This document shows positions 1 through 29,114 of a stretch of 29,114 bases of DNA, in pieces. Each line of letters begins with the position of its first letter. The stretch's first letter is position 1. This stretch comes from Balneolales bacterium (GTDB lineage: Bacteria > Bacteroidota > Rhodothermia > Balneolales > Balneolaceae). The notes under the pieces are model-generated. The model did no database searches, was not told the origin of the DNA, and saw only the letters and a program-made list of their open reading frames with translations. The translations under genes and the position numbers were made by a program. The stretch spans positions 1-29,114 of the forward strand of contig JAKSCW010000292.1 of the NCBI GenBank assembly GCA_022360375.1, written 5' to 3'.

Positions 1-40
1 GAAAAAAGTATGAGGAAAAAAGGTTTAAGTACCTTTTGCC

Positions 41-1576
41 TTAATGCCCATTTTCCCCAACCTGAGTGGCCCATTCGGGGAACATCGTTAGATCAATATC
101 AAACACCATAGGTGCCCAAAAATAAGTGATAACAGAGATTAAAAGGATAGCCAGAATATTTAACGCAAAACCTGTTTTGGCCATCTCCATCATTGAAACC
201 CTTCCCGAACCATAAATAATAGCATTAGGAGGAGTAGCAATCGGGAACATAAAGGCCATTGAAGCGGCCAGGGTAATTGGAATCATCAGAAGCAAAGGAT
301 TCACTTCAATTGTATTTGCGACACTGGAAATAATGGGAAGCATCATTTCTGTAGAGGCTGTATTTGAAGTGAATTCAGTTAAGAAAGTCATTAACCCTGA
401 TGAGGTGAGTATGAGTCCAAATGCAGGGAAACGACTGGCTCCTTCAAGTTGACTACCGATATAATTGGATAATCCGGAATTAATGAATCCACTTGCCAGT
501 GCAAAGCCTCCACCAAAAAGTAATACAATTCCCCAGGGTATTTTCCTGGTAATTTCCCAGGTTACCAAACCTTCTCTTTTTTTGGTTGATGGAATAATGA
601 AAAGCAGCAGGGCTACAAAAATCGCAATGGTTCCATCATTGATGTAACCTGGGTTCTCAAAAACATTGCTCCAACCCGGGATGGTTATTGGCCCGATAGT
701 GAGGGATTTTCTGAAAATCCAAAGCAACGCAAGTGTAATGAACATGACTAAAACACGGCGCTCTTCCTGTTTCATTTTTCCGAGTTCGTCGTATTTGTTT
801 TGAAAGAAATCTTTCCCAACAATCACTTCACCATTTCTTGGAAGGAAACGAAGATACAAGAAGCCTACACTTATAATAAATAACAGTAAGAATAGTGGGG
901 AAGCAAAGAAAAACCAATGCCCGAAAGATATTTCAGGTCCATTTGGATAGATGATCTCAAAAATTCGAACAAAAGAAAGATTGGGAGGTGTACCAACCAA
1001 GGTAGCAAGGCCGCCCAATGAACAGGCATAAGCAACGCCAAGCAGAAGCGCCAGGCTGAAAGATTTGTTTCCTTCTCCGGTTTCTTCATCTAAGGTGGTT
1101 ACTACAGACAGTGCTATAGGGAGCATCATCATTGCTGTTGCGGTATTAGACATCCACATAGACAGAAACGCAGAAGCAAGCATAAAACCAAACAGAATCA
1201 TAAGTGGCTTGCCTCCAACCATGGTAAGAATTTTGAGTGCAATGCGTTTGTGAAGTCCCCATTTCTCAATGGCTAATGCCATAATGAAACCCCCAATGAA
1301 AAGGAAAATCACATAGTTTATATAGGCATCTGATATAGCCCGTCCATCCATTATACCAAATACCGGAAACAGAACTATTGGAAGCAGGGAAGTGGCCCCG
1401 ATAGGTAATGCTTCTGTTACCCACCAAAAAGCCATAAGAATCGCAATTGCTGCTGTATATGTGACTTCAGGGCTCCCGGGTTTTAGATCAAAAAACAGAA
1501 TGAAGGCGAAAAAAAATACGATCCCGGTAATAATGAATGGATAGTTTACCAGTCCTTTATCGTTGATATTCGCCAT
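41..1576 (-). CDS. SLC13/DASS family Na+-coupled di/tricarboxylate (or sulfate) symporter
   Basis: 511-aa polytopic membrane protein. It has both SNT motifs (SMWMSNTAT, TEFTSNTAS), GTPPN and ATPPNAI loops, and WWVTEALP, all typical of NadC/VcINDY-like transporters. An AGGAG Shine-Dalgarno lies upstream. Confidence 0.92.
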   Translation of the reverse strand: MANINDKGLVNYPFIITGIVFFFAFILFFDLKPGSPEVTYTAAIAILMAFWWVTEALPIGATSLLPIVLFPVFGIMDGRAISDAYINYVIFLFIGGFIMALAIEKWGLHKRIALKILTMVGGKPLMILFGFMLASAFLSMWMSNTATAMMMLPIALSVVTTLDEETGEGNKSFSLALLLGVAYACSLGGLATLVGTPPNLSFVRIFEIIYPNGPEISFGHWFFFASPLFLLLFIISVGFLYLRFLPRNGEVIVGKDFFQNKYDELGKMKQEERRVLVMFITLALLWIFRKSLTIGPITIPGWSNVFENPGYINDGTIAIFVALLLFIIPSTKKREGLVTWEITRKIPWGIVLLFGGGFALASGFINSGLSNYIGSQLEGASRFPAFGLILTSSGLMTFLTEFTSNTASTEMMLPIISSVANTIEVNPLLLMIPITLAASMAFMFPIATPPNAIIYGSGRVSMMEMAKTGFALNILAILLISVITYFWAPMVFDIDLTMFPEWATQVGENGH

Positions 1577-1588
1577 ATATAACTCCTG

Positions 1589-2884
1589 TTAGTTAATCGT
1601 AATTTGGTATTGAAGAACCATCATATTTTTGCGTTCCTCTACCGCAATATCGGTTCCGTTGTCAAAGAAAACTGGTCGATTTTGTAAGCCGAGTGTAAGT
1701 TTGTTCAAGTGCCCTTTTATGAACAAATTCACACCGAGATCATATACAAGAACCGGGTCATCCAACTTTTCGAACTGAGAGAACTGGATAGCAATATTGG
1801 GTTGAATTTGTTCATTTCCCTCACCCAATAAATCTTTTCTCATAAGGTAGCCCAGTTGAAAGAAAATCGTTGTGCCGGTGCCCATCATAGGGAAAGCATT
1901 TCCAGTTCCATTAAAAGACCGGTTCCCATTTGTTCCATTTGCCGCATTGTTTGCCCCAACATTTCGAATATAATCAGGGCCATAATCCATTTGGTACCAT
2001 CCCAGGAAAGAGGTAATGGCGGTTCCGGCGCTTGAGTTTACTGGTGAGTCAAAAAAAACATCAACTGCAAAATGGGTTAAATCATGAAAAAGAGTGTCTG
2101 TTCCATTTGGGGAAGACCAGGTTGCCCTTGGCTGATGCATGAAACCCAGGCCAATATTGAATACCTTTTTACTACCCAGGTGGGTACTGCTTGAGTATCC
2201 GGATTTGTTACTCTCTTTATCAAAAAATTCATATTTGACATATCCTGATGATTTAAGCCTGGGCATAATAGTAGCGAATTCAGCGTCTGCAGCAGGTGCG
2301 CCTCCATTATAGGCCAGGGTATTATTCAGCACAAACCGGTAATCAACATCTTTCACTTTGCCCTTAATCCAAAGCCCAAGATTCCGGGCTGTATCATCGG
2401 TCCGATTAACCGTATTTAATGAGAAAAGCGGAGCATCCAGCGCCATTAGTGAAGCACTGCTGCGTACATTATTTCTGGTTAAGCCTTGCCAGCCAGATTT
2501 TCCCATGCCAAGTTCTATGAAGTCTGAAAATTTATATTCTGCATACAGGTCAAGCACTTTCAGAACAAAAGTATCGCTGGTTGTATAATTCATATTGTTT
2601 CCACCGAATAAGGCAGACATATATATTTTTGGAGTCACCTGGGCATTAATGTTTAATCTTAGCCTCCGGGCAGAAACATCGAAATACGTATCCGCTGCTT
2701 CTCCATAAATTTCTGAACCGGGATTTAAATCCGTATACCTTGCCCATAATTGAGCACGGATGGAGGCACGAACATACGTAGTTCCTTCCTCATCAAAATT
2801 CAGACGAAGAGCACCGCTTTGTGAATAAAGATTAGGTGAAAGAATAGCTAATAAGAGAAATGCATACGGCAGAAAGTATTTCAT
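1589..2884 (-). CDS. Putative outer-membrane beta-barrel/porin-like protein
   Basis: The ORF track starts at 3013, but that extension runs through the sucD terminator. ATG 2884 gives MKYFLPYAFLLLAILSPNLYSQ, a signal peptide. The mature part is rich in alternating aromatic beta-strands and ends VLQYQITIN. It stops 12 nt before the DASS gene. Confidence 0.6.
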   Translation of the reverse strand: MKYFLPYAFLLLAILSPNLYSQSGALRLNFDEEGTTYVRASIRAQLWARYTDLNPGSEIYGEAADTYFDVSARRLRLNINAQVTPKIYMSALFGGNNMNYTTSDTFVLKVLDLYAEYKFSDFIELGMGKSGWQGLTRNNVRSSASLMALDAPLFSLNTVNRTDDTARNLGLWIKGKVKDVDYRFVLNNTLAYNGGAPAADAEFATIMPRLKSSGYVKYEFFDKESNKSGYSSSTHLGSKKVFNIGLGFMHQPRATWSSPNGTDTLFHDLTHFAVDVFFDSPVNSSAGTAITSFLGWYQMDYGPDYIRNVGANNAANGTNGNRSFNGTGNAFPMMGTGTTIFFQLGYLMRKDLLGEGNEQIQPNIAIQFSQFEKLDDPVLVYDLGVNLFIKGHLNKLTLGLQNRPVFFDNGTDIAVEERKNMMVLQYQITIN

Positions 2885-2974
2885 ATGATTTTTTATTGCA
2901 ACGGTAGCTAATCTATAAGAACTGAATGTGAAGTGAATGTCAAAAATCCCGCTTAATGAACAAAATCCCGAATA

Positions 2975-3010
2975 CAAAAAAAGCCCTCTTATATGTTTGT
3001 AAAAGGGCTT
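2975..3010 (-). terminator. Intrinsic terminator downstream of sucD
   Basis: Minus strand reads AAGCCCTTTTA-loop-TAAGAGGGCTT followed by TTTTTG: an 11-bp stem with one G-U pair, then a U-tract. Confidence 0.75.
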
Positions 3011-3034
3011 CAAAATCTGGGGTATAAGCGTTGG

Positions 3035-3904
3035 TCAGGCTAGCACACTTTTCAATGTTTCCCCGATATCAGCAGGGCTTTCCACAACAGTAATACCAGC
3101 ATCGGCCAGGGCCTTTTTCTTTTCCTGGGCGGTTCCTTTTCCACCTGAGATAATAGCACCGGCGTGCCCCATTCTCCGGCCCGGAGGCGCTGTGGAACCA
3201 GCAATGAATGCAACTACAGGTTTAGTTACATGCTCTTTAATATATGCGGCGGCTTCTTCTTCTGCAGAACCTCCGATTTCACCAATAAGTACAATAGATT
3301 CTGTATCGGGATCATCCTGGAATAGTTTTACCGCATCAAGGTGAGTGGTGCCAATTACAGGGTCGCCACCAATTCCTATAGCAGTGCTTTGGCCTAACCC
3401 CGCTTTTGTAAGCTGATCAACGGCTTCATAAGTCAATGTACCTGAGCGGGAAATCAATCCTACAGGTCCGGGTGTGAAAATGAATCCTGGCATAATTCCA
3501 ACTTTGGCTTCACCTGGAGTGATGACCCCGGGGCAATTTGGGCCAACCAAAGTAGCTCCATGGCTCTTCACGATTTGTTTGGCGGTTATCATATCTTTAA
3601 CGGGAATTCCTTCCGTTATGCAAATAATTACTTTGATCCCTGCAAAGGCAGCTTCAGAAATAGCATCAGCAGCAAAAGCAGGGGGTACGAAAATCACTGA
3701 GGTATTAGCCCCTTCTTTTTCAACAGATTCAGCAACAGTGTTGAAAACAGGGCGATCCAAATGTATTTGGCCACCCTTTCCCGGTGTAACGCCCCCTACA
3801 ACATTAGTTCCGTATTCTATCATTTGCCCGGCATGAAAGCTGCCCTCGCTACCGGTAAAGCCTTGTACAATAAGGCGAGTATCTTTTCCAACTAATACGC
3901 TCAT
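3035..3904 (-). CDS. sucD: Succinyl-CoA ligase alpha subunit
   Basis: Recognisable motifs [37 protein letters not shown], and the catalytic-His motif RMGHAGA. Confidence 0.98.
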
Positions 3905-4034
3905 ACTTATTTTTTGATGTGAATTTCTGAGGGCAGGAATATAAGGGCTAGTTCACAAAGTAGCTAAGCAGTTAAAATTTAATTCTGGTTAAAAGTTTTG
4001 CTGAACCTTTGCTGCTTTGTAGCTATAATGCTGT

Positions 4035-6041
4035 ATGATTAGTGAGGCCAAAAAAGAAGAAGTCCGGGATGCAGCCGACATCGTTGAAGTTGTTTCCGAT
4101 TATGTGAAGTTGAAGCGTTCGGGAAGTGGCTTTATCGGGCTTTGTCCATATCATAACGAGAAGACTCCTTCTTTTCATGTAACCCCGAGATTGGGTATTT
4201 ATAAGTGCTTTGGATGTGGGGAATCAGGCGATGTATTTAAATTTGTGATGGACCAGGAGGGAATAGGTTTCAATGAAGCTGTTAGACAACTGGCAGATCG
4301 TTACGGGGTTTTTATTCCCGAGGAGGAACCTTCTGAGGAGCAAAGTGAATCTTATCAACTTAAGGAAGGAATTTATCATGCATTGAAGTTTGCAGGCATA
4401 TTCTACTACCGGAATTTAATAGAAAACCCGGAAGCGGAGAAAGCACTGCAATACCTGGAAAAACGAGGGTACAATCAGCAAACGATCAAAGATTTTGGTT
4501 TGGGATATTCTCCTTCAGGAGGAAGTGATTTATGGCATGCTTCGCAAAATGCCGGGGTTGACGAGCAATACTTAGTGGAGGCCGACCTTATTAAACCCAG
4601 CCAAAGAGGGGAAGGGTTTTATGATACTTTTCGCGGGAGACTCATGTTTCCAATTTTTTCTCCAAGTAAGAGAGTAATTGCTTTTGCAGGAAGAATTCTG
4701 GGAAACGAAAAAACAGCGAAGTATATCAATTCCTCCCAAACAAAGGTCTACAACAAAAGCGAAGTGGTGTATGGGGTGAACTTCTCGAAGAATGATATCC
4801 GTAAGCATAAAGAAGTGATTTTAGTAGAAGGGTATACGGATGTAATTACTTTGCATGAACATGACATAAAAAATGTGGTAGCAAGTTCGGGTACAGCACT
4901 AACACCGGGACAGATGAAGATTTTACACCGGTTTGGAAACCGGATTGTAATGATTTACGATGCCGATAATGCCGGGCAAGCGGCCATGAAACGAGGGATT
5001 GATATCGCGTTAGCGGAAGGGATGGAAGTTCAGTTGCTGGAATTACCTGATGGAGAAGATCCCGACTCTTTTGTTAAGCAATTCGGGAAGGAATCCTTCG
5101 AAGAGTTAAAAAACAAAGAAGCCAAAGATTTTGTCGATTTTCTGATGCTTAAGGCAGATGAAGAGGGGAGGCTCGACAAACCGATAGAATTGAGTAAAGT
5201 GATTACCGAAATTCTGGAGGCCATAGCTAATATTCCCGAGCAGATTCAGCGGCAGGTATATGTACAGCATCTCCATCAGAAAACTCAAAAATTCCGCCGG
5301 GGTACAGACCGCGAATTGTTTGAAGAGCTGGATCGTATTTTTGCAAAAAAGAAGCAAGAAAAAAACAGAGATCGACTTCGGGACGAGCGCAGGGAAGGGC
5401 AAAGCCCTGCTGGTGATGAATCAACAGCAATTCCGGAAGAGGAAAAAACGAAGCTTCCAGCTGATCATCCAGGTCCATTAGTTAAGAAGCCTCATTATGA
5501 AAAGGAACTCATCCGCCTGATGATTACCTATGGTAAAGATATGGTGACCTATATCTGTTCGCTAACGAATGAGAAATTGTTTGAGGATGTAGAACTCCGG
5601 CGATTCTATGTTGACATTGTTGAACGGTATAAGAACAATCAGGAAATAAGCATTGAGGTGTATTCTGGTATGGCCAATTCATTTCCCCGATTAGTTGGTG
5701 ATGTTTTGTTGGAACAACACTCGGCGAGTGAACGACATCATGAAAAAACCGGGATTAAATACGAGAAAGATAAGTTTCCATACAAAACAGCAAAAAGCTC
5801 GATCATGGCAATGGAATTGAGTTTTTTCAAAAGAAAAAGAGAAGAACTGGCAGAAAAACTTCGATCTGCTACTCCGGACGAGAAACGGGCTATTTCCAAA
5901 ATTCAGTCTGACATTCAGGACAAAATCACTCAAAGAGAAAAAATGGATTCCGATGATTTTTACCCCGATCCCGAGGGTGTTTCGGAGGAGGATAAAGGGA
6001 AAAAGGTATTTAAATATGAAATGAAAGCGAAGAAGAGCTAG
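4035..6041 (+). CDS. dnaG: DNA primase
   Basis: CHC2 zinc finger (CPYHNEKTPSF...CFGC), KYINS motif, TOPRIM EGYTD, YDAD and GEDPD, followed by a helical C-terminal region. Confidence 0.97.
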   Translation: MISEAKKEEVRDAADIVEVVSDYVKLKRSGSGFIGLCPYHNEKTPSFHVTPRLGIYKCFGCGESGDVFKFVMDQEGIGFNEAVRQLADRYGVFIPEEEPSEEQSESYQLKEGIYHALKFAGIFYYRNLIENPEAEKALQYLEKRGYNQQTIKDFGLGYSPSGGSDLWHASQNAGVDEQYLVEADLIKPSQRGEGFYDTFRGRLMFPIFSPSKRVIAFAGRILGNEKTAKYINSSQTKVYNKSEVVYGVNFSKNDIRKHKEVILVEGYTDVITLHEHDIKNVVASSGTALTPGQMKILHRFGNRIVMIYDADNAGQAAMKRGIDIALAEGMEVQLLELPDGEDPDSFVKQFGKESFEELKNKEAKDFVDFLMLKADEEGRLDKPIELSKVITEILEAIANIPEQIQRQVYVQHLHQKTQKFRRGTDRELFEELDRIFAKKKQEKNRDRLRDERREGQSPAGDESTAIPEEEKTKLPADHPGPLVKKPHYEKELIRLMITYGKDMVTYICSLTNEKLFEDVELRRFYVDIVERYKNNQEISIEVYSGMANSFPRLVGDVLLEQHSASERHHEKTGIKYEKDKFPYKTAKSSIMAMELSFFKRKREELAEKLRSATPDEKRAISKIQSDIQDKITQREKMDSDDFYPDPEGVSEEDKGKKVFKYEMKAKKS

Positions 6042-6451
6042 TTCCCTGGTTTTTGATAGTTAAACATCCAGCGAATCCCAAACTGGTCTTCAAGTTGACC
6101 AAAAATGGCTCCCCAAAACGTGTCTTGTAAATCCATATGGATGTTTCCACCGGCAGCAAGTTTTCCCCATGTAAGACGAAGTTCCGTTTCAGAATCAAAA
6201 GAAAGATTCAGGTGAACGTTATCGCCTTTGGTAATTTCCTTATGAGGCGCACCATCCGAAAACATCAGGTTGAAATGCTCGGTTTTTAATTCAGCATGCA
6301 TGATTTTTTGCTTATAGTCATCACTTACCGGCATGCTGGCATCACCAAAGCGTTGTAACGAAACTACTTCTGCATTCAGAGCTTTCTTATAAAACTCTAT
6401 GGCTTCTTCACAGTTTCCCGGAAAAAATAAATATGGCGAAATAGCTGGCAT
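6038..6451 (-). CDS. VOC/glyoxalase superfamily protein, PhnB-like
   Basis: PYLFFPGNCEEAIEFY, IMHAEL, LMFSD and FWGAIFGQLEDQFGIRWM match the PhnB/3-demethylubiquinone-MT-like VOC family. Confidence 0.88.
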   Translation of the reverse strand: MPAISPYLFFPGNCEEAIEFYKKALNAEVVSLQRFGDASMPVSDDYKQKIMHAELKTEHFNLMFSDGAPHKEITKGDNVHLNLSFDSETELRLTWGKLAAGGNIHMDLQDTFWGAIFGQLEDQFGIRWMFNYQKPGN

Positions 6452-6482
6452 AAGTACCCCTTTTCTTCGAGTATAGTTAAAA

Positions 6483-7163
6483 TCAGGTGCGAGTCAAAGC
6501 ATAAACCAGAATATTAACCCCCATTTTAAGGGCAGTTTCCCTAACACTCTGAGGGTTGTTATGTACTTCCTGGTCAGCCCAGCCATCTCCTAAGTTTGAT
6601 TCGTAGGTGTAGTACATAACCAATTTTCCATTTCTGAATAATCCATATCCCCGCGGAGATTGATTATCATGCTCATGAATTTTAGGAAGGCCCTGTGGAA
6701 ACTCAAAAACCTGGTTATAAATAGGGTGGTTAAAAGGAAGCTCGATAAATTCTTCATCGGGGAAAACCCGTGCTATCAAATCCCGGATGTGTTCATCTAA
6801 TCCATAATCATCATCCACGTAAAGGAAACCACCGTTTTCAAGATATTCCCGAAGATTTCGTACTTCTGTATTGTTTGCGGTAATAGTACCATGACCGGTT
6901 AAAAACAAAAAGGGATAAGAATGAATCTCGGTGCTTCCTAAAGCGACATCCTGGTAATTTGGAGAAATGGAAATAGGAACCTGTTGATTGGTATACGCAA
7001 TCAAATTTTTAAGGGAAGAGGGGTCATTGTACCAATCTCCACCACCACGGTATTGAACACGTGCTATTTCAAAACCTTCATACGTTTGAGCGTAGGCTAA
7101 TTGAGTTCCTGACAGGGGTACTAAGAAGCATGAAATAAGTAAATAAAAAAGGTTCCGTTTCAT
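6483..7163 (-). CDS. DUF4159-like secreted protein
   Basis: Start reassigned to ATG 7163 (MKRNLFYLL..., signal peptide), which removes the overlap with the upstream gene. GGGDWY, YPFLFLTGHG, YLENGGFL.DD and ESNLGDGW are motifs I associate with DUF4159. Confidence 0.8.
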   Translation of the reverse strand: MKRNLFYLLISCFLVPLSGTQLAYAQTYEGFEIARVQYRGGGDWYNDPSSLKNLIAYTNQQVPISISPNYQDVALGSTEIHSYPFLFLTGHGTITANNTEVRNLREYLENGGFLYVDDDYGLDEHIRDLIARVFPDEEFIELPFNHPIYNQVFEFPQGLPKIHEHDNQSPRGYGLFRNGKLVMYYTYESNLGDGWADQEVHNNPQSVRETALKMGVNILVYALTRT

Positions 7164-7173
7164 TTCAGCGTAA

Positions 7174-8070
7174 CTATTCTGCAGGTCTAAGGATATTGGT
7201 TCTGATGGTATCAGTAGTGAAACTGCCAAAAACTCCGATTGCCTGGTCAATATTGTAATTCAGGTTGGGAATTTCACCTGGTGAAACAGAAAATCCTCCG
7301 AGTTGAGTTTCCTGCGAACTTACAAAATCGAATAGATTATCATCTACGGTACTCACTATCAGGTCGTTGATTCCATAGAAAGCTATTGCCAACCAGGGTA
7401 CATCCAGGTTTATAGTTCCATCTTCATTCTCTGTGAAATTTCCTTCATTTAATGTTCCTGAAGAGGTTGCCCGAAAATCCTCTAACGTTAAATCGTCATC
7501 ACTGTCGAAGAAATCAAAATAAATAGGGGTAAGGTTTTCGACACTGGTATCTTGTGCAATGGATGTAAAAATGTAAATGCTTTGCCGGCCGGGATATTCA
7601 CTTGGTGTGAGTACTAATTCCAACTGTTCTTCTCCTTGGTATTCCACGGATTGATTATCTTCGGTAAGAAGCTCAAATGCACCGGGGGTAATGGTATGTG
7701 CTGTAATTTCAGTTTCATCCGGTGCTGTAATTACAAGACGGTAGGTATGCCCGGGTTCTACAAAATCTTCAAAATCGGGGAGGTATACTCCCGGTGTAGA
7801 CTCCGAATAAGTGATTACATTATCCGGAGCTGATCCTATCCCGCCCCCCAGGGATTCAATCCTGATATCCGCCCCCGACACTGCTACATCTTCAAAACTG
7901 TAGGATTCGAAAGCAGGGTTTGTGGTACTAAAAAGGATTTCCGGAAATTGTTCGCCTGAAAACAGGTAGGCTTCTATCACAAAGTACTCTATATAGTCTT
8001 CGTCTTCATAATTGACGCATGAATTAAGTACGGCTAAGCTAATTAATAAGAGTGGCAGTAGATACTTCAT
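7174..8070 (-). CDS. DUF4249-like lipoprotein
   Basis: Lipobox LAVLNSC followed by an acidic stretch. YRLVIT...ITAHT and NIDQAIGVFGS motifs. It lies directly behind a TonB-dependent receptor, the usual context for this family. Confidence 0.72.
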   Translation of the reverse strand: MKYLLPLLLISLAVLNSCVNYEDEDYIEYFVIEAYLFSGEQFPEILFSTTNPAFESYSFEDVAVSGADIRIESLGGGIGSAPDNVITYSESTPGVYLPDFEDFVEPGHTYRLVITAPDETEITAHTITPGAFELLTEDNQSVEYQGEEQLELVLTPSEYPGRQSIYIFTSIAQDTSVENLTPIYFDFFDSDDDLTLEDFRATSSGTLNEGNFTENEDGTINLDVPWLAIAFYGINDLIVSTVDDNLFDFVSSQETQLGGFSVSPGEIPNLNYNIDQAIGVFGSFTTDTIRTNILRPAE

Positions 8071-8074
8071 AGTG

Positions 8075-10339
8075 TTAAAACTTAACGGTATATGTTATAG
8101 ATGGGAGTATGGGCAGAAGGGGTACTTCCACTTCGTCTACCGGATTGTCGTCAAAATCATAGCTATAGAACCACACATTCCGGGTATTAAATACATTGAT
8201 AATCTGGAATTGCCATTGAGCATCTCCCATTCCAAAAAAGGTTCCATTACGTTCAAAAGAAATATCTGCCCGGCGGTAGTTCGGGAGCCTTGTTGCGTTT
8301 AGTTTTTGAACCGTAAAGCTATTTAATTCATTGCCTATGATATCATTTCCTGAGTATTCAACTCTACCACTGGGAGTGGTATAGGCCTGACCTGTAGCAA
8401 AATTGAAATTGAAGATAAACGTCCATTTCCGGCTAAGGGGATGGGTTACTACAACGTTTACATCGTGAGTTCTGTCGTATTTTGGGGGATAGTCCCGGGA
8501 ATCTTGTGGATCACCAAGGAGTGGGTAATTGTATTCGGGGAAGTTTCTCCACGTCGTGCTGTAAGTGTATCCGACGAACCCGGTTGTGCGACCCATTCTT
8601 TTCTCAAAAAAGAATTCTGTACCATACGCATAGCCATCACCAAACCGGAAAATTTCCTCGTAGGCTAAGCCGGCATAATCATCGATGAATGGATTTAATT
8701 CAAACAAATCATTCATGCTTCGGTAATAAACCTCAACGTCAAAACCATAGCCTTCGAAAGGAACGGTTTTAGCCCCTAACACAAACTGATCACCCCATGC
8801 CGGGTCTACGCCATCGGCAGCAATGTACCAGGTATCAAAACCGGAAAAGGCTTCATTGGAAAAGAGGGTAAGAAACTGGTGATATCTACCATATGCTGCC
8901 TGCAATCGAATCCGGTCGGTAAGAAAATAATCTGCTGATAACCTTGGCGCTCCGCGAAGGAAATTACCACTCGAAAAGTAGTTTAACCTGAATCCTCCGT
9001 TTATTTCCCATCTTTGTGAGGGTTTCCAAATATCCTGAACATATAAAGCTCCATAATCTGATTGGAGCCTTTGATTGAACGTGGTTTCTCCATCGAAGGT
9101 ATTCACAAGACGAAAGGTCATTCCTCCCAGCCACGCCCCAAACTTAATGTTGTGTTCATCATTTAATATGTATTCGATATCCGACTTTAGTGAGTAGTCA
9201 TAGATATCATTTTTCTGGGTAAATTCAGTTTCTGCAAATTCAAAAACCGGGCTATTGAAATAGCGTGAATAAGTGAACACAAAATTCGAGAAAACCCGGT
9301 CAGAGAAAATGTGAGTCCAGGTTCCGTTATACGTTTGGTTCCCGTATTCCAGGTTAATCACCAATTGATCAAAAACCGGGAAATCCACATAGTCCCCTCC
9401 TGAATAAAAAGCGACTGAGAATTTATCTTTGGTAGATAAATCATAATTAAGTCGGCCATTAAAATCCAAGAAATAAAACCCGTCGGGGATACCATCCGTG
9501 GTTTCACGAAGTACAGCAAGGTAGGGCTCGATGGTTGAACGCCGGGCTGCAAGCATAAACGACCCATTTTTTATTGGTCCCTCTAAAAAAGCCCTGGAAG
9601 AAAGTAAACCAAGAGAAACCAATCCGGTGTTGTTATTCCTGTTACCGTCTTTATTATAAATAGATAGTACAGATCCTAGTCGTCCCCCATATTCGGAAGG
9701 GTAGCCTCCTTTGTATAACCGTACATCCTTAATGGCATCTGGATTAAATGTGGAAAAGAAACCAAAAAAATGAGTGGGGTTATATACGGTTGCCCGGTCT
9801 AATAAGATTAATGTCTGGTCCGGGCTTCCTCCTCTGATGTATAGCCCGCTGGAATAATCGGATGCTGCTTTAACTCCCGGAAGAAGCTGGATGGAACGAA
9901 ACACATCGGCCTGAAAAACCGCAGGAAGAGATACAATTAAATCAGTATCAATCTGGGCAATCCCAATATTCTTTTGTTCTTGCTGCTCACGTTCTGATTC
10001 CACAATTATTTCTTCCCCCTGGAATACTTCCGGATCAAGTTCTACTTCCAGCGTAATTCGGTCTCCGGCAGCTAAGGTAATCTGTCGTTGAAAGGTATCA
10101 TAACCAATGTATGAGGTTGCAAGGGTATAAGTACCTGGCGGGATGTTTGTAATGGTGAAATAGCCTAGCGTATTAGTAGAGCTTCCCTTATTGATTTCGA
10201 TTAACGCGATGTTAGCTCCAATAAGAGTTTCACCTGTATTTTTGTCTTTTATGTAGCCGTTTATGGAAGCAGTTTGGGCTAAGAGTGACGTTCCGAAAAG
10301 AATGGAAAGTACAACAGCAGTAAGTAATCGAAGTATCAT
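8075..10339 (-). CDS. TonB-dependent receptor with N-terminal carboxypeptidase-regulatory-like domain
   Basis: Signal peptide, INGYIKD..TGETLIGANI domain, plug motif YIRGGSPDQTLILLD, KGGYPSEYGGRLGSV, and a barrel ending in terminal Phe (YTVKF). Confidence 0.92.
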   Translation of the reverse strand: MILRLLTAVVLSILFGTSLLAQTASINGYIKDKNTGETLIGANIALIEINKGSSTNTLGYFTITNIPPGTYTLATSYIGYDTFQRQITLAAGDRITLEVELDPEVFQGEEIIVESEREQQEQKNIGIAQIDTDLIVSLPAVFQADVFRSIQLLPGVKAASDYSSGLYIRGGSPDQTLILLDRATVYNPTHFFGFFSTFNPDAIKDVRLYKGGYPSEYGGRLGSVLSIYNKDGNRNNNTGLVSLGLLSSRAFLEGPIKNGSFMLAARRSTIEPYLAVLRETTDGIPDGFYFLDFNGRLNYDLSTKDKFSVAFYSGGDYVDFPVFDQLVINLEYGNQTYNGTWTHIFSDRVFSNFVFTYSRYFNSPVFEFAETEFTQKNDIYDYSLKSDIEYILNDEHNIKFGAWLGGMTFRLVNTFDGETTFNQRLQSDYGALYVQDIWKPSQRWEINGGFRLNYFSSGNFLRGAPRLSADYFLTDRIRLQAAYGRYHQFLTLFSNEAFSGFDTWYIAADGVDPAWGDQFVLGAKTVPFEGYGFDVEVYYRSMNDLFELNPFIDDYAGLAYEEIFRFGDGYAYGTEFFFEKRMGRTTGFVGYTYSTTWRNFPEYNYPLLGDPQDSRDYPPKYDRTHDVNVVVTHPLSRKWTFIFNFNFATGQAYTTPSGRVEYSGNDIIGNELNSFTVQKLNATRLPNYRRADISFERNGTFFGMGDAQWQFQIINVFNTRNVWFYSYDFDDNPVDEVEVPLLPILPSITYTVKF

Positions 10340-10355
10340 AGATGATATATAATTT

Positions 10356-10371
10356 TTGGCTGTACAGCCAA
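10356..10371. repeat. Perfect 16-bp palindrome TTGGCTGTACAGCCAA
   Basis: Self-complementary sequence ending 16 nt upstream of the TonB receptor start codon. There is no U-tract after it on either strand. Confidence 0.6.
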
Positions 10372-10431
10372 CGAATGAAGGAGAGATAAGTTACGTACAA
10401 AAAACACTTACAGTATTAAATAATTGTTCAC

Positions 10432-11316
10432 TTACAACAAAGATAATTGATTTGTATCCCGATTTGGAGTCTTAAGTTTCGTTCCCAATGCTGAATTAAG
10501 TTTTTCAATTAAATGAGCCGAAAGCAGGGGAGATTCTTTCTCAATATTTTGATGTACGAAGAAGTAGATTTTTTCTATTCCCTGGTCTTTCCATTGCTTT
10601 AAGCGGGTAACCCAGTCATCGAGTCGGGTATAATCTGATTCGTGATTTGCACCTACATATCGGATAAATGCCACGGGTGACGTTAAGCGCATATGAAGTA
10701 AATCTCTTCTGCCAGCGGTATCAGTAATAATGTTTGCCACGTTGTGATTTTCAAATAATTCATAAATCTGGTTGGCTACTGTTTCATTGTTAAACCAATC
10801 AGTGTGTCTTAGTTCAATAGCTAAGGGTAAGTCATCAGGCCAGATCTCAAGGAAATGTTGGATTCGATCAATATCTTTTGGTTTGAAATCATCCCGCAAT
10901 TGAAGAAATATCATTCCCAGTTTTTCATCGAAGGCTCTGATAGGTAAGGTATACTCTTCGATAAGGGACTCGACTCCTTTCAGCCGTTTGTAATGGCTTA
11001 TACTATTCACAACTTTTGGAAAAAACCGGAAGGAATCGGGCGTTTTGTTTTTACAGGAACGAATTTGTACTTCGTCAAAGATTCGATAATGGGTGGCATT
11101 TAATTCAATCGAATTGAATTGATTGGCGTAGTACTGAAGTTCGTCTTTTGTGCCTCTTGGGTAAAATCCTTTTAAATCCTGCCGGTTCCATTTAGCACAG
11201 CCCACAAAAACCTCAAAAGAACCATCTCCTTCAGAAAGTACGTCCTGAACAGCGGGATGATCTGCCGGGAGTTGAAAATCAATGCTTTCTGGATTAGTAA
11301 CGCTTCCGAATTTCAT
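10432..11316 (-). CDS. DUF72 (YecE-like) protein
   Basis: GCAKW, YYANQFNSIELNATHY, FRFFPKV and LAIELRH..W are DUF72 motifs. ATG 11316 (MKFGSV) is preferred over TTG 11346. Confidence 0.9.
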   Translation of the reverse strand: MKFGSVTNPESIDFQLPADHPAVQDVLSEGDGSFEVFVGCAKWNRQDLKGFYPRGTKDELQYYANQFNSIELNATHYRIFDEVQIRSCKNKTPDSFRFFPKVVNSISHYKRLKGVESLIEEYTLPIRAFDEKLGMIFLQLRDDFKPKDIDRIQHFLEIWPDDLPLAIELRHTDWFNNETVANQIYELFENHNVANIITDTAGRRDLLHMRLTSPVAFIRYVGANHESDYTRLDDWVTRLKQWKDQGIEKIYFFVHQNIEKESPLLSAHLIEKLNSALGTKLKTPNRDTNQLSLL

Positions 11317-11429
11317 AGTTGGTTTAGTTAGGTGCCCAAAATACAATTACTGGTAAACATATTTGTAAACAGTTCTCAACAATTTCCGTTTCCAAATTTT
11401 GTATATTTAAACTTGATCTTTGAAAATTT

Positions 11430-11794
11430 GGGGATGTTCTGGATTTGACGGGATGCGTAACACCGTAGGTTGCATGTCGAGTTTGTCCAATGGATCTCGT
11501 AAAACTTCCATTATGGACCTAAATGTAATTGACAACAATTACTCTTACCGCTTAGCAGCATAAACTAGCTGAGCCGTTTCCTTGGTAGTGTGCCTGTCTG
11601 CACCAATGTGAAGCGTCGTTACCGGCAGGATAGTGTATTAAGGTTTTCTGTCTTTGATGCATGAAATTTTACAGAATAGTTTAGGGATGCCTGGTTACTA
11701 GGCGAAGCCTTAAGCGAATGTTAAATAGTAACTAAACATGTAGATGCTTGCAGGTTTACCTTTTCGGACCGGGGTTCGACTCCCCGCATCTCCA
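11430..11794 (+). ncRNA. ssrA: tmRNA (transfer-messenger RNA)
   Basis: 5' GGGGATG pairs with 3' CATCTCC-A, including the G3-U alanine determinant. GGATTTGAC D-like loop, T-arm CGGGGTTCGACTCCCCG, and an internal tag ORF GAC AAC AAT TAC TCT TAC CGC TTA GCA GCA TAA (11531-11563). The 3' CCA is not genome-encoded. Confidence 0.96.
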
Positions 11795-11887
11795 CTTTTT
11801 TAATTCCCTTCTTCTTTAATAGAATCTAACTCTTTCTTTGTGCTAAGATTATTACACTTGGTGGAGGAATAATTTAAAGGGTTAGTA

Positions 11888-14800
11888 TTGAAGGCAATAA
11901 TAGTTTGGTTCTCGTTGGCTTTTACGATTTCGCTTCCTGTATTCGCGCAGGATATGTCCATCCGTTTTGAACAAATAACTACGGAAGATGGGCTATCTCA
12001 AAGTACTATCAATGATATTTTACAGGATACACGTGGCTTTCTTTGGTTTGCTACAGAAGACGGACTGAACAGATATGACGGGTATGAATTTAAAATCTAC
12101 CGCAATGATCCATATGATGCCTTTTCTATCTCAAGTAACCAAATATCTACAATCCTGGAAGACCAGGACGGGGCGATTTGGGTTGGTACAAAAGGGGGTG
12201 GGTTAAATAAATTCGACCGGGAACAGGATCGGTTTCTGCGTTTTCAGCATGATGAGACTGATTCTAAATCAATAAGCCACAATTTTGTGACTGCCTTATT
12301 CCAGGACCCCCTGGGAGTTATACTGGTAGGTACGCAGGGAGGACTCAATATTCTGGAGCCTGCTACCAATGAATTCAGAATATATAATGCTGTTGATGAA
12401 CACGAGGGGATAAGTGAAGCCAGGATTACAACGTTGTACAAAGACCGAAACGAGTTTATATGGATTGGTACTGCAGAAGATGGATTATACCAATTTGATC
12501 GGCAGTCATTTGAAATAAAACAATTCAGGAATGAACCTGGTAATACCAATTCATTAAGTGATAACTGGATTGTAACCATTTATGAAGACCGCAAAGGGGA
12601 GATTTGGTTTGGAACTCAATCAGGTGGTTTAAATCACTTCGATCCGGTTACCGAACGTTTTAAAGCTTACCGGGCAATTCCGGGGAACAGGAATTCGATA
12701 AGTAATAACTGGGTACTTTCAATTTATGAAGATTCCAGGGGCACTTTTTGGGTAGGTACTTTGAATGGCCTGAATATTCTGAACAGAGAAACCGGTGATT
12801 TTACCAACTTTATGGAGCTTAACTACCCCATAAACCTAAGTAACAATTCTATTACCTCTTTGTATGAAGATCGTTCAGGTGTTTTTTGGGTAGGTACGCA
12901 AAATGGGGCACTAAATAAGTTCATACGTTCTTCGTCAGAAAGCTTTACGGTATATCAGAATGATCCCTCTAATAGTAATAGCCTGAGTAACAATAATATT
13001 TGGGCAATTTATGAAGATTCGCAGGGTAACGTTTGGGTAGGTACCCAGGGTGGAGGAGTAAACAAGCTTTATTCAGACACGAGAACCTTTGCAAATTTCA
13101 TGCATGATCCTAACGATGAGATGTCGTTAAGCAATGATTTTGTTAATGCTATTTATGAAGACAGACTAGGAGGAATATGGATTGGAACCATTGAAGGTTT
13201 AAATCTTTATGATGATGAATTAAATAAGTTTATCCATTTTAAGCATGATCCGGAAGACATTAATACAATCAGTGGGAATATTGTCACCACTATTTTTGAA
13301 GACAGTAAAGGCATTATTTGGGTTGGAACGTTAAATAATGGGTTAAATGCTTATGACCCGGAAACCGGAAATTTCACCAGATTTACCCATTCCGGTACAA
13401 ATCCGAATTCGATAAGCCACAATAAAATCTGGTCCATGTTTGAAGATGACCGGGGTAATTTTTGGGTGGGTACGCACGGTTTTGGGTTGAATAAATATGA
13501 CAGAGTACGAGGAACGTTTACGCGCTATACGTTTGATTCAAACGATGAAACCAGCATAAGTGATAATTTTGTAAATGTAATCCGGCAAGACAGGGATGGT
13601 TTTCTTTGGGTGGGTACTATTAACGGGCTGAACAAATTTGATCCCGAAACGGAAGTATTTACCAGGTATTCAACCAAGGAAGGGTTACCCAATAATGTGA
13701 TTTATGGTATCATTGAAGATTACAGAGGCCATCTTTGGTTAAGCACAAATAATGGGATTGTTGATTTTGACCCCGAATCGGAGAGTATGCGGGTATATGA
13801 CCGAGGGGATGGTCTTCCAAGTAATGAGTACCGTTTTGGTGCCTTTCATAAAGGTGCTGACGGTAGTATGTACTTTGGGGGTATCAATGGTATCGTTGTG
13901 TTTAAGCCAGATAGCATCAGAGACAACCCCCATATTCCTCCGGTTGTAATTACAGATTTCCAGATTTTTAATGAATATGTGCCCATTTCCGCTGTTGGGT
14001 CACCGCTAAGAAAGTCAATTTCAGAAACGGATGAGATCGTGTTAACGTGGAGAGAAAAGGTTTTTTCTTTCGAATTTTCAGCTCTTCACTTTGCAGCCCC
14101 AGAGGAGAATAATTATGAATATAAAATGGAAGGATTCGATCTTGACTGGCAGCAAGTAGGAAACCGAAGGTATGTATCTTACACTAATTTACCCGCAGGG
14201 CAAACCTACACGTTTATCGTGCGCGCATCCAACAATGCAGGAATTTGGAATACTCACGGAACTTCTATCCAAATTAAGGTTTTACCACCACCATGGAAAA
14301 CCTGGTGGGCGTACGGACTATATTCTTTCTTAGGGGCGACAATACTTGTAGGATTTATCAACTTTCAAATCGGGAAGGAGCGGAAGAAGAAGGAACAAGT
14401 TCAGAAGTATAACGAGGAATTGGAAGCTTTGGTTAAAGAAAGAACCATTCTCCTTGAGAATGAAAAAGAAAAGAGTGATAACCTGCTTTACAACATGCTT
14501 CCTAAAGGAATCGCAGATGAGATAAAAGAAAAGGGATCTGCTGCGCCTCGTAGATATGAAGAAGTAAGTGTATTGTTTACCGATTTCGAAAATTTTACAG
14601 CAACAGCCGCTACAATGTCGGCCAAAAAATTAGTGTCTGAAGTAAACGAGATTTTTGAAGTGTTTGATAATATCATCGAGAAGTACGGGTTGGAAAAGAT
14701 AAAAACCATCGGTGATGCTTACATGGCTGTGTCGGGGTTACCCGATGAGAAAGAAAATCATGCATTGCTTTGTGTAAGAGCAGCTAAAGAAATGCAACAA

Positions 14801-15112
14801 TTTGTTGATGAACGAAATGAAGCTGCGGCGGTGAAATGGAAAATGAGAATTGGGATACACAGTGGTAGTGTAATTGCCGGAGTTGTGGGTAAAAAGAAAT
14901 TCACTTACGATATATGGGGGTCAACGGTAATACTTGCCAGCAGAATGGAAGAGGTGGGTGAAATTGGCAAGATTAATATTTCCGCTACTACCTGCGATTT
15001 TGTACACGAGGACTTTACGTGTGAGTACAGAGGCAAAATTCATGTTGAGGGACAGGGAGATATAGATATGTATTTTGTGGGAGACGAGAAACCTTCAGTT
15101 GTCAGAAGCTAA
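11888..15112 (+). CDS. Membrane sensor: two-component-regulator beta-propeller repeats plus Y_Y_Y domain, TM helix, coiled coil and class III adenylate/guanylate cyclase domain
   Basis: TTG start with signal peptide. Many LSxNxIxxIxED.xG.xW.GT..GLN blades, then Y_Y_Y (NNYEYKMEGFD...YTNLPAG), TM WWAYGLY...FINFQI and S-helix EKEKSDNLLYNMLP. Cyclase motifs VLFTDF, KTIGDAYM, RIGIHSG and YDIWG. Confidence 0.92.
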   Translation: MKAIIVWFSLAFTISLPVFAQDMSIRFEQITTEDGLSQSTINDILQDTRGFLWFATEDGLNRYDGYEFKIYRNDPYDAFSISSNQISTILEDQDGAIWVGTKGGGLNKFDREQDRFLRFQHDETDSKSISHNFVTALFQDPLGVILVGTQGGLNILEPATNEFRIYNAVDEHEGISEARITTLYKDRNEFIWIGTAEDGLYQFDRQSFEIKQFRNEPGNTNSLSDNWIVTIYEDRKGEIWFGTQSGGLNHFDPVTERFKAYRAIPGNRNSISNNWVLSIYEDSRGTFWVGTLNGLNILNRETGDFTNFMELNYPINLSNNSITSLYEDRSGVFWVGTQNGALNKFIRSSSESFTVYQNDPSNSNSLSNNNIWAIYEDSQGNVWVGTQGGGVNKLYSDTRTFANFMHDPNDEMSLSNDFVNAIYEDRLGGIWIGTIEGLNLYDDELNKFIHFKHDPEDINTISGNIVTTIFEDSKGIIWVGTLNNGLNAYDPETGNFTRFTHSGTNPNSISHNKIWSMFEDDRGNFWVGTHGFGLNKYDRVRGTFTRYTFDSNDETSISDNFVNVIRQDRDGFLWVGTINGLNKFDPETEVFTRYSTKEGLPNNVIYGIIEDYRGHLWLSTNNGIVDFDPESESMRVYDRGDGLPSNEYRFGAFHKGADGSMYFGGINGIVVFKPDSIRDNPHIPPVVITDFQIFNEYVPISAVGSPLRKSISETDEIVLTWREKVFSFEFSALHFAAPEENNYEYKMEGFDLDWQQVGNRRYVSYTNLPAGQTYTFIVRASNNAGIWNTHGTSIQIKVLPPPWKTWWAYGLYSFLGATILVGFINFQIGKERKKKEQVQKYNEELEALVKERTILLENEKEKSDNLLYNMLPKGIADEIKEKGSAAPRRYEEVSVLFTDFENFTATAATMSAKKLVSEVNEIFEVFDNIIEKYGLEKIKTIGDAYMAVSGLPDEKENHALLCVRAAKEMQQFVDERNEAAAVKWKMRIGIHSGSVIAGVVGKKKFTYDIWGSTVILASRMEEVGEIGKINISATTCDFVHEDFTCEYRGKIHVEGQGDIDMYFVGDEKPSVVRS

Positions 15113-17741
15113 AACTGATATTAAAGGAAGGTTGAATTCCTAAATCGTATACGGTGGTAATTGCAGATCCGGTTGCTGTTCGGTTGTTATTCTGGAAATT
15201 GACTAGTTTTCTTTCTGCATACCAGGGGTTATTTCTATTGAAGATATTATATAATGAAAACGATGTCTTCAATATCCCACTTTCCAGTGCCAGCTGATAA
15301 TCGATAGTTGCATCTAGTCGCGAGTAGTCTGACAAGCGGAAAGTATCTTCAATTCTTCTTGGATTAACATAATCAGGAGTACCACTTCCATAGGTCCACC
15401 CAAGGTAAAAGGTAAGGTTTTTGGCAAGGTTGGTTTCCGTTGTTACAGAAAGCTGATGCCTTCTGTCCCAGGAAGAATAGAAATATTTCCCCTCGTTGAA
15501 ATCATTATTTCTTATCCTGGAAGAAGAAAGGGTATATGCAGAGCTAATGCTGAAATCTTTAAAACGATTCTTTATCAAAAATTCTAATCCTTTTGCCCTG
15601 GAAAAGTTGTCGTAAAGTACCGGCACCTCCCGGTTACTAAATGCGGCAGAAATTAGTCCTGTATTAAGTTCATGAAGCCTGATATTGCTGAAAAATTTAT
15701 AATACCCTTCAACCTGAAAATAAATGAATGAATTAAGGTTATAGTACAATCCCGAAGAAAAATAGTCGACGGAAGAGGGGGGCTCATCCTCATTTGTGAG
15801 AATCCAGAAATCATTGGAATTGATGTTATAGAAAGCCAGGCGATGCATAAACTGATAATTTCTGCTATATCCTATGCTCATACTAAAATCCCGTTTAACA
15901 TGATAGTTAACTTTCAACCTTGGGGACCAGCGTAAATATTCTCCATTGCTGAAATAATGAAACCGGTTTCCCAGGTTGAACACCAGATTGGGAATACTTG
16001 AGATATCGGTTTGATGGTAAACATCAAACAACTGGCTGGTTCTTAAACTGGCAAAAGATTGCCTTTGAAGGCTGAGTTCCACGTATTCTACCTCGTAATC
16101 AGAGTAACTGAATCCGATTTCGGTGCTGTTATTGCCATGATTCAGAAAAAAGGATTGAGCAATATCAAACTGTTGAATCGAATTCTCTAAATCCAGAGGT
16201 TGGATTGAGACAGAATCAAATCCTTCAGAATTTTGATTTCGTCTTACCGGGTATTCAAAATCATCCTTCAGGTAGCTGCTTGAATAGTACGTATACCCAA
16301 TTCTGGAATTCGATAGTGTATTGGTACCCAGGGTAGCTGCATAGGAGCCTGTAATTGTTTGAGAAGCCCAATTATTGGTGGTTTCATAAAGTGTACCGGG
16401 GTCAAATTCTCTGGAATAGTTTTGATAGGCTTTGTCGTATCCGGCATATCCGCTGAGTGTAATTTGAGAGCCATTTGCCGTTTCGAAATAAAGTTTGCCA
16501 TGGATATCATAAAACTGAGCATCTGTCTCTTCAACCTCGGTTTCATCAATTGTGAAATCACCGAATTGATCTAAAAAATCGATAGCCTCGGTCGAAACGA
16601 TTTCTGCAGGGCGGTTCACATCAAGTCCATATTCAATCATACTTCCATTGTTAAACCAGTTAACATCGTCGATGTAAGAAAGCCTTCCGGAAACCAACCA
16701 GCTGGATTTCCCTTTAATAATCGGGCCGTCTAAGGTAGATTTAAATGCGGTGTTACTTAGGCCTGCAGAGCCATTAAATTCATTTATAGACCCTGAACGG
16801 GTTACCATAGAAAGTGTGCCGCCAAGTGGTGCCTGGTATTGTGCCGGGGTGATATCATAAAAGAAACCACTTGTTTTCAGGGCATCAGAATTCATTGCGT
16901 CGAGCATTCCAAACAAGTGGCTCTGGTTATACACAGTTTGCCCATCCAATAAAATATGGAAGCCATCCGTGGAACTACCGCGAATATTAATCCCATCATT
17001 AATAGCGGAACTCATCGAAACAGAAGGCAGCATTTGTAATGATTTAAAAGCATTCGTTTCTCCAAGTGGACTAAACGTTCCAATCTTAATAAGTCCCTTC
17101 AATAAAGTATCCTGGGGAGTATAAAAGTTTACTCCGCTTACGATAATTTCTTTGCTGCCATATGTTTCAGGCTCCAGCCGGATAGTTAAATCATTCCAGG
17201 TGTTTATTTCATCAAATGGCAATTCAATTTGATTCGATTTATATCCCAAATAAGTAGTTAGAAAAAAAATGCTTGCTTCATTAGAAGTAATAGAAATACT
17301 GAATGCACCTGAAGAAGTAGTTGCTACCCCTTTGAATAAACCATTTTCTCTCCAGGAAATGGTGGCATAGGGAAGTCTTTCACCCGTCTCTGAGTCGACC
17401 ACATACCCGGAAATAGTGATGTTTTTTGTGAGTTGTTGCTGAACGGACTTATAGATTAGTGCCTGGTGCCGGTCTTCGTCGATTTTTAAGCCAATGTTTC
17501 TCTGTATTAATACTTCAGTCAGTTCCTGGAGAATGTGATCATCTGATGCGTTAAGTGTAACTTTTATACCGGATATTAATGCCTCTCTATACAAAAAACG
17601 GTACGGAGTATTTGCTTCAATGTCCTGAATTACCGAAAGAAGTGGTTCGTTTGAATAAGAAAAAGACTGCCCCTGAGTATGGCATGGTAGGAGAAGAATC
17701 CAGACGAATACTACAAATAAAGCTCGACTGAGATTTTTCAT
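15102..17741 (-). CDS. TonB-dependent receptor/transducer with N-terminal STN-like signalling extension
   Basis: Signal peptide, then FSYSNEPLLSVIQDIEANTPYRFLY (STN-like), carboxypeptidase-like ISGYVVDSETGERLPYATI, plug INIRGSSTDG, and terminal Phe (ISFSF). It sits directly after fecR. ATG 17741, or TTG 17744. Confidence 0.85.
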   Translation of the reverse strand: MKNLSRALFVVFVWILLLPCHTQGQSFSYSNEPLLSVIQDIEANTPYRFLYREALISGIKVTLNASDDHILQELTEVLIQRNIGLKIDEDRHQALIYKSVQQQLTKNITISGYVVDSETGERLPYATISWRENGLFKGVATTSSGAFSISITSNEASIFFLTTYLGYKSNQIELPFDEINTWNDLTIRLEPETYGSKEIIVSGVNFYTPQDTLLKGLIKIGTFSPLGETNAFKSLQMLPSVSMSSAINDGINIRGSSTDGFHILLDGQTVYNQSHLFGMLDAMNSDALKTSGFFYDITPAQYQAPLGGTLSMVTRSGSINEFNGSAGLSNTAFKSTLDGPIIKGKSSWLVSGRLSYIDDVNWFNNGSMIEYGLDVNRPAEIVSTEAIDFLDQFGDFTIDETEVEETDAQFYDIHGKLYFETANGSQITLSGYAGYDKAYQNYSREFDPGTLYETTNNWASQTITGSYAATLGTNTLSNSRIGYTYYSSSYLKDDFEYPVRRNQNSEGFDSVSIQPLDLENSIQQFDIAQSFFLNHGNNSTEIGFSYSDYEVEYVELSLQRQSFASLRTSQLFDVYHQTDISSIPNLVFNLGNRFHYFSNGEYLRWSPRLKVNYHVKRDFSMSIGYSRNYQFMHRLAFYNINSNDFWILTNEDEPPSSVDYFSSGLYYNLNSFIYFQVEGYYKFFSNIRLHELNTGLISAAFSNREVPVLYDNFSRAKGLEFLIKNRFKDFSISSAYTLSSSRIRNNDFNEGKYFYSSWDRRHQLSVTTETNLAKNLTFYLGWTYGSGTPDYVNPRRIEDTFRLSDYSRLDATIDYQLALESGILKTSFSLYNIFNRNNPWYAERKLVNFQNNNRTATGSAITTVYDLGIQPSFNISFSF

Positions 17742-17744
17742 CAA

Positions 17745-18710
17745 CTATTCCATAGGGATGAACTCGTATTCTTTAAGTGAAAGTTGACGGAAAGTTCCAC
17801 CAAGTACCAAGCCAAGATCATCGAGAGTTTGAGATATTGATTCGAGCTGTAAGGTTCCATTTAAGCCAGATTGATTTTCCAATTTTTCAATATTTATGGA
17901 AACGCCAAAATGTTGATTTAATTCTGCAATAACATCTTCCGGTGAATTTCCATAAAAAACAATTGAATTAGAAATCCAATCTTTAAATTTATCAGCCTGT
18001 GGCGCATTGGTTGAAGTGATAATACCATTCTGTATCTCTGAAGATTGACCGGGTTCCAGAATAATGGAGGAATCAGCATTTGAAGTAGTAAGTTGTACGC
18101 GGCCTTCTTCCAGATATACAATGGCCTTACTGCCCCAGTTACTTATGTTGAAGCGGGTTCCAAGTACAGTAACGGTACCATATTCGGCATCAACAATAAA
18201 GGGTGAGTCAGGGTTGGTTGCAACATCGAAAAAAGCTTCACCAGCTAAGGAATAGGTTCGACTGTTGCCAGAAGAACCTACTTTATACAACCTGGAATTT
18301 GGACGTAATGTTACAGTAGAACCATCTACCAGGTCTACCACTTGAATGGAAGAAGTAGCTTCTGCCACAAGTTCTGCATCATCAGGTTGACTGAGCCAAA
18401 AGAAACCTATGAATGCTGCAATAAGTATAGCTGCCGCAGAAGCCCAGGTAATAAAATTGGCTCTCTTCGAAAGAGTATGGATTTTTGCGGAATGAGAGGA
18501 GGTTTCTTTATAAATATTCTCCCAGATAGTATTGGATGTAGCGGTTTTTAATTTTTCGGAAGAAACTACCTGGTTCTTGTAACTCAATAATGGCGCAATA
18601 ATTCTGTCGTCGATCGATTCCAGTGATATACCAAGAGCCAAAGCTTCCCCAATTTGTTGGGCAAGCAACAGGTCTCGATCGTTTTCAGGAAGTAGGTTTT
18701 CGTTGGCCAT
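17745..18710 (-). CDS. FecR-family anti-sigma/transmembrane signal transducer
   Basis: Single TM (WASAAAILIAAFIGFFWL) plus FecR motifs LVDGSTVTLRPNS, GEAFFDV, VLGTRFN and LEEGRV. Confidence 0.92.
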   Translation of the reverse strand: MANENLLPENDRDLLLAQQIGEALALGISLESIDDRIIAPLLSYKNQVVSSEKLKTATSNTIWENIYKETSSHSAKIHTLSKRANFITWASAAAILIAAFIGFFWLSQPDDAELVAEATSSIQVVDLVDGSTVTLRPNSRLYKVGSSGNSRTYSLAGEAFFDVATNPDSPFIVDAEYGTVTVLGTRFNISNWGSKAIVYLEEGRVQLTTSNADSSIILEPGQSSEIQNGIITSTNAPQADKFKDWISNSIVFYGNSPEDVIAELNQHFGVSINIEKLENQSGLNGTLQLESISQTLDDLGLVLGGTFRQLSLKEYEFIPME

Positions 18711-18715
18711 TTTTT

Positions 18716-18757
18716 AAAAATAAAATCTGGCAGACTTCATTCAAAAAGTCTGCCAGA
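18716..18757 (-). terminator. Intrinsic terminator between lipoprotein gene and fecR
   Basis: Perfect 12-bp stem TCTGGCAGACTT/AAGTCTGCCAGA (18726-18737 with 18746-18757), 8-nt loop, followed on the minus strand by TTTTATTTTT. Confidence 0.8.
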
Positions 18758-18786
18758 AGGATCGTAGTTTTTAACTCAAGGTCATA

Positions 18787-19701
18787 TTAATCTCTGTCAT
18801 TTCTGAACTCGCCGTCACCTAAACCAAATCTGAATATTTGGGAGATTCCTCTAAATTCAAGCAAAGCAGTCCCATCTTCTTCAAGGTTGATGGTTCCTTC
18901 GAGCACTGTTTCGTCTGTTACTCCATCAATAGTTTTGCTCATAGTTACGCTGTAGGTAAGGGTACCCGTTACAGCAAATTCTAAGCTACCGTGCGCTTCT
19001 ACTGAATCTTTATTAATGGCTACATTGTCATATTCGATATCAATTTCATAAGTACGGCTAGCTTCCAGCGTATCTCTGGTTAAACCAGACGCACTTCCTG
19101 AGCCAGAGTGTGTTCCATCCATGGAAAGAATATTGCTGGTTTCATGAGCTCCGGAAATATCAAAATCATCAGATTTTGTGAAAGAGCCCGATCTGAACAA
19201 ACTTTCTGATGAACCACTTTTAGTACTTGTGAAAGAAATAGCTTCAATTGAATCCTTATTTGCTTTGGGTTCAGCGATAAAGTTTCCATTTAAGTCAGTG
19301 AATATTGCTTCCTGATAAACGGACACTGTTTTGCTGAAATCTTCTTTTTCAACAACTCGGGTGTATTCAAGGGTGTGAATACCAGTAGTAGAATCGTAAG
19401 TGTGGGTATAATCGATTTCTCCTCCGCGTCCACTTCTCCCTCTTCTATCATGAGATTTAAAACGAGCATCGTCAGAATACGAGATACCTGAATTATCAAC
19501 ATCGGAAAAGGCATCGTATATGCTGGAAATCATGCCGGATTCATCATCCGAAACAGAACTGGCAACGATATTAGCAGCAAGATCTAAATCTTCGTCAGAG
19601 ATTGCATTTACTTCATTATTAACTGAAGAACAGGCTGTAAATGATATGGATAAAACAAGAGCTAAAAGAAACATCTGTTTTAGTCTATTCATCTTGTTCA
19701 T
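18787..19701 (-). CDS. Uncharacterised lipoprotein
   Basis: Lipobox SISFTAC and an acidic, Ser/Thr-rich, predicted beta-rich mature region. A GAGAGG Shine-Dalgarno-like sequence lies upstream. No family recognised. Confidence 0.75.
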   Translation of the reverse strand: MNKMNRLKQMFLLALVLSISFTACSSVNNEVNAISDEDLDLAANIVASSVSDDESGMISSIYDAFSDVDNSGISYSDDARFKSHDRRGRSGRGGEIDYTHTYDSTTGIHTLEYTRVVEKEDFSKTVSVYQEAIFTDLNGNFIAEPKANKDSIEAISFTSTKSGSSESLFRSGSFTKSDDFDISGAHETSNILSMDGTHSGSGSASGLTRDTLEASRTYEIDIEYDNVAINKDSVEAHGSLEFAVTGTLTYSVTMSKTIDGVTDETVLEGTINLEEDGTALLEFRGISQIFRFGLGDGEFRNDRD

Positions 19702-19747
19702 GGTGTACCTCTCGGGTTTGTTTTGTGATTAAGTTGAATACATCTTT

Positions 19748-19775
19748 AGTACACACAACTTTTAACATTCCCCCA
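19748..19775 (-). promoter_or_regulatory. Candidate ECF-sigma promoter (GGGGGA...GTGTAC)
   Basis: Minus strand TGGGGGAATGTTAAAAGTTGTGTGTACT lies between the sigma gene and the lipoprotein gene. It resembles motifs I recall upstream of fecR genes in Bacteroidota; not verified. Confidence 0.35.
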
Positions 19776-19802
19776 ACCGGTATCAAATCAGGGTAACGGT
19801 TA

Positions 19803-20405
19803 TCACTCTCTGAACCCTTCAAGTTTTCCTCGTAACTCTTTTAAAGCCAGCCCCATATGATTTTCAACCGTTTTTACCGAAACCTCCAGAATTTCTGCTG
19901 TTTCTTTATAGGTAAACTCCTGGATGAAACACAAACGGAACACAGTTTGTCTTTTTTCAGGCATAGAGTTAATAGCATGTTCGATTGCAATTCCTAATTC
20001 TTTATTAGTTAAGTCCTGGTCTGGGGTAGATTCCGAAAAATCCTCTATGTTATCTGCTTGGTCTTCAAATTTTGAATTGTCACGGATGAGATTCAACATC
20101 CTGGTGTATGCAATTCTAAATAAGTAGGAACGCAGGGATTTTTTGGGATTAATATCAGAACGTTTATTCCAGATGATAACGAATGCCTGCTGAACAAGAT
20201 CTTCAGCTTGCTGCTCCGAGATTCCTTTTTTTAACAGGAAATGATAAAGAAAGGCGTGATGCTTATTGAAAAAACGCTTAAAAGCACTATGATCTCCTTG
20301 TTTGATAGCCAGCAATACCTCGGGACTATCTGAATCGCCATCTTTTTTTAATGCAAGAAGAAATATTAAGTAGAGAACTAATATTTTCATGTACAGTAAT
20401 ACCAT
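19803..20405 (-). CDS. ECF RNA polymerase sigma-70 factor (FecI/Bacteroidota ECF type)
   Basis: GDHSAFKRFF, AEDLVQQAFVIIW (region 2), LRSYLFRIAY, and region 4 MPEKRQTVFRL...YKETAEILEVSVKTVENHM. The start could be 20405 or 20390. Confidence 0.93.
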   Translation of the reverse strand: MVLLYMKILVLYLIFLLALKKDGDSDSPEVLLAIKQGDHSAFKRFFNKHHAFLYHFLLKKGISEQQAEDLVQQAFVIIWNKRSDINPKKSLRSYLFRIAYTRMLNLIRDNSKFEDQADNIEDFSESTPDQDLTNKELGIAIEHAINSMPEKRQTVFRLCFIQEFTYKETAEILEVSVKTVENHMGLALKELRGKLEGFRE

Positions 20406-20444
20406 TCCGTATATAATTCCGAAAGATAAGAATTAAGTTTACTA

Positions 20445-21257
20445 ATGATCCCTTTTCATTTAATACTTTTCGTGCTCACTGCAATTGCTGTACCCGAACA
20501 ACAAGTTCCTGAAATTGAGGTCTACCAGGTGGAGAGGAATAATAAGATAGAAATATGGGCTCGTAATCGTAATATATATCCGGTTACATTAAATCTGGAG
20601 ATAGACAAACAGAACCTTTCTTCGAATAAGCCATTTCCAGTGCTTGATGTGATTGATGCGCAATCCTCAAAGAAGCTTTTGGAACTGGCCATTGAGAATC
20701 CGAGACGGGCCTGGGAGTATAATACGAGTTATTCCTTTTTTATGGGAAACGCACTTTCTAAGCACGATGATTCTCATGTTTATCGATTACCGTATCGTTT
20801 GGGAACAGAACAAAAGGTAAGTCAGGGGTATGGTGGCAATTTCTCCCATCAGGGTGCGGTAAGGTATTCCGTGGATTTTAACATGCCAGAAGGTACAGCA
20901 GTATACGCAGCCAGAAACGGACTGGTAGTAGATGTAGTTCAGAATAATGATCAGGGAGGAGCAACCAGGGACTTTTTTGACCTTGCAAACAACATAACCA
21001 TCATGCATGAAGATGGTAGCTTTGCTGATTATTCCCATCTTCAGCGAAATGGAGCCAGGGTACGGGTTGGACAACAGGTTAGGGCTGGACAGTTAATTGG
21101 GTATTCCGGAGCAACCGGATTTGTAACCGGGCCACACCTGCACTTTGGAGTAAAGGTGGTACGGGAGGATGGTACCTACATGACCATCCCCGTAAAATTT
21201 GCTTCCAGAAGAGGGGCCATTCAATTGGAGGAAGGAAAAAGCTATACTGCGTACTAG
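20445..21257 (+). CDS. M23-family metallopeptidase domain protein
   Basis: Signal peptide, N-terminal unknown domain, and C-terminal M23 motifs SH...YSVDF, VYAARNG.V and TGPHLHF. Confidence 0.88.
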   Translation: MIPFHLILFVLTAIAVPEQQVPEIEVYQVERNNKIEIWARNRNIYPVTLNLEIDKQNLSSNKPFPVLDVIDAQSSKKLLELAIENPRRAWEYNTSYSFFMGNALSKHDDSHVYRLPYRLGTEQKVSQGYGGNFSHQGAVRYSVDFNMPEGTAVYAARNGLVVDVVQNNDQGGATRDFFDLANNITIMHEDGSFADYSHLQRNGARVRVGQQVRAGQLIGYSGATGFVTGPHLHFGVKVVREDGTYMTIPVKFASRRGAIQLEEGKSYTAY

Positions 21258-22208
21258 CTAGCTTTTCGTTTTTTTCAATTCCAATTCTTTTAAAGAAAGA
21301 CCATTCATAACTTCATCATAATCAGAAATATCCCTTGGTATGATTATATCATTTTCTTCTTTGCCTAAGGCTTTCAACTTACCAAGGTATTTTTCAGCCA
21401 GGCGAAGGCGCATTGCCTCAGTTCCCATAGGTTGAGAAAGTGCATCAGCCACCTTTTCTATAGAAATGGCGGTTGCTTCAGCAATGGCTTCAATTTCTGC
21501 GGCTAAACCTTCTGCTTCATTAATTCGGGACTGCATTTCCGCTTCCGAGATGTTAATGATCTCAGCGCGGATACCTTCTGCATCGTTTATGACTGAACCT
21601 TTTACCCCTTCAGATTTGGCAATAACCGCACGCCGGTCGCGTTCTGCAGTCATTTGGCGTTCCATGGCGTTTTGAACTGTTCGTGGCGGAATGATATTCT
21701 TAATTTCGTATCGGTGAACCTTAATTCCCCAGGGTTGTTCCATTTCGCTTAAAACCTTTACTACCTCTTTACTCATAAAAGACCGTTCCTCAAAAGTTTC
21801 GTCCAGGTCCATCAAACCGATTACAGAACGGGTAGTGGTTTGTGCAAGTTGAATAGCAGCAAATCGGTAGTCTGTGATTCCATAACTGGCATTTACGGGG
21901 TCCATAACACTTAAGTAGATTACTCCGTCCACTTCCACTTTAACGTTGTCTTTGGTGAAGCATTCCTGGGGTTCTACCTCGATGGTTTCTTCCCGTAAAT
22001 CTTGCTTGTATACTACCTTGTCTACAAAAGGTATAAGGGCATGAAAGCCGGGACCAAGTGTTGTTTTATAGTTTCCGAGTCGTTCAACAATGTATGCAAA
22101 CTGGTTAGGAACCAAGCGAAATGACATAACCACTCTGAACAGGATAAATGCAACAAAGGCAAGAACAAGCCCCATACTAATAGTATTCAACAATTCCCAA
22201 AATCCCAT
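21258..22208 (-). CDS. SPFH/band 7 (paraslipin/QmcA-like) protein 2
   Basis: N-terminal TM, VERLG, GFHALIPFVD, TKDNVKVEVDG, WGIKVHRYEIKNI.PP, and an AERDRRA coiled coil. Confidence 0.92.
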   Translation of the reverse strand: MGFWELLNTISMGLVLAFVAFILFRVVMSFRLVPNQFAYIVERLGNYKTTLGPGFHALIPFVDKVVYKQDLREETIEVEPQECFTKDNVKVEVDGVIYLSVMDPVNASYGITDYRFAAIQLAQTTTRSVIGLMDLDETFEERSFMSKEVVKVLSEMEQPWGIKVHRYEIKNIIPPRTVQNAMERQMTAERDRRAVIAKSEGVKGSVINDAEGIRAEIINISEAEMQSRINEAEGLAAEIEAIAEATAISIEKVADALSQPMGTEAMRLRLAEKYLGKLKALGKEENDIIIPRDISDYDEVMNGLSLKELELKKTKS

Positions 22209-23131
22209 TATTTGGTTCCTCCATCTTTAGTGTGATCACTTACTTTGCTAACCCCTTCAAAAAAGGTTTTCAAGTTGGCTGTTTCTGTAGGTAAAACGGT
22301 CACATTCGAGCTTTCAATGATTTTGCCGAATTCATCAATGTACTGTTCCACGAGTTTGGTTTTCACCGCTAATTCTCCTCCTGGCCGTTGCATTGCGTCG
22401 GCAATTCGTTCTATCCCTTTTGCAGTAGCATTGGCTACTAATTCAATCTCTTTTGCCTTTCCCCGAGCTTCATTGATTCTCTTTTGGCGGTTAGCTTCAG
22501 AAACTAACACCTGGCTGGATTGCTTTCCTTCCGATTCGTTAATTCTTGCTTGCCGGAAACCCTCTGAATGAGTGATTTCAGCTCGTTTCTCCCGTTCGGC
22601 TTCCATTTGTTTCTCCATCGTGTCTACGATTTCGTTGGAAGGGCGAATATTCTTTATTTCATAACGAAGTACTTTTATCCCCCATGGATTGGAAGCTTTA
22701 TCAATTTCCCGAACGATATTTTCGTTCATTTGCTCACGTTCAGAGAAAGTATCATCGAGGGTAATTTTACCGATTTCACTACGCATCGTTGTTTGAGCGA
22801 GGTTTACCGCAGCCGCCTGATAATTCGAGATTCCATAACTGGCTTTATAGGCGTCCATTACTTTTATATACACAAGGCCATCTACTGCTACTTCAATATT
22901 GTCGTTAGTAATACAGGTCTGGCTGGGAACATCTAATACCTGCTCGCGCATTTCGCGACTGTAGGCAGGCCGATCTATAAAAGGAACCAGGAAATGAAAG
23001 CCGGGTTTTAAGTTTTTTTTGAATTTACCCAATCGCTCCTGAATCACTTCTTCCCGAAACTCTACAATGATAAATAGCCGTGTGAAGATAAAATACATCA
23101 GAATGATACTGAGTAGTATAAAAGTCCACAT
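22208..23131 (-). CDS. SPFH/band 7 (paraslipin/QmcA-like) protein 1
   Basis: N-terminal TM, ERLGKF, GFHFLVPFID, TNDNIEVAVDG, WGIKVLRYEIKNI and AEREKRAEI. AGGAG Shine-Dalgarno upstream; its stop overlaps the next start (TAATG). Confidence 0.92.
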   Translation of the reverse strand: MWTFILLSIILMYFIFTRLFIIVEFREEVIQERLGKFKKNLKPGFHFLVPFIDRPAYSREMREQVLDVPSQTCITNDNIEVAVDGLVYIKVMDAYKASYGISNYQAAAVNLAQTTMRSEIGKITLDDTFSEREQMNENIVREIDKASNPWGIKVLRYEIKNIRPSNEIVDTMEKQMEAEREKRAEITHSEGFRQARINESEGKQSSQVLVSEANRQKRINEARGKAKEIELVANATAKGIERIADAMQRPGGELAVKTKLVEQYIDEFGKIIESSNVTVLPTETANLKTFFEGVSKVSDHTKDGGTK

Positions 23132-23142
23132 ATTTACTCCTG

Positions 23143-23631
23143 TTATTCTTTTAATTTCTGTCTGTCTGGTGAAGGCAGCGGATCAATAGGTTCCACAATC
23201 CATGTTGTATTGTCCCGGTATTTGATCCTTACCTGGGTACCTACCGGAACTTCGCCTTCCAGAGTTCTGGCTTGCCATGAAATTCCCTGGAAACGAATGC
23301 GGCCATCATCGTTTTCGTCATTTATTGGTTCTACTACATCTACGATTTGATCCATAGCTTCAAAGTCTTCATCAGCATATTTGAAAGTTGTTTCTCCACC
23401 AAAGTATTTTTTAAGGAATGGAAGCGAGACAACAGTTAAAACGGCTGAGAGTATGAACCATGCCAAAGTTGCAGTAACCGGGTCATCCAGGATTCCAAGA
23501 AAACGACTAATTCCAACCAATACGCCGCTAAAGCCCAATATTAAGGCCATACCGCTTGGAATTACACTTTCGAGGATCATCAGAATGATCCCCCCAATCA
23601 AAAAAATCCAGGTAAGCGTTTCTCCATCCAT
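23143..23631 (-). CDS. Short NfeD-like (YbbJ-type) membrane protein
   Basis: Three N-terminal hydrophobic segments (WIFLIGGIILMILESVIP...) and a C-terminal OB-fold GRIRFQGISWQART. It lies directly upstream of the SPFH genes. Confidence 0.88.
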   Translation of the reverse strand: MDGETLTWIFLIGGIILMILESVIPSGMALILGFSGVLVGISRFLGILDDPVTATLAWFILSAVLTVVSLPFLKKYFGGETTFKYADEDFEAMDQIVDVVEPINDENDDGRIRFQGISWQARTLEGEVPVGTQVRIKYRDNTTWIVEPIDPLPSPDRQKLKE

Positions 23632-23696
23632 AGGCTTACAGTATAATTTTGCTTTAGTTACTAGATAGCAATTTTAACGGGAAAAAACCCAATTTC

Positions 23697-23715
23697 TTGG
23701 CATTATATTTGCCAA
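23697..23715. promoter_or_regulatory. Inverted repeat TTGGCA-N7-TGCCAA that fits the sigma54 -24/-12 spacing on both strands
   Basis: Plus strand TTGGCATTATATTTGC and minus strand TTGGCAAATATAATGC; both have GG-N10-GC. Confidence 0.45.
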
Positions 23716-23724
23716 ATTTTAGCC

Positions 23725-25503
23725 ATGAGCAAAAAAGAGGAAACAGAACAAAGGGGAATAAAGAGTTTACGCGAAACTCTGGTCAAAATTTTCGCTCTCA
23801 GTAAGCCATACCGGGTTCGGTTTTTTAGCGCTACTGGATTGGTGCTCATTGCTTCAGCTATTTGGCTGGCGGTACCACTTGGGTTGCGCGAATTGCTGGA
23901 TGCCGTTTTTGAACAAGGGAATGAAGGATTGCTAAATTTACTGGCAATCGGTCTTATGCTCATGTTTATTGTACAAGCCGGGTTCTCGTTTATGGGTAAT
24001 TACTTCCTGGAGTGGGTGGGAGAGCGAGTAATTACAGACCTGCGAAAAAAGGTATATGAGCATCTTCACCGGTTAGGGTTCCGGTTTTTTGCTGAACGCC
24101 GTTTGGGAGAAATTACTTCGCGGTTAACCAACGATGTTAGCTCCATTCGAACGGCGTTAACCGATTCTTTACCTCAATTGCTTACGATCACTTTTTCATT
24201 AATAGGTTCGGTTTCTTTAATGGTGGTGCTGAACTGGCGTCTCAGCTTGGTAATCTTTGCAACGGTGCCATTTGTAACTATTGCAACCCGCTATTTCGGC
24301 CAAAAAATCCGAAAGCTTTCCCGTGGAATTCAGGATGAATTGGCGGATTCAACGGCGGTGGCAGAAGATGCTTTAGGAGCCATTCGTTTAGTAAAGGCGT
24401 TTGTGAGGGAACATTATGAAGTAAGCCGTTATAGTTCTGCTATTGAAAAGCTTTTTATTACTGCGAGGAGGAAAGTAGTACTTACTCAATTGTTTTGGTC
24501 TGGAGTGGGTATTATGTTCTTAAGCACTTTGGTAGTAATTTTCTGGTACGGAGGGAAAGAAGTGCTGGCTGATCGGCTAACAGCAGGTGATTTGGTAGCT
24601 TTCATTATTTATGCACTGAATATTTCGCGCTCTATCGGGCAAACTTCGAGGCTATATACTGCTGTAAATTCAGCGGCAGGCGCCTCTGAAAGGATTTTTG
24701 AAATCCTGGATGAAATCCCTGAAATACAAGATCGGGACGACGCAAGGCAGATTGAAAACATGGAGGGAGCTATCTCGTTCGAAAAACTGACTTTTTCTTA
24801 CGAAGACGACCGGGTTATTCTGAATAATATATCTTTTGAAGCAGCACCCGGGCAAACGATTGCATTGGTTGGGCCCAGTGGTGCCGGGAAAACCACGCTT
24901 CTTAATTTGATTCCAAGATTTTACGATCCCCAAAAAGGGGGTATACTGGTGGATGGGATAGATATAAGGGAGGTACAGGTGAAGAGTTTGCGGGAACACA
25001 TTTCTATTGTTCCGCAGGAAGTTCATTTGTTTGGAAGCAGTATTCGGGAAAACATTTTGTATGGCCGCCTGGATGCAACCGACGAAGAAATCATTCAAGC
25101 TGCGAAGGATGCAAACGCGCATGAATTCATATCGGAAATACCGGAAGGATATGATGCCTTGATTGGAGAAAAAGGGGTGAAACTGAGTGGAGGTCAGCGC
25201 CAAAGGGTAGCCATTGCCCGTGCTATTCTGAAGGATCCTAAAATCCTTCTACTCGATGAAGCTACTTCTTCACTGGATTCAGAATCGGAAGCCCTGGTAC
25301 AGGAAGCACTTGAACGATTGATGCGGGCAAGAACCACTTTTGTAATTGCCCATCGGCTTTCAACGGTTCAACATGCCGACCGAATTCTGGTTATCGATAA
25401 AGGAGAAATTGTGGAAGACGGAACCCACCAGGAACTGCTGGCAAAAGGTGGCTTATACAGCCATTTATATGGATTGCAATTCCGGGACCTGGATACGGTT
25501 TAA
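23725..25503 (+). CDS. MsbA-like ABC exporter (fused TMD-NBD)
   Basis: ABC membrane domain plus Walker A GPSGAGKT, signature LSGGQRQR, Walker B ILLLDE, D-loop SSLD and IAHRLST. Substrate not assignable. Confidence 0.93.
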   Translation: MSKKEETEQRGIKSLRETLVKIFALSKPYRVRFFSATGLVLIASAIWLAVPLGLRELLDAVFEQGNEGLLNLLAIGLMLMFIVQAGFSFMGNYFLEWVGERVITDLRKKVYEHLHRLGFRFFAERRLGEITSRLTNDVSSIRTALTDSLPQLLTITFSLIGSVSLMVVLNWRLSLVIFATVPFVTIATRYFGQKIRKLSRGIQDELADSTAVAEDALGAIRLVKAFVREHYEVSRYSSAIEKLFITARRKVVLTQLFWSGVGIMFLSTLVVIFWYGGKEVLADRLTAGDLVAFIIYALNISRSIGQTSRLYTAVNSAAGASERIFEILDEIPEIQDRDDARQIENMEGAISFEKLTFSYEDDRVILNNISFEAAPGQTIALVGPSGAGKTTLLNLIPRFYDPQKGGILVDGIDIREVQVKSLREHISIVPQEVHLFGSSIRENILYGRLDATDEEIIQAAKDANAHEFISEIPEGYDALIGEKGVKLSGGQRQRVAIARAILKDPKILLLDEATSSLDSESEALVQEALERLMRARTTFVIAHRLSTVQHADRILVIDKGEIVEDGTHQELLAKGGLYSHLYGLQFRDLDTV

Positions 25504-26645
25504 TTGTCTGTTTGGTAAGCTCCTATTACATCGCTGTAACTCATGTCATCCAATAAATTTCTGTTTTCCAGTTCAGTAAGAAATTCTACGGGCACATTAC
25601 TGGTGTACAATCCAATTATACCCGAATAGGAAAAGGTATCCAGGAAACCAGCTTCCTGAAGTTCATTCAAATAAGAAATACTCACATTACTACTATACAA
25701 CCCAATGATAGCCGAATAGCTAAATTCATCGAGGTATCCGGCCGCTTGCATTTCATCCAGGTAGCTGGTGCTCACGTTGCTGTTGTACAGTCCAATAATT
25801 GCTGAATAACTGAATTCATCGAGGTACCCGGCTGCCTGCATGCGGTCTAAGTAGCTGGTTGTTACATTACTGCTATACAACCCGATGATGGCCGAATAGC
25901 TGAATTCGTCCAGGTAACCCGCTGCCTGCATTTCATCGAGGTAACTGGTAGTAACATTACTGTTGTACAATCCAATGATTGCAGAGTAACTGAAATCATC
26001 CAAATACCCGGAGTTCTGCATCCTTTCTAAGTAGGTTAAGGTGACTCCGCCGTTGTACAGGCCAATTACAGCAGAATAGGAGAATTCGTCTAAGAATCCG
26101 GCATTATTTAGTTGTACCAAATAATCAACGGGTAGACCACTGTTATATAATCCAATAATAGCAGAGTACGAGAATTCATCCAGCAAGCCTGCTCCTTCAA
26201 TATCTTTTATGTACTGAATGGGTACGCCACTATTGTAAAAGGCCTGAACGGCTGAACCGGAAAACATATTCAGGTTTTGCTCATTGAATTGTTGCAGATA
26301 ATCCAGGTAGCCACTTTCTATTCCAGAATATTCAACTGTGGGAGGCAAAGGTACTTCAACTACGGGAGGCGAAGGGGTAGCAGGGAGGTTCACATTTGTG
26401 GAAGTTGAAGTTTCCCCAGTACCAAAACTGAATATGGAAAAAGGGCCTCCGGTTGCGACCCAAAGTGAAGCGATAATGAGAAAAATGCCGATGGCAATCA
26501 GGTTTCTTTTTGTAGTTGGTTCTTTCTCTTGTTCGGTGAAGAAAGATTCCTGATCAAGGTTTTCCGGGTTTGATTTCTCCCGAAGATATTCGTCGAGATC
26601 AAAATCAGGATCAGCATTACCTGGCCGGGTTCGTTCTTTTCTCAT
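25500..26645 (-). CDS. Uncharacterised single-pass membrane protein with 8 full 30-aa repeats (paralog A)
   Basis: N-terminal FDLDEYLREK, TM LIAIGIFLIIASLWVA, Pro-rich linker, then units of consensus FSYSAIIGLYNSNVxxSYLDEMQAAGYLDE. Confidence 0.85.
   Translation of the reverse strand: MRKERTRPGNADPDFDLDEYLREKSNPENLDQESFFTEQEKEPTTKRNLIAIGIFLIIASLWVATGGPFSIFSFGTGETSTSTNVNLPATPSPPVVEVPLPPTVEYSGIESGYLDYLQQFNEQNLNMFSGSAVQAFYNSGVPIQYIKDIEGAGLLDEFSYSAIIGLYNSGLPVDYLVQLNNAGFLDEFSYSAVIGLYNGGVTLTYLERMQNSGYLDDFSYSAIIGLYNSNVTTSYLDEMQAAGYLDEFSYSAIIGLYSSNVTTSYLDRMQAAGYLDEFSYSAIIGLYNSNVSTSYLDEMQAAGYLDEFSYSAIIGLYSSNVSISYLNELQEAGFLDTFSYSGIIGLYTSNVPVEFLTELENRNLLDDMSYSDVIGAYQTDN
25503..26264 (-). repeat. Coding tandem repeat, 90-bp/30-aa period, 8 units plus 14-aa partial unit
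   Basis: FSYSAIIG recurs every 30 residues. The central units are about 72-83% identical at DNA level by hand count. Confidence 0.92.
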
Positions 26646-27481
26646 TGGTTATCCCTCATGGTATAGAGTGAAGTAATTTGATCGGTATTCAGATCAGACA
26701 AGAGGCCGGTGTCTCTGAGTCTGCTCAAAAAAGAAATCGGTACATCCGCATTGTACAGCTGCTGAATATCTTCTCCCGAAAAAGTGTTTAGATTTCTTTC
26801 TGAGAATTCTCTTGAATATTCATCAAAGCTTAAACTATTGGGTTCGAAATCCCTTAAATCAATAGCCGCAGAAAAATCTAAATTTTCTAATTGTTCCAGA
26901 GCTTCCAATGCTTCAAGTCCTGATAAACCTTCTAATGCTTCAAAATTTTCGAGGGCTAAAAGAGCTGATTCCAGAGCCAACTCTACAGAAGATTCTGTTA
27001 ACGCTTCCAGCTCCTCAGCAAAATTTTGATTGGAATTAATGGCTAGTCCGGCATCACGAAATGCTTCATCAATTTCCTGAGCAATATTGGCTGCTTCTAA
27101 TTCGCTGTTGATTCTTTCTGCAAGGCCCTGAAGCTGTAATTCTTCATTAATAGTGCGGGCAAGCTCAGCTTCTTCTAAAGCACGTGAAACCTCTTCTGAA
27201 ATTGTGGATTCCAATTCTGAACCACTGGGGCCAATAACGGTTACAGTGGGTTCTTCATTGGCTCCAAAAAAGCTGCCTAAATTTCTCTCATTCAAAAACA
27301 ACAATGCGATCACCAAGGCTCCGGCAAGCACCATGGTACTTCGGATCCATTTGCTGCGTTCTGATTTTTTTGTTTCCGGTTCATTGTAGGGCGAGAATGT
27401 TTCTTCGCCAGATTTTTCCTTTATGTATTGATCTAAATCAAAGTTTGAGTCATGATTATAGGGTCGGTTCTTTGTAGACAT
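26642..27481 (-). CDS. Uncharacterised single-pass membrane protein with acidic helical stalk and one 30-aa repeat (paralog B)
   Basis: N-terminal FDLDQYIKEK, TM MVLAGALVIALLFL, Glu/Ala/Leu-rich stalk, then FSGEDIQQLYNADVPISFLSRLRDTGLLSD plus a partial unit. Confidence 0.82.
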   Translation of the reverse strand: MSTKNRPYNHDSNFDLDQYIKEKSGEETFSPYNEPETKKSERSKWIRSTMVLAGALVIALLFLNERNLGSFFGANEEPTVTVIGPSGSELESTISEEVSRALEEAELARTINEELQLQGLAERINSELEAANIAQEIDEAFRDAGLAINSNQNFAEELEALTESSVELALESALLALENFEALEGLSGLEALEALEQLENLDFSAAIDLRDFEPNSLSFDEYSREFSERNLNTFSGEDIQQLYNADVPISFLSRLRDTGLLSDLNTDQITSLYTMRDNQ

Positions 27482-27484
27482 ACT

Positions 27485-28702
27485 CTAATTATCTCCATCA
27501 ATTTTGTAGGCATTAATCACTGAAGAAGAGCTCATGTTATCAAGCAATCCTAAATCTCTCAATTCTTCTAAATAGCTTACAGGAACTCCATTATTATATA
27601 AGTTCGAGATAGAAGTGCCGCTATATTCGTCAGTAAGTCCCAGGTTTTTCAATGAAGTAAGATATTCGATTGGTACCTGGTTGGAATACATAGCGGCAAC
27701 ACTGGTTCCACTAAATGAATCTATAGCATCGATTTCAGAAAGGGATTGAATATACTCAAGCGGAACTCCAGCCTGGTACATAGTAACAATTGATGTTCCG
27801 CTAAAACCGTCAAGAGCCCCTGAATTTTTTATTCCAAGTAAATATTCTGCCGGTACTTGATTAGTATACAAAATGGATAGGGATGTCCCGCTAAAACTGT
27901 CTGCCATATCGGCATCTTGTAAGTTTTTGAGATACCCTATCGGAACCTGGTTGTTATACAGCTCAACGATTGAAGTACCACTTAATGCATCCATCAGCCC
28001 AATATCTCTAAGGCCTTCCAGATAGCTTAAAGGAATCTGGTTTCCATACAAGGTAGAAATAGATGTTCCACTAAAAGAATCAACCATATCACCATTCCCA
28101 AGTTGGATAATATATTCTGCAGGAACATTGTTCTGATACATAGTAACCAGGGAAGTTCCGCTGAACACATCAATATACCCGGCATCTCCGATTTGCCTTA
28201 AGTATTCTATAGGAATGTTATTCGTATAAAGTGTTTGCTGCGAGGTACTACTGAATAATTCAAGGTAACCTAACTCGTTTAAAGCCGTTAGGTATTCAGT
28301 AAATGTCATATCCAATGGAACGGCATCAGCATCTACCTGGGGTGGAGTTTCTGTGTCAAAATCGAAGTCGAAATCAAAGTCGAAATCATTTTCACCAAAT
28401 TCGAAAGTAAACGGTTCAACAACATTGGTGGAAGGTTCTACAGTAACCAGTTCTGGTTCTGCTTCATCGAAAAAATAGGAGATAATATTGTTTGGGTTCC
28501 AATCGAAGTACCAAAGAAAAGCAGCAAGAAATACGGCTACAATAACTGCGGAATTGCGCAGGAAGTAGGAGTTTCCGGGAACCTGTGATTCTTCTTCTGT
28601 AAACGAATTCGAAGCGTTTTCCCCTTGTGCTTTCTCCCTGATATATTCATCAAGGTTGAAATCATCAGAACCTTTATTTTTTCTTGTTTTTTGCCCGGCC
28701 AT
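27485..28702 (-). CDS. Uncharacterised single-pass membrane protein with (DF)n tract and 8 full 30-aa repeats (paralog C)
   Basis: N-terminal FNLDEYIREK, TM AVIVAVFLAAFLWYF, DFDFDFDFDFD, then units of consensus FSGTSIxxLYxNxVPxEYLxxLxxxGxxDx. Confidence 0.85.
   Translation of the reverse strand: MAGQKTRKNKGSDDFNLDEYIREKAQGENASNSFTEEESQVPGNSYFLRNSAVIVAVFLAAFLWYFDWNPNNIISYFFDEAEPELVTVEPSTNVVEPFTFEFGENDFDFDFDFDFDTETPPQVDADAVPLDMTFTEYLTALNELGYLELFSSTSQQTLYTNNIPIEYLRQIGDAGYIDVFSGTSLVTMYQNNVPAEYIIQLGNGDMVDSFSGTSISTLYGNQIPLSYLEGLRDIGLMDALSGTSIVELYNNQVPIGYLKNLQDADMADSFSGTSLSILYTNQVPAEYLLGIKNSGALDGFSGTSIVTMYQAGVPLEYIQSLSEIDAIDSFSGTSVAAMYSNQVPIEYLTSLKNLGLTDEYSGTSISNLYNNGVPVSYLEELRDLGLLDNMSSSSVINAYKIDGDN
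27488..28255 (-). repeat. Coding tandem repeat, 30-aa period, 8 units plus 16-aa partial unit
   Basis: SGTS (SSTS in the first unit) recurs every 30 residues from residue 150 of the ORF. Confidence 0.9.
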
Positions 28703-28707
28703 ATTTT

Positions 28708-29114
28708 TTAATTCTCTTCTTTATAAAGTTCTACAACATCAATAAAGCTCAATTCATCGTATAAGCCAATTTCTTTTAATCGATCCAGAAACTCAGTTGT
28801 TACTCCATTTTCATAGTATTCAGTAATATGCACAAAGGATAGCTCATCTAAGTAACCGGCTTCGTCTAATTGGTCCAGGTATTCCAGGGGAACGCCGTTC
28901 TGGAAAAATTCCCCAATTTCGACAAATGAAAGCCGGTCCAGGTAGCCCGCCTGGTCTAGTGTGGTTAAATAACTGAGCGGAATATTCTCATTATAGAACT
29001 CATCTATTTCAACAAAAGAAAGCCGGCCCAGGTATCCTTCTGTGTTCAATTGAACCAGGTACTCAACGGGAACTCTTGCAATGTATAATTCTCTGGCTTC
29101 AAAAGCAGAAAGGA
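28708..29114 (-). CDS. C-terminal part of a fourth 30-aa repeat protein (paralog D), 5' end outside the window
   Basis: The frame is open from the window edge: LSAFEARELYIARVPVEYLVQLNTEGYLGR, LSFVEIDEFYNENIPLSYLTTLDQAGYLDR, two more units, then LSFIDVVELYKEEN stop. The track start at 29049 is an internal TTG. Confidence 0.85.
   Translation of the reverse strand, partial: LSAFEARELYIARVPVEYLVQLNTEGYLGRLSFVEIDEFYNENIPLSYLTTLDQAGYLDRLSFVEIGEFFQNGVPLEYLDQLDEAGYLDELSFVHITEYYENGVTTEFLDRLKEIGLYDELSFIDVVELYKEEN

Follow-up and report, generated by a model that had tools for sequence, protein, structure and literature searches.

Four membrane-anchored helical-repeat proteins of Balneolaceae share a repeat with BlaR1-like proteases and form a putative periplasmic binding or scaffold set

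The stretch of DNA analysed here (the window, 29,114 nucleotides) is one whole contig, C423, of a Balneolales bacterium of the family Balneolaceae, whose DNA comes from coral and reef metagenomes. Four co-oriented genes, A, B, C and D, lie on its minus strand with spacings of 5, 3 and −4 nt, the ORF coordinates agreeing with those of the initial annotation. Gene A is represented by its 3′ part (28708 to 29114), an open frame that provides 134 of 283 amino acids and contains four repeat anchors and a cap ending in YKEEN. Its 5′ part is located on contig C315, which overlaps the end of the window by 19 nt, and joining both contigs completes the 283-residue ORF. The array had been thought to run on past the window, but it comprises exactly four genes, and beyond the window there is only the rest of gene A and then, on C315, a divergent GH3 gene, separated from gene A by an intergenic region of 136 nt. 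Relatives have an A-B-C-D operon bounded in the same way. Gene B (27485 to 28702, minus strand; 405 amino acids) encodes an N-tail, a membrane helix, an FD-rich and Pro-containing linker, eight 30-residue units of the FSGTS type (27539 to 28258) and a cap ending in IDGDN. In gene C (26642 to 27481, minus strand; 279 amino acids) the N-tail and membrane helix are followed by a long acidic, Leu/Glu-rich helical stretch, one single unit (26696 to 26785) and a cap ending in MRDNQ. Gene D (25500 to 26645, minus strand; 381 amino acids) contains an N-tail, a membrane helix at residues 49-67 (26445 to 26501) with K/R on its N side and none on its C side, a Pro-rich linker, eight 30-residue units of the FSYSAIIGLY type (25548 to 26267), each predicted as two short helices, and a cap ending in YQTDN. 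The half-unit cap with an acidic-Asn tail described at the outset is thus present in all four proteins.

The short spacings, together with a gene order that is fixed in other genera, suggest that A to D are co-transcribed as one operon; RNA runs bearing on this were sought and none was listed. An ABC exporter gene (23725 to 25503, plus strand), mentioned as context only, is convergent to the array, its stop overlapping that of D by 4 nt, and is a conserved neighbour of the D-type gene. GH3 and the ABC exporter constitute the flanks of the array here, and likewise in 11 related loci. The initial annotation had looked to the upstream flank for regulators or partners; neither a sigma gene nor an M56 or BlaI gene lies next to the array, no M56 or BlaI gene is found in the operon flanks of any of the 11 relatives, and the operon itself contains no partner gene. 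The flanking genes (GH3, ABC exporter, NfeD/SPFH) show no clear functional link to A-D. Away from the operon, the same genome has two paralogs that stand alone and one distant relative; an overlap that would join the N-terminal fragment on C187 with the C-terminal fragment on C553 was sought between the contigs and none was found.

The common 30-residue unit had been assigned eight copies in D, one in C, eight in B and at least four in A, and both the counts and the anchor spacing, which is exact seven consecutive times in D as well as in B, bear this out. Units of the window type follow the pattern xFSxxxIIxLYxxxVPxxYLxxLxxxGxLD, where S3, Y11, P16, Y19, L23 and D30 form a framework common to all paralogs. 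On the other hand, helix-1 positions 4, 5, 6, 9 and 13 are fixed within one paralog and different between paralogs. An HMM of the unit detects D, B and A with E-values of 6e-96, 8e-92 and 6e-37, respectively; because of these values and of the orthologues present in many genomes, the array is not due to chance. Units 4-6 of D share 90-93% identity in protein and 74-80% in DNA, and their pairwise codon differences amount to 15-16 synonymous versus 2-3 non-synonymous. Each unit is therefore under strong purifying selection. Recent duplication or gene conversion as the origin of the near-identical D units was rejected, since their DNA identity is too low.

The three complete genes also present the N-tail, the single membrane segment preceded by basic residues and the acidic ectodomain that had been noticed initially. 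The tail is 44-48 amino acids long in B, C and D, each protein has one hydrophobic segment (KD 1.75-2.25) with K/R just before it, and the C-terminal part carries a net charge of −33 to −43, placing the repeat proteins among the most acidic 1-4% of the genome ORFs of at least 200 amino acids. The tail contains a conserved motif, DPDFDLDEYLREKS in D (26571 to 26612, minus strand), which recurs in B (28628-28669) and in C (27410-27451); in its FDLDxY core, F and Y are invariant across 19 aligned N-termini. Most family members have a second motif, LWxFDWSP, where the helix reaches its outer end. In its own genome this N-terminal module is found solely together with these repeats, and it occurs in 14 of 14 sampled Balneolaceae genomes and in none of 86 genomes from other families of the phylum. 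The orientation proposed earlier, N-in/C-out, agrees with the K/R before the helix and with the location of the repeat in relatives, either downstream of the final membrane helix in M56 proteins or behind signal peptides, a membrane helix never being C-terminal to the repeats. Hence, the repeat domain of A-D would be extracytoplasmic and the FDLDxY tail cytoplasmic.

From genus to genus the orthogroups A, B, C and D keep one order, and no operon examined lacks D. These four orthogroups and their paralog-specific helix-1 positions fit the earlier description of A-D as a diversified set. All four genes are also found in genomes of the same genus that are complete in a single contig; A-type orthologues have 277-316 amino acids, and some C-type orthologues have no repeat unit at all. 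The unit is absent from 24 of 61 Balneolaceae genomes, so the system is dispensable. Conservation of synteny within one family may simply reflect descent.

In the alignment-based AlphaFold2 model (pLDDT 91.7, pTM 0.79) the repeat domain is predicted to be an alpha/alpha solenoid of antiparallel helix pairs, with 18 helices, strictly two per unit and of 9-10 residues each, in line with the two-helix solenoid proposed before; prediction from the single sequence reached a pLDDT of just 48. Foldseek, run on PDB and Swiss-Prot models, and VIA-align, run on 48,161 chains, retrieved generic helical repeats only, with no convincing match to the model among solved structures. The nearest structural neighbours are TAL effector/BurrH repeats and designed alpha/alpha toroids (VIA Z 6.5-7.8, with 6.5-6.8 for TAL effector-like repeats; Foldseek E about 1), with an rmsd of about 17 Å, no global superposition and scores in the range that is common for helical repeats with this tool. 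Like A-D, these neighbours are built from two-helix units of 30-35 residues, but they lack sequence similarity to A-D and are DNA-binding proteins found in the cytoplasm or nucleus. All relatives in the AFDB clusters and the ESM Atlas are uncharacterised.

A characterised repeat family behind the unit would have spoken against the initial annotation; Pfam and NCBIfam searches with A-D and 57 relatives gave no fitting family. Meiosis_expr, Phage_sheath_1C, RecX, HHH_5, DUF5866 and LED_rpt appeared as sub-threshold stray matches only; the best score for LED_rpt (PF20854) was 20.8 bits, against a curated cut-off of 59, with 4 of 57 family members matching (best E 1.3e-4). A PDB sequence-profile search yielded nothing under E 0.2, and no relevant paper was found in the literature on the LED repeat, M56 repeats or Balneolaceae repeat proteins. 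In one ESM Atlas cluster 13% of the members carry PG_binding_2, and the unit gives the impression of a PG_binding_1-like pattern. PG_binding_1 (PF01471) was rejected: hmmscan gave no match, and hhalign of A4, a thin profile, against five domains gave a probability of 0.1. This profile-profile link to peptidoglycan-binding domains thus failed, and no ligand is indicated.

The unit profile does match 986 protein clusters (50% identity clusters of the searched library). Among the longer matches, 49 of 76 have a BlaR1-like Peptidase_M56 domain, with E-values down to 1e-47, the repeat being positioned after the last membrane helix with a period of 29 residues; other relatives begin with a signal-peptide-like segment. 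A profile built from window-type units only still found 55 of 67 M56-like proteins at E<=1e-3 (best 1.4e-29, computed for a library of Z=1.84e9). These matches support the kinship with GV[TP]xxY[LI] repeats noted in the initial annotation. The two M56-repeat genes that were inspected each lie directly behind a BlaI (Penicillinase_R) gene, and in L038 two further repeat proteins are encoded downstream of the M56-repeat gene. The hosts are Acidobacteriota, Planctomycetota and others, where the repeat is carried by proteases and by co-encoded exported partners. As judged from these profile matches, the Balneolaceae unit is homologous to an unnamed 29-residue repeat located in the sensor position of many BlaR1-like M56 proteases. 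Both repeats share two helices per unit, a location outside the cytoplasm, arrays of 4-14 units and loci with several repeat proteins encoded side by side. The M56-linked pattern, LSxxxLIxLRxxGVxxxYxxxLxxxGY, has a period of 29 and is basic (LR), whereas that of A-D has a period of strictly 30 and is acidic (LY). Moreover, the locus of A-D has no M56 protease or BlaI gene, no Peptidase_M56 match was found in A-D by Pfam search, and the N-terminal signal anchor with FDLDxY is restricted to Balneolaceae. The term candidate new system was hence too strong for the repeat, a member of a large unnamed family; what is new is the Balneolaceae-only form, devoid of a protease and provided with the FDLDxY motif, in four fixed orthogroups that differ in repeat surface and with strong purifying selection on each unit.

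In BlaR1/MecR1-BlaI/MecI of Staphylococcus aureus and Bacillus licheniformis, the penicillin-binding sensor domain has the position that relatives of the repeat take in M56 proteases encoded behind a BlaI gene, C-terminal to the final membrane helix. A-D lack an HExxH protease, a penicillin-binding domain and a repressor partner; having no protease, they would be unable to signal by their own cleavage of a repressor. The RsgI anti-sigma-I factors of Clostridium thermocellum resemble A-D in being paralogs with a shared short cytoplasmic N-terminus, one membrane helix and diversified outside domains, but no RsgI_N domain was detected in A-D, no sigma factor gene is paired with them, and A-D are found in one operon while RsgI proteins are encoded in separate sigI-rsgI pairs.

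In architecture A-D resemble TonB/TolA, where a short tail in the cytoplasm is likewise followed by one N-terminal membrane helix, a spacer and an interaction domain at the C-terminus, the Pro-rich linkers of A, B and D being TonB-like and the long acidic helix of C TolA-like; the membrane helix of A-D, however, appears to lack the SxxxH motif. A-D might accordingly be a passive envelope tether or spacer whose solenoid holds peptidoglycan or the outer membrane without any signalling, and one M56 protein of the same genome does end in TonB_C, so that the repeat and TonB_C fill the same two architectural slots. We regard this as unlikely: A-D have no TonB_C or TolA domain, although the same search detects TonB_C in that M56 protein; exbBD and tolQR genes are absent from the operon; the strongly conserved cytoplasmic motif would be superfluous for a passive role; and elsewhere the repeat is carried by signalling proteases. 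The stand-alone repeat proteins co-encoded with M56-repeat proteases in Acidobacteriota and other phyla could instead suggest that A-D are detached sensor subunits acting in trans with the switches of their own genome, which has two BlaI-M56 pairs besides the M56-TonB_C protein. None of these three M56 proteins has the repeat, all are on other contigs, and the operon is flanked by M56 or BlaI genes in none of the 11 relatives, which makes such a partnership very improbable.

It might also be argued that acidity, rather than a specific surface, is what matters, with A-D acting in this marine, coral-associated bacterium as periplasmic buffers, either cation-binding or polyanionic, as their extreme ectodomain charge and their reef origin could indicate. 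Bulk charge, however, needs neither the high protein identity of the units against near-saturated synonymous change nor paralog-specific positions that are not charged, and the related M56-linked repeats are basic; there is little to be said for this view. Finally, the contig ends within a repeat gene and other paralogs lie at contig ends too, as would be expected if the genes were not real but an artefact of assembling the metagenome, caused by low complexity or repeats. The presence of the same four genes in complete genomes refutes this; the open frames, the codon-level pattern of purifying selection and the confident fold model also speak against it, and its probability is negligible.

Taking the above into account, the most likely role of A-D is that of a putative periplasmic binding or scaffold set. 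We propose, with somewhat better than even confidence, that they are membrane-tethered periplasmic binding modules encoded in one operon, probably a hetero-oligomeric set whose tails have a common partner. In the model, each of the four bitopic inner-membrane proteins would expose the short FDLDxY tail to the cytoplasm and cross the membrane through one helix, usually ending in LWxFDWSP, from which a Pro-rich or helical spacer would lead to a very acidic periplasmic alpha/alpha solenoid closed by the half-unit cap. Each protein would offer a periodic surface of its own, to be bound by a repetitive envelope ligand or by the other proteins, probably within a hetero-oligomeric assembly; the common partner would be contacted through the tail and membrane segment that all four share. 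The C-type orthologues devoid of repeats fit poorly with a simple picture in which four solenoids pair up. A bolder, and rather doubtful, extension is that a Balneolaceae-specific solenoid complex recognises a periodic polymer, from the envelope or from a host, and signals inward to a partner without a protease, through the FDLDxY tail and the LWxFDWSP segment.

Many BlaR1-type switches of soil and marine bacteria have this repeat as their input domain, and despite the size of the family no Pfam model, solved structure or paper on it was found. The Balneolaceae operon offers this repeat without the protease and supplies four versions of it, with highly regular units for which a confident model of the fold exists, and is hence a convenient entry point to the structure and binding target of the repeat; the conservation of the FDLDxY motif and of the repeat surface of each paralog can be tested in cultured relatives of Balneola. 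Should the inward-signalling extension be true, the operon would encode a transmembrane sensing or tethering device of a new kind, one that goes back to the sensor repeat found in BlaR1-like switches.

The window is the complete contig C423 of a genome bin of 3.08 Mb (588 contigs, 82% complete); its DNA is contained in coral and coral-reef metagenome runs, and its closest named relatives are Balneolaceae. Four minus-strand ORFs are placed at its right end: A (28708 to the contig end, a 3′ gene part that itself holds four repeat anchors), B (27485–28702, 405 amino acids), C (26642–27481, 279 amino acids, one unit of the 30-residue helical repeat) and D (25500–26645, 381 amino acids). The gaps A-B-C-D are of 5, 3 and −4 nt, and neither signal nor room for promoters or terminators was found between the genes; hence A–D likely form one operon, and would be carried on a single transcript. 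The repeat anchors of B and D are spaced by exactly 30 residues seven times in a row, and all four proteins end in a half-unit, with the same C-terminal tails that the initial annotation had read. The complete proteins have an N-tail of 44–48 residues followed by a single hydrophobic helix flanked N-terminally by K/R; their C-terminal parts carry a net charge of −33 to −43, and they rank among the most acidic 1–4% of the long ORFs of the genome. Because of this charge distribution and of the place of the repeat in relatives, an N-in/C-out topology is suggested.

Some local features accompany these genes. The linker that joins the membrane helix of B to its first unit contains the (Phe-Asp)n run FDFDFDFDFD, encoded by a 12-nt tandem repeat (28355–28388). 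Gene C has at about 26867–27034 a Leu/Glu-rich stretch of near three-residue period (LEALEALEQLENL...), a spacing unusual for a coiled coil, which is far longer in the orthologue at L010:9072–9998, from an NCBI Balneolaceae genome. The stop codons of D and of the convergent, plus-strand ABC exporter gene overlap by 4 nt (25500–25503), so that no terminator fits between the two genes.

The array had been expected to continue with more genes beyond the window, and it does not. The last 19 nt of C423 are the first 19 nt of C315, another contig of the bin, which supplies the missing 5′ part of A, encoding the N-tail, the membrane helix and the Pro-rich linker; next on it is a GH3 gene transcribed divergently. 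The joined gene A encodes 283 amino acids, with five units and the cap. The gene order matches that of L010 and of G052 (stretch L020), a complete genome from the same genus: GH3, A, B, C, D, a convergent 592-amino acid ABC exporter, NfeD, two SPFH genes, an M23 peptidase and an ECF sigma factor. Taking into account the join and these two loci, the array consists of four genes and does not belong to a longer one. The D orthologue at L010:10001–11065 is in two ORFs (259 and 76 amino acids), the split being a frameshift or an assembly error within the repeat region.

The comparison covered eleven related operon loci, drawn from nine other genomes of several genera. Every family gene could be assigned by a clear best match to one of A–D, and the A-B-C-D order was kept in loci containing ABCD, ABD, BCD, AD or D alone. 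D was present in all eleven, in nine of them tail to tail with the ABC exporter; the exceptions are stretches L024, with the exporter about 5 kb off, and L030, with no exporter seen. Some C-type proteins lack the unit, the N-terminal module being followed just by a helical, acidic region. A–D are thus four orthogroups, not four random copies.

Two additional family members, each broken at contig ends, are found elsewhere in the genome, one as an N-terminal piece on C55 and the other as a C-terminal piece on C553, probably together with an N-terminal piece on C187; intact orthologues of both are located at unrelated loci in G052. Five contig ends (C55, C553, C187, C315 and C423) fall within genes of the Balneolaceae repeat family; the assembly thus breaks at the repeats, and unit copy numbers in this bin outside the window may be unreliable. 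A more distant relative of 261 amino acids, on C103 (L007:1177–1962), shares the layout of A–D, with a tail, membrane helix, five units and a cap ending in SNQ; its units are of the LRxxGVTxxY type present on M56 proteases, and it lacks the FDLDxY motif. Upstream of it lies a small gene (L007:736–1110) resembling by eye a CheY-type receiver.

Six positions of the unit (S3, Y11, P/T16, Y19, L23 and D30) are common to all paralogs of the genome, while positions 4, 5, 6, 9 and 13, which share a face of the first helix, are near-fixed in each paralog and different between paralogs. Units 4–6 of D are 90–93% identical in protein and only 74–80% in DNA, with 15–16 synonymous versus 2–3 non-synonymous codon differences per pair. 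Recent copying is thereby ruled out as the reason why the units of one gene are so alike, and the residues of each unit are therefore held by selection. Single-sequence structure modelling was poor; for the D ectodomain (residues 105–381), a model based on 57 aligned relatives had a mean pLDDT of 91.7, a pTM of 0.79 and 18 short helices. The predicted fold is a regular solenoid of two helices per unit, as initially proposed. Foldseek of this model against solved structures found nothing below E 0.7. The best exhaustive VIA-align matches, a designed alpha/alpha toroid (Z 7.8) and TAL effector/BurrH repeats (Z 6.5–6.8), superpose at about 17 Å rmsd; for helical repeats, the tool regards matches in this range as unspecific. 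Searches of AlphaFold DB clusters and of the ESM Atlas returned uncharacterised relatives only.

No Pfam or NCBIfam model attains its cut-off on these proteins. A 30-column unit profile built from 37 units and searched against 1.84 billion representatives matched 986 proteins at E≤1e-3 (344 at E≤1e-10), and Peptidase_M56, the BlaR1 protease domain, was present in 49 of 76 longer matches. In these M56-bearing matches, HExxH lies near residue 215–250, a membrane helix about 100 residues on, and then the repeats, mostly of 29-residue period, in the place of the penicillin sensor of BlaR1. A profile from window-type units alone still matches 55 of 67 M56-like proteins, so the link is independent of the intermediate C103 units. 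A Penicillinase_R (BlaI) gene directly precedes the M56-repeat gene in the two cases looked up, and in stretch L038 two more repeat proteins are encoded downstream of it. The kinship with repeats of uncharacterised proteins that the initial annotation had pointed to was hence right; no characterised family of known function was matched, the family found being uncharacterised. A relationship to peptidoglycan-binding domains was tested and failed.

The Balneolaceae repeat proteins have no protease, and the three M56 proteins of the genome have no repeat, one carrying TonB_C in its stead. Two classic BlaI/M56 pairs are present (L018:395–2130 and L019:1090–2650), whose C-terminal parts match no Pfam family; the L019 pair adjoins a Beta-lactamase-family gene (L019:3–1238). 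The N-terminal module of all family members comprises a basic start, FDLDxY with invariant F and Y, an acidic spacer, K/R-N and a membrane helix usually ending in LWxFDWSP. In this genome it occurs only with these repeats. All 14 genomes sampled from the family contained it, versus 0 of 86 from other families of the phylum; the unit itself was found in 37 of the 61 family genomes. The operon is real, well conserved and family-restricted. Its repeat, acidic, anchored in the membrane and without a protease, is a new variant within a large, unnamed family of repeats on BlaR1-like proteases; a literature search found no paper on either form.

We propose, with slightly better than even confidence, that A–D act as membrane-tethered periplasmic binding modules. 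Each would display its own periodic surface to a repetitive envelope ligand or to one another, as the repeat sensor and partner proteins of M56 loci supposedly do, and the conserved tail and membrane segment would serve as the binding site of a shared partner. Among three rival explanations the likeliest is that the proteins are passive tethers of the TonB/TolA kind. Less probable is that they serve in trans as sensor parts for the BlaI/M56 pairs of the genome, and least probable that they buffer cations as polyanions. The Balneolaceae operon is tractable and would help to define the missing domain family.

Follow-up and report, generated by a model that had tools for sequence, protein, structure and literature searches.

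Near the end of a 29,114-nucleotide stretch of DNA from a Balneolales bacterium (the window in what follows), three adjacent paralogs share a ten-residue motif close to their N-termini. The question raised by this locus is what keeps so short an element constant in an otherwise divergent tail. The observation itself is confirmed, and is stronger than the preliminary description of the locus had stated.

A motif shared by the paralogs of one array

The array lies on the minus strand and comprises paralog A (25500..26645; 381 aa), paralog B (26642..27481; 279 aa), paralog C (27485..28702; 405 aa) and the C-terminal 134 aa of paralog D (28708..29112), which runs into the end of the contig. Translational coupling is evident: the ATG of A overlaps the stop codon of B (ATGA), the other gaps measure 3-5 nt, and synteny of the four genes is kept throughout the genus. 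Paralog A consists of a basic leader, the motif, an acidic linker, a transmembrane (TM) helix at about residues 48-67 (26445-26504), a Pro-rich spacer and nine 30-residue helical repeats. Paralog B has the same tail and TM helix (27293-27349), followed by an acidic E/A/L-rich stretch (26876-27196) and roughly two repeats. In paralog C, the tail is again that of A, and the TM helix (28505-28552) ends in LWYFDWNP and precedes a (DF)5 tract (28355-28387) and repeats of an exact 30-residue period.

Translation and a coordinate check place the motif on the minus strand as FDLDEYLREK in A (26574-26603, residues 15-24), FDLDQYIKEK in B (27413-27442, residues 14-23) and FNLDEYIREK in C (28631-28660, residues 15-24). 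With their flanking residues, these cores form the extended motifs DPDFDLDEYLREKS in A (26571..26612, residues 12-25), DSNFDLDQYIKEKS in B (27410..27451, residues 11-24) and SDDFNLDEYIREKA in C (28628..28669, residues 12-25). The positions at residue 14-15 given in the preliminary description are exact, and the agreement is far above chance: in a six-frame translation of the genome (6.15 million residues), its strict pattern, F[DN]LD[EQ]Y[IL][RK]EK, is expected 6.6e-6 times and was observed three times, solely in genes A, B and C. The codons of the three motifs vary synonymously (TTT/TTC, CTC/TTA/CTT, GAC/GAT, TAT/TAC, CGG/AAG/AGG), showing that conservation acts at the protein level and does not reflect conserved DNA or recent gene conversion.

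Paralog D, for which presence of the motif had been left as a check, has it as well. The gene continues on a second contig, C315 (509..3, minus strand), which encodes its N-terminus with FDLDDYLNEQ and, further upstream, NNDLD. The halves are joined by P0168, a nearly identical full-length protein of 296 aa that covers both contig pieces and shares a 90% cluster with the C315 fragment. One more paralog elsewhere in the genome also bears the motif.

Conservation and distribution of the tail

From 104 distinct N-termini, the family consensus reads [DN]-[PD]-[DN]-F-D-L-D-x-Y-[LI]-[ED]-E-[KQ]-[AS]. Motif columns carry 2.3-4.3 bits vs less than 1.3 bits in the flanking tail, in keeping with the earlier suggestion of an island of conservation in a divergent tail, and the basic leader noted ahead of the motif is present family-wide. 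R/K at position 8 of the original pattern turns out to be a minority state: the residue right after YL is E in 58, D in 14 and R in 13 of the 104 N-termini, so that the consensus is YLEEK. Aspartates at -1, +1 and +3 are nearly invariant, and glutamates stand at +7 and +8. To call the rest of the tails and the TM helices barely alignable was an overstatement. Also conserved are basic residues at -10 and -8, R-N where the TM helix meets the cytoplasm, LWxxDWxP at its outer end and a spacer of 15-27 residues (median 20) between motif and TM helix, although the sequence of this acidic linker varies. The motif is present in 50 of 54 family open reading frames from the contigs of the window genome and loci of 13 related genomes.

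Of 283 Balneolales genomes, 75 are matched by a profile built on the N-terminus; these belong without exception to Balneolaceae, span 12 genera and have 1-7 copies each. The matching open frames measure about 250-390 aa, apart from a single one of 114 aa. Among sampled Bacteroidota, 45 of 61 Balneolaceae were matched, vs one borderline case in 339 others. The motif is kept in orthologs of at least 12 genera, and the objection that it might not be conserved in other species falls away. Members combine the N-terminal motif, a single TM helix 15-27 residues later and 30-residue repeats, and as judged from sequence the motif defines an uncharacterised, Balneolaceae-specific protein family.

Within the window genome, a profile scan of all open reading frames restricts the motif to this solenoid family. 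The sole other match, ...VDEFDLDEYM... on contig C485 (12.5 bits, E 0.11), was judged to be due to chance; it belongs to a truncated soluble protein and is close to the C-terminus. When 5.8 billion proteins were searched with the N-terminal profile for other architectures, family members alone were found among the matches listed, which is weak evidence, and the motif strings gave no match in a full-text literature search. No other protein family was found to carry the motif, and nothing independent thus marks it as a portable docking module.

Membrane topology and the solenoid repeats

Throughout the family, a basic leader of some 12 residues is followed by the acidic-hydrophobic motif, an acidic linker, one TM helix, a Pro-rich spacer and the solenoid, in this order. 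The best explanation of this build is that the proteins cross the inner membrane once, with the N-terminus in the cytoplasm and a periplasmic solenoid of 30-residue helix-turn-helix repeats. The TM flanks carry a mean of 2.5 K+R on the N side vs 0.6 on the C side, a bias that places the motif tail inside the cell as had been proposed. The homologous repeats at the C-terminus of M56/BlaR1 proteins agree with this; the sensor domain of BlaR1 is extracytoplasmic. No Sec or Tat signal peptide was recognised: the hydrophobic segment comes only after 40-66 hydrophilic residues, and the twin-arginine (RR) consensus is missing. In an AlphaFold2 monomer prediction from a 56-sequence alignment, the tail of about 45 aa has two short helices, one of which covers residues 17-25 with moderate confidence (pLDDT of the block 73-80), and the TM helix spans residues 45-65.

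The preliminary description had assigned different ectodomains to the paralogs. This, too, went too far: the ectodomains are all solenoids of the same 30-residue helical type, the repeat signature differs from one paralog to the next, and B has fewer repeats. Pfam and NCBIfam scans of A-D returned nothing above cut-off. Searched with paralog C, the databases yielded 143 clusters of homologs by exhaustive search and two matches by word-indexed search. In phmmer, M56 proteins align with residues 128-392 of C through their C-terminal regions (E 7e-44 to 1e-8), and long relatives such as P0009 and P0010 (Acidobacteriota) and P0050 match PF05569, revealing solenoid-M56 fusions in other phyla. The repeats are thus shared by sequence and sit where BlaR1 has its extracytoplasmic sensor, as would be expected of a sensor or ligand-binding module. 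Unlike these relatives, A, B, C and D have no Peptidase_M56 domain (no PF05569 match in a Pfam scan, no HExxH), and their sole cytoplasmic part is the 45-residue tail. Conversely, the M56 proteins with the repeats do not have the FDLDxYL motif.

TonB and TolA likewise combine a short N-terminal cytoplasmic tail, a single TM anchor, a Pro-rich spacer and a C-terminal periplasmic domain. The window proteins differ in that A-D gave no TonB_C or TolA match in Pfam and NCBIfam, their ectodomain is predicted by AlphaFold2 to be an all-helical solenoid, and an SHLS-type TM motif is missing; we know of no conserved acidic motif in TonB tails. Structure-based searches gave no informative fold relative, either with Foldseek against the PDB (best E 0.09, TAL-effector or mTERF-like generic solenoids) or against the Atlas (TM <=0.45), and residues 1-70 yielded no usable match in a feature search of the ESM Atlas.

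A putative docking helix and its alternatives

The preliminary description took the motif for a short amphipathic docking helix through which different ectodomains feed one pathway by way of a common cytoplasmic partner. The conserved island, its cytoplasmic location, the short helix (as a prediction) and the conservation in orthologs stand, but the diversity of the ectodomains does not, and no partner was identified. As the best reading, we hold with about even confidence that the motif is the defining cytoplasmic module of the family and a putative docking helix for a common partner. F-D-L-D together with the amphipathic helix after it (hydrophobic face L2/Y5/L6/K9/A10) would act as a short linear motif for docking, at a fixed distance beneath the membrane, the linker being of near-constant length (about 20 residues). 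The partner, cytoplasmic or membrane-proximal, would be the same for all four paralogs of the operon and for the dispersed copies, and binding to it would link the periplasmic solenoids with a single intracellular process.

Comparable arrangements are known from PilN, the N-terminal peptide of which (motif INLLP) binds PilM, and from FtsN, the N-terminal tail of which (basic patches and D5) binds FtsA. Both share with the window proteins a short conserved motif near the N-terminus of an N-in single-pass inner-membrane protein with one TM helix and a periplasmic domain. They differ in that there is no sequence similarity to the tail motif, no actin-like gene adjoins the array, and docking is here a prediction. 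One rather unlikely extension is that the FDLDxYLEEK tail serves as a common handle that plugs the 1-7 solenoid sensors of a genome into one cytoplasmic transducer. If so, this would be a new transmembrane signalling route, with the BlaR1/M56 sensor module carrying a 14-residue docking peptide in place of the protease.

These lineage-specific, multi-copy envelope proteins are annotated only as "hypothetical protein", and neither a Pfam model nor a solved homolog exists for them; the motif offers a precise and cheap experimental handle on the family. A 14-residue peptide can be used as bait for a cytoplasmic partner, and DPDFDLDEYLEEKS is a candidate bait for the partner of the tail. Such a partner would reveal the role of the periplasmic solenoid arrays and, by extension, that of these repeats where they occur in BlaR1/M56 sensors. 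Even if there is no partner, the motif can serve annotation as a clean signature of both taxon and family.

The genomic neighbourhood bears on who the partner might be. At 20 loci from 13 genomes, the array is flanked by genes for an ABC exporter, GH3, DUF58, a dehydrogenase and others. No gene for a sigma factor, protease adaptor, scaffold or other cytoplasmic protein was found in or beside the array at the 20 loci, and the partners proposed earlier (a sigma factor, a protease adaptor or a cytoskeletal or polar scaffold) are thus not linked to it. A stand-alone receiver gene lies downstream at one locus (L033), and no regulator is consistently adjacent across the 20. Adjacency of the ABC exporter is conserved in four genera. 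However, an exporter ortholog is present in G006, G014, G023 and other families of the order, where no member of the solenoid family was found, and no such ortholog was detected in G008, a genome that has the family. As the two do not co-occur, the exporter was rejected as an obligate partner.

Alternatively, the motif could be an assembly element, the tails of the paralogs binding each other, homo- or heterotypically, and nucleating an A-B-C-D complex with no foreign partner. Four translationally coupled paralogs in conserved order are as expected for stoichiometric subunits, and the motif was found within this family alone. We nevertheless consider this unlikely, as many genomes with a single copy keep the motif (genus g8, loci L035 and L036), which homotypic binding alone could explain, and as self-association of so acidic a motif would be electrostatically unfavourable unless bridged by the basic leader or cations. 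A complex prediction with four copies of the 44-residue tail gave no answer (score 0.00) and bears neither way on binding.

Two further alternatives draw on the signalling and proteolytic relatives of the solenoid. The tail might be a minimal tether that sequesters a sigma factor or repressor and frees it when the solenoid senses a signal. The N-in topology, single TM helix and periplasmic sensor-like domain are those of an anti-sigma factor, and the same solenoid is fused to signal-transducing BlaR1/M56 proteases in other phyla. Against this, only about 14 residues are conserved in a tail of about 45 aa with two short predicted helices, and to our knowledge all known anti-sigma domains are far larger. 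No anti-sigma match was obtained in Pfam or NCBIfam even at E<=1 (zf-HC2, RskA, RsgI_N and similar), and no ECF sigma gene is adjacent at the 20 loci, the receiver gene at L033 being the only regulator downstream. We give this reading little credence. Equally doubtful is a turnover or processing signal, recognised by a cytoplasmic or membrane protease (FtsH, Clp or Lon adaptor) or acting as the active part of a fragment that intramembrane proteolysis sets free. The tail exposes more than 20 residues at the N-terminus of a membrane protein, as would suit such a signal, SPFH/NfeD genes lie nearby in conserved synteny, and the M56 relatives act by proteolysis; but the motif is linked to no known degron class, and SPFH/NfeD belong to a separate operon beyond the ABC gene.

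The nearly invariant D at -1, +1 and +3, with E at +7 and +8, could also be read as an EF-hand-like or DxDxDG-like D-x-D-x-D site for Mg2+ or Ca2+. This is very improbable: if the loop is counted from D at -1, position 6 is not Gly but the variable column 4 (E/S/D/Q/A), position 12 is not acidic but A/S (column 10), the invariant F, L, Y and L would not be explained by a metal, and the predicted helix begins inside the would-be loop.

Mimicry of the C-terminal peptide of FtsZ, which docks as a short strand plus helix, would let the tail bind FtsA or another FtsZ-tail receptor; this reading is scarcely credible and was rejected on the family consensus: LDEYLREK of paralog A, with acidic residues followed by an aromatic, L and a basic residue, resembles LDTPSYLRRD and EQPAFLRKIMD of the same genome's FtsZ, but YLEEK is acidic where FtsZ is basic, and the motif has no Pro, is two residues shorter with other spacing, is N-terminal and does not follow D-[IV]-P-x-[FY]-[LM]-[RK].

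The docking reading has a further analogue in VP16, a viral protein of the eukaryotic nucleus, in which DDFDLDML is an acidic amphipathic activation motif that folds into a helix upon binding a hydrophobic groove. The residue pattern is nearly the same (DFDLD, a hydrophobic residue and L), as an analogy only and with no evolutionary relation.

The tail peptide in the window genome

The FDLDxYL-type peptide in the N-terminal tail of neighbouring single-pass membrane proteins is a real, robust and lineage-specific signature of an undescribed family. The three copies in the preliminary description agree exactly with the translated sequence: FDLDEYLREK in paralog A (residues 15–24; 26574-26603, minus strand), FDLDQYIKEK in B (residues 14–23; 27413-27442, minus) and FNLDEYIREK in C (residues 15–24; 28631-28660, minus). 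The genes are consecutive on the minus strand (A, 25500-26645; B, 26642-27481; C, 27485-28702) with operon-like packing, the ATG of A overlapping the stop of B (TGA) as ATGA and the other intergenic gaps being 3–5 nt. In a six-frame translation of the genome (G000; 6.15 million residues), the pattern common to the three peptides matches only A, B and C, i.e. three occurrences against 6.6e-6 expected given the residue composition of this genome. The motif codons differ synonymously at almost all positions; selection is therefore on the peptide rather than on a nucleic-acid element, and recent gene conversion is not the source of the conservation.

Beyond the tail, the periplasmic spacer of paralog C contains a perfect (DF)5D tract, DFDFDFDFDFD, just ahead of the repeats (residues 106–116; 28355-28387, minus). 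In paralog B, an acidic E/A/L-rich stretch (...LEALEALEQLENLD...; 26876-27196, minus) replaces most of the solenoid and about two repeats are retained; short orthologous paralogs of 261–290 aa occupy the same array position in related species.

The window is the entire contig C423 of a metagenome-assembled genome of 588 contigs, the assembly of which is broken at the 30-residue repeat genes. Paralog D, cut by the contig end at 29112, also carries the motif, as FDLDDYLNEQ at residue 20 on contig C315, with NNDLD ahead of it. C315 ends in ...NLLSAFE and the D fragment in the window starts with LSAFEARELY; a 296-aa protein (P0168) covers both halves and shares a 90% cluster with the C315 fragment. 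Contig C187 holds the N-terminus of another paralog (FDLDEYIEEK), which adjoins a DUF58 gene, as do its orthologs in other species, and the other half of which is probably on C553. A copy on C55 has the degenerate motif DDFDWGKYE and is truncated at the contig end. Given these breaks, the number of family members in this genome is at least six or seven rather than four.

Conservation and distribution of the family

The motif F-[DN]-[LF]-D-x-[YF]-[LI] is found in 50 of 54 family open reading frames from G000 contigs and loci of 13 related genomes, usually starting at residue 13–16 counted from the first ATG. The consensus derived from 104 distinct N-termini reads [DN]-[PD]-[DN]-F-D-L-D-x-Y-[LI]-[ED]-E-[KQ]-[AS], with 2.3–4.3 bits of information in the motif columns versus <1.3 bits in the flanks. 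Basic residues are semi-conserved at -10 and -8 of the motif, and at position 8 the R/K of the window is a minority state, E being dominant across the family. The earlier statement that the rest of the tails and the transmembrane helices barely align was too strong: the linker from motif to transmembrane helix is indeed not conserved in sequence, but its length is kept (15–27 residues, median 20), as are the helix ends, R-N at the inner and LWxxDWxP at the outer side.

A D-type subfamily has a second motif, phi-x-N-D-L-[DE], upstream. In subfamilies without FDLDxYL, this upstream motif takes the form L-x-N-D-L-[DE]-[WFR]-L-[DE]-P. The upstream motif, which occurs in the C315 N-terminus of D, in proteins P0006, P0015 and P0043 and in others, may represent the more ancient half of a bipartite tail.

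A 32-column profile of the family N-terminus matches 75 of 283 Balneolales genomes, all from one family and representing 12 genera, with 1–7 copies per matching genome in open frames of about 250–390 aa and one of 114 aa. When the phylum is sampled evenly, the profile matches 45 of the 61 genomes of that family and one, borderline, among 339 others. Source names identify this family as Balneolaceae/Balneola, and all named members are annotated 'hypothetical protein'. Across 1.84 billion representatives, exhaustive searching with HMMER found only 143 clusters. The 114-aa frame, from one genome, has the N-terminal module at G231:C26:49501-49587 and is either a truncated gene or a minimal version consisting of tail and anchor.

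Topology and possible function of the tail

An AlphaFold2 model (56-sequence alignment, mean pLDDT 88) has coil to D16, helix at L17–S25 (block pLDDT 73–80), a disordered acidic linker, a transmembrane helix at 45–65, a low-confidence Pro-rich spacer and a very confident solenoid (about 97), in which each 30-residue repeat forms two 9-residue helices. Neither the PDB nor the ESM Atlas yielded an informative structural relative of the solenoid, which also matched no Pfam or NCBIfam model. BlaR1/M56 proteins, most of them from other phyla, carry the same repeats as their C-terminal region; in BlaR1, this position is that of the extracytoplasmic sensor domain. Together with the K+R bias of the transmembrane flanks (2.5 on the N side vs 0.6 on the C side), this places the tail in the cytoplasm and the solenoid in the periplasm. 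The motif is shown to be a family-defining, protein-level and cytoplasmic element with a constant spacing to the membrane.

The motif is probably helical, and we infer that it is best read as a short linear docking element. L2, Y5, L6, K9 and A10 of the motif would form one face of the predicted helix, with F-D extended ahead of it. Peptides of this acidic-hydrophobic type commonly fold onto a groove of their partner, and PilN-PilM and FtsN-FtsA are bacterial precedents, PilN and FtsN resembling the present family in having a tail motif at the N-terminus of a single-pass protein. The docking helix of the preliminary description is a reasonable idea and stands unrefuted, but neither a specific partner nor a specific pathway is supported. 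Rival explanations that retain appreciable weight are assembly of the operon products through their tails, a minimal tether of the anti-sigma type, a signal for turnover and a cation site. The value of the motif is as a bait peptide ready for use on an unknown envelope system rather than as a demonstrated new mechanism.

Candidate partners and gene neighbourhood

No genes for cytoplasmic proteins occur within or beside the array at the 20 loci examined, and no other protein family carries the motif among the matches listed in the N-terminal profile searches, including G000 open reading frames. FtsZ of G000 (locus L042 on contig C59, 746-2059, minus) has two C-terminal-peptide-like motifs about 50 residues apart, internal LDTPSYLRRD and terminal EQPAFLRKIMD, which LDEYLREK of A resembles; the family consensus does not retain this resemblance. 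An MsbA-like ABC exporter (23725-25503, plus) is convergent with A, overlapping it by 4 bp (25500-25503), and this adjacency (0–14 bp) is kept in four genera (the window and loci L021-L029, L035 and L036), also where there is a single family gene. Co-occurrence is not strict: an exporter ortholog is present in genomes that gave no family match, whereas none was found in genome G008, which has the family, and the exporter was rejected as an obligate partner. At locus L033 (G016:C16), a stand-alone CheY-like receiver gene (2515-2895) follows a single family gene on the same strand, in one genus; no other locus has a gene for cytoplasmic signalling directly downstream of a family gene.
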